A stretch of 64,000 bases of DNA from Neodothiora populina (Eukaryota): the NCBI RefSeq assembly GCF_041146345.1, contig NW_027191409.1, forward strand, positions 1,736,001 to 1,800,000, written 5' to 3'. Made by a program: the position numbers and the translations under genes. The notes under the pieces were generated by a model. The model was not told where the DNA came from, made no database searches, and saw nothing but the letters and a program-made list of their open reading frames with translations. Every line of letters starts with the position of its first letter. The first letter of the stretch is position 1. Below, in pieces: positions 1 through 64,000 of this stretch.

Positions 1-122
1 CTGGGTCATAGTATAGCCACTGACGATTTTAGCAAGCGGACAAGGAAGCTCAAAAGTAAGATTGATCTGTATGCCAAAAACTGTTCTCCAGGGGAATAAA
101 ACCATTGATTCTTCCAAGCCAC

Positions 123-885
123 TCATCTCCGACCTCTGAACATTTCGGCGTTTAGATCAGTGTTCTGATAGCCCATAAAGGTGACTGCATCTCCGTTCAC
201 TGTGACTCCACTGACGTCCAATTGGAAATCAAGATTCCGCAATTCCCCGGCGGCATTCGTGATCCCCATTATCGCATACGCGGACTCGCTGATTTTGACG
301 TCGTCAATCTTCACACCTGTGCGCTTGGATTGAGACTGCTTGTAAACCGACTCGCAAGCGGACTTGTGATGCCGCCAGGCCCTCTGCTCATCACATACGA
401 AGTCGATTATGTTCCGAGTACCTCTCCTATCTGCACGACTTCTGACATTTGCTTTCAGTTTTTGAAGTTGTTCCTCAACCTTTTGTGACTCATCAATTTT
501 CACTTCCGCATTTTTGATCAGCTGCAGCATACTCTTCTCTTGTTCTTGCAAGACAGTACTGACATCGTCAGTAACTCGGCCCTGATGGGGCTGGACATGG
601 CTGTAGAAGGCATTAGCTGAGTATCAAATCGTAAAATATGGGCGAAGGAACGAACAGAAGAGACGTGTTGTTAGCGATGTCTAGCGTCAGTTTGCAAGCA
701 CCCAGCTGACCATTGGAAGAGCCGATCGCGTGCGTCTCGAAGGCCATGTGAATGCGGTCTTCGAGACTTCTCTGCGAAGCCCTAGAGACCTTAGACCAGC
801 TTTCCAAGAAAGACTGCAAGGCCTCACAACAATCACCGCAGGCGTTGACCGTTTCTGCTAGTCTCATATCTGACATGGCAGTATC
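123..885 (-). pseudogene. 5'-truncated HeLo-like (fungal N-terminal domain) protein with C-terminal two-repeat HET-s-like motif
   Basis: Segment MRLAETVNACGDCCEALQSFLESWSKVSRASQRSLEDRIHMAFETHAIGSSNGQLGACKLTLDIANNTSL resembles the C-terminal half of Helo_like_N. A 55-nt intron (655..601, GTTCGT...GCTAAT...TACAG) joins it in frame to ORF 123..551. The upstream part is replaced by antisense ankyrin sequence. Confidence 0.6.
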
Positions 886-1345
886 CGGAGGTTGGTATGG
901 TGGGGATCCGTTTTCATATGTAGGGGAATCTGATGATGATGCAGCAGCGATAGTCAAATTGCTGTTGGACACTAGGAAGGTCAATATGGACTCGAAAGAT
1001 GACTCCGGCCGGACACCGCTATCGTTCGCAGCAGGACTTTGGTATGGCGCAGGCGCAGCAAGAGTCAAAATCCTGTTAGACACTAATCAGGTCGACATTG
1101 ATTCCAAGGATGCGTCAGGCCGGACACCGTTATGGTACGCAATAGAGGAAGGATTAATCTTGTCAACAGATTCGACAGTCGTTCGTATGCTACTCCACAC
1201 CGGCAAAGTCGACGTGGAGGCTATGGATCACATAGGCCAAACACCACTGGGGAATGCAGAGCAGCAGGGCATGGTGGAGATTGTCAAGTTGATGCACGGG
1301 TATATGGAAGCATCAGGTCATTCTTGCGAGATCTGTCCAGAGTGA
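885..1345 (+). pseudogene. Ankyrin-repeat C-terminal fragment, probably of an NLR-type (NACHT-ANK) gene
   Basis: Tandem ankyrin units IVKLLLDTRKVNMDSKDDSGRTPLSFAA / VKILLDTNQVDIDSKDASGRTPLWYA / VVRMLLHTGKVDVEAMDHIGQTPL. No upstream NOD domain; the left boundary is approximate. Confidence 0.75.
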
Positions 1346-2232
1346 AGGCCAGTCCTTCCCAAGATAGTCATAGGATACGTCAGATTGAATTCCAGTAAGC
1401 AAGCATTTGCCATGGTCAAGTCCAGTAATCAAGCATTAGACGTCTTAGACTTGTTGTGCGTGTGAGGCATGCCCTCTCGCAGGACGCCGGAACACTCGAC
1501 GAGGTTGACAAGCTAAAATACAAGTGGGTTTCGGGGCATGCTATGGAGCCATTCTTGGTATTACCTTGAAGAGTTGGGGGCACTCAATGGTTGAATTGAG
1601 CGACAGCTCAGAAAGGACAAATTGAGAGATTTGCTAGTCAATAGCAGAGGCGGAGAGTTGTCAATAGTGTACCTTAAGGTAAGGTACAGGTAGGTATTAA
1701 CAACAACAAGTTGTGAAACGTCAAAGTGAGAAGCTTGGCGGTGGGATGGCGAGGCTCGAGCTCCAGTTTGAGATTGGCTGGAGATGTTCTTGTGGTGGAA
1801 GAGACGAAATGTGAGATTAAAGTTGGTGGAATTGCGGAGTAGAAGGCGCAGGTGCATTCATTTCCAGCAGTTTGAGAGTTTGGGGCAACTGGCGGGAAGG
1901 AGGTGGAGCGTGCAGCGCAACGTCAGAGACGGGAATTTGTGGCAGCAGCAAGTAACAATAGCAGTGACGGCAGAGATTCACTTGGTTGATAACAATAATT
2001 ATCAGACATAGTTGCTTCACTTGCTGCCACGTGGATGAAGACATTGAATCCTCAATAGACAAATAGTGACATGATATGACGCTCGACTCGGACTTTTACA
2101 AGATGTGTGCGTGACACGCCGACACCCGCATAGCCTCACTCTGTTGGCTCACTTCAGACTTGAGTTTTACCCTAACAGCGTGACCTCGCTCATCTCTGGT
2201 ATAACCGTTGTTGTAGCTCCATCGAGGTCATA

Positions 2233-5200
2233 TATGGAGCACACAGAGATGCAGTCAACTCCTCACTCATCAGGCCGTACGTCAACAGCACCGGCACCTG
2301 CGTCTGCACAAGCACAAGCACCAGCACCAGCGACTCCACTTCCACCCGCACAAGGCATCAACCCCGTCACTTGTGCATCTGCCTCTCCTCCATTATCAAC
2401 AATGTCTTCCAAACTACTACGGCAGCTGCACATCGACGCCAACCCTTCACTGTTGGGTCCGGGAGCGAGCACAGGCTTGAGTCCCCGCCGAAAGCGTAAG
2501 CGTCTGAGCTCGCCAGTCGACCTCACCAAGCAAGAGCACGTCAAGATGGACAGCAAGAAATTAAGATTAGACAAATTTGGAATTAGCAATACAGCAGAAA
2601 CGAAGGGAAGCAGTGAGTTGGACGAAGGTGCAAGCCACAGTGTAAAAGGTGAAAGTGAGGTGGTCAATGACGTGGCTGAAGTGACACCAACTGCTCTGCC
2701 CCCACTACAAGACTTTTGCCCATCATTGGCCGAACAAAACCACGATCGAAAGGAGACACGGGACAAACAAGATCCAAACATGCAGAGCGAGGGTCAGCAG
2801 GTTGATGGGTCTGCCTTGTTGTCTTCTTCTGTTTCTTCTTCTCCATCCTCACATGACATTCCCTCTGCTGCCAAGGAAATGTCCTCCTCACTTAATCCTG
2901 CACCTGCACCTGCACCTACACCTACACCTGCACTTGCACCTGCCTTTTCCAAAAAGAGAAGCATCACAGATTACTTCGCCTCCAAACCACCACAATCTTC
3001 ATCTGCTGTTCAAGCTAAAAAGCAGAGGTTGTCTACGAAATCTTCTCTGATCGAAGACATTTCTACGCCCTCACCGAATTTGACTTCGGTTTCGACTCCC
3101 CCGACTTCACAACCCAATCACGACTCCTTATCACCTCCGAAACAGACCGAGCCTCCTGCATTTGGCACTCCATCTACGATGACAAAGACTGATCCCACAA
3201 AGGACCATCACATCATCAATACCGACGAGGACATGGACATTGACATGGATGATGTTGACATGAACACGGGCGATGATCCAAGCTCCCCACCCCCCGTCGG
3301 CAATCATCCTCAATGGTCAGACTCACTTCGCACTTTGATCTATCCCAAGGACGAGTCTCGACCCCTTCGTGTCTCCGGGCTGACCATGCTCAAAAATTGG
3401 AGTCGTTATCGCTTTCCAAGTCAGCGGGTTGCCAGACGCTTCATCGCCAACGACATGCGTCCTCTATCTGCGGCTGCTGTTGCCGCCGAAGATTACGACG
3501 ACGATGAAGATGTAATCGACGTCAAACCCCTCGTCTCTGCTTCGTCATCCCGTTCGTCGACTGCCTCTGCACTTTCCAATCCTGCATCAAACAAGTCGCA
3601 TGGAGCCCCAGCAAGCCAGAGGCGCCAGCGAGGTATGCTTACTCCGGCCACTATCATTAAGAACTGGGACCGCTACAACTTCACTTCGGCCAAACACGCC
3701 AGGTCTGTTATGAAAGCTCTGTCCAGAGACATGGTCACCGGCCGTGTATCTTCACTGTCGCTGCTAGATCCGTTACCCCACGACACCGTCATGGTCGATG
3801 CCGACGACGATCAGGATGTCGGTCGAGTCGACGAAGATGACGACAACCAGGATGATGAGGATGACGACAGCGTCGACCATGATACGGCTGACGACTCGGA
3901 AGACGGCACCAACGCAGACCTGCCAGGCAGCGCCAAGACTCCGATCAAACCTGACTCGCTTGATGAGAAGCCCAAAAGCCGCATCCCCTCTCGTCACAAT
4001 CGAGCATCGATGATAAGTGAAAGCTCTTCGAGTAGATCAAACACCCTTCAGACTGCCAAGAAGGAGATCAAGCATCGTAAGAAAGGTCACGTCCGACCAG
4101 AGACTATCGTCAAAAACTGGCAACGTTACAAGTTCACCTCCCAGGCTGCAGCCAAGCGCATTGCCTCGAGCATGGCTCCCGATACCGAGATCGCCCTTGA
4201 TCAGGTTTACAGTGCTATAGGTGGACCCGACAGCCCAGTGGACAATCAGGTCACCGTGGCCCACAATAATGCCACCCCCGACAGCAGCCCCGTATCCACT
4301 AAAAAGACAGCCAAAGCCGATCGACGTGAAGCTACAGCTAAACCAAAGCCTAGCCGTAGCAATGCTAAAGCTTCAACGGTTGCGAGAGCCTCTCCCAATC
4401 GTCACTTGGAGCACGAAAAGCTAATCAAACAAATCATGGACCCTAAGAAAGGGACCGGAACAAAAGGTCTCACTGTCAAGACCTTGATTTCCAACTGGCA
4501 CCGCTATAGCTTTACTTCCATCGACGAAGCTCGGGATCTGCTCATCTCCCACGGTCTTCTCTTCAAAGACTCGCGTCGCCGCCGCTCAACTAATGTTGTC
4601 GATCCTTCTTTTGGTCAGAATGCTGATGTCAAGCCTGCCAAAAACAAAACGTCGGTTATTCAGCTCAGAGCAAAGCCACATGAATTGCGTAATCTACAGA
4701 TAGATGCAAATCCTATCACTTTCGTCCCAGGTAATGCTAGACACACTCGTGAGTCTCGCGGTGCGCAAGACCACACCGGCTCCGTCACACCTGATGTATC
4801 TTCTCCAGCGCAGAGTCGCGAGTTGCGCAAGTTACAGATCGACGCAAACCCGACTCTGCTTGGTTCATCGTCCGCAGCTGATGCTCGCCTCACGGCCTCT
4901 AACCGCCGTAGCTCGACTAAAACTCACGAGGGTTCTAAGCACCTTCTTCTGCCTATCAACAGTGCACCAAAGCTTACCTTAACGCCACCCCAGCAGAAGC
5001 GTATGAGTGGCAGGGCTTTGCATCACTCCTTACCGGCATCCACTGCCGCCAAGCCCCACGCCAAAGTGCACGCTGCTGAGCAGGTGAAGACGAAGCACAA
5101 GGACAAGGGCAAAGCTATCGCTTCAGTCACCGCCGATCATCCGGCAAGCTTTGTTGTTGACGAGATCACTGTATCCAGAAGCTGTAATGCTGTCGACGAA

Positions 5201-5716
5201 AAGTGGCTAAATCCCTTTATGGATTACATGACCGATATTGTTGGTGACATAGTCGCCGAGAGCGACTCTGGTAGCGAAGATGGCGTCGTCCGTTCTGTAC
5301 CTGCTGAGAAAGAAACTGATCATCTGGGTGGTGTCATGGGTCAAAATGTTTCTCCTGCCCCTACCGGCACGGCAGATGCTCTCTGCGACAGCGACGTGAA
5401 CTTGCGGGGCAAGAGTCTGCAGGCTGACAGTGCCAAGGACTTGGACATTGAAATGAGCGAAGTCCAGGACGAGAACAGCGCTGGCTTTCATGACAAGGCC
5501 CACGCCGAAATCGTCAAGAGTCCAAATGGTGACAGGAGCAAAAACTTTGCCGCCGATGAAGTCAAGGGAAAGATCGTCGACACAGATGTAAGAAAGTTCA
5601 AGGAAATCGAAGTCATGAAAAGCTGGCCTCTGGCGGCTGCTCCTGTCTCTACTCTGTCTGATACCGCCTCGCCAAACAATGCGGCCATTGACAATGATGA
5701 GACTGGTATTGACTGA
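2233..5716 (+). CDS. Large low-complexity hypothetical protein (~1160 aa) with two types of internal repeat and basic NLS-like stretches
   Basis: Uninterrupted 3.5-kb ORF, first ATG at 2233. S/P/D-rich, with PRRKRKR and four NWxRYxF(T/P)S plus three LRxLxIDANP motifs. Confidence 0.8.
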
Positions 5717-6478
5717 AGCTGAGTCTTTCTGTCCGCGGGAAAATTGTAATAAACATCATCAACCAGGTGTCTTCTTCAACACAACTTTCTCTAGTAGACC
5801 TTCTGTCCTTGATAACAGAAGTAGCACAGTGTAGTATATTATATCCAACATCACGACCGAGTCATCGACAGAGGGCATACATTAGGCATGTCACGAAGAC
5901 GTCGATTGAGAGTGTCGTGTTCTATACAAATGAGAAGTGAAAGAATCTGATTAACGAGTTGCTTCCTTTTTTGCTTCGCGTGACTGTGAGTATTTGTACT
6001 GGATAGTAGGTAGTCATCATATATCACTGTAAGATTGCAAACGGCCTGTGATGACGATGGAGTCCTTAACCACTTGGCTAGTCCACCATACCCGCCATCC
6101 GTTCCTTGTCAACGCCTCAGTCCATATCCCTTCCTCCCATGAAACCTATTCCATCAAAGGTGGCTCGTACTCCGGGGTTATCAATTCACTCCTCTAATTA
6201 AGTGTTTGGTAAATTTATAACAGAGCCAGCATCGATATCTCAATACTCCCATCCTATCACAGCAGAGTGCGAGGAAGCGAGGTACAATCTAAGCCGGTGT
6301 ATATACGTCTATACAGTAGTCGACGCAGCCACTCGCCAGACACTCTGTTTCAACACTTCCGCATCCCTGTATGAACATTGCAAATTAGAAAGATAAGAGG
6401 AATTGCGCAGCAAAAATGCAGATGAGTGGATTGGAAAGTGAATGGGTGGCGAAGGGAGGGGGATAGAAGGCAAAAGAT

Positions 6479-6564
6479 TGATTCCGCCCGGGTTCGAACC
6501 GGGGACCGCCTGTGCACAGATTGAACTGTTAGACAGAAGTGATAACCAACTACACCACAGAACC
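6479..6564 (-). tRNA. tRNA-Val(AAC) with 12-nt intron
   Basis: Reverse complement GGTTCTGTGGTGTAGTTGGTTATCACT-TCTGT-CT-AAC-A-[gttcaatctgtg]-C-ACAGG-CGGTC-CCCGG-TTCGAAC-CCGGG-CGGAATCA shows A box, B box and paired stems, followed by a TTTT Pol III terminator. Confidence 0.93.
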
Positions 6565-7374
6565 GACTTAATGTGGATTTCGTGCTAGAGTCAAAAGATA
6601 TTCAGGATAACCACAATCCTCACAGTAGCTGCGCCTCGAGGAGGTAAAGTATTTGTCTCGTGGTGTGGTCCAGTATGACAACCTTACTCGAGGCACCAGA
6701 TGTGTTAGTGGTCGTCGAAGCTCAGTGTTATGCTACTTAGATCTGAACACGAAGACTGGACACATCTGTTGTGTAACCAGCATACAGGTCGAAGAAAATT
6801 CATGTCCATAATAGGCAAGAAGTGGACCAACGCCTGCTTACGTAACCTGAGTTGTATCCAAAGGTGAATCCAGAGGTGTATCCAGCTGCGCGACTTCACA
6901 AGTGGTCCTGCGGCCACGAACACCTCTCCATCCTCGACCATTGACCTGTATTCCCATATTTTCGACTGTATTTCCAAGGTAGGATTTACTTAGACCATAA
7001 ACCGATTTGTCCGATATCATATTTGCAATAAAACAAAGCATATCGTCGTTGCAAAGATCGAAATGTAGGCATATCCAAAAGTTGAACACAACTCATCTTC
7101 TCAGCTTCGCATACCCCACTTGCCCGAAACAGCAATTGTGCACGCTTGCGAAAAGTTGAGAAGTCGAAGGTGTTCACACCGCCAAAACATCTTTCGATGT
7201 CACTTCTCAACTTCCATATCTCGTCTACGACCCCTCATTCTCTTGATAGATACGCGCGACGTGCAGAGAAAGCTGCGTTCGCAACCAGCCACTCTGTCAT
7301 TTTTAACCAATAACTCACCGACGAATTGTTCATTCTACCATACTCTTGTCTGCTCTTGTATATAAGGATCTACA

Positions 7375-8579
7375 ATGCCGCCAAAACGGGCCCGCAGGCC
7401 TTCGCAGTACGCGCTGACGGCAGCTTCTGCGCGGCGCAATGGCACTGTTATGGTTTTCGATGATCCGCCGCCTGCCGCTGCTGTTGCTTCTTCTTTTTCT
7501 TCTTCTTCTGCTGCTGCTGCTACTTCTATCGTGCCACCGATGGTGCCGTCTTCAGTAGTCCCCACGCGGCTGCCTGTGGTGGCGGCGCCACCTCCAAAAC
7601 AGCGCGGTCGTAACATTCAGCAGTATAGCCACAAAAATCGCAAGGACATGAAAGCTAAAGAAGCCATGCTACTGCCTCAAGCCAGTGGCCGTGACTCACC
7701 AGATATTCGTACAGTCTCTGAAGTGGAAACGTTGAATTCTGGAATCGCAGAATGGGTCAAGCTTGTGGAGAAACCAGATCTGGGGGGGGGGCTTCGACGA
7801 TCCTGTTCGTTGCGTACCGCGAAACACTGTCAAAGTCCGTTTCAACAACATCCAAACTACCCTGCGCAGGAACGTGCTTCGACAAACTTGTTTCTTTAGC
7901 AGCTCGTGACGGGCTACGCCAGCGGATGCTGGCAAAGGGCGTATTCTATCGCACAAACGTCTCAAAGGCAGCAAAAAGACCCACCCCGTCCGCCCCGTGG
8001 CTGCCGCTGCAGGCTCATGATAAAATGACTCCTCGTATGCTTGCGAGACGGATGGCTAAGATGCGGGCACTCTGCCGTCAGCCAGACCTTCAGAACCCTC
8101 AGAGACCGCCAATGTATGAACATCGGGCCCGGCTCGGTCGTAAGCGCAAACCAGGCGAGATCACCTCGTCTTCTGAAAGTGATGAACTCAGTACCGGAAC
8201 ACATGAAAGTGCTCCGGTCACAGTTGACAGGTTACCTTCGGATGCACTCATCCCTCAATGTCCATCTCAAAGGAGGCTTCGAGCGGTGCGACGTTCGCGC
8301 TCCAGCAGTATCGACTGTCTAGAACAACAATTATTCGAATTTCATCAGAACGAACGGAGAAATAGGGCGCTAGAGCGTGAACATCGGCGTAAGGCCCAAG
8401 AGCGGAGGACAGTATTGAAAATGCTCCTGGTAGAAAGTATGTTGCGTCTACAAGAGATTAGACGTGCACCTTTGTGGGATTCTCAGTGCACTCAGGAATT
8501 ATCTTTGTCCTTTCAATCCATTCAAAAACGTCTTAATCGCTTAGCCGCGGTCGAACCTTTCCTCGGAACCCTGGATTGA
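7375..8579 (+). CDS. Hypothetical basic protein interrupted by a frameshift at a G10 run
   Basis: ORF 7375..7899 (MPPKRARR..., TATA-like TATATAA just upstream) overlaps ORF 7752..8579 across G10 at 7782-7791. Arg-rich, predicted coiled-coil C-terminus; no recognised family. Confidence 0.5.
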
Positions 8580-8639
8580 TTAGGATGCCGCTCAATATAT
8601 AGTTGCCATATCTATGAAGAACTCCAGATGTGAGATTCA

Positions 8640-10671
8640 GGTCTCTATCTGAAGAGATCTTCTTTTCCCCCAGACATTCATAACGGCAGAAAATGATTTG
8701 TGAAGAAACACGGTGCAAGTGTAGTCAGACTTTGGAAAGCTGTAGCACGGAATGGTTGCAAGTGGCGTGTACATGGATTGCCATCTTTCCTATATTCGGA
8801 AGAAAAAGAAGAAGGAATTGCAGCATTCATGCAAGGACATTCATGAGTTGTGCCTGAGTACGATATAGTCCGAGGAGACTATAGCCAGCTTCGATCAAGA
8901 CAGTACTGTCGGGTCGTCAATCAAGTCGAAGAGTCGATGTTGTACGAGCATTCATTAAACTTCCATGAAAACACAGCAGTCAAACCCCCTACGTTCAATC
9001 AGCCCTCCCACTCATGGCTTCAGAAGTGTTGCTTGGACGCAAGACGCCCTAAACCATCATACGAAGACCCTCGTGCCACAAGATCATGCTTAGTCCATCG
9101 ACAACTCATATAGAGTAACGTCTGTTGCTTTGCAGGAGTCGCTTGTGGTATCTGTTGTCCACCTCGTGTGGTTGCCATCTGGTACCATTCTCAAACGACA
9201 TCCGCACAATCTTGAAATGGCAGACTGTGCTCTCCTCGGATGCTTGGGTTGTCAGTTCGTGATCAACCATAAATTTCGAGAGCACTGATTTTCCACAGCC
9301 AGGATCTGCAAAGATCCAAATAAGACAATCAGTGGTGTTGGCTCGCCAGTTCAAATATAGACTATGGGTCAAGACCCGTTGGCATGTGCCTTCGATGCGA
9401 TCATGGTGACGTCCCTGAATTCCATATAAGTGCTCGTTTTGACAGCTTGGTCGCATCGTCGGTATTGTTCACTCTGCTCTCTCATCTCTTGTTGTCGGCG
9501 GTATTGCCTCGTATCCTGGGCATGATCACTCAGCGTATCTGCTTCAGTCGAAGTCAGCGCCGAAACATGTTCTAGAGATGAGGACGGGAGTATAACTTTG
9601 TCGTAGTGTGGCACGTCATATTGCACCGGAACATAAGCACCTAGAGAAGCTTTGGTCGCCGGAACTTCGAACATAAGCGTAATGTTAGAGCGTTCACTAA
9701 CCTAGTAGTCTCTGGATAGGCTTCTCATGTCGTGTTTGATCGGCGGATATGCATGTCAGGAGCTCTTTAGCATATGCTGCTGCAGTTGTGGCTGCATATC
9801 TATGCCATATATCGTTTTTGTGCGAGTCGGCATAGTCACATATACCGCAAATCACTAAACACGGAAACGCATTCATTAGGCCTGCAGCTTCCCTCTCGAC
9901 GCATATCGCATTGTAATTAGAGTAAAGGCGTTTCCTTAGAGTGGGGTCTTTAACCACTGTGTTCCCCGATGCAATAGTGCCGTAATGAATGACGGGATCG
10001 TCTTGGTCACGTTGTTTTCGCTGCTTGATTCGACTCCTGTCGCATCGGCTGCAGTCCAAGCCAAGGCTGTGGTGATATGTCTCGTCGAACAAGACGTCAT
10101 GCCCAGCGCCCGGGTGGATGTAGCCCATTTTCCTCATCTTTGGGTGACGTTCCGTCGTCTCCGAAAGGAAGATTGGGATGTTACTATTTTCAATTTCATG
10201 CTGTGACCGAAGACGGTTGACAGCAGTCAGGAGCGCAGACGAAGGCATATTGAGTGTCCCCTTGATCTGAAAGCCATCGATATGTGCTTTGCCCTTATCG
10301 TATTGGATGACACCTGCTCTCATCCCCTCTGGCTGACTAACCACAACATCACCTAGTCGGATATCATCGATTCCATCCGGGATGCCACCTCCGATGCCGA
10401 CAAGAACAATGTATTTCAGAGCTGTGAACGTTCTGATCATATCTTTGACTACGACAGCTGCAGCATTGGTGCCATCAACCCCAGCGGGTAAGCAAGCCAT
10501 GACTACATTATGGTCTCTGATACCTCCCACAACATATTGGTTGTGGTCATGTAGATCAATGCCCTGAATCTGCTCATGTTTCTCGTCCAGCATAGCCCTC
10601 GAAGCTGCAAACTCAATATGGTGTGCGCAGATCCAACCTGTGTGGTAGTCCTGAGACGACAAAACCTTCAT
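8640..10671 (-). pseudogene. Decayed NLR-like gene: PNP_UDP_1 (nucleoside phosphorylase) domain followed by frameshifted NACHT
   Basis: YHTGWICA...LVGIGGG...DIRLGDVVVS...IHYGTIASGN...CDYADSHKN...YAATTAAAYAKELL in ORF 9697..10764. After a frameshift come EGTCQRVL...LIWIFADPGCGKSVLSK (P-loop ~9285-9305), and the sequence then degenerates. The left limit is approximate. Confidence 0.85.
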
Positions 10672-11269
10672 GATTCCATACAATATCTGAGGACTCGATA
10701 CAAACGAAGATATGGTCTGGCAAAGAGCGGTAATGGAGAGTGGTGTCGGAGACTTGCCGTTCAAAAGATATCAACCAACATCGCGCAAACTCGGATGTAC
10801 ACAAAACCTCCTTCATCGATATTAGATATCCACCTAAGATAAGGCATATGCGGCCTTAATCCTTCACTGGTTCCTTGACCAGTGAAGTCCTACTTGGAAG
10901 ATCTGGCAGCTCACAGCCAATACAACAAGTGGCATGATGGGTCGATAGTGACTGCGCCACCAGCAGCTACTTGGTAGCTTCGCCTACAATAAATGATTAT
11001 TGCATATTGACGCCCAATCCTGATTTAGCTTCACGATAACGCGACCACCTACGATATCGTGGTCGGCGTCTTGGAACAAAACTAACCCAGATCCGGAAGT
11101 AATATGCTGTACTTAAGCGCTGAAGATTATCAACATTAGTTTCAAAGGATCCGCCAAGCAAGGATGTAATAACGATGTTACGGATGTTGACACAAAAGAG
11201 ACATGGAACAGCTGACTCACACTCTTCCGGCTGTTCCATCGATTCAACTCGAGGTAGACAAATCTCTAG

Positions 11270-11990
11270 GAGGTTCGTGAACCATTCTTTGGTATATGCT
11301 GCGGCAGCGAATGCAGCATAAGATTGCCGTGACTCGTTCTTGTTCGAGTCGACGTAGTCTGCTATACCGCGAACGACAGGACAAGGAAAGTTATTTATGA
11401 TACCAGCAGCTTCATTCTCGAAACATAGATATTAAATTCTTTGCAGAGTCTTTCGCGTGAACGACCATCCTCCTGTACAGTATTGGCTGAAGCGATGAGA
11501 CCAAGGATGTACGCGGGATTCTGTATCACTCAGACTATTTCGAGAGATGAGTCTGCTTTGGTCGCAACTATTGCATGTGTCCTGGCCGGCAATGTGATCA
11601 TACGGCGGATCGAATAAGAGGTCCTGCCCATCCTCGGATGGTGCGCAACCAGCCATGCTCTATCTCGTTCAGCTTCGAGGTGATGACACACGAATGCGGG
11701 TGACTCAATATACGAAAAGCTCTAAGTGCTTGACCTCAACTCGTTCGACCAAATCGAGCCAGAGATCTGGTGGTCTGTTCAACGTTCCGGTCAAGACGAA
11801 TCCGTCCTCCACACTTGTAGGTACAGTCTTGCCCGAACTTGCTCCAGACCTCACCTCCTATGCCTACAAGTAGGGACACTCTCATTCTGCGAAAAGAGTA
11901 CTTCATCTGTTGGACAACGTTGGCTGCGGCTACACTACCGCTAGTCGGAAGGCTGGCTATAACTATATTATGAGCGCCGACGGCGCCGAA
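11270..11990 (-). pseudogene. Second, heavily decayed PNP_UDP_1 domain remnant
   Basis: Minus strand 11430-11275 reads LCFENEAAGIINNFPCPVVRGIADYVDSNKNESRQSYAAFAAAAYTKEW. Upstream fragments VSLLVGIGG and DLLFDPPYDHIAGQDTCNSCD lie in different frames. Confidence 0.8.
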
Positions 11991-14900
11991 TGTAAAGATG
12001 CCCTGGCAGGGCGTATCTGATGTATCCCTTACACTACAGTCGATATTACTCGAGGGTTTGACAGGTTATTCGGACGGGCAGGCGTAACTATTCGTCAGAC
12101 TTGTCGACTATTCCGTACGAATGGGCAGCTCGAGGCATGGCAGGTTAGAAATTGCCACAAATATGTAAAAGCGCCCGATAAAAGCGAGTTTTTGTACAGC
12201 TAGCAAGAATTTATATTGATTAATCCCTAGCTCTACAGTACGGAAAATCAACAGTAGAATCACTCCAGACGCAAGCTGGGAGAATTACAGTATCAAGCAG
12301 TTATTTTTTGAGCCCGACCAATAGACTTGCCCTTCCTGCTCTTTGTGCTAACCCGTGCACATTCTTGCGACTTGTGAGACCCTCAAGCGAACGGCAACTT
12401 CTTATAGATGAAATATCTGGACTGGATATCATTGCCGCTTGTGCCTCGCGGACGACTTATGGAGTGGGCATAAAGACTACCACTGTACAAGCAACCTGGC
12501 ATGTGCCGTAAGTAGCATTGCAAGCAACAATCGAAGCAGGAGCTATGGCGCTAAGCGTCGCCTCCCAGGTGAAACCAGCAGCAGTATAGCACGCCATCAC
12601 GACAGCAGCTCAGCCTGTCTGACAGACGCCATAGGCAGCGGGCCCAGCCGAAGATGAGGAAGGGAATGCTAATGCCAGCAAAAGGACATTCGCGAATGAT
12701 AGCGAGCGTGGCATCATCCTGTAACTTGATCCCAATATCAGTAAAATAATCAGACGATTGACCATCTCGTATCATACATTGGTAGACACCGATTGTGTTG
12801 CTCGACGAAATAGTACTGGAATATCGACCTTGCTTTGGATGCGGAACATAGTGTGGGTGCACTGCCTCACACAAGCTAATTGTATCAAGAGAAAGATGGA
12901 GAAGGATCCTTATGTTATTTTCTAAGACTCACACTGCAACTCGAATGGCTGCACAATCACGCCTCGACAACTTATCTCTCTGTATTCTGCATCTCTTAGA
13001 GTTATCATATAAGGCTCAAGAGGACATGCTTTATTGCTTTTGATCATGGAATTTGAAACCGACTTTCGTCAATTGACTCATCAGTCGGTGGAGTCACGGA
13101 AGTCAATATAGAATTGCACCAAACACAAGCGAAAGTTGCGTTAGATCGCATCAAATGCGTCTATTCTCCAAGTCAGACGTCAACGGTTGCTGGCTCGAAG
13201 CGAATCGAAATGTGGCTATCTTGTCTTTGACCTTATCATCTTCATCCAGCAATTCAGAACATGTACGCTCTGATATCGCCATATCCAGGATCACCGGGAA
13301 GGTTGATACCTCATCTTGCGAAGCTGGATTTGGCAGACTGTGTAGATCAGTAACGGATCACCAAATCTGGGAAAGAGCTATGAGCCGCTCCAATGGGAAT
13401 GACTAATCCTAGCTCAGGCACGACTACCTTATCTGGCGAAATTGTACGGTGGGCCACCGCTGGGTACCGCAGGTATGATATCTACGCGCACAAAAGTTGG
13501 GGAGTGTTGGCCATTCATCGCATGCCTCGAAGGAGGTGAGAGAAGCGAGGGTCCATAGACGTGTCGTGTGAAGCTGTCCAACAAATGCGTCCAAGATGTG
13601 AGAAATATTGCATCATCGCTATGGTGGGCGTGCACTGCAGAGTGGTTACAGCCACTATGATGGGTTCCAAAACATTGGGCCAGCTCCTCCAGGGCTTGGT
13701 GTTGATGTTTGGCATAAGCATCAGCAGTCAACAAGACAAATGATCTAGAGCCATGCCACGCGGCGTGTGGAAGTGTCTGGGATTGGTCATGTGTTGGACG
13801 ACATCTTCTTACATGACCATGACCTTTCGCTTTCTCCACAATCCATTCGCTTGTCTCCTTGGACTGGTATAAATTATAGCTTATAATTTGCGGTTCTCAC
13901 CTTGGCGTCTCACGTTTTTTCGTCCTCTCCAAATCCATCGATAAGTTGTACCAGATGTGGAGGCGCGGAAGATAGTGTACTCGTGATGACGGCGATAAAC
14001 TTTGCATCGCCGGAGATGGTACTTTCAAAAACCAGTGATTTACACCAGTCATCTTGCATTTCATTCAACGACAAAGTAGCAATGCATGATAACGCGAATA
14101 CGGATGAGCCTTCGATGTTAAGACGCAAAGCCTTCTCGTTGCACAAAACAACTTTAAGCTTGGTCTGGGAAATGCTGACGCGTAGAGGTGGGTGCAAAAG
14201 GATCGTAAGTACCTTAGCCCCCGCCTAGGTGAGGACATACTGATAATACCACATTCGGCCTTGGCATAGGAGAGAACAAAATTGATTGACAAGCAGATCC
14301 TATGACATTTGCCCAGCGTTGCCGAATCTGTCGCCGTGCGAGTGGCTGAGCGCAAGCGAAGATGTCTGACTGTACGCAAGTATCTCCAATTTCTGACTGG
14401 CCCAGTACTCACAGGCGCAACCGTTGTCTGTTGTCATGGAAGACGCAGGAGGGGGGCCCCGCGCCGTGGAGGACGCAAGTGCGGCATCATCAATTCTCCG
14501 ACCGTCTTCACGTTCGATGGTAACCAGCACGCAACTCTAGATACTGTCGCTGACTGTTGATGTGTGATTGGCAAAATATCCTCCCATACAGAGCAGCATG
14601 AGGTGGAGACTCCATGCACCCCCCGGTCCCTGATGTCACACGTCCGGCTCCCGAGGCCTGAAGTTTCCCGAAGAGGTCAAGCGTCGGACTTCAAACAAAG
14701 CCCACTTCGGCTGTCACTGTGGTTGCTTGTCCCTCGCTGGCTGCACCGCATTGTTTCAACAGCATCAGACTTGGCGGCTCGGACAATACGCAACCATGTC
14801 CGAAAGGAAGACGGTCAAACCAAGCAGGAATGGCAGGTCATCTTTATTGAGTTACAGAAAGGTGGAGGATGCGCGCATGACCATCTTACATGAGCCAGAT

Positions 14901-15166
14901 CAAGCGCACAGGAAGCCATATATGACGATGGAGTCTTGCGACGCGTCAACGATTATGAAATTGTTGGTATACAAGTTCTGTTGGCAAGGCAAGGTACATA
15001 TATATACGTGCATATAGTTGCTGCGAAGAAGTCCAGCATATCCTTTCTTCTGTCCATCTTTCTTCTATCCATCTAGACTTCACACTGCTACGCACATCAG
15101 TACAGACAAGGGAGCCTCACAACCATATCCCCGACCATACCTTTCCAATAGTAATAACAACTAAAG

Positions 15167-15919
15167 ATGAGATTCTCAATCGTCACAGTCGGCGCTGCTG
15201 CCCTGTCCACGGCTGTGGCCCAGAGTGCTACCACCACAGCCCCTCCAAGTTGGGAGTCATATGCCAGCGCCGCAAGTAGCTACTGGGCATCCGTCTCCCC
15301 ATCCAACACCGACTGGTCCTCCTACGCCAGTGCCGCTTCCTCGTATTGGCAGTCGGCCTCGACACTCTGGGGCTCTTCGGGCTGGACATCACTGACAGGT
15401 GCACCCACTGGTTACCCCACAAATTTCCCTTTCTTCCCAGGTGGTGGCAGTAACAATAATGGGAGCGACTACGGCGGTCGCGGAGGAAGTGGCCACGGAG
15501 GCTGGAACGGTGGCACAGGTGGTATGGGTCCGTTCGGCAACAACGGAAACAACAGTGGCTGGGGACCATGGGCATCGAGTGGCTCATGGACAGCTGCTCC
15601 ATGGACTTCCTGGTGGGGAGGCAGTGCCTGTCCTGATTCTACTTGGTCGGGCTGGACCTCTGGTGCTTGGGGAACCAATGCGCCATGGACTACTTGGTCT
15701 GGATGCTCTGCTAGCACTACCGCCACCAGTGTTGTCACCACGTCTCTGTCCGGAACGGCCGTCACGTCTACCGCCTACGGAATTCAGGTCGCTCAAGCTT
15801 CCGTGACGAGTGCAGGAAATGCGGCAGCTAGTGCTACTAGTACTGGTGCTGGGAGCAAAGTCGTTGCCGGAGCTGGTGTCGGTATTGGTGCTGGGCTTGG
15901 CGTCCTCTTGATGCTCTGA
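15167..15919 (+). CDS. Secreted, probably GPI-anchored Ser/Thr/Gly/Trp-rich cell-surface protein
   Basis: Signal peptide MRFSIVTVGAAALSTAVAQ, S/T-rich stalk, C-terminal hydrophobic tail VVAGAGVGIGAGLGVLLML, TATATA upstream (~15000). Confidence 0.88.
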   Translation: MRFSIVTVGAAALSTAVAQSATTTAPPSWESYASAASSYWASVSPSNTDWSSYASAASSYWQSASTLWGSSGWTSLTGAPTGYPTNFPFFPGGGSNNNGSDYGGRGGSGHGGWNGGTGGMGPFGNNGNNSGWGPWASSGSWTAAPWTSWWGGSACPDSTWSGWTSGAWGTNAPWTTWSGCSASTTATSVVTTSLSGTAVTSTAYGIQVAQASVTSAGNAAASATSTGAGSKVVAGAGVGIGAGLGVLLML

Positions 15920-17018
15920 GGGGATAAATCTCGAAAGGAGAGAAAGCTATTGATTGATGATTGTGCAAATACATGTGCGACATCTAATAGGAGTATATTG
16001 AAATTGTACTTGCTTCAGGTGGTCACGATTCCGAGGAAACCACTGCTTATGATAGGTTTTCATGTGCTGCGCCTTGTTTGATGTGCTTTTCTGATCTTGG
16101 TAATTCCCTCTATTCAGAGCAGGCAGTTCTTTGAGCTTTCAAATTTCCACAGTGATACCAGTGTGGTCTCATCTCCACTACCCACTGTACCTTAGTGTAC
16201 GTACAGTACATACAACACAGCCGCCTCGAAGCGCTTAAGTTGTCAAGTCAATGCGGAAGAAAGTGATAGGAAGATAGATCCCTGCTTTGGATCTGCTGAT
16301 CGGCGTCTCGTCGCTTCGCGACAGATATTTCGGCACTTTTAAAACCCCGCACATCAACTTGTAGGGTAATCAACACGCCTTTGGCCAGGTGAATCCAGAG
16401 ACGCTTGAACTATAGGCATATTTTCACATCAGCGACAGTCAAAGGTCGATAGGTTGCTAAGATCTGTCCATGCATGAATGTGCTGGCTGTGACAGCTTGG
16501 CGCCCAAAACGGTGTATCGTATAGCTGATTGTAAGAAAATCACGACATTTCATTGTAGTCCGGGAAGATCAGTATTTGATACTCGCAGAGCTCAGAGATT
16601 GCCGACGGTGGCGACAGATATGAGCTCCTTGGTTGGAATTGATCCAGACTCTGTCACCCAACTCATGCGCTATCGGATGCTTTCTCTTCACCTGCGTACA
16701 TCAGACGAAGCTACTCGTGATATCGTGAGATCATGATTGGAAGTCGCCTAGCGTTAGACCATATCTCAAGCGCCCGAATTCATATATCATGCATATTCAC
16801 ACAGACCGACAGGCCTCTTATTGGGAGGGACGACCCACCTTACTCGGAAATGACTTGAGTCCTTCCGCTATAATAGCTCTGCACCCTTCACTTATCCCTT
16901 TGCCCATCATGCACTATCCTGCTCATGATCGCCGCTCCATACTTCGTCCTGAGTATTGTGCTCTCTTCATATTTGGTTCTGGCTGTGTGTAGATCGATTA
17001 ACCTCTCAAGAAGCTGTC

Positions 17019-18280
17019 ATGTCCAATCCGAACAATTATGCTGTCGGCTGGATATGTGGCATCGCGACGGAATACACCGCTGCGCGACAATTTCTAGATG
17101 AAGAGCATGAACCACCACAGAGAGTGTCTCCTAATGACAACAATGCTTATACTCTAGGTAGAATCAAGAGTCATAACGTCGCAATTGCTATTTTGCCATG
17201 AAAAGAACATGGTATCAGTGCTGCAGCCTCGGTTGCAACGAGCATGCTACACAGCTTCCCAAACATCAGGATCGGTCTCTTGGTTGGTGTCGGCGGTGGT
17301 GCTCCTAGTCTCAAGCACGACATCCACTTTGGAGATGTTGTCGTCAGTTCTCCAGGTCATGGAACAGGTGGTGTCTACCAATATGATTTTGGTAAGACGA
17401 TACAGAACAAAGCTTCTAATCATTCGGGTTTTTTGAATCAACCGCCACCACTACTACGCACTGCAGTCATCGCTTGAAAGGCTGAATATGAGAGCGACGG
17501 ACATTGCATTCGGAAAACTATTGATGCCATCCTCACAAAAAAGTCAAGACTACGAAAACGCTATAGCCGGCCACCGCTCAAATCTGATCGGCTATACAGA
17601 GCTGATTTCGTTCATGTATCAGATAACGATGAAACAGATAACGATGAACCATGCAATGAGTTTTGTGGATATGATCTATCAGTCCTTGAGCATCGTCGCG
17701 AACGGAGTGAAGAGGAACAGGACCCCAAAATCCATTATGGCGTGATTGCATCGGCAAATCAATTAATGGAAAATGCTCTGATTCGAGATACGCTTGCCAA
17801 GAACAACGGAGTATTGTGCTTCGAAACGGAGGCTGCTGGGCTGATGAACCACTTTCCCTGCCTTGTCATCCGTGGTATCTGCATTATTCGGACACTTACA
17901 AGAACCAGCAATGGCAAGGTTATGCTGCAATGACTGCTGCTGCATACGCGAAAGACCTTCTGGGTAGGGTACCACCCAGTCGTATCGAAGCTGATGGGTC
18001 GGTCAAAGACGTTTTGTCAGATAGTCAGTCTCTATCAAGCCGCTTTTTTGTCATACGTACTAATCGCACTGGAGCTGAAGTGAGAGGAAAGCTTGCAACG
18101 ATTGAATCTAAGATCGAGTATGTCAAACAACTCACTTTTTATCAACAACATCAGGCTCTTCGCGACCGGAAAACACCGATTGATTATGCCTCACAGCAAA
18201 ATGATTTGTTCTACTGAATCTGGGCGGCACCGGAGAGTGGCTGCTCTGATCGATATGTTTCATGGATCGAGTGAATGGTA
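17019..18280 (+). pseudogene. Third PNP_UDP_1(-NACHT) NLR-like pseudogene
   Basis: [14 protein letters not shown]...LLVGVGGG...IHYGVIASAN...CFETEAAG...YAAMTAAAYAKDLL, with in-frame TGA stops at 17199 and 17475 and a 1-nt deletion near 17883. It ends in the pre-NACHT motifs DYASQQND and GTGEWLL, then is truncated. Confidence 0.9.
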
Positions 18281-19160
18281 GAGAGTGTCCCCTGTTCAGT
18301 CATGGTGGTACATGTGTGCATTACAATTCCAACCAAGAACAGGAGTAATCGTCAGAAGATATATCAGAACAACCGATACACATCAAAGACAACCTGCCTA
18401 CACCACAGATTAGACTGTTGGGGAATTTCTGACTGATTTACGTCAATCTCTCGAACTCGTGTTGTGTTCTAGAAGCATTTTTGAATGACTGGAAGGTCAT
18501 CACTCAATACATATCAGAACTTTAGGAAGCGGTCACAGATACGGCTATTGACCAATCGAGTGATTTGGTCATCGATTTGGATGTCCATTCAACCATCACT
18601 TCATCGGCAACGATTATCCGGTCAAGTCTCGCAATTGTGGGAGCACAATGTCTCTGGAGATCTCGCTGCTCATCACTACCTGAACATGGTAGTTTAGATA
18701 ACTTTCGCGAGCTCCTTTCATAGTAGGCGTATGTTGTCATGGGACATCTCAAGAGTCCATGATGACAATCTCTGACATCAGAATCGTCGCGGTATCATAC
18801 TCGAAGATATACGGAACCGTTCTATCAATCGGTGTGGTGGAGGTATTGACGTTGTGACAGATAACGTGCCCTCATCGGGCTAGCGTGCATGATTCGCGTT
18901 CGACGCGTTGACTATCAGAGGGACCGAAGACATGATTTGGACATCAGCTCAACACAACCTCATCAACAGACACATAAGAGACAGCTGATAATGGATACCT
19001 TGTAATTCTTAGATGATCTTTGACCACCCCTAGATCGAGATTTCTTAAATCTCGCAAAAACCCAGCATTGATGAAATATCCAAGGCGCGGGCCGCCTTTC
19101 GACAATTCTACAATACCACTGTTCGGATATATTTATCCGCCCGTTGGAGTTCAGTACTAG

Positions 19161-22094
19161 ATGGGAATCCCTGGGTAAAATCCCAATCGATATACACCAA
19201 AACTTAAGTGCAGGTAAAGCTTACCCGAGCAGTTTTTGGGATATCGTTAAGAATGGCGAGATCGTATCACTTGCGGGATTCGTGACCGAGCATTTCGAAA
19301 GAACCGGTCGACCATTGCGAGTTGCAATAGACGAGGCAGGATGGCGTTTCAAGAATTTGAGTGATGATTTTGTCTGGAAAATACGTGAAAGTAGGTTCAT
19401 GATTTCTTAATTTGTGTGGCTAGTCCTCCTTTGGGTTGAATAAGAGAAAAGTCAAGGATGTCATGGTCTAGGCAGGTAGAGATGTGGCAAGTAGACTAAG
19501 CACCACAGCTGACATGCGAACTCTATAAGATGAACCAGCAGCGAATCCCATTGAAAGGGGGGTCTTGTCTCGTCTGTTGAAGCTCATGCGAATGGGCATC
19601 CAGCCAATAGTCATCTTCGACGGGCCATCTCGACCATGGAAGCGCGGCAGTGCTGCCGGCAGGATCCATTGGACGAAGATCGACTTACTTCGCCAGCTCC
19701 TAGATGCACTCAAGATACCGCACCATCGTGCCCCAGCCGAAGCAGAAGCCGAGTGTGCCAGACTGCAGCAAGTGGGGATTGTGGATGCTGTCTGGTCCGA
19801 TGACAGCGATGTATTCATGTTTGGAGCCACATTACTCATCCGCGATTACCGAGAAGCAGGCTCAAAACGCGCCAAGAGTGACACGCATGTGCAAGTGTAT
19901 AGAGCCAAAGACATCAAGACGCGCTATGGCCTTGACCAACCGGCACTCATCCTATTCGCGCTTCTCAATGGTGGCGACTACGATAGCAAAGGTTTGTCTG
20001 GTTGCGGACCTGCGACAGCACACAAGGCTGTTAGGTGGCAAGGTGGTCGACTTGGTCGTCTGGCCAGTGATCTCCCGTTGACGCAGCTTCATGTCTTAAA
20101 TGATGCGATTCGAGATTACTTCGAAGACCATTTGGTGAACGGGCAGAAGCTGCAAATCCTTCCTGACTTTCCCCGCGATCTTCATGTCAAGAACTATCGT
20201 ACACCGAAGGTCTCTACTGCAGAACAGTGTTATAGTCTTCGAGCCTTACAGAATGGATGGGACACGCCCATTGATGAAGGCAGGCTGCGTCCATTTCTCC
20301 GCCAGCGTTTTCAATACAGGGCGAAAGAGTATATCAGACACATTGTGCCTGTAATGCTTGTTCAGCACCTCCGGCGACTGACCAACGTCTACCCTAGCAC
20401 TTTTGGGATCATGCTACACCATAAGCGAGGTAAAACTGCTGAGGACTACAAGAACCGTGTCATTGCTCACTCTTGATCCGTTGCGCTGCTCTAATCTCAA
20501 CCTCGGGCTCCAACCTCCCGACGAGAACTGGAGTATCTGGACCGACAAGAAGGGAAACAGGTGGAACCCGGGCGAACATATTGAGGCGGAGATTCTGACA
20601 TGTCTGCTCAAGCGAGCCATCGGATCGTCGGAGCTCGAGCGACTGCAAGAAGCAGCTGGACTGTCACGAAAGGGTAAGAGAAAGAGTGGTGTGGCTACCG
20701 AGGAGATTTCATCGGCAGTCAAGAAAGCAAAAATCAACGGCTCTTCTGGCAGGCCGGGAGGTCGTGTACCAGATGTTGCCAGACTTCCGAGCACATCTGC
20801 CCGTGGTGATCTCGTGGTGGAATCACGAGATCCATCCTGGAAAAGTGCCCAGACTGATCCAGAAAAAGCGTCGCCCGCAGACCTTTCGGGTGATTCACGC
20901 TTACCGGTCAACGATGAGTTGCCAAAGTTCCGCAAGCCAAGGGCATTGCAAAACCTCTCCGTCGCAGAAAGTGACGCGCTACAACAAGAAGGAATCCAGG
21001 TGTGGATCACTCCCGGAGTACACCCTGGAGGAGAATCTTCTTCATCGACCCTGGAGCCATCTAAGGTTCATTGCTCGTTTCCTGCGAGGGAAGAAGTCGA
21101 TCTTGCGTTCTCAGGGAATAACTGTGAATCAAGTTTCACAAATCACAACGTTGATGTACAAAGGAAGAGCTATCCAGCTCCAGCTCACGCTCACGCTTCA
21201 CTAGCACAGTGTCTTGAACATCAGATACAGCACATATTTGAATCAACTGGCCTTGCAACGGCCAGGTATAAGAGTAGGACCCTGGACGATCGGATTGCAT
21301 ACCAAGTCGCGCTAGAAGATCAGCTGCGTGCTGCACGAACGAGACTCTTGAACACAATCAATGGGAAAGCGCTGATCGTCTGGGACCAATGCATGGAGTT
21401 TGCCCGGAAGAGAGATATTACGTCCGCTCAGGATCATGCCTCAGGAGCTGAGGTCTGCAAGAGAGCCAGAGCATTTCTGACGCAGCTTGCGACGGACTTG
21501 CGTGAGCACACGGATGCGTTTGTGAACGCATGCGCTTCACGGATCGTCGATACATCCTCTGAGGTGCTCACGGACCTACATGGTCTGAAGAGTCTACTCC
21601 CAATGAACGACAAGGACTTGAATCAGCTCAAACTAGCAAAGAGGTTCGAGTACGAGGTTGAGCAAATACTGGTCGCGCTTGACGTATTGAGGACCAAGAC
21701 GCCCATAAAGCCTCAGTGTGGACCATCGAAACCGAAAAGGCCAGCGGTCGCTTCGGCACCAACACACCCGCACAGTATCAGAGGTCCGTATCCACCGCCA
21801 GTCGTTCAACCTCATGCAATATCTCCACCAGGACCTTTAGCGGTGAGTCCTCTTAGGCAACCACTTGGCAGGGAGCAAGAGGTGCCCCCGGAAGCAAGAA
21901 GAAGACTCATCGCACAGGCACGCTTGCGTCATTTTGAGACGGCATCGAAAGCACCAGCGGGGCAAGCAGTAGTCCCTGGTGGGCCTGTTGTTACGGCGGC
22001 ACCACAGATCTTGCCGACACTAGGGGTTCGAGGAAGGCCTGGAATAGAGAAGGAAAGAAAATCCACTGTAGTCATAGATCTCACCGATGACTAG
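19161..22094 (+). CDS. XPG/Rad2-family structure-specific nuclease, GEN1/Yen1-like, with an apparent frameshift at ~20400-20470
   Basis: Introns 19175-19232 and 19391-19529 give MGIPGFWD...RPLRVAIDEAGW...VIFDG...APAEAEAECARL...VDAVWSDDSDVFMFGA...GGDYDSKGLSGCG (XPG-N, XPG-I, H3TH). The C-terminal part continues in ORF 20403..22094. Confidence 0.85.
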
Positions 22095-22565
22095 GTGGAC
22101 ACTCCAGCATCGCATTCCTTGACCCTAAGAAGACTCTGTTATATCACTTTTCCACAAGTTTCATGACGTCTCCCTGTTTCCCTATCACTTTTGCACATTC
22201 AGCCATGTCAGCGAGGATGCCATCGTACATGCGACTACTTGATCCCGCTCTTCTCTGATACGATGATATACGACATGTGATAGTAGTGATGCCAAGGACC
22301 GAGGGATTGCGGAGGCGGAGACACGAGGTCCGAGCTCATCTCCGCCATCAAGGTTTTGGCCGCAGGTTTCGTGAAAAAGATTATGGTTTTGTATAATTAC
22401 GGATAGACCTTGTTACGAGCATCTACGTTCAGACTCAACTAGAACGATCAATCCTCGGAACGAGCAACAAGACGAAGAAGTGACCAAGTAGCCAGACAGT
22501 TGTCTTCGAACATTACATTCTGAAAAGTTTTGAGCGGCTTCCTTCATCCACAAAACACACCGAAA

Positions 22566-23464
22566 ATGGTAAGAACCCGCTCCTTCCCTCTACTGAGTGC
22601 TGCGAGCATCCATTTGAGACATGTGTAATTACCATGCCAAGTCAAGACCAATATCTAATCCAACCTCAGGCACCAATTAAGAAACGCGCCGGCATGCGCG
22701 CCAAAATCGCCGCCAAATCGCGCCCAGCAGCAAGCTACACACCCGCCTCCAACACAACCATCTCGGACCTCGATGCCTCCACAGGAGGAAACAACGACAG
22801 CAACGACCACGACGCCAGCTCAGCCTTCTCGTCCTTCGCGAGCAGCAAGCGCGACAAGCGCATCATGAAGCACTCTGCGTTCATGTCCAAGATCGAAAAG
22901 GCGAATAAGAAGCCTTCGAAGAGAGGTGGGGCGCGGGGCAAAGCGAGGGAGAAGGAGAAGCAACTAATGGTGAAGCTCGAGGGGTTGGTTGATGCGTTGC
23001 CTGAACTTGAAGAAAATGACGATGATGATGATGATTGGGAGGGCATGATGAGTGAAGACGACGAGAACAGCAATGATCAGACGAAAACAGCAAAGGAAAA
23101 CGACATGCTAGGCGCTTTAGCGAGCATGGTCAACGTGCGGAAATCGATCAAGAAGTCATCAAATGACACGACGGGGGTATCAGGCAAAATGCAGATGAAA
23201 ACGCTCAAGTCTCGACCCGGTGCGGCCAAGAGAAAAGCCGCGCTCGAAGGCAAGGAAATGGAGAGGTTCGGAAAGAATCTCGCGCAGATGACTGCTGCTG
23301 TTACTCCTGCTGCTCCTGTTACTGCTGCTTCTGCACCTGCTGCGACTACTGCGAATACTGCTGCGACAGCGGAGGGTGATGCTACTGCAAACAGGTGGGC
23401 AGCACTCCGAGGCTTCATCGGGCAAACAATGGAACAGAACCCTCAATTCGGCATCAAAAAGTAA
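22566..23464 (+). CDS. SLX9: Ribosome biogenesis protein Slx9-like
   Basis: ATG exon plus intron 22569-22669. Motifs SKRDKRIMKHSAFMSKIEK, KTLKSRPGAAKRK...EMERFGKNLAQM and NRWAALRGFI are typical of the fungal Slx9 family. Confidence 0.8.
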
Positions 23465-24068
23465 ACAAGCTCAAGAAGGCATTGAATGCGACGCCTGAAT
23501 ATACGCCGATTCTGAAGGTTCAGCTCTTCGCTGCAAAACGCCAGAGTCTTAGTTGAACAATTCTGTATGCACATCTCCGAGGAGAGCATCAGGAGCGATG
23601 ATCGATTTCGTTTTTCACCAAGGGCGAGCACATGCCGTCGAAATCGCTCTGGCAGGGCCGTCCCGAGATGCTCCTCACGAGAACTTTGCGCATTTGAGCT
23701 TCCAGAACGCCGTTCCTTTAGAGAGGCCGGTCAAAGGGTCTCGAATACCTGGTGTGTGCGTTCTTGACTTTAATCCTGCGAAGGTACATGAGGCATGCTT
23801 GCCGATACAAGAGACTTTTGTTGTAGCGAGGAACTTGTCCTTGTACAGCGCTGTCGGACAGTCCGTTTGGCAATACTCATGTCTGTCGCTCCATGAATGG
23901 ACCCTTGTACTATGACGAAAAATCAGTAGACGGGCATCTTCTGGGATCGTACGACAGTAAGCAATGCGTGACTCGCTCGCGTCATATAAGACATCTAAGT
24001 ACATAGACGATCAATTCTGGTGTATATACAGTACACGAATGACAAAAGTCCGTCTACAAGAGACCATT

Positions 24069-26011
24069 CTAATTGTTCTTTTTATCATAAACACCGCCGA
24101 ATATCCTCTCCATCCAGCCGGATATTCCAGTCAACGGCTTGACTTCGGTCAGTTCTTCATAATCATCAATCTCCTTGACGTCTCCGCCCAAACTGAGATC
24201 TGCAGTACCCAGTCGGTGGTACTTTGTCTTCTTGGCCCATTTCCAGCCGAAGAACGCAATGGGATACAGAACGAGGAAGGTGTAGTCCAGGAAGAAAAAC
24301 TTCAGGTCCCATTGGCCGGGGAAAAAGATGTAGAAACCTAGCAGCAGAGTCATGAGGAAGGTCATGAAAATGCAAATGTACGCCGTGTAAGGTTGGAAGA
24401 TGCCCTTATAAGGCAGCGAATCCCGCGAGCGGCCTTGACGTTTCATGGCGTAGTAAAAGTGAACATAAGTAATGCATGTCGTCATGTAGTTCAGCAGCTG
24501 ATTCGTCGTGACCAGGTCCACAAAGTAGTTCATGACTTTCGCCGAGTTGTCGCTGACGTTGAGCAAGGCGAGCAAGCAAAAGGCGATGCATGCGAGGACG
24601 GAATAGATGGGTACACCCGATCGAAGTGTCTTGGTGAAGATCTTAGGCGCACGGCCTTCCAGAGCCATGGAATAAAGCGTGCGACTGCTTGTGAAGACGT
24701 AACCGTTGCCTGCCGAGAAGACCGATGTCATGATGACAGCGTTGAAGAAATGCGGTAATCCAGAGATCTGGAGACGCTGCATGGCAATGACATACGGAGA
24801 AGCGGCAGATGTTCCTGATCCGCCCGCCTCACCGTTCAGAATCGCGTTCAGGGTAGGGTCGTTGTAAGGAATGCAGATGCCAACCGCGAGGGCGGAACCG
24901 CAGAAGAAGAACAGAAGGCGGAAAGGGAAGGACTTGTAAGCAGCAGGGAGAATGCGACGTGGTGATTTGGTCTCTGCAGCTACCATCGCAATGAACTCTG
25001 TAGTATTCGAATCAGCGTGAAGATTGCAAGCGCGCATTTCTGGACGTCTGCTCTTACCAGGACCGGCAACTGTGAACGTTGCGAAAGTGAGACTGCTCAA
25101 GAATCCTAGAAATCTGCCAGTGCTTCCGCCAGTGAGATATTCCGCAAAAGCACCCTATAAACGTCAGACCTGTGATCGACACCTGCTAATTCGCGATGAA
25201 ACTCACTGGGTTGTCCCAATAGCGGAACCCATAACGATCATGTAAGGGATTACCGCCGAGCATGGTCACGATCGTGAAGCCGAAGCAAAGGAAGATAAGG
25301 ATGACTTTGCCAATCGACAGATAGAATTCGGCTTGGCCGTACCAGCCGACAGACACGCAATTCGTGAGGCTGTTTAATAGTGTCAGTATGTACATACACG
25401 GCATCAATCGTATTGATTTTTCACACACCAGTAGAGAAAGATGAGAATGAAAACGGTTGCTTCCACCGGCAGCTTGTCCGTCCAAAAGCCAATCAGGCGA
25501 TGGAAGGCAGTCATCTCGAAGGGGATGAGCAAGACTTGGTTGAAGAAGAACACCCAGGACTGCGTAAAACCCAGAGCGTCATCTACCCATTCGCCAGAGA
25601 ATCGAATGAAAGGCGCTGGAACAGGCGCATAGCAGACCATCTCGGCTGTACGAAGACGTAAGTCGTGGGCCCCTTACCAAGACAGGTTCGTAGTAGCTCA
25701 CCAAAGCATTCATTGACACCGTAGGCCACCATAGACCATATCGCAAAGGCCAAAAACAATCCAGCAGGACCACTGATGGGGAGTTGCGAGCCCATACTGA
25801 CGAACACCACGGTACCTATCGAGGCTCCAATTGCAAATAGTTGCACCTGCTTTCCGCCGAGCTTGCGCTGCAGGTGGGCAGAGCCCGCAGTGATGAGATC
25901 GCTCTCGCCGATCTCGACATCGCTGCCTTTCTGAGAGTCGATAGTGTTAGTCTTCACGTCAAATTTCTCCACCGTGTGAACCTCAGAGACAAAATCATTT
26001 GGGGCTGCCAT
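24069..26011 (-). CDS. Amino acid permease (APC superfamily, yeast amino acid transporter type)
   Basis: Multi-exon. LQRKLGGKQVQLFAIGASIGT, GWYGQAEF, DRYGFRYW, AAETKSPRR, SPYVIAM, SRTLYSMALEGRAPKIF and many TM segments. Confidence 0.93.
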
Positions 26012-27410
26012 CGATGGGAATAACAAGTAGAGGAGAGAAGTGTGAGCAACGGGGTGCAGATCTAGGAACGATGAATGGCTCTCAGCTGTCTGTCTGTCTC
26101 CGCTTCTTGACTAGCGATACAGGCACAGAATATATTTCACAAGATTGATTATGTGCCAGGCTTACCATAGATATGCCTCCGAGTTAATAGAGAGCGTAGA
26201 CCTGGACTTTCTGTCAGATGCCGTATAGATAAGATATGCGCGGAGCCACCGCGCGCTATCTGTGGGTACAAGACAGCCGCCTATCCATCGGCATGGTTTA
26301 GGCGCATGCGGGTCCACGCTTTCAGTGTTATCAGCACCTGTGGCCACTTAATTGTCCCGAAGTCGATAGCGTCATGTGGGTCGTATGATCGAATCATAGG
26401 CAGATCCGATGATCTGTACTCACCTTCCGTATGATAGAGGAGGCTGGGGAGGAATGTCTCGTGGAGAACGAGTTTATCATTACTAGTGATGATTGTGGTT
26501 CGCGGGGAGTGGGGGGCATTATGTGGGTTGTAATATCCACTGTTAGCAGGAAGATATTGCGAGTCTTGGCAGACGCTGTCCTTGGCGTTTCTGATAAACA
26601 CAACTCTCTTTTATGGGGTTGGTCATGTTTAACCACAACTTGTCGATAGAAAGTTTATGGGCGGTAGACTCCCAGCCGTGGAAAGGGTCGAGAACCAAGA
26701 AGTCGCTTTTAAGCTTTCGTTAGCTCGCCATTCAATGGTTCTATTGCGTGCGGGAGAATCAGCACACGCATATGCAAGCATGAACCCATGCATTCGTGAT
26801 TGATAGGATATGCACTCCTAATCAGAGCCAGTATACTTGCAGCAATGTCCATATGGCTTGATGCGTACAGTCAATTGATTCCTAGTTATCAAAACAGGTG
26901 TGAAAGATGATGAGGCGGCAGGATCATTAACGTGACGACATCGATAAGGAGGGCAATTTGGCAGAGGAATTCTGAGTTTGTGCTCCGTTCATAAGATTTG
27001 CATGTGTATGCGTGTCTCTATAGCTTGTGCGTGAGCGATCGATATCTACGAGGTACTGTCCAGCCTGAAACGATGACTTAGCGACTATAAGCATCAATCA
27101 TCATTGTACAGACCACGACTCCAACCACGCAAACCTGGATATGTGCGTTGAGGCCAGATAAGAAGACTCCATCGCAGTCATCGATGCGTGTGCGTGACGT
27201 CTCGGCGTCTCGTGTCTCGTGGTCCATTGGTCGTGCAATTAAAAGATGGGCTAGAGAAATTTACCAAAGGTGTTTGGAATTTGGAACGGTCATCTAATTG
27301 AACTCCTTTAATGCGCCGGATCCATTATAGGCAAGTCGGATTGCTGAAGTCGTCAATTAATCGCATGACAGCGAGGGCCCTAAACAAGATACGACTTCAT
27401 TACGTCCAAA

Positions 27411-28385
27411 TTAGAGATCCTGTCTCCATAGCCAGTCTTCGAAACCTTTCGCATCAAGTCCTTGGGGAATCTTCTCAGTCGACTGCGCCCATTTCTTCGT
27501 GGAGCCATAACTCGAGTGTCTCGAGGGCGACTTGACTATGGCCAGCATATCGATAACATCAGGACTTTCGGTTCCCTCACACATGATCCTCTTCTCAAGG
27601 CATCTCTGCGCGAAGACTTTCGCTCGGGCCTGATCACTGTGCATATTACACAGCTGGAATGCGTCGTAGTATACACGATGGATCCTGGAGTCTCGAATAC
27701 CTTCCTCCTCGAAAACTGCCAACAACGAGCGACAGTCAGCTAATGCTCGTTCCGGTGACATCCTCGCTCTTTTCGGATCGCCGATGGCTTCGTCGAGTTG
27801 TCGCGCCTTGCTTTGTCGCGCATCACTGAGCTCCAGCTCGTCCTTGGGCAGTGCGCACAGCTCGCAAGCGCAATCAAAGCCGAAGAACTCTTTCAATATC
27901 TCGCGACGCTCTGAAGAGGTGCCACCGACGTGATATGACATGGTGATCTCATCACCAACAGCCATATCACAGATTGCATATACTGTCTCTTTCTGCAAGA
28001 TTGAGTTCCAAGCCTGCTGGCAATTCGGCTTGCAGCTATGATTAATGCGAGCGACAACAGGGAAAACACCTCCTACGTCTGCACCAGAACCCAGAGGGTA
28101 CGCATTGGATCGAATAATATTGCTGAAAGGATCTTTTCCTGGCCGATTGTTGTGTAGGGTGAGAAATGCTCGTTGCGAATCCTTCGGCAAGGCTCTGACA
28201 ATGGCTGCAATTTGTTTCTCTTCGGTAATGCCTTCTGTAGTGAAAAGTGGACTTTCACTTATGATACACGTCCCAGGGGCAATACTTTGACTCGCGACCA
28301 GTCCTTGCCCTTTTCCAGGAATGGCTTGTTGGTTGTACAATATTGTGCTGACTGTGTTACCAGTCCATGACGTGCCCGACGCCAT
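27411..28385 (-). CDS. SET-domain lysine methyltransferase (Set5/SMYD-like) with helical C-terminal domain
   Basis: GKGQGLVA, ARINHSCKPN, GDEITMSY and post-SET FGFDCACELC. Confidence 0.9.
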   Translation of the reverse strand: MASGTSWTGNTVSTILYNQQAIPGKGQGLVASQSIAPGTCIISESPLFTTEGITEEKQIAAIVRALPKDSQRAFLTLHNNRPGKDPFSNIIRSNAYPLGSGADVGGVFPVVARINHSCKPNCQQAWNSILQKETVYAICDMAVGDEITMSYHVGGTSSERREILKEFFGFDCACELCALPKDELELSDARQSKARQLDEAIGDPKRARMSPERALADCRSLLAVFEEEGIRDSRIHRVYYDAFQLCNMHSDQARAKVFAQRCLEKRIMCEGTESPDVIDMLAIVKSPSRHSSYGSTKKWAQSTEKIPQGLDAKGFEDWLWRQDL

Positions 28386-29897
28386 ATTCGCCTGTTTGTA
28401 CTGGGGTAGTGTGATATCTCAATGTACGATGTATTGACAAGATTTCAAGGGCCGCGACCACGCTGCCCTGTCGAATACAGAAAAAAAGCATGTCATCCGA
28501 TGAAATGAGATGAGTACGATGACCTTACAAGGCGCCTCACATTTGCGACGAAAGACTTCTTGCAGAAAAATGCGCAACAGGAGGATCAACGATCAGCGAT
28601 CGGCGGTAATTCTTCGGAGTCGACCCCGGCTTTACCGTATAAGGATCCATGGGGTTGGACCGGTCGATCTATAACAAACCACGATGGACCACCAACTCGA
28701 CGGGGTAAAGTTGGGTGGAATGACTTACGGTTTCGCTGTACATTGGGCTGTCCAGTCGATCTTATATTCGGGCTACGGTGAAGAACTCGGCTCGATGCAA
28801 GAACAGAGCCTATGTGACAATATGTCGACTCGCGATTGTCTCCGGACTTGTCAGAAGAACCGAGAGCTTTTGAGACTCAGCAGATGGCATGATTGGGTGC
28901 GGGACTCGGACAGATTCGGCAAACGAAGATGAAGAGGTGGATGAGGTTCATATTTTGTAGTCCAGTTTATGGTTCGAACAACATCTTACAGTAGATACAG
29001 TACTTGTAGATGCTGACCACTTGCGCCTACCTTACCTTATGCATCCTATGAATAATGCCAAGATTAGCCTGACATGAATCGAGCATCAGCGGGAGCTAAA
29101 AGACCAAATCTGGACCGTGCATCTATCGAGCCAATGAGTTCGATTTCTTTATCGAGAGTCCATCAAGCTTGTCGTTGTGATGGAAAGCATCCAGCTCCGT
29201 TGATAAAACCTTTTGTCGATATTCATGCTGATGCAGAGATGCTGCACCTCTCTTGTATAAGGACCTGTCTCCCTTTCATGCACATATCACTCGAGCATAA
29301 GACGAATCATGGCAACTAAGGTAATATAGGGCGGATGTTGGATCACAGAATGCTCTGCGTTCCGTTAGGCAGGTTTCGAGCACACTGGCTCGGCAGCTGA
29401 TGCAACCCTTGATACATACACTGTGGCCTCTGCATGCAAAGGATCAGATAAGCACAAGTGGGGATGATTCACTAATATGACTGATGATTATCCTGTCTTT
29501 TGTTCTACAAGGACATGGACGTCGCCCATCAATCCAGCCAGACCATTGATACTGTAGTCGCTGCTACTGACCAAACGGACAAGTCGAATGCTGCAGTGTT
29601 GTAAGTCTTGCCACAGCATGACGCACAGTGTGTCGCATGATCTACGAGAAGGAGATCCTTGGCGATAAGGATGGCACCCATTGCGATAGCACCAAGATCA
29701 CGGTAAGAAGGGTTTACAGGCAGTAATCATCCGGTAAATACAGCCAAATGTGGTATCGAGTTCCGTCAAGAGCCCAGGGAAGTGCTACAAGCATGAAACA
29801 CCGTTACAGTCCCTCTTATGATTGATATAGTCGAGCAATAGGCATACTTCATACTAGCCATTTTAGACGTATCTCCGCCACAAAACCTCCAATCATC

Positions 29898-31023
29898 ATG
29901 TCATCTGCAACGCACACCCTACCCGCCTCTTGGTTTCGTAGTTCTCCACTGTACCAACTGGAGAGAAGGGCGGTGTTCCTACGAGCCTGGTATCTTCTGG
30001 GACCACAGGTGAAGTTCGAGGAGGGAAACCCTGTCAGATATGAATTTGCCCAAGTCGCAGTGACAGTCTGTCCTACTGCTGGCTCCAGCGACAAGCGTGA
30101 CATCAAGGTCTCCAGAGATTATGATGTATGAGATCGCATCGTCTCGAAACTTGCTTCAACCACTCATTATATTGCAGGGTAAGGAACTCCGAAGCCATCT
30201 CACAAAGACTGGCCTGCTCTTCACAACAATCTCCGACGAAGCTCCCTCGTTCGAAGACTTCTTCCCCGATCTGGAAGAGACACTAGACACTGTGGATTTC
30301 TCCAAGAGGCCATACAAGCGCAGCATCGCGTATGAGGGCCATTTTAACTGGAAGACCATGTTAGAGTGTCCTGTACTTGGCTGAGGATCTCAAAGAACAC
30401 TAAACTGATGCTTGCTCGTAGGGTTGATGGATACCAGGAATGCTTGCATTGCCAGTATACTCATCCGGCATTTTCTGTCCTTTACCCCCCTACATTCTAC
30501 AATGTCATCAACCACTCTAATTGGTGCCGTCACATTGCCGATCCCAAGAAGCCAGATGACGGTCTCTTCTTATACTTCTTCCCAAACTGCACCTTGAACG
30601 TCTATGGTGGCGGCATGTCTACCTTCCGCGTCTGTCCAACGGAGGAGCCGGGAACCACTCGTATGGAGTTTGACTACTTCCATGTCGAGTCCGGCGAGAA
30701 GTTCGAGGAGTACTTCAAATTTGTCCGTCAGGTCGCACTTGAAGACTACGAGTTGTGTGAGAAGGCACAGGAGAATTTGGAGAGAGGTGTCTACTCCGAA
30801 GGCATCCTGAACCCCGTGAAGGAGTCCGGAGTTGCTTGTAAGTCAAATTCTGCCCTTTGCCATGTCAAGTACGAAGACACTAATGCTGGTATCAGACTAT
30901 CAACAACGTGTATTTGAACTCGTGACAGCACAGTTCGACAAGGACAGAAAGGAGAAGATGGCTGCCTCCGAGCTTGACAAGGAGCATCCGGCTGGCCCAG
31001 ACGCACGCAGCCTTGTTGTTTGA
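29898..31023 (+). CDS. Rieske-oxygenase (choline/carnitine monooxygenase-like) catalytic subunit lacking the Rieske [2Fe-2S] motif
   Basis: Introns 30126-30177, 30360-30421 and 30838-30895. N-terminal TLPASWFRSSPLYQLERRAVF; catalytic NWKTMVDGYQECLHCQYTHP and EDYELCEKAQENL. No CxH...CxxH motif. Confidence 0.88.
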
Positions 31024-32092
31024 AAAGCCATTGCTAGGTGTCATATAAGCAATCCAATTGTATCCTGAACCCGATACAAGTATTTACCTCATGGCCTCGG
31101 TCAGGAGCGATAAGCAGTCATGGTTAATTTTATCTATCCATGTCTAATCCTAGTTCTGCGCATTACATGCACCAGGAGTTTACGATCACGTAGATTCAGC
31201 GTCACCCAAGATACACTGGGAAGTACCCACCGAGGCCGAAGCCATCCGTCATCTTGCCGGTATTATGAAAGAAAGTGAGGGAAACCCATTGTATCTGACG
31301 ACAGATCGTGCTGAGGAAAGCATTATGATCAAACTTTACCTACAATTCGTCCTTTCAACATCACTCACAGGCTAGATCCCACATAACCCAAGAACAACAC
31401 AACCTAGATCACAAGTATGAGTGTAGGCATGAGTATGCAGTAGCTTTCGGGGACAGCGATAGGAAAGCCCCTCACAAAGCTAATCCGAGAGCGCTTGAGC
31501 TTTGGCTGGATAATGCAAACCCCGTCTCTGGACTGACTGCCCCATACTGAGCTACCCAGATCAGATCAAGACGCTCAAGAGAAATCATATAGAGAGTGCT
31601 ATCTAGGGTGCGCTGAGTTCTATTGATTGATCTGCATGAGTACCCTTGTTTCCCTGCGCATGCTAGCGACCAATGAAACGTTGTCTATTTGTGCCACCCG
31701 TACCTCGGAATCGACGGAGGACTTCACAAGTACTGTACGTAGAGTAGATCTAAAGATAAACCCCAGGGAGCACGGTGGCATTTGAATTTCGGGGAGATAG
31801 GTTATTTGGTGATCATACCTTACGCTTTGTGATGCTTCCCTGCAGGACTCAGGCGGAGTTTTACCCACCTATCAGCGACCCCGGACATGTGCATCCAAAG
31901 GATTAAGAGCTCTATTCTCTTCCTGTTCTGGTAAATCTGTCCAGCTTGTATATCGAGAGCTGGTAAAGATGATGTTACTCCTTCAAAAGTCTCATAGATT
32001 CTATATGGTATCAAGAAGTACCATTAGAAATACACGAGGCGGACGGCAATTACTATACTCGAAAATTTGCGCGTCGTGATTGATTGATAACA

Positions 32093-33553
32093 ATGGCGAT
32101 GAGCGTGTCACTACTTTCTACAGCGGCAGTTGCCACGATCGCCTGTCTGCTCTTACCAAATTTACTACTGTACCTGCTACGTTACTATTCCCAGGACCAA
32201 TCCCTCAAGGGAAATCATCAAGTCGCCGACGTCAACGACGAGAATTCGGCTTCCGTCAGTCAAGAACCTGATGTGTCCGAGGGATGGTGGACATCTGAGC
32301 AACATCTGGCTCTCGAGAAACGTGCTCTTTTCAGCAAAGTATGTATAATGAATCCCCTCATACGATGGTATACTGACGCTCTTCTGTTCAGGCGTGGATC
32401 CAAACAGCGCATGTAAGCAGTTTCCCAAAGTCTGGAGCCTATGTGAGCGTCAACACGCCAGCTGGGTATCCCATCTTTCTTGTCAAAGGCAAAGACGATG
32501 TCATCCGTGCTTTCCACAATGTATGCCGCCACCGCGCGTACACGATCACTACCAAACCCACGGGATCCAGCTTAGTACTTGGATGCCGGTATCATGGCTG
32601 GAGTTACGACACGAAGGGCAAACTAGTCAAAGCCCCCAAATTCGAGAATGTCCCTGGCTTTGACAAGGAGGCGAACAGCTTATTCGAGGTCAAGTGTGTG
32701 ACGAATGGCAGCGGACTAGTTCTCGTGAATCTTGATTTCGAAGAAAGCGCTCCAGAGCCGCCGCTTCTGGAATGGCTTGGTGTGACTTCTACGATGACTG
32801 TGCAAGACAAGTGGGAAGTGGAGGGCGCGTTCAACTGGAAATTGGCTGGTCAGTATGAATCTGCGGAATCGGTTGTCTGGTATTGAACATTTCGCAGAGT
32901 CGGCATCATGCTTCGACATCACCGCTGTTGACTCAGCACCAGCTTCAGTGTTCGCCGCACTCCATCTGGCCTACTGGAGCAGTTCCTATCGTCACTCACA
33001 AGAGCTTTTGCTGTCGCATGTTGTTTCATCTTCGAGAAGTGGAGCTGCACTTCTTCTTGACATAACGCCCTTGTCCGCAGGTAAATGCAATGTTTCTTGC
33101 ACTCTGCTCTCTAGCCAGAAATCAACTATGGAGCCTGACTCGATCAACAAAACCAAATCAGAGGTTACGGCAAGTGTGATGGAACTCGAGAGGATCTATC
33201 AGGACATCAAGGTCACTGGTGCAACGTAAGTACAGCCGATGATGCTATTGCATCTTGAGAGCCACCCGATGCTAACATAGCCATTAATCAGCATGGATGT
33301 GCAAGGCCAACAGACGATTCTGGCTGATGTAGTGAAGCACGCCAAAGCAGAACGTGCGGCCGGCAAGAAAATGTATCCAGCGACCAGACAGGATGCCGTC
33401 AGTGCAACATGCAAGATTGCAGACGAGAGTAAGTCAGAGTCTGTAATTGAACTCAATTCGTCTTTCTGACTTTGGGAAGTATGCAGTGAGCTCGAGGCTG
33501 GAGCTGCGTCGTCTGCCTGCGGCACTGCCACTGCTAGCTCGTTGGCCTGGTAA
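32093..33553 (+). CDS. Membrane-anchored Rieske [2Fe-2S] protein of the same family with degenerate catalytic domain
   Basis: Introns 32339-32391, 32849-32897, 33226-33291 and 33429-33479 give an open frame. N-terminal hydrophobic helix, AFHNVCRHRA...LGCRYHGWSY; NWKLA is followed by no ExxHxxxxH; ends ICSEL...C...LAW. Confidence 0.88.
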
Positions 33554-34040
33554 AGCGGAGCCACAGGATCGAAGTTGCGTAAATAGCAGCTGAACGAACA
33601 CCAACTGTCACATCAGGTCTTCTATGGAAGATTCATTACAGAGTATCCTCTCACGTCGGAGCCATGAAATTTTGTGAAGTCTGGTGCTCTGGCAACTGTG
33701 GGAGCGCATGACAATGATTCATGTATCTTGGGGATGACGGAGATCTCAGAGCCGCCTATCCATGCCCGTAGCTCCAAAGGCCTCTTCCATAAGGATATAG
33801 CCGTCTCAACTGGTCACTGATACCACATACCTATATGTGGATTGCATCAAGAGTATATAGTGTTGGAAAGGAAGGGACTCTGAGACGGAAGCACCATGTA
33901 CTCCCAACACTGTGAAGCGCTTTGCATAACAATGCTGGCATAGTAGCATATCACAGTCGCAATGTCTAATTATGCATGAGTGACGCTGTGCAGATATCCG
34001 AATAACAACAATGTTGGCAATCTTTGGTTCAGAAGGAGAT

Positions 34041-34073
34041 GCGGAGTCTTTGGCGGAGCGCCCGACACTCCGC
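34041..34073. promoter_or_regulatory. Nested inverted CGG element upstream of the Rid gene
   Basis: GCGGAGT (34041-47) and ACTCCGC (34067-73) are inverted repeats flanking CGG-AGCGC-CCG (34054-64). Confidence 0.5.
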
Positions 34074-34291
34074 CTATCTTTGATACTCGAGTCAATTATT
34101 TGTCTTGGCATATCCGACAGCCACCCCTATGGTCATATTATGTTCTATCGCTGACATTCGGGAGAAAAGGCGTATTGAAATTATATTTCAATCATAGACT
34201 CTCAGTCTAGCAGTCATCCTAAGTCGAGAACGCGATTCTACTTATCTTCTATACCTTAAGCTCCAACAAGTCTTGGCGTTTTACTCACATC

Positions 34292-34917
34292 ATGTCTATC
34301 ACTCCCGTTCTCTCAGACAAGGCATGTGCCTTTCCCCCTGGTCTTTTCCGTAAGTTGACACTATATCATATCCTTGCAAAAGATTAAAAGTAGAAAACTT
34401 GATCACCGAACTTTGCATCTTGTCTGGCTTGTTCTCCTGACTTTCACATGACATTCCATTCTATCCAACGACAAGACCATATCCACTGATCCTACATCCA
34501 GACCACGCAAAAGTCTACAACGGCGTAGTCTATACGACAGGTCAGATCGGCGGTGATGTCAGCGGCAAGCTCGTCTCACCGGAAGTCGGCGCCCAAGCAG
34601 AGCAGATGTTCGCGAACCTCTCGGCGATCCTAGAGGCCAGTGGATCGGGCCTGGACAGAGTTCTGGCTGCCAACATCTTCTTGACGGAAGAGTCGAATTA
34701 TAAGGCTTTTAACGAGGTGTACACGAGGGTAGGTCACTACTGGAAGATGATGCAGGCCGAAGATCGTGTCGATGGCGTATATGGCAAGCATAGATTTCTG
34801 ACAGTGGTACAGATTATGCCTGATCCTAAGCCTCCGCGCACATGCGTCTTCATCAAGTCGCTTCCTGCTGATGCGCTCTGCGAGATGAACCTGATTGCTG
34901 CCGCTGGAACTTCTTGA
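34292..34917 (+). CDS. Rid/YjgF/YER057c family imine/enamine deaminase
   Basis: Three exons. VYTTGQIG, QAEQMFANLSAILEASGSGLDRV, FNEVY and PDPKPPRTCV (conserved catalytic Arg present). Confidence 0.9.
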
Positions 34918-35046
34918 TTGGTCCATCATCTTCGACGCAAGTGTGGAACATGAAAGATTATGAGCAGTATGAACGTGCGTGACCTCAAGACGTATTGAAT
35001 TATAGACACCAAAAAGAACGATTTTTTCTACTAATTCCTTGTCCCG

Positions 35047-36705
35047 TCATACAATTTTCTTAAAGTTAATCATGCATGTGTGTTCCTGAGAGTTTTCGTC
35101 AGCTATTTGCATCTAGTATAATGTATCTGATAAAGCTTACCTCGATATGTGGCATGCTTTCGTCAAAGAAGAGCTCGAAACGCGAGGTTATAGCAGGAGA
35201 CTTTCCTTCGAACCCTGGTGCGATGTGAGTTGTATAGTTTCTGTATATGGCAGTGACCAAAGTTGTCATTTCCGCTGTAGCGAGGCTAGAAACTGCATTA
35301 GTACATATAATTGTAAACATTAGAGCAACAATACTCACTGCATGCCAATGCACATTCTGCCGCCAGCGGAAAAAGCAAAGGACGATTTTGCGGTCATTTG
35401 TCCCTTCTCGTCCAGCCATCGATCTGGATCAAACTCTAAAGGATCTTCGTAAACATTATCATTGCGGTTGATGGAATACGCAGATGCGCATACGATCGTA
35501 CCAGCTGGGATCGAGTAACCATCGATCACGGTGGCCTGATTAGGCATGCATCTGGGCTCCGAAGCTGGCAGAGGAGAATATAGACGCAGAGTCTCCTTTA
35601 TCACTGCATCTAGATACGGAAGCTGAGCGGCCGATCGTACAGAGGGGAAGTCATGGCTAGGAGAGTCGGGCGAGACGTTTCTGACTTCACGCGAGAGCTT
35701 CTGCTGTACCATCTCATTCTCAGGCAGCGAAAGCACCCAGATTAGGAACATCAATGAGTCAGCTGTAGTATCAATCCCCGCCAGGAGGTGATCTGCGCAT
35801 TCAGATGCCAACTCCAGATCATCCAGACCCCCGGATTTGTTTCGCTGATGATGAGGCCATAGATCAGCGATCAATGCTTGGCCCTTGATATCATCCAGAC
35901 CATTTTTGGCCACTGCTTGCTTTGACATCTCGAATGCTTGCAGAGCATGCGCTCGGATAGCTGTGTAAGTTGCCGGCTTGGACATTGGTAGCAAGGGGGC
36001 GATCATCTTCTCCATCGTCGCTGTGCGAGTATATAGCCATTTTGTGAGCTTCGGAAGGTGCACTGCGAACCACGAAAGCTTACGGCGTGAAGGATCAAGA
36101 ATGTCAAGAAGCAAGGCACGATGTGCTGCATTGCCAGTCACAGCGAACGTGCCACCGAATTTGGCGCCATACAAGAAATGCGTGATGCTGTCCAGAGAGA
36201 AATAGTGCAATGTTGTGAAGATGTCGTTCGGCTTGTCGATGTGATTTTGTAGAAACTCCATGTATTCTTGGACTCTGCTCTCGATCATCGGGCTTATTGA
36301 AGTCAACATCTCGGATTTGGAATAAGCATGTGCTAGTAACTTCTTCCGGGCGCCATGGGCTTTGCTCGACTCGAAGGTGAACAGGTTCTGTTTTCCATAC
36401 ACATCAAACATGCGGTAGAAGCTGGTTCTTTCGAAACCACTACCTGCGCCATATATCTTGCGTAAAGAGGTCGAGCTATTGAAATGCACTTCGTTGGGGC
36501 CAATGCGGACAACAGGTCCATACTTCCTGTGAAGACTGTCGATTGAACGAGTACGTCGTCCGCGATAATCCTCGAATGCGAGTCGCCATTTAGTGATCGC
36601 ATAGGATTTCGGTCCAGGTATTTTTCTCAATGGACTGATGAGAAAGGGCTGGAGAACGAAATAGTAGACAACGAAGACAAGGAGAACACAAATTATTGCA
36701 AACAT
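35047..36705 (-). CDS. Cytochrome P450 monooxygenase
   Basis: N-terminal anchor plus PLRKIPGP, I-helix LLAGIDTT, KETLR, FDPDRW, heme motif FSAGGRMCIG. Two 3' introns; last exon EHTCMINFKKIV. Confidence 0.95.
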
Positions 36706-37223
36706 CTTGAAAAAATAAGACGTGAACGTCTCTCAGAAATTGCTTACCACGGAACATGATGAAGGTCACTGTAGACTTAAAAACATATGACCTTACATTC
36801 CGCAAAGCTTATCGCAGTATGCAGCAACGCGCCGAAGTGAAAGTTAATTAACCATTATCTTGGAAGGAAGTGGTGTGGGGTCAAATCCAGGGATGCAAGT
36901 AGTTGCAAAGTGGGGTATGGCAGGGCGTAGACCTAGACGGTCGGGAGGTCCGACAACGCGGCGTGAGGCACTTTCAGCTATTCACGAAGCTGGCATACCC
37001 TACTGCAAGTGATGCTCTGTAAACTCATAACATCGATCGATAGGATATCAGGACTCTCAGGCAAGCATGAGACTTAAGGGTTGATTTGGAGCGATAACTA
37101 ACAGACGTCATGCGGTTCACACAAGATTACAGTCATACTGGGACAATTCTATGTGGTATCATGATAACAACAGTTCAATGAGTATGCATAATTCTTCCCT
37201 AGACTTTTTGACAATTGCTATTT

Positions 37224-38998
37224 TTATGTTTCATGCTTGTAGTACTCCTTGGTCCTCTTCTCCGCTTCCGCGAGACACTCCACAGTGGCTGCGTTGTCTC
37301 TTGGGACCAGCTTCACCTTGAAATCTCTGGGTATAGCGACCAATGCAGTCTTGAACTGGTTGTAGTCGACGTAGTCAGTGTTTGGAGGCTCCGACTCGCT
37401 CGCAACGATCTTGTAAGATGCTAGAATGCGGATCAAGGCAGAGTAGAGAAGACGTTGAGCGATGAATTGGCCACTGCATGCTCGTGCGCCCGCGCCGAAA
37501 GACAGATGACCGACACCAAAAGTGGATGGCTTTTCGACAAAGGGTTGACCTGCAACAATAGGCTCGAGCCATCGCTCGGGATCGAACTTGTTACCGGTGG
37601 GACCGAAGTGGTCGACATCTGATTATTAATTAGTATCCGCATTGAAGACTATCCATATATGCATCACAATAAGACTTACCATGGTTTCCTGCTTGAGCGT
37701 TGATAAGGATCATGGTCTTTGGAGGGATGATGGCGCCGTTCCAGTTGACCTCGGTCACAGTCTTTCTTGGGAGAGACATGGAACTGACGGTGTAATATCT
37801 CCCGGCTTCCTTGATGATGGCATTGAGATAGGGCACCTTCTCGTCCTGAAAGCTGTTCTCCCATGCGTCGCTGATGTTGGGATAGTAGCGCTTGATATCC
37901 TCGTATGCTCTGTCCTGCCAGATTTGACCTTCAGGTGTCGAAAGGGAACCGATGCAAGAAGTCAGGGTTCCAGGGATGGTCTCGAAACCTCCAGAGACTA
38001 GTGATAGACAGATCGAGCTGACTTCAACGCCGGTCAATTTGGTCTCTTGGTCCTTGAGGATAGCCGCGGAGATACAAGGCTTGTCGGTGCCGGCCTTGAT
38101 CATATCCCTGACCTTGTCAAGCAAGAGGTTGAGATAGGCGTCTCTGCGGCCTCGGAGCTCCTTTGAGCGAGCATTCTTCTTGTTGTTTGGGATGTAGCGG
38201 AGGGCAGGAATATAGTCTTGGTAGTTCTCGGATGCGGAGCGCAGCAATGAGATGGCCGATCCGACGTGCAGGATTTCACGTAGAAGGGTATCATAGACCT
38301 CGTCCATACGGATACCGTAGCACAATGTCAATGTGGTGTTGAGGGCATAGCGTTGGATGTATGGCCTCACGCTGATCTCGATTGCGCCGGCCTGGCTGTC
38401 CTTTTGCATGTCTCTCACGATGCAGTAGCTCTCGAGATCAAGCATGGGGTAGTAGCCACGCATAGCAACCTTGCTGAGAGCGGTACCAGCGGCCTTGCGC
38501 TTGTTCTTGCAGCTCTCATCCCAGGGAGAAGAACCAATAGTGAAACCTTGGGTGGATGAGATTACACCGTGGAAGGTGTAGAGCTTTGGGCGGTCGATGA
38601 CGGCAGATTGGTTGCTGATGAGCATCTTACGGCAGTCATCGAAAGAGTTCACCACGACAGCGCGAGTGTTGCCGAGTCTGATCTGGAAGACTGACCACTT
38701 GTGCTTTCGCCACCAGCCTTCACAGGTTGTGGCATGATCCTCACCAAGCTTGAACAAGTGACCCGCAATAGGAACAGCTCCGGGAATCTCAGGGATTCCC
38801 TTGATGTATGGGATATCGGTATATGTGATAGCCTGGGCAGAAGTATTAGTATCGAAGAGACATGTTGCTCAGCAAATCGTGGTCACGCACCTTCCATATC
38901 GCATAAGCGACAGCGCCGAGTACCAAGATATAGAGAGCAGATTGTCCTTTTAGTGTCACAGGCAGGACAACGTCCAGAGGAGTCTTTCCCAAATCCAT
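37224..38998 (-). CDS. Cytochrome P450, phenylacetate 2-hydroxylase (PhacA/PhacB, CYP504)-like
   Basis: RPKLYTFHGVISSTQGFTIGSSPWDESCKNKRKAA is characteristic of the PhacA-like group. Also VSGGFET, KEAGR and heme motif HLSFGAGARACSG. Confidence 0.9.
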
Positions 38999-39674
38999 AT
39001 TAGACGAAGTGTATTCTACAAAGACGCTTTTTTAACTTACAAGGGAAAAACCGAGTCTGTCCTTGCCTTATATTCAATTCGCGTCCGCCAGTATCTTCCA
39101 ACCTCAGCAGCCCGCGTCCGATGCCCCGCTGCGGTTTGGCCGATAGAGTCCACCAGGGTCAGATAAGACTCCGGCCCAGAGACGCTGGAGAAGGTGCGAG
39201 GGGTGCACGGACTGAAAGAGGGGCTTGGCCCGCCGTCCCAATGCTTATGACAGCCGAGATAAGGTGGGGGCTTGCAGATCGGCTCTTCCGCCGAGCTGGG
39301 AAGGCGCGCCTCTCCGTGTCACTTTTTGTGTCCTGACCAAATGCCGTGCACAGATTGGACAATACAATCTATTGGTATCCTGTAGATACGTGGGGCATAT
39401 CATATTGTAGCAATACACTCGGTTGGTCACGAGCTCTCGAATTCACGATAGTATCTGGTGATCCTCTCGTAACTTTACTCACTACCTTACTGAACGAACA
39501 ATACCCCCCTCCGTCGGTCTTCCCTTCATCGCTTCCCGACGAGCTCGCTTGACCACCGCAGGGCCCGATTGGCAGGCGCAAGGGGCCCACGATTCGCTGT
39601 AGCGGCCAACGACATTGCCCTGCTACAGCGGTGGTGCCTCCGACTGCGCGCGACAACGTGAGAATCATTTGATT

Positions 39675-41980
39675 ATGAGCGAGAGTGCCTCTACAGCTTC
39701 GCTGGCCCGAGCTAACCAGGCCTGTAAGCGTTGTCATACGCGGAAGAAAAGATGCGATCGCGCATTGCCACAGTGCGAAGCGTGCCGCTTGTCGAGTGTG
39801 CAGTGCAGCTTCCAAGATCAGAACGAAGAGAGTGGTGTATTCCTTGTCGCGTGCGTTATGCAATTCGCTTATTGGTAGTATATCACTAACTAACAACTCA
39901 TAGCTACGTCCGAGGTCTCGAAGATAAAGTCCGTCACTTAGAAGCTCAGGTAGAACTGAGCACAAGCGCATCCCGAAATTCCAGCCATGGACCATTGAGT
40001 GAAGGGGGTGGCCTTGACATCTCCTCTAGTCCAGGCCAGATCACTCAGCGAAATGCTGACGGTGACTCTTTGGCGGGCGAGCTGAGATGGCTTTCCCTAG
40101 AAGCCACAGCGGATCGATATCTTGGTCAGTCATCTGGTCTATCATTCGCTCGCTTGACGCAGGCCGTGTTGAAGCGTCTCAAATCCGATCAGTACCCTTT
40201 TGCATTTGAAAGTGTGCCATCGAACGGTCGAGATTCGATAAGCGTCGTTGAGGCTTCTGCGCCTACTCACGCTGCTCATACCGTGCTCTACAGCAGTGCG
40301 ACGCTCGATATTGCGTCAGTGATCAGTGAAGAGCAAGCAATCTACCTAGCAGATTGCTACTGGTCGCACAATCACACCCTTTACCCTTTCTTGCGCAAGG
40401 TTGCCTTCACGGAGAACCTTTTGCGTATGTATTCCCAGCCTGAGGATCTAGACCTCAAGTCGCACACCTGGCTGTATACTATGTGGATGGTTCTGGCCAT
40501 TGGGTCAACGGCGCGATCGTCCGTCTTGGTTGACGATGAGAGTGAGTCACTTCAATATTTCGATCGAGCTATGGAACACTTTGAAGGTGCTCTCAGCTTT
40601 GGCGCCACTGCTGCCTTGAGCGCCATACTCTTGCAAGTTTCGTACTCCTTTTTCAACAAAGTCGGCCCAAATACTTGGTATCTTGTTGGTGTTGGAGTAC
40701 GGATTGCAATCGGCGTCGGACTTCACACAGCACCTTCGCCAGCCGTTCAACGGCTACCTTTGGATGTTCAGGAGTATCGCAAGCGACTGTTCCTCAGCCT
40801 GTATATGATGGATCGTGTTGTATCCATTGCCCTCGGTCGTCCTTTCGGCATACAAGACCACGATGTGGAGATCGATAACTTCGCTAATGTTGATGACGAG
40901 AATGTCCTTCCAGACATGATCCTCCCTCAGTCTACTCTTCGTCCATCTGCTGTAGCAGTACCCTTACATATATTGGCTTTGCGAAGAATCTGCGGCAGGA
41001 TATTTGAGCAGGTCTACTCGAACAGGAATCGCAATCTGACTGGACCTGAGCGGGATACCATACAACAGAATCTACATCAAGAACTGATCCAGTGGCGCAG
41101 GGCCATGCCTTTTCCACTCCCGCAGTCTAAATCGCTACCGATCCCGCAGTTCTCTTCTGCCTGGTTCGATCTCAATTACTATCAACATGTACTCATGCTG
41201 TACAGACCTTCTCCACTCTTCCCGGTTCTTACGTTGGAGAAAGTTGGTTTCATCGCGGAGGCCTCATCAGCATTCATCAGTCAAGTTGTTACTATGAAGC
41301 GTCAAGGTCGTTATGCCTTTAATTGGCTGAACCTTTTCTCCGTGTTCACGGCCACTTTGACACTTATTTATTCGGTCACTGCTCAGCCGGAGCCACTGAC
41401 GACCTATCTCCAACGGTGCAACGCGTTGCAGGACTTGTCACATGTTCTCGACTTGCTTGAGACATTTGGGCGCAAGTTCCCATCCGCCATCAAATGCAGG
41501 GACATCGTCCAGGATGTCATGGCTCGGTTGGAATCGTTTGCTACGTCTGGCTCACCAGTTACTCCGCGTACGCAGAAAAGCCATGTCTCAGGTCACGGAT
41601 CTCTAATAGACCTAGAAACCTCAAGCCAGATACCGTCCCGAGGATCTGAGCTGGGCCAGGAGCCCAATGATGAGTCGGATCTGGCCTACCCGGTTTACAG
41701 CACCGGCAACATGTCTTACGATGACCTTCAGCAACGAGTCAAGGGTATCGAGTCGCCCTCGGCAAATAGGACAAATATTGACCTGAACTCGCCTGGGGCG
41801 CTCGTCGAAGCAGCAATGGCTGACGACTTTGGGCTCTCGTCTACGCCGTTTGGTACGGCTGCGGCTCAATTCATGGCCGCCGGTCTTGGCACATCGGCTG
41901 ACATGGACCTGGATGAAGAAATGCTGCACTTCATTGGCTCTACGTCGGATGCCTGGGGCCACGGAGGCCCAGAGCTATGA
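39675..41980 (+). CDS. Zn(II)2Cys6 transcription factor with fungal-specific TF domain (Ppr1/UaY-like architecture)
   Basis: ACKRCHTRKKRCDRALPQCEACRLSSVQC, intron ~39851-39903, coiled coil YVRGLEDKVRHLE, RKRLFLSLYMMDRVVSIALGRPFGI. Divergent from the PhacA-like P450. Confidence 0.93.
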
Positions 41981-42188
41981 CCTTGACGACCGCAAGGATG
42001 TCTCTCCTCAAGTCGATATCAATGGACAGAATGAATGGGTTCATAAGACATATCGCTATTCTGAGAGTATACCATGGCTTCTAAGGCTTCATATTAATCC
42101 TTCACCTTTCCGGTACAAAGAAAGTCAAATTATCTAGATGGAGCATCACGTCCTGCCTCCACTCACCTTACCAACGGGACGAGTCCTT

Positions 42189-43330
42189 TTATTCCTGTCC
42201 ATTAGCCACGAGGATTCTGCCTCCGTCTAAACAAAGACATGTGCCATCGACATAGGCCTAACACGTCCGGTCAGCTTCTCTCATACAAGCACGGTGGTCC
42301 TGGGACTTACTCCGGCTTGGCTGCTTAGGTACAATACTGTGCCAGCAATATCTTCCAATTTTCCGGCACGGCGTGCGGGAACCTTGTCGAAAAGGTTGGC
42401 AAACATGTTTCCCTCTGCTCCCACCGGGTTCATGTTGCTTGGAACAACTATTTGCCACGAAATTAGCCTTGCTGAAATGCGGGCTTCCGCCGTCGTGTTC
42501 CATAAGGTAAAGTACTCACATCCAGGGTTTATCGCATTGACTCTGACGTACCATCTCCCGAATTTGCTCGCGAGTAAGGCAACAAGGTGATCAGTGGCGG
42601 CTTTGCTAGTGGCGTAACTCATCAAATCGACGTTGGTGCAATTGTGCATACTGGCGCAACTGCTCGTCACAATAATCACTCCTCTGCCAACATCCCGCCC
42701 TTTGACACCACCGGGTAAGTCAAGATTGCCGGCGGTCTTGAGTAGTTTGAGCAATGCCACTGATAGGAAATAGTGTGCTGTTGTGTTGACTTTGAATGTG
42801 GCTTCCCAGCCAGTGATTTCCTCATGCGCCCACATGGATTCTTGGAGTTCGTCTATCGAAGCTTTCAAGACATCGCAAGGCTTCGGTGTGTCTCGTCTAA
42901 TTCCTGCATTGGAGACTAATATGTCGAGATGCGATTCGCGCTGCTTGATGTAATCTGCTGTTGCTGCTATGCCTTCCTTGGTCATCAGATTGCTTGCGAA
43001 CCCTTCTGCGCTACCACCACGTCCCTCGCCGAGCTTGTTCAGCTCGTCTACGACATCTGATATCGGATCGCTCTCGAGAGCGGTGATGTAGACTCTGACT
43101 CCATTTCTCACAAGACCCTGTTATCAACAACATCAGCATGCTGTGAATTTCTCATACGAACTATCTACAGCAATTTCGAAACCACGCCACATCTTTGAAT
43201 TAAGTCCAGCAGTTTGATGGAATATCACACATACCTTTGCTATCATCAATCCGATGCCGCTACTTCCTCCCGTCACGAGCGCGACTCGGCCCGAGACATC
43301 AAAGAGGCTGCCGATCTCTTTCTCTGCCAT
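42189..43330 (-). CDS. Short-chain dehydrogenase/reductase
   Basis: VALVTGGSSGIG, LDILVSNAG, YATSK, VRVNAINPG, CLDGG; four exons. Confidence 0.93.
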
Positions 43331-43551
43331 CGTGAGGTAAATTGTTCTTATTCTCGGGACTGATTTGATCACTTATTACTAGAAGCAACAGATAATTGTT
43401 CGTATTGTGAATAAGGCAGATCGTATCTCAGTAGGTGATGAAGTCGATACCGGAAGATAATCGTACACGGTCTATAATGGTATATATCCAATTGCCCTCT
43501 ACGCTATCTACATATCTCGAGCGTAATTGGGTCATTATTTGTCCCTGCCCA

Positions 43552-43567
43552 GTCGGACTGGTCCGAC
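43552..43567. promoter_or_regulatory. Palindromic TCGG-N6-CCGA site upstream of the SDR gene
   Basis: GTCGGAC-TG-GTCCGAC, ~220 bp upstream of the SDR ATG; same geometry as Ppr1/UaY sites. Confidence 0.45.
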
Positions 43568-43975
43568 AGCTAAAGGGCGAGCTTTGGAGGGGCTGCGAAA
43601 GTGGGGACATTCGGGCGGAGAAGTGCCGTGCTGAAGGTCCGATCGTGGCCGGTGGTCCGCGTCGAGTTTCCTGTTGTAGATGGCGGGCAGGTCTTGACGG
43701 TAGCCTGTATCGAGGGCGACCCTGGTGTTGGGCTCGCATCTTCTTCTAGGAGTTGTGTTGAGTCGTTCGGAAAGACGACGGTGTCTTCAGAGGATTTGGT
43801 AAATGCTGTTGTCGGTACTAAGCTGATGTCAATTTGTTCTATTGCTATATGTAGAGTATGTAGAGAGGAGAGCGGCGAAGAGAGGAGCGGGCATCAGCGT
43901 TTCTTCTCTTCTTGTTGGTTGTAATCTCTGGGTTGTATCGCTCGAAGAGAAATTTTGATCAGTATGTCTTCGCAC

Positions 43976-45017
43976 TCAGTCTTTCGATGGTCGGTTTGTG
44001 TTGATGTCCTTCAAAATGGCATCAGCGCCTCCCTTGACCAACCGAGCAGCCAATTCCTTTCCGAGTTCTTCAGCTTCATGACTTGTATGCACTTTGGCAT
44101 CAATGGTGTCTTCGACAGCCTGCGTGCCATCGAGACTGACTACTATCGCCCTCATCCTGAGGTCTTGTGATTGCTCAAGCCATTCTGTCTCGACGCCAAT
44201 TGGCACACTGCACCCCCCCTCTAGCACACGCAACAAGCTGCGCTCAGCGAGACACGCAAGAGTAGACTTCTGGTCAGCCAACTTGTCCAGTAACTCCATA
44301 GTTTTCGTGTCGCCCTTGCGTATCTCTAGACCAAGTGCTCCCTGACCGACCGCATGGAAAATCCCGCCATTCTTAGAGCTCAGATACTGATTTATGCGGT
44401 GTTTGAGCCCAATGCGCTCGAGCCCAGCGGCGGACATGATCATGCAAGTATACTCGCCGTCGGAATTGTCAATCTTCGCCAGTCGTGTTTCCACGTTTCC
44501 GCGAAGATTGGCAAAACGCAGATGGGGATACTGACGGCGTAGCTGCGCCGAACGTCGCACTGATGAAGTGCCCACTACGGCACCTTCTGGTAACATCTTC
44601 AGGTTTGTGTATGGTAAGCCTGTCTTTACGACGAGAGCATCGCGAGGGTCATCGCGCAAGGGGATCGTTGCCAAGTCACATGTTCCTGGGAGCCTGGTTG
44701 GCATGTCTGGGTAATTGTTATAGTATTGCATATACCTACAGGACGTATAGAAATCTACCTTTGAGACAATGTACTACAACATCTAGTTTGCCGGTAGTGA
44801 GCAATTCTTCCAACTCGGCTGTCCATAGACTCTTTTCTCCAAAGTTATATAGTGCGGTAACCTTGTCTTTGTCTCCAATGGTGTGCAGAGCCTGGATCTC
44901 AATTGAGCGCCCTGGGATAATCTTCTGCAGGTTGTCGCGGACGCCCTCGGTCTGAACCAGCGCCAGAGGCGACTTCCGGGTGCCGAGTCGAAGTGGCTCG
45001 ACTGTTGATTCTGACAT
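43976..45017 (-). CDS. HEM3: Porphobilinogen deaminase (hydroxymethylbilane synthase)
   Basis: LGTRKSPLALVQ, GDKDK, VHCLKDMPT (across intron), VGTSSVRRSAQL, LRGNVETRL, AVGQGALG and cofactor Cys motif LEGGCSVPIG. Confidence 0.96.
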
Positions 45018-47514
45018 GACTATCGCTTGTGACAAAGGTAAAACAAGGTCGAGAAACAATATCCAAGCGCACCCGCTGTCTTATGCGATTAAGCAAGGTT
45101 TGGACACTTGTTGCTTGCTTGGAGTGGAGTCAAAAAGCATAAATCTTGCGATACTCCACAGCCCGAGTCATTGCTTCGGTGAAATCAGAGGTGTCCGAGT
45201 AATTCTCATGAATTCCTCGAATGACTATATTGCATCACTAGGGCGCCAGGTCTGTCAACATACACACTTTCCAAGGAACAGCGAGGTGGACTCGGTCTCT
45301 GAGCCTGCCGTTATGCATACAGCCGATGCGAGGTGTAGGCTGGATATCGTCACGTCGGTGGATACACCGAACATGTTGGATAACAATTTATCTGCTTGCA
45401 GGTAAACCAAGAAGTTAGAGTCGATCAGCATCACTTGGAAGCTCGCCTCGAGCCGTGCATCACTTTGGAGGTCACCGCCAGGATGTACATACTGCTATAA
45501 CGGGAATATCATATTACCGAGTAGTTGTACTGACTCCTGTCTGACGTGACGCTCCATAGACATCCTGATCATCGGATCGACATACCATACGGGTATCACT
45601 TGGCCATCAATGATACTGCCATGTACCGAGGATGGAGCTTTTAGCGACAACTGTAATGGCCTCTTATCATCTCTCCACAAAACACGTCACTTGTCGAATC
45701 GAACTACCCGCGAGGATCATGGTCATCTAACTTATCAGTATACTTGTATGGTAAATCCACGATGCTCCTAGCTTCATACGGGAGCAATTCGGAAATCACT
45801 ATTAGGTGCGGCGTACAATTTCTCTGTGGACGCCATGCTGGCACAGCATGAGAACGCGGCGCGAAAAACTAGTTTGATGCAAGATTGCTTCCCCAGCCGA
45901 TAGGGTTCTAGATGGCTCGTATCAGTCTTCTTGCACCTCTCATACCTATACGAGTCTACCGCGTAAGCAGCGTTGGAAATACTGCGATGTCGAGTGTCGA
46001 GCGGAAGGACTACCCGCAGGAAATGCAGTACTGAGAGTGCGACACCCGTCTGAAGATGGCGAAAACACCGCGGCATCACGGCAGGACTGACAAGCGTCCA
46101 TAAGCGCAAGGTAAGTGCAAAGACAGAAGTAAAGCCGGAAGTAGAGGCAGCCCTCGCGAGCACAGGATTGTGCAGTAAGGTACAGGTAGTTAAACCACGC
46201 ATATTTCACAAATGCATCATCCATCTGGTGGCCAGATGTCTCGGTACTCGAAGGGATCGAAGGCTCAATCGAGATGCAGCGACAGCCAAATCGAGCCTGC
46301 GACGTCAACGAGGGTCTGTGCCATTTCGTGTCTACGGTAAGGCAGGCACGATGCTTTGGAAAACGGTGAAGTACAGTACATGCAGGATACCGGAAGTCGA
46401 AGATATATTTGGAAATTGTACAGTACAGTAAACAACGATGCCTCGAGCATACTGCACACTATCGACCACGATATCTGCTATTGATGCAGCAATGTTCACC
46501 ATCACACCGCCAGTACGACTGAGAGACAATTGTTGTTTCAATCTACCTGTGCTATAGAGTAGGTAAGGTAAGGTATCTACCTAGCAAACTGATCTTGCCC
46601 AGGTAGGAAGTCTAGCCGAGCTTCGTGACGTCAGGGATCCGGCTCTCTCGGCCTGCGGCATCTCAACTCCGGATCGAGGTTGCACATTGCCTACGCACGC
46701 TGCACCTGCCCTTTCAAAAGTTGTGGTCTAGCACTACGTCGCCGTCGTCGCCCATCGCCTCTGCGAACCAATCCTTCTCTCCTCGTCCTCCTAACGTCAT
46801 ATAGTGGACCTCTGCAAGCTCAGACACGGAGATAGCTATCGCGAACTTGCTTACAGTACATCTATACGTATGCGGCGGACTCGTGTTTCCTACAGCATGA
46901 TGATATCGAACCTGTGTCTGTCGGGGGGCAATGCTGCACACAAACGATCCAACACAATTTCACGAGACAGAGTACATCCAACGCTTCCCGTTATAGACAT
47001 AGACAGGTAAGGTGGTGTAGGCAAGACCACTTGCCGGCACCGTTGTATCTGCGCCGAATTAGCACCATAGACCTGCTAAGCTTTCTGCGCTCGCGGCGGG
47101 TCCCTGACGATCTACGTTCTCAAAGTCACCGCATCGTACCTCAGCGCCAACGCGTCCTACGCCCGCTTGGGGCACGCTATAGCAAGGCCAGCCAGTTTTG
47201 ACTGTGCCAAATCCGTATACGATGCTCATGATGTTACAGGTGAGATGATACTACTTCCGGAACATTCGTGATCCGTAACCGTTCGCCGTGGTCGTCCAGA
47301 TGTTGTCACTTATTTTCTTTTTGTCATATGTATTCCCTTACCTTCCCGGTCTCTTGTCATGCTGTCAATTCAACTACATCCCCGCTATCTCTTTATGTTC
47401 AGTGTCCATAATTTCTTCCATTGCTCCTTATCCTAAAATACAAAAGGAGGCTAGGGAAAGTGTCAGGATTTCTTTGCATATTTGATATTACCGGACATAA
47501 CGGAAGAGCTCGGA

Positions 47515-49797
47515 ATGGACCCCGAGAAGGACAACACTTCTATTGATCCGCCTCCAACACCGCAGACTTCTCAGTCTTCTGGTGATCAGACTTTCCAGAC
47601 CACGTCAGCCCCCCAGACGTCCACAGAAACCCAGACTGGAGCCCCAGATGTGAGTGACAATCGCCATCGACTAGCCGTGTGAGATATATAGCCAATCTGT
47701 TTCATCTTAGCTTCGATCACCGATACAATCTCCAAATGGGCGTGGTAGACCGCGAGCCAGCACCACGGGTGCGGCGACGAGCGCCAGAGAGGGTGCCCGG
47801 GAGGGCTGGGCCCAAGATTTTGCATCACCTCGAAGGAGCAACACCGAGACGATGAGGTCACCGAGAAGAAGAGGCACTGCAGCCACAGATGCTTCTGAAG
47901 TTCCGACGATCACTGTTGACCGCACGCAGTCGTCCTTGCGCCGCAGAAACACTAGTCGTCAAAGCGGCAGTGTACTCCAGCCTATGGCGTCCAATGCGTC
48001 GAGGGCCTCTCGCGCTTCGAGAAGATCGAATTTTACCCTCGCTGGTCCTGAGGACAACATGCAATTACGGACAGCTCATGCACCCTTTGTGCATCCAGGA
48101 TATGCTGACCTCAATCCCGAGTATGAACAACCCGCCAACACGAAGCCAGTATGGTCGCTGGCGAAGCCACTCCCCCGTGTCATTCGACCAGGAATGGTAC
48201 CAACCATGAGCGAAGTACAGCAGATACGCAACCAGCTGCCGGGGGAGAATGCGGCGAATGAGGGTATGAATGTTGACCCTGACGATCTCGAGAAAGGTAA
48301 AATCCAGAAAACACTTGACCCCAGCAAACTCTCGGCCCAGCTCAAAGATGCCAGAGCACAAAGGGAACACAACTTCCTCCAAAACCACACGGGTACAACC
48401 CGCACCCGAGGGTCGCGACCGTCCCGGCTCCAATCCACTTCGCAAACTGGCTCGCGCTTTTCGTCGCGACGACTGAGGCGACGATCAACATGGGCGCCAG
48501 ACGACCTTCCCGTGGGTCCTATGGACGAAGATGTGGAGCAGGACGATGGCACTCAGACGGTGGACGAGGGAGATGCTTCACAGGCACGCCCTCCCAGGCC
48601 GTCGGCAGTGGGCACACGTCCTGGGCTCACGCCCATTCGGGAGCGATCGCGTGAACCATCCTACACGCCTGATGACCCTTACAACGAGCAGCTCTTTGAC
48701 GACGGCGGATCCCTGACGACTCTCGGAGACGATGATATGCCTGGAGAAGGTGAGACGGAACCAATTGTAGAGAACATTATCGAAGAAGAGGTCCACAATC
48801 ATCATACCTCGTGGTCGGTAATACGAACGCAGTATCGGGAGTTTCTGGGAGAGATCTTAGGGGTGAGTACTTTTGATCTTTGCATGTTTTTTACTTCCAG
48901 GGATATAGGTCATTGACTTTTATCTTTCAGGTCATCGTACAACTCAGTCTTGGCTTCTGCTCCGACCTCTCCGTCACCTGTGCCAACGCGGGCAATCCCA
49001 ACACTACAGAGTGGGCGTGGGGATTTGCGACCATGGCTGCCATTTACGTGGCTGGTGGTATATCTGGTGCACATTTCAATCCTGCAGTGACCATTGTTCT
49101 GTACATCTACCGTGGATTTCCGAAGAGCAAAATGCCGTCATACTTTATTGCGCAGTTTCTGGGTGCATTCATCGCAGCATATATCGCTTACGGTCTATAT
49201 CTCGCATCAATACACCACTATCTCGAAACCAACGATGCTTCGGGCATCATTAACTCCTTTGTCACGAACCAGCGGTACACATTCATCGATGCAGCTACCG
49301 CTTTTTTCAATGAATTTTACGGCACGCTGATACTCGTCGTGGTCATCCTGGCACTCGGTGACGACTCCAATGCGCCCCCTGGTGCAGGTATGAACGCGTT
49401 CATCGTCGGACTTACTGTGACCTTGACATCAATCGCTTTTGCATACCAAACAGGAGCCGCACTGAACCCATCCAGAGACTTCGGCCCTCGTCTTGCTCTC
49501 CTATCGCTTGGCTATGGCAAAGAACTCTTCACGAACGCATATTGGTTCTACGGTCCGTGGTGCGGTGCCATATCTGGTGCATGCGTTGGCGCCGCAGTTT
49601 ACGACATTATGGTCTTCACTGGCGGCGAGTCGCCCATCAACTACCCCTGGACGCGGACGAAAAGAGCAGCACACAAGAGCAAGAGGAAGTGGCTGTGGAA
49701 ATTCCACCTCACCAAGAAAGAACCGTCGGAGGACGTCCCTATCGAAACCATTTCACCCCAGATGCAAATGCAACCACCACCGGAGTATCAGTATTGA
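47515..49797 (+). CDS. Aquaglyceroporin (MIP family) with long N-terminal extension
   Basis: REFLGEILG, GGISGAHFNPAVT, ALNPSRDFGPR, GGESPINYP; introns ~47650-47710 and ~48863-48930. Confidence 0.93.
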
Positions 49798-50104
49798 TTG
49801 TCTCCTGGGTTCCAGCATTTTCCGCGATGATTTACGAGTTGCATAAGTGGTTGTTGTTCTATGATTAGCGACATGGGCCGGCCTTTGATTTTTATGTGCG
49901 AGGACAGCGACGATCGGAGACACAGTCCGGCAGAGACCAGATGTACAAGTAGAACACCATAGACGACTCACGTAGACTGATAACGATGACAAAGCAAAGG
50001 ACTAGTGCAAAGCTCGACGGACGGTGAACCTTCTCTGATATACACGATGTGACATTTCACAGCTCGGTAGACTGACTTGACGGCATCTGGTCCATGACGC
50101 TACC

Positions 50105-50345
50105 TCAGTAGGTACCTACTGTACTGTACACCCTTGATCCCGTGAGCCCTGAAGTGAACATGTACTGTATACAGTACAGACAGACGACTACCTTAGGAAG
50201 ATCTTGGGTTTGGTCTGTAAGATGCGCGCAGATAATGAGGAGGATTTTCGTCAGATTCCCGGTTTTGTAGAAGTGTCTTTCGGCAGCACCCAGGTTACAG
50301 TACTGTACTGTACAGGTACCGTACACGGGTACGGTATACAGTATG
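50105..50345. repeat. Low-complexity TACAG/CTGTA/GTAC short-repeat tract
   Basis: tactgtactgtac, gtactgtatacagtacag and tacagtactgtactgtacaggtac; similar patches at ~16185-16215 and ~46370-46430. Confidence 0.6.
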
Positions 50346-52784
50346 ATCGTTTTACACGTAAGGCAAGGTAATGTCGTGTAAGTTCCTGACGACGCCGTTT
50401 GAGATCTGTACTCCGTCCTCTACTCGCAGTCACACTCATGATGATTTTTCAATCGTGTCAGCCTAAGTTGTTCCCCACCATACACGCAATGAGGGAATAG
50501 AGAAAAGAAGGAACAAAGGAAAAGAAATGGCAAGGCATTATTCTGTATCACGCGCGCACGCCTTGCCGTGTTCCAGTCCAAAACGCGCTCACGTATGATT
50601 CATGAGCAACAGAGGCGTGCGGGCGGAACACGTGGGAAGCAGGCCACTTGAACGCCCTGACGTCATGAGGACCAAGCCGATCAAGACACCTTAGGTAAGG
50701 AGCACACATTTCTTCACAATGGGAAGACAATCGGGGGGAGGATGGAGACCATGCGTCCCGAAGCAGAGGATACCTGGGCAGCTACGGTAGACTAGAGCGC
50801 GGTAGTTTGGTTTTGACAGGTCATGGTGGATATGGTAAGGTACGGTACGGTACTTGTATGGATGCCTCATGCACCTGCAGGCATGGCATGCAGAATGGGC
50901 GCGGGTGGAGACGGGAAGGTCCGATCGAGTGGGGCGCATGTGGTTTTTCCCCACGCCCTTTATTTTTCTCTTCTTTTTTTTTGCTTGGTTCGGGGATTCT
51001 TCTTTTCTTGGGATCCCGGGAATAGACTAGTCTCGAGATGTCACTGTGTTTCATCGTCGGGCGCTCGTGCGACTGCTTGGTCACAAAATTGATATACAGT
51101 ATACTCCGGTGGGGTCTTCTTTGAACTCTATTGTCGAAAGAATGGCTCCCTAAATTGCTGAGGCCAAGAGGTATCATGAGATCGAATGTTTCTCCGGTCA
51201 TTTTTACTTGGCTCTATGAAGGCATTTCCGTTTCTCCTGGTCTGCTGCAAACAGTGGTCTTGCATAAGCTGCTGCTCTCAACTGCATTGCATTTTGCAGA
51301 CTGCCAAGTGGGGAGCTCATCCTGTAACTTCCACTTGTATGAGCATGCTTACTGAGAGTAGCCCGAGATCTCTCCCTCGGGGGAATGGGCCTCGCGGAAA
51401 TCTCGACCCGACATCCTGGAAGATGGCCTATAAGATACTGTAGCACTCGCTATACCAACTCTCGGACGAGTATGGTTGCGAAGACAGCCACAGTTCTAGA
51501 CTCGCCTCGCTAAATGACACTGACAAGTAGTACCAATGTACTTCTACCATTGAGAATGTCACTCTAGTGGCACCAATGCACCAAACGCAGGTAATCTACG
51601 AAGGTTCAGTACAATTACATCTCGGACCGCGATACAGCAGCACTAAGACAAGTATTGCACCCAAGGGCATAGTGCGTGTGGATGAACATCGGGTGCATCT
51701 TCTTCGGGATCCAATAATAACTAATAAGATAATTTTCCGGACGCCTCAATTTCAGCCAATAACGATGCTGTACTTATCACCAGCTCGAGCATTCTCTCTC
51801 TCACAAGGTGTATACCCTTGACGCAGAAGTGTGACGGGTTTGTGCAAGGCATCACAAGAAGCAGAGGAGATCATGGACATCATGAGATCCCATGTCTTTC
51901 GAAACATGCCCAAGATACGATCACTGGTACACACGACATGAAAGCCCTGAGAGGAAAGGCATGTGGGGAAGTCCGCACTGTGGCTCTGCTTCTTCGCTTC
52001 AATTCACCGCTTATTCGGGTGATGAAGGAGTCACTCGAGTACCGAGCGATCGTGACTTTCTCCCAAGGTTCTTCCGCGTGTCCTACGCTTGTAAGCGCTT
52101 AGCCGCTGGGGGTGGAGGGAGAAAGCCTCCTTCTTCGATTGATGTATGTATCACAGTATACTTGTGAGGCTTTCGGAAGAGGCTTTCGGAATCGCCCTTC
52201 CAGGTTGTGGAATTGCTCGGGAATAACCTGCAGGAAACGGTGCTATAGATCTACAACGTCTGCTGGACGGGAGGCCAAGTGCCATGGTTGTAGATGTGCG
52301 ATCGGCACCTCAGATGTGCTCAAGATACTGGATCCAGGGGTATCGAATCTGAGTAAAAGAGTGATTAGACGACTTGCGCAGCGATCTGATGAGGCGGACT
52401 TTGTTTAGTGCCCGCGAATTGCGGGCCAGAAGGGACCATTATCGACAGCTCTCGTGTCGAAAATGTGTCTTCAATGTCTGGTTCGTCCTGGTTAGATATT
52501 AGTGACATGCCGCTGCTAGGGACATCACGAGGTGAGCTGTGGACAATCTCCACAAGAATCATGTTGTAGCCAAAGCAAGCTACTGCTTCACGGTGTCCAA
52601 TCTTCAGGTGATATTAAGTACGGAATATTTGTTCTTCATTTGTATCGTCAATCGTGTCGATGTGGAATTATTTGCGACCAGAAGAGACTATTATGTTGTC
52701 CAATTGTTATTGCAGAGGTCTATCTTACCATCATGACTTCGTCCTTTTCTGCATTTTCTTTTGTGGTACGAGATCGTGATGCTC

Positions 52785-54638
52785 TCATGCCGAGGTGTTC
52801 GCGGGATCGAAGACCCAAGACCAATCTTCGACAAGCTCGGGGTGGAAGCGGTATTGCGGTGAATGAGTAGCCATATGAGCCACATTTGCGAGCGTTTGTC
52901 GCTGTATGGGTAGCACTCGACCTTCGTTCTCACCACCGATTATTGGGACTGTTGCGAGCCGTTGCAGCGGCACAATTGTGCCTCCAGCACCGTGGTGATG
53001 AGTGACTGGCGGTACAGAGGTCGTTATCCGTTGCGATCCCATGTAGTGGTCTATCTTGGTGACTTGAGCACGCAGCTTGTCACTCATGCCTGACGGGCAA
53101 TAAAGGTTGTTTTCCAGACGGCCGAGGAAATTAGCGAGATCGAGGAGCAGGCAGCGAACGCGATGGTAGGATGATTCTGTGATGGCCTTCTCAACGGCGG
53201 CCGCGAGGAAGGTTCCGATGCTTGCGAGGTGGTAGAATAGGGGCGAGCTAATTGCACGCAAGTACCCAACGGGTACACTGGCAAAGCCGGCTATCACCTC
53301 GCCTGCAACTTGACACTTTTCCTCCAGGGTACATTGGTCACTTGCGAAATGCACCATGCGCAATAGCTGGACGGTGGCGGCAATGTTGGCGGCTTGGAAG
53401 CTGAACAGGTCCTCGGAGAGATTGCATGTCATCTGCCGAGTAATCTTGAAGACAGGTGGCAATCCGCTGTACATGGCGAGTACCTGGTGCAAGATGGCGG
53501 CTTGTGGTGTCAGTGATCCCTCCACCAAGGTTTGTGCAAATGATGATCGCTGGCTGGAGGTGTGCGGATGGCGCGTGTGGCCAACTGAGTGCTCCAGAAT
53601 CCGGTATAAGTCGGTGACGAAGTTCCATCCTCGTAGCCAACCTGCGTTGCCTTCGTCGCCGGCCTTGTCGGGATATCCTGCGTTGCTGAACGTGTCGTCG
53701 TCAAGCTCGGTAGGATAGCGTACGAGGGATGATGCTTCTCTGCTCCTCACGATGCCGCCCCAAACGACCGAGGCGAAAACGTCCAGCGAGTATGCTGACC
53801 AGAACAAGCGTCGTCGCTCTTCCACCTCCACAATGCCAATTTCGCGCGGCCATGAGGACTCGTCATGCAGGCGACCGACGGCGACGAACTCATGATAAAG
53901 TCCAAGGTAATGGTTCATCAGCGGAGCTTTGCCGTACTGGATTGCAGTGATGGCCAATATGATAGATGCTCGCATGTAATCAAAGTCCTGTGTCAACGTC
54001 GCTTGCTTGGGGATGGCGTCCTCAGCTGCCTGGAACAAGGCCTCCGAGGGCGGCTCCTGCAATGTATGGGCATTCCACTTGGGGGAGTACAGAGCACCAT
54101 CGCGAGCACGTGCTGAGGATAGCGCACAGAGGGCCATCAGCGCGGCGAAGAAAGATCGATTGGTCAGGTGCTCACCTCGGGACACCCTTCTGATCAAGGT
54201 CGGTCGATGGAAGAAAGGAAACAGAGGGTAAACGACTTCGAAGTAAACCTCGGTCAAATCCATCACCAAGGCCTGAGTTGCTGACAGTGACGGGCGCCAG
54301 TCAGCTTCACTGCCCGCGTGGGATGATGGGACCACCCCTGGGCTGTAGCCTGAGGGCGTTGCGCATGTTGTCGTAGACTGGCCGTGTACATTATTACCTG
54401 AGGACTCGAGCGAAATCTCCTCATCAACAGGACGATGTTTCTTGGGCTTAGCACCCCGCTTTCGCAGGGGCCGATTGAAAGTACAGGTCTCTCCATAGTC
54501 AACACAGTTCTGACACCTTCCGGGCTCCTCGCCGCTTGGCTGGCAGCGTACGCTCCGACGACTGCAGACATCACAAGCTCGAGGGTTCCGTCGAGTCTTT
54601 CGAGGCCGCGGGGATGTTGCCCCTGGGCTTGCCGACAT
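52785..54638 (-). CDS. Zn(II)2Cys6 transcription factor with fungal-specific TF domain
   Basis: RACDVCSRRSVRCQPSGEEPGRCQNCVDYGETC, YFEVVYPLFPFFHRP, EERRRLFWSAYSLD; intronless. Confidence 0.93.
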   Translation of the reverse strand: MSASPGATSPRPRKTRRNPRACDVCSRRSVRCQPSGEEPGRCQNCVDYGETCTFNRPLRKRGAKPKKHRPVDEEISLESSGNNVHGQSTTTCATPSGYSPGVVPSSHAGSEADWRPSLSATQALVMDLTEVYFEVVYPLFPFFHRPTLIRRVSRGEHLTNRSFFAALMALCALSSARARDGALYSPKWNAHTLQEPPSEALFQAAEDAIPKQATLTQDFDYMRASIILAITAIQYGKAPLMNHYLGLYHEFVAVGRLHDESSWPREIGIVEVEERRRLFWSAYSLDVFASVVWGGIVRSREASSLVRYPTELDDDTFSNAGYPDKAGDEGNAGWLRGWNFVTDLYRILEHSVGHTRHPHTSSQRSSFAQTLVEGSLTPQAAILHQVLAMYSGLPPVFKITRQMTCNLSEDLFSFQAANIAATVQLLRMVHFASDQCTLEEKCQVAGEVIAGFASVPVGYLRAISSPLFYHLASIGTFLAAAVEKAITESSYHRVRCLLLDLANFLGRLENNLYCPSGMSDKLRAQVTKIDHYMGSQRITTSVPPVTHHHGAGGTIVPLQRLATVPIIGGENEGRVLPIQRQTLANVAHMATHSPQYRFHPELVEDWSWVFDPANTSA

Positions 54639-55876
54639 GTTAGCAAAACAACAAGTGGGAGTCCAGTCGCTGAAGATGTGCAAGTTGATGAAGGATTGGA
54701 TTAAATGCGTGAAGTACTGTGATGGGTGATGCATTGGTCCGGGCACTAGGGTGTTCAGCCACACACCCTGGACGCTATGTGGGCCGCTTTTTCACGTCCA
54801 TGTACCTGATTCAGTGTCATGACCATCTTTTGTATACCCAAGCGTTCTCGGATATGTTTCGTCCAACGAGTCGTGGCGTCCGTTATTGGGCTCTGTAATC
54901 GCTGCCAAGCATCTCTCCAGCAGAAAACTGTCGGCAAGGGTCAGAACCATGTATCACATCTTCGCGATGGACAGATTCAGTCATTCCAGTCACTGCATCC
55001 CGAGATATTTTCGAGTCACGAAAGAGCCTCGTTCTTACGCGGACACGGTTCAAATCGCGATCGGGATTACTCCGCGACGCTGGCTATCAATATGATCGGG
55101 AATCCCCCCGGACCGTTCAGCACTGGAGCTCTACCATCTCTTTGTTTCCTAAAGGCAGAGAGAGACTTACTCCATTCGATATTCTCATATACCGGGGTAA
55201 TACCATGACACGCAATATTCGGTGTACCTGCATTAGATTGTATCTTCCATTGGGAACCAGTCTACCTCGGCACGGAGAATGACGCGATCCCTCAACACCA
55301 ATGCCCAACCAGAGCCTCTACGGTACAACTGCAAACGCCTCGTTCTCGGACCCTTTGCGGTAACGATATCTGCTTGCGTGGTACTGGACCTGAAGACGAC
55401 GCCGCAAGCATGCTCCAACCGCCAGCTTACCCTATGGTGCACGATACCCATGCAGAATCCTTGCTGGGCTTTTTAGGATAGGGCGCCGATCAGAGCTTTC
55501 GTACCACGTGGATCTGGTGGCTCCGCAGCATCGTCCGAGCAATCAAACCTCGACAAAGGTGGGATACCCCAGCCCCACCGTCCCTATGACCAAAGGGTTC
55601 ACCTTTTTCGGACGACCGAAAAGACGTTGCAAAGTGCTGCGCGGCGGTCGGAAATAAATATTTTCACAGACGCCCCAACGGGGGCAAGGAAGTGCTGATC
55701 AATGCCAAGACGCCGATTGGTTAGTCAGAATTTTGGATCGCTCCCAGGCCGCGTTTTAGTGCAGCTTATTCGAACCATGAGTGCCATCAGGTCAATACTG
55801 CAATTCATTCAATTCCGGTGCCCCACGCATGCTTGCTGGGTGACTGCAGACTGGTGAGGCCGATAGACTTGCTTCC

Positions 55877-57033
55877 CTATCGTAGTCGTGCATTGAGTGG
55901 AGACGCACGAATGTCTCGGCGGAGACTGCCTGAAGGCAATGCACCGGTGCAGTCGACGAATGAGTCCACAGTGTCGGTTGGAATACCCAGAACGCTAAGG
56001 CGCGCCATGGCGTCTGTGAAGGCAGCTGCCCATTTTGCTGGAAGTGGGCGTTAGTAGTGTTGCGGTTGTGGCACACAAGGAGTGCCTGCCCTAAGTCTGT
56101 ACTCGTGCTTTACCTTGGTTGTTGACAAACCCGCTGAATGCTTGTCCAACGGTGGTGGACGTGTTTGACAAGTTGACGTCCGAGTCGAAACGGTACACAT
56201 TCGAGGGCGGGTCGTAAGTTTGGGCATAGTAGTCTACATCCCACTTGCCAGGCGTCGAATCTTGAGAGCCTCCGGATGGTATGCCGTTTGCAGTCTGGGC
56301 AAACGCCTTCGATGTGCTATGTGCTCCTATCAAGGCTGCAAGATCGACAGTGCTGAATCCTTTATTAGTGAAAAGCTGAAACAACGTGTCATATGCGGCC
56401 CCTGCCCCGAATGGTTGTGGTAGTTGCCCTTCTGGACCTGCTGTGTCTGTATCCGTTCTCCCAACAACCTGCAGAGTGCATTAGCTTATGTATTGTGGCG
56501 AGGCAGTAGTGTGCAGCTGCACCCAACTGACCGTTCTGACCTGAGGACCCCCTGGACAAGTTACAGTGGCGTGACTCGCGGCGAATTGTATCAAATCTGC
56601 AGCCGAGACTTGACTAGAGTAATCGGCATAGAACCCAGTGAGCCAGTCATGGTAAGACTCAAGCCCATTGTTCTCGGAACGTGAAATCTCATCTGGACTT
56701 AACAGAAGAGAGCCGTCAGCGCCGCCTGAGGCTGGCTCGTAGGATGGAAGTGTCGACGAATAGGCCCCTGTGTATCCCTTTTAACAGCCATCACCTTCAA
56801 GGTCATGCTGAGTACATACCTGAATCGTGAAAGGCGAAACGAATTGCAGCGCGAGCAAGATCGGTGCACTGGCCATCTGCTCCGAGAAAGACCGTCGTGA
56901 GCTGCGAGGATATGGTTGACCAGATGCCTGGGCAGTCACCAGCTCGCTTGACGACCGAGAAGGGATTCTTCCAGGCTGCAACACATAAAGGACCCACAAG
57001 AGCAAATAAGAAATGATTCCTGATGCCCATCAT
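55877..57033 (-). CDS. Secreted class II-type heme peroxidase
   Basis: Signal/propeptide ending KR, distal ARAAIRFAFHD, GGADGSLL, AADLIQFA, TCPGGP, proximal LIGAHST, DSTPGKWD; four exons. Confidence 0.92.
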
Positions 57034-59981
57034 GGTAGTCGAGCTTGTGAATTCAATCGAAGAATTACTTGAGTGCAGATGAAGCCCAAGGAAGGTCAGC
57101 TAGCGGGGGATATAGAAAATGGTTGTCTTCTTCACTGGAAGGCCATGCGGCATGGCCTTTATATACAGAAGTGTTGCTCGAGGCCATCACTTCGTATGTG
57201 AGTATCGGTGGGACTCAGTACTGTTGATTTGACTTGCAGAACAAAGACAATCCCGAAATAGAAATGAGGCAGCACAGGATCAGCACCACGAGGCACCGCC
57301 ATACTTACGCATCTGCTCGGAGAAATAAAACATGGTGTGAACCGTAAGCGCTACATGTTGGCTTAGACAGGGGCACAGCTATAAGAGTCGATACTTGGTC
57401 ACATTGGTCGAACCCCGAGCGATGAGCCAGCAGTGACAGCTCATGTCGATGATAGACCGTTTGCTTTTTCGGTTCACATTTTCGCATTCGACATTGGAAA
57501 ACCGGGGTATACTGGGGGCGGTTGGTCATGAATGGTGTATCATTCTATTGAACTCTAGCCGCTGCCCAGGCCGGAAAATAGGAGAGAAGTAATGCAGCAA
57601 CGCGCATATATCGACTGCATCGCATGCCGTACCACGCAGAGTTGCGCCTGCTCAACAAGAACAACATGTGATCAGCCCAGTATGTTGAGGCTGTGGCATT
57701 CCAAGCCATCAACGGATGTGGCTCCACGGAACTTGTATGCATGACCAGACCCGGTCGATCACACTGGTCGGTAATAGACGGCCCGAGCTCTAACTTTGAG
57801 GTTAACTGGACCACATGGCCGAGGATACGAAGACCTCGGGAGTATCAGCAGCATGTTCGTGAGTCTACCTCGTGGGGAAACAGCATGTCTGCCATGAGGA
57901 TATCGTGTGTTGCTCGCATGTATATGCTATCAACTAATATGCTAGCGCGAGGCGCCCCGTCTAGCAATTGATCTTACAGGGTCGTGAGCACTCGTAGGAA
58001 CTTGGCGCAGCTATCGGTCTGTCTTACTCGTCGTTCGATGGTGGAACCATACATTCATCAATCCCCATGCGGCGTGGTCAGCATTGATCCTTCGTGCTTC
58101 ACGCGGAGAGATTGAAGGAGAAATGCACCGTGCCACCGTGATCGGAACATATATTGAAAACGCATACATTCGAGGTGGCACGACAGCTTGGGGTATGGTC
58201 CAGCTGATCACCAACACATCGTTTTGATCCAGTAGACCGTCTCCGAAGACGCAGCGATACGAATGACTCACACCATTTGGGGAAGTTGTGATCTTGGCAG
58301 TGGGTACAATCGTGCACTTGGAATTGGACGACTGGATCAGTTATGCTGCTGGCGTTTCCTCGATAGTAGGATTCTCTCCAACCGACAAAGGGAAGAACGA
58401 GAACAATCCAAGGAAATGGGAAAGTCTACACAGTGTCAGATATTAATCCTAGTGATATCTTCCAGTACATAATCGGTCGTGCCGATCGATAGCCTGTCCA
58501 AAATTAATAGAAAAGCCAAAGCCCTATCTTCCTAGGAAGCGCCTCCCGCTGCACTCGCGCTCTGAGTCTCTACATCCGACCAGGTACCCGCTATATCTCC
58601 GACAGCTTTTCCGTGCATACTACCTGTATGCATCTCCACGCCATCGGGTTTGTGGACCATTTCCATGTACCATCACACACAACGACATGTAACGTTTCGC
58701 AGGACCACTTCGAAGAGCAAATGCAGAGTGCGCACGCAAGGGGGAAACATTCACGGGGCATCTGATCATTAGGCCAAATTGCCCGACCAAGACAAGTCGG
58801 AGATTTCACCCTGGTACTAGCATTGAGATAAGGTGCCGTTCACCGGCCCGGTTTCCACTCAAAGGGACGGCCCGGTGCATCTTATTGACCCATCCGGATG
58901 CCGTGTAATAGTTACGCTCTGCAACGACAGGGGCGCGAAGTAAGGTAAGGTATTGATCGTTGTGGCATTCCTGAGTGTTCACGTCCCTTCACAGCAATGT
59001 GGACTACCCGACTGATCCAGGCTACCTTGCTCTATTGATAATGGATACCAAGGCCAGATATTGATACTCAGTATCTGGGTCACATTATGACACAAGACCT
59101 CGAACACAGACAACGCATATCCCGAGCCTCCTCGTTCGGCTGATATCAAGTATGTTGTGCGCCGTCACACGTCCCGGCTAGACAATTGACTTGCTGATCA
59201 GGGGACGTGCTTTACCACTTCATGCGCTGCTCGGTCTAGCCTTGCCTAATACAATCGTATCCCATCCATGCATGGATCGTATCACTTGAGACCCTGTCAC
59301 GAATTGAGCATTATGAACAGGGGTGACCAGAGATGATATAGAATTACAATACGGATAGCTCGGAACCGAGGGTCTAATAACCGTCTAGCAGTCTGTCGCT
59401 CGGCCGCAGGCTGCGCCTCCGTAGGGCAGATGGAGTAAACGGTTGCCCCGGATCTACTTCGTACATCATTGAGCCTCTCGATGCCATATTACGATACCAC
59501 CGTGACATCGTTCAGCTAGGTACGTATGGTGCATCTTGACCTCGTGAGCTGATCATATTGTGCTCAACATCATTCTATGCTTCACGGTTCTGCGTTCGTG
59601 TTTACGAGGTAGGTGGCATGTTAAGAAGCTCGCTGAAGTCTGCACCTGCCGAAGTTGGTCCGGAAATACGACTTGAGACCAGCGCGGCATTTGTCATTCT
59701 GCAGAGTGCAAGCATCTCCATTCTTGTCTTCTCAACTGCATACAGACAACATACTACATCGCTTGGTCACTTCGTGGTTCAGAGGGTACTCGTGGTGACT
59801 GCAGAACAAGCAAATAGGGCAAGGGTATGTTTCGTGTTGCCAACCAAGCTAGGATCTGCACGTCTTAGCTGACAGTGGCTCGAGATACTGCCCGAGATCA
59901 TCGTCCGACGCAGGGCTGATAGCGCTTGGTTCAAAGGTGGTCATACGAATGATATTGTTCCCCCTATGAGAATCGTGTGTT

Positions 59982-61318
59982 CTACTTACCGCCCAAAGCT
60001 TCCCGCCTTGACTTAGATTGCGGATCAAAGAATGGCTTTTCCCCAAGCGAGCATACACGATCTCCAGCTCTCGCTGCCCCATAATCGTAAGTAGCACAGT
60101 GCCAGTTGGAACGGTTATCCCAAATCGCGAGGTCGTTCTTGCTCCACTTGAAGCGCACCTGAGCGTCGTGGTTTTGTGTCATAAGCTGGATTGAGCGTCA
60201 GCCTGGTACTTGGAGTTGCGGTGTTCGTCAATCGCAGACCAAGGTTACTCACACTGAAGATGTACTGCAAGAGCACGTCGGACTCGTCTTTTGTGACGCC
60301 ATTGATCCGACGCGTGAAGCCTCTGTTGACGAAAACGCTCTTCCAGCCAGTCACAGCTATTTGCACGTCAGCTTCGCGCCAGCAGGACCAGAAATTAACA
60401 ATCTATCATACGGTTTGTTCGGATGACTGGGTGGACAGCTTCGAGCGCCGGTCCGTGGTTGAGTGGAGAGCCTCGAATGGTCGTCCTCAGTGGGTTGCCC
60501 AATCTTGCGGCCTCTTCGTGGAAGAACTTCGCCTCATGTGTCGCAGTCAAGCCTTCGAGGAAAGTAGCCATCGCGGGCGACAACCTGTCATAGATCTCAT
60601 AACCGGATGCCCATAGCTAAGTCAAATGATCAGCATTTTTCCACGCTACCCGTGCTAGGTCACGCACCGTATCGCCGCCTGTCTCAGGGAGAGTGTGGAT
60701 CTTGAGCATGGCATAGTCAGAAGGCACTGGCTCGAAGGTGATGTCCGCATGCCAACCAACGCTAGCAAATCTGCTAGTGTCGCTGAGCTGATGGGTCAAA
60801 CCACCGCCTTTCTTCTGCTTTTCAGAACTGATGACACTGATCTGGTCGCCAAGTTCGCTGCCCTCCTCTGTCAATGGGTGCACATGCAGGCCTGATGATT
60901 CCGGCTGCAAGCATTGCGGTCAGTGAGGAAAATCCCAGGACAATGGGCGAACTACATACGCAGCCAGAGAGAAATGTCAGTCGCTCCATGAACTCGCGCA
61001 TCTGGATGGGTGTAACATCTTGGTCGCGCAAGAAGACGACGCCACGCTGAGAGACTTCGTCGGTCAGCGCTGTTTAGAGATGGATAAGACCAAACGAAAC
61101 CCACCTGTCACTGCTAGGTCCCTTATCAAAGCGTCACTGTCATCAGCCTGCAGTAAGTCCACGGCTTGCAAGCCATGATATTCACGACCAATGACTGGAG
61201 TCAGATCACTGTTCTTGTACGAGTCGAGAGTGCCTTTGTACTCCAGAGGGGCGCGCAAGCGAGTCTGTCCCTCGCCAGGTGCAGCGCTGTCAACGCGATT
61301 GGGAACAGCACCGGGCAT
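59982..61318 (-). CDS. TauD/TfdA family 2-oxoglutarate-dependent dioxygenase (sulfonate dioxygenase-like)
   Basis: LTPVIGRE, RGVVFLRDQD, GWHADITFE, GGDTLWASGY, AVHPVIRTN, IWDNRSNWH (HxD...H triad); six exons. Confidence 0.95.
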
Positions 61319-61948
61319 ACTGATCTGATGAACCTCGGTATGGGATTGCAGTGGGATTCAGTGTTTGCAAAAGTACAAATACAATCAACAAATATCCCGC
61401 GTCAGGCTAATGATATAGGAACGCAGGATGCTGTCATGCAGCGGGCCCGGCCGATATCAAATACTGGAGAGACCATGAGGGAGCCCGATCACGCAGCTCT
61501 GGGCCGACGGCCATGCTCACTACTAGCTCATCATTGTTCCATCTACCAAATATTCCGCGACGACATGGATATCGCGCTTCGACATCCCTCCTCGGATGTA
61601 CTGAAAACACCGATCCTTCCTGATTGGGACGCGCGATGTGGGGGTTCTTGGCATAAATGCCCCTCGCTTAGGATGTCGACATCGTCTATAGTGTCTTGGG
61701 AGGTGTATAACACGGGTGTCGCTACATACGATATCCATCTCAACCAGCGAAAGTCGCATGGGAAACACTATGATTGGGGAGTGTGGACGGCGATAATTTG
61801 GTGGAGTAATTTGACGCGATAGCTTGGGTGATCCGCAATTTTTTTTTTTTTTGGAAAAGCATCAAAAGGTGATGGTATATCCACCCAGAGATGACCGCCA
61901 TGCCACCATCTGCACATACCTTGCCCAGCTTAGTGAACTCGTGGCGAG

Positions 61949-63590
61949 ATGGACAACAGTGCAATGAAGCCAGAGCTGGTGCCGAGAGCGAGCAGCTCCT
62001 CGGACTTGAAAGGCTCTGTCTCTGTCGGGCGAGATCACATCTCACTCAAGCCACATGAGTCTTACGAAGGCTGCCACAGATGGGATCCGGATGCTGTATG
62101 GACAGCAGAAGAAGAGTCCCGGGTGATAAGGAAGGCGGATATTCTCTTGCTATCTTGGATTTGCTTGATGTTCTTTGGCCTACAGCTGGATCGCGGGAAT
62201 CTATCAAACGCGCTGGCGGACGATCTACTCAAGGACCTCAAGATTAACAGCAACGACTATAACAATGTGAGCACGGAAGACGAAAAAGCTATGCCAACCG
62301 AAATCTGACTTTCTCCAGGGTACTACTGTCCAATTGGTATGCTTTCTTCTCGCCGAGTTCCCTGTTCAGCTGGTCATCAAACGATATGGATTCAAACGCG
62401 TTCTTCCTCTCATGATGATGGGCTGGGGTACGGTCTCATGGGCTCAAGCTTTCATGACGGGTAAAGCTGGATTCTATGTCACGCGATGCCTGATTGGTCT
62501 CTTCGAGGGTGGTTTCATCCCTGGCACAATCCTTTTTGCCTCTTATTTCTACACGTCTGCCGAGCTTTCTACCCGTCTCGCTGCGTTCTGGTCGACCCTC
62601 AATATTGCAAGAGTTATCTCCGCCTTGCTGGCAGCAGGCATCTTGAAAATGCGCGGGGTGGGCGGTAGGCCCGGCTGGTTCTGGCTTTTCCTGCTCGAGG
62701 GACTTCTGACTTTCTTGATTGGTTTTGTCAGTTACTTCTACCTGCCACACTCGCCTACACACACGAAAGGCGTGATCTGGCGCAAGCCATGGTACACGGA
62801 GAGGGAAGAGGTGATTATGGTTAACCGCATTCTGCGTGATGACCCAGCGAAAGGTCTGACTGCTATTCGCGAACCGGCGACAATGCGCGACATCATTGAC
62901 ACGTGGAAAGACTCATCCATGTGGGGTCTGTATTTCATTGGGCTTGTGGCCTACATCCCTGCGGCCCCCATCTCGAGTTATTTGACCCTCACATTGAAGA
63001 GACTCGGCTATACGACGTTCGACAGCAACATGCTCACGATTCCTTATGCGGTGTTGCAGATCATCACCATGCTTACTCTTGCGTGGAGTAGTAACCACTT
63101 TGCAGAACGTACCTGGCATTGCTTCTTCGGCGAGTTTTTCATCCTACCTTTGCTCGCCGCTCTACTGGGCCTGCCATCTGGCGGCCGCAACTGGGCACGC
63201 TTCGCTATCTCGACACTGGTCTCGGGATACCCGTACTTCCACCCTATAGTCGTGGCATGGATCAGCGAAAACTCTTTTGACGTCAAAAAACGTGCCATAT
63301 CGGCCGCCACGTACAACGTCATTGTGCAGATCGGATCCATTATCTCGAGTCAAATCTACCGCGCCGACGATTCACCTTACTACTACAGAGGCAACAAGGT
63401 GCTTATTTCGATCTGCGCATTGAGTCTTGTCACCTTCGTCCTCCAGAGGGAATATCTGAGATATTTGAACAGAAAGAAGGAAAGAGTGTGGGATCAGATG
63501 AGTACGCAAGAGAAGGAGGGATATGTGGCCGATCAGGCGGCTAGAGAAGCAGATGGAAACAAGAGACTGGACTTTAGATTCCAATACTGA
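61949..63590 (+). CDS. MFS transporter, anion:cation symporter (Dal5/allantoate permease-like) family
   Basis: QLDRGNLSNA, RCLIGLFEGGFIPG, GWFWLFLLEG, QIYRADDSPYYYRGN, GNKRLDFRF; one intron ~62267-62318. Confidence 0.95.
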
Positions 63591-64000
63591 ACGAGGAATG
63601 GACAGTGTTGTACGAAGGGGAGATGGGAAAAATAATGAAACTAGACGAATATGAAAAGCAAGAGAGATGCATTGAGACTCATTTGGACAACTGTCAGTAA
63701 GTGGCAAACTCGTCTATCGTGTTGTCTTTTTGTCGGTTCTCTGTATGCACTTGATAATAATGCACACGAGTCACACGGTCATGCCCGATCTATCTGCCGC
63801 ATGTACGACACGCTTGCATCTTCTTAGATAAGCGAAAGCGTCGTAGAAGTCACGCGAAAGTAGCCGCAGACCACGAAATAGATTCTGTCTGAGATCACTC
63901 AAAGGCAAGCGCGTGGGAAGTATGTTAGATCAAATGTGGCTTGGTGGCCGACGTGGCAGTGCAGGAGGAAAGTGGCTGCATATTGACCAACAATTACTCG

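Follow-up and report, generated by a model that had tools for sequence, protein, structure and literature searches.

Two adjacent genes predicted to divide the metal sites of a Rieske oxygenase in the fungus Neodothiora populina

Gene organisation and metal sites

The window analysed, a stretch of 64,000 nucleotides of Neodothiora populina contig NW_027191409.1, carries two neighbouring forward-strand genes that the original prediction, made from the sequence, had read as a split Rieske oxygenase. Gene A (29898..31023; exons 29898-30125, 30178-30359, 30422-30837 and 30896-31023) is, from splicing and Pfam, the predicted catalytic (iron-site) subunit of 317 aa. Its three GT-AG introns are 52-62 nt long, the spliced model has no internal stops and it is based on GT-AG splicing together with 67% median identity to relatives; no identical database copy was present among the matches listed. 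Gene B (32093..33553; exons 32093-32338, 32392-32848, 32898-33225, 33292-33428 and 33480-33553) is the predicted Rieske (electron-relay) subunit of 413 aa, assigned from splicing, Pfam and an NCBI protein (P0121, N. populina AAFC00_003906) to which the spliced model is identical letter for letter. It has four GT-AG introns and no internal stops. One RNA run gave two short contigs within gene B, with no joints, and is uninformative on expression or splicing. The stop of gene A and the start of gene B are separated by 1069 bp (31024..32092) with no Rieske motif in six frames.

Exon 3 of gene A matches PF00848 (E 5e-16), and in an exon-by-exon Pfam search none of its exons matched PF00355. The landmarks of the predicted iron site follow an NWK motif at residue 133. 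Y141, E143 (the bridging Glu) and the iron ligands H146 and H151 lie at 30432..30464 in invariant columns of alignment A1, and the third iron ligand, D245 (30744..30746), aligns with D323 of the carnitine monooxygenase CntA. Y141 aligns with the cation-pi residue Y203 of CntA, a match for which residue numbers were counted by hand once the tag had been removed. CntA is also the best solved match to gene A by sequence (E 2.5e-14). AlphaFold models of the A/B pair of Rasamsonia were used as stand-ins for the window's proteins, and CntA is again the best fold match of the gene A orthologue (TM 0.72, pLDDT 81).

Alignments and the motif scan place a collapsed Rieske region in gene A at 30040..30200, limits approximate. 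Compared with complete enzymes, a cluster-binding stretch of ~55-60 aa with all four ligands has been excised between flanking strands. The original prediction had described the collapsed Rieske domain as having no CxH/CxxH; CxxH is absent from gene A, and CxH occurs within the iron motif and at 172 and nowhere else. The original prediction had named a missed Rieske exon in gene A as grounds for abandoning it. Such an exon was sought and ruled out by the alignment gap, by the length of the first intron (52 nt) and by a six-frame scan of 28000-34300, which found no Rieske-type motif outside gene B.

In gene B the Rieske ligands C127, H129, C147 and H150 (32524..32595) were found by motif scan and are invariant in alignment A2. 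Its only Pfam match is PF00355 and, as predicted, no ExxHxxxxH occurs downstream of NWKLA in any frame. Alignment with complete enzymes shows neither the iron ligands nor the stretch beyond the Asp helix in gene B, and 32898..33428 is best described as a degenerate catalytic domain in which the fold is apparently retained, these elements are gone and selection is relaxed. The model of the gene B orthologue (pLDDT 84) retains the entire oxygenase alpha fold; it matches 3n0q at Z 29.7 and CntA at Z 28.3, the latter with an rmsd of 2.5 across 292 residues. A feature search with the C-terminal half of gene B pointed, as no more than a lead, to PF00848 clusters at 0.91 that had 157-171 features in common with it.

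Homology between A and B is given a probability of 98.7% by profile-profile comparison, and the orthologue models of both show the alpha-subunit fold. The CxH...CxxH motif of a canonical Rieske oxygenase alpha subunit is present in gene B and missing from gene A; its His-His-Asp triad with bridging acid is present in gene A and missing from gene B. Neither gene by itself is a canonical alpha subunit. Gene A is, as judged from its sequence, an iron site without the [2Fe-2S] subdomain, and gene B is predicted, from sequence and models, to hold the cluster ligands and the whole fold without an iron site. The central claim, that A keeps only the iron site and B only the Rieske site, was thus upheld by the motif scan and, exon by exon, by the comparison of PF00848 with PF00355 that had been proposed as a check.

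Distribution and linkage

A protein search with exon 3 of gene A gave 265 matches, the best 120 of which were analysed and comprised 103 stand-alone A proteins and 17 long models that run from A into B. None of the 103 stand-alone proteins has a Rieske motif and all 103 have the iron triad. The Rieske exon of gene B gave 583 matches, and the best 120 of these comprised 6 merged models already met and 114 new B types. The Rieske motif is present in all 114 and the A-type triad in none of them; three of them contain loose ExxHxxxxH matches that differ in sequence from one another and from the A motif. Once 4 further merged A-B models had been removed, together with 3 models fused to other domains, 107 stand-alone B proteins were left, with the iron triad absent from 107/107 (matches listed). 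Hosts named in these matches belong to Dothideomycetes and Eurotiomycetes, to which A adds Xylogone. A-type genes were also seen in the yeasts Priceomyces carsonii and, by locus tag, Ascoidea rubescens. The pair was found in Aspergillus, Penicillium, Onygenales and many Dothideomycetes. Two homologous genes with one metal site each, the arrangement of a split or heteromeric Rieske oxygenase of the MpCAO type, recur widely, and on this sequence record the A/B split is a conserved system and not local decay.

Linkage of the two genes was apparent from consecutive locus tags in six A/B pairs (matches listed) and from consecutive GenBank accessions in 10/10 same-contig pairs, a figure in which the choice of pairs favours linkage. 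A less biased test was provided by a metagenome scan with A, from which 80 of 81 confirmed loci were retained. B adjoins A in 45 of the 80 (28 tandem, 17 head-to-head), the remaining 35 being mostly too short to score for B, and it is adjacent in 24 of the 30 loci that extend 2.5 kb to either side. After grouping at 90% DNA identity, B was adjacent in 17/20 wide-flank groups, and the full set of 53 locus groups comprised 32 with B, 2 without B at wide flanks and 19 that were uninformative. The 2 exceptions among 34 informative groups are L074, a yeast-like intronless locus, and L081/L084-L086, a single taxon seen four times. Compared with L059, to which it is 97% identical, L065 has lost the 5' portions of A and B through one deletion of 1.75 kb; as a single event, possibly an assembly fault, this deletion was set aside as evidence of joint loss. 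The co-occurrence to be looked for in a split of the MpCAO type was therefore found, with L065, L074 and the L081 taxon as the exceptions to the grouped count, and the synteny check proposed with the original prediction came out in its favour across Dothideomycetes and Eurotiomycetes. In 14 of the 32 locus groups with B the two genes lie head-to-head on opposite strands, an arrangement that excludes a single fused gene and indicates that linkage has survived inversion.

Features that segregate with the two genes

Two further features, unseen in the original prediction, track the cluster-bearing gene. Gene B ends in Leu-Ala-Trp (33542..33550), which resembles the tripeptide recognised by the CIA targeting complex. 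A C-terminal Trp is present in 77/107 stand-alone B and 0/103 stand-alone A proteins (matches listed) and in 109/111 complete relatives. Among the listed B tails 71/107 have the form [LIM]xW and 52/107 the strict form [LIM][DES][WF], from which the tail of the window's gene B is one residue off, at the middle position. According to earlier work, this tripeptide directs the insertion of Fe-S clusters in the cytosol, is carried by fungal choline monooxygenases among others and disappears together with the cluster ligands (bioRxiv 10.1101/2023.05.19.541488). The sequence of A fits this rule of joint loss.

The second feature is a hydrophobic segment at the N-terminus of gene B (residues 11-29; 32123..32179; Kyte-Doolittle 19-mer mean 2.19), a probable membrane anchor that corresponds to a helix at 5-34 in the model of the B orthologue. 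Such a segment was found in 78 of the 82 stand-alone B proteins with a long N-terminus and in 1/103 stand-alone A proteins, both among the matches listed, and in 0/111 complete relatives. The N-terminus is short in 25 listed B models, in which the anchor has been lost or mis-annotated. The segment following the Asp helix shows the reverse distribution, being kept in 98/103 A and 0/107 B proteins (matches listed) as well as in 107/111 complete proteins. In solved structures this segment faces the Rieske domain of the neighbouring subunit.

Selection and ancestry

Estimates of dN/dS were attempted for 16 pairs, most of which were saturated or missing a segment; one B row, at 0.81 over 40 codons with mismatched exons, was left out and the segments may contain a few intron codons. 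Values were 0.03-0.18 for the catalytic exon of A (5 unsaturated pairs), 0.04-0.11 for the Rieske exon of B (6 unsaturated pairs) and 0.10-0.71 for the C-terminal half of B (4 unsaturated pairs). Both working parts, the iron domain of A and the Rieske domain of B, are under purifying selection. This check too had been proposed at the outset, and with the GT-AG splicing and the absence of internal stops it agrees with the earlier view that the frames are intact, the introns canonical and neither gene pseudogene-like.

In the genome searched (fungal; 24 Mb in 18 contigs) genes A and B are each present once, and a single complete paralogue lies on contig C13. The A-type proteins group in one clade (support 100/98) and the B-type proteins in another (100/100), both within the fungal choline-monooxygenase-like family. 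In the 26-row tree a starred branch splits A from B, and constraining A and B together costs 16 log units with an AU p of 0.061, such that a sister relationship was neither recovered nor rejected. The two genes have an intron at identical position and phase, with a GT or GC donor there in 44/52 A and 31/31 B genes of the metagenome loci; it is missing from the window's gene A and from the C13 paralogue, the sole complete gene checked. A common fungal ancestry of A and B is supported by these sequence comparisons, and a single tandem duplication giving rise to both is not shown. Reciprocal subfunctionalisation, as originally proposed, is therefore backed only in part, by the common intron and not by the tree.

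Single-site proteins are not confined to these two clades. Rieske-less members occur in separate fungal lineages elsewhere in the family (Trichomonascus P0267 and P0269, in the yeast Cmo1 branch), and triad-less, cluster-bearing proteins of the same branch (P0335, P0416 and Ascoidea P0524) fall apart from A and B. These proteins may represent another split, or orthologues of B that have diverged less. It is offered tentatively that a Rieske paralogue turned into a membrane-anchored electron-delivery subunit, B, which recruited a soluble A to membrane redox chains, that the family may have split more than once and that the outcome could be an unrecognised, widespread enzyme of quaternary-amine breakdown.

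Proposed function and alternative readings

It is very probable, from the sequences and the orthologue models, that A and B are two subunits of one heteromeric Rieske monooxygenase. The metal centres of CntA are reported to lie 44 Å apart within one chain and 12 Å apart across chains, where they are bridged by E205 (PMC7948474; PMC12445004). Given intersubunit electron transfer in the family, an iron-only chain and a cluster-only chain would together give one electron path. In the mechanism proposed, B would receive its [2Fe-2S] cluster in the cytosol by way of the C-terminal Trp tag, sit on a membrane through its N-terminal helix and take electrons from a reductase, for which ER cytochrome b5 or P450 reductase is a guess. 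The Rieske domain of B would dock on A with a cluster His bonded to E143, and A would activate O2 and oxidise a quaternary amine (choline, carnitine or a similar betaine) held by Y141, most likely with cutting of the C-N bond and release of trimethylamine. This full mechanistic reading, of A and B as one enzyme of the fungal choline-monooxygenase-like (Cmo1) family, is judged probable, and from the complementary sequences we infer that each would depend obligately on the other.

The nature of the substrate is less firmly indicated. Tyr or Phe at the CntA 203 position is given as a signature of group Va quaternary-amine enzymes (PMC7948474); gene A carries such a residue in Y141, and a Tyr is found there in 102/103 stand-alone A proteins (matches listed). 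Yeast Cmo1 has been proposed to cut choline to trimethylamine, its tie to growth on choline being genetic only (PMC5816127), and a docking analysis has cast doubt on choline as the substrate of fungal CMO-like enzymes, which it treats as uncharacterised and as lacking the choline determinants of the plant enzyme (PMC6157903). A quaternary-amine substrate is on balance slightly favoured by the sequence, and any one named substrate is doubtful. The local cluster of the window (a RidA-like gene, two P450s, a Zn2Cys6 factor, a dehydrogenase and a SET protein) was rejected as a guide to the substrate since none of these genes recurs beside A in the 30 wide loci, and no other neighbour from the window recurs widely there. 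An amino-acid permease (~35% identity) stands beside A in 3/30 of these loci and is too generic for inference of a substrate.

Several observations count against the two-subunit reading: A without adjacent B in 2/34 groups, the complete C13 paralogue that could donate a cluster (with a complete enzyme likewise in P. carsonii), the separate origin elsewhere of Rieske-less members, which need not depend on B, and the non-sister position of A and B in the best tree. Alternatively, A might be catalytic and draw electrons in mixed rings from any Rieske-bearing member of the family, be it B or a complete paralogue, B then being the usual and not the obligatory donor. The loci L074 and L081/L084-L086, the presence of a complete enzyme alongside A in Priceomyces and in this genome, and the nesting of further Rieske-less proteins among complete enzymes all speak for such rings. 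They are nevertheless unlikely, as B has been retained beside A in 32/34 informative groups and through an inversion, and its cluster ligands are invariant (alignment A2); the exceptions could, moreover, still carry an unlinked B, and in A. rubescens one A-type and one triad-less Rieske protein are encoded on different scaffolds. The tree also permits separate origins, and B has a drifting C-terminal half (dN/dS 0.10-0.71) and an anchor that is lacking in A and in 111 complete relatives. On this basis the two proteins might have separate roles within one pathway, A being an oxygenase served by another electron carrier and B a membrane protein of redox, sensing or ligand-binding function. This is very unlikely, since the losses in A and B are exactly complementary and A keeps almost invariant the bridging Glu and the post-Asp-helix segment, the features that docking of a Rieske domain would call for.

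The merged database models (17 of the 120 A matches listed and 4 more, 21 in total) raise the question of whether A is spliced or read through into B to give one polypeptide in vivo. It is highly improbable that this is so: the head-to-head groups (14/32) place the genes on opposite strands, the junctions of the merged models range over 73-166 aa and in most cases include the hydrophobic N-terminus of B itself, and in the window the stop of gene A lies 1069 bp upstream of gene B. The chance that both genes are simply decaying copies is close to nil. Each does lack one essential site and L065 has its 1.75-kb deletion through both, but the frames are open, exon 3 of A keeps 72-92% identity between members of three fungal classes and dN/dS is low, and decay was refuted by the selection data.

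Comparison with known systems

Present annotation treats the two genes as unrelated, one a 'Bet v1-like protein' and the other an 'ISP domain-containing protein', or merges them in error, and either protein expressed singly would look dead; the one-enzyme reading makes activity testable. With a Trp tag on B and none on A, the pair also offers a natural test of the maturation of Rieske [2Fe-2S] proteins by the CIA machinery, a question left open by earlier work (bioRxiv 10.1101/2024.01.15.575444). The separation of electron entry from catalysis would be useful for studying and engineering Rieske oxygenases.

Among known proteins A and B stand closest to the choline-monooxygenase-like family of fungi, which includes yeast Cmo1 and the complete paralogues of Pezizomycotina and in which each of the two forms one clade. 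Gene A has the DGYQEC motif in common with the complete yeast proteins and B keeps their C-terminal tail, whereas the complete proteins have both sites and an anchor in 0/111. Gene A resembles CntA in its bridging Glu, its triad, a Cys pair next to the iron and a Tyr of the Y203 type, but each chain of the CntA homotrimer has both sites and, with ~20% identity, the substrate of CntA is not transferable to A. A chain that borrows its Rieske domain from another is known in NdmCDE, the caffeine N7-demethylase of Pseudomonas, in which NdmC is without one (PMC10380055). In that system, however, NdmD is a reductase with the Rieske domain fused to it, and a GST-like subunit is required as well, whereas gene B encodes a full-length paralogue of A and has no flavin domain.

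The nearest analogue is MpCAO1/MpCAO2, the heterodimeric chlorophyllide a oxygenase of Micromonas and other Mamiellophyceae, in which the iron motif and the Rieske motif are reported on separate genes that are both needed for activity (bioRxiv 10.1101/2025.02.10.637544; PMC9615114). By analogy A and B most likely work in the same way. The algal proteins belong to another Rieske subfamily, kingdom and compartment and act on another substrate, from which an independent origin of A/B follows. The fungal split was undescribed in the literature searched, subscription papers being largely outside its scope; the original prediction likewise knew of no fungal example, and the architecture itself was already known from algae and bacteria. 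In A the cluster subdomain has been deleted outright, B has gained an anchor beside a tail for cytosolic Fe-S targeting and the two genes are tightly linked, all unlike MpCAO. The split architecture is therefore not new to biology, and the fungal pair is an independent case, diverged further than the algal one, of an oligomeric enzyme that divides its two metal sites between genes.

Genomic surroundings and annotation of the pair

Downstream of A, the iron-site half of the probable split oxygenase, and B, its Rieske-cluster half, positions 34253-43120 of the window encode a RidA-like protein (PF01042), two cytochromes P450, a fungal transcription factor and a short-chain dehydrogenase. These genes seem to form a catabolic cluster of their own, and they were not found to accompany A/B. 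Upstream, on the minus strand, lie an amino-acid permease gene and a SET-domain gene (24069-28418); a permease is also found near A at loci L048/L049 and L074. In Eurotiales the pair is adjoined by a gene of the Mpv17/PMP22 family (loci L027, L053 and L072; proteins P0170, P0171 and P0411), which two Aspergillus niger gene models fuse with B and whose product in Aspergillus fumigatiaffinis is two accessions away from A.

Public annotation frequently fuses A and B themselves into a single model of 590-820 aa, and elsewhere names A a 'Bet v1-like protein' and B an 'ISP domain-containing protein'. At position 8035 of locus L065 there is a 1.75-kb deletion relative to L059 (6453-8202) in which each gene of the head-to-head pair loses its 5' part, the rest of the locus being 97% identical; this is either a real loss or an assembly fault.

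Complete and split-like relatives

The genome that contains the window also encodes elsewhere a complete choline-monooxygenase-like protein of 410 aa (contig C13, 1920530-1921875; positions 1372-2716 of locus L003), which has both metal sites, a NYNEC motif and a C-terminal L-A-W, and belongs to a different subclade from A. Six database proteins lack the Rieske motif, yet are nested among complete enzymes: P0303 (Fusarium equiseti), P0326 (Didymella pomorum cluster), P0275, P0287, P0289 and P0379, the last positioned among bacterial-type sequences. Gene-model errors may lie behind some of them; P0326 lacks the Rieske ligands but still has the C-terminal Trp. Both triad-less Rieske proteins and Rieske-less proteins occur in the yeast Cmo1 branch, among P0335, P0416, P0524, P0267 and P0269, and these possibly represent a second split, independent of A/B.
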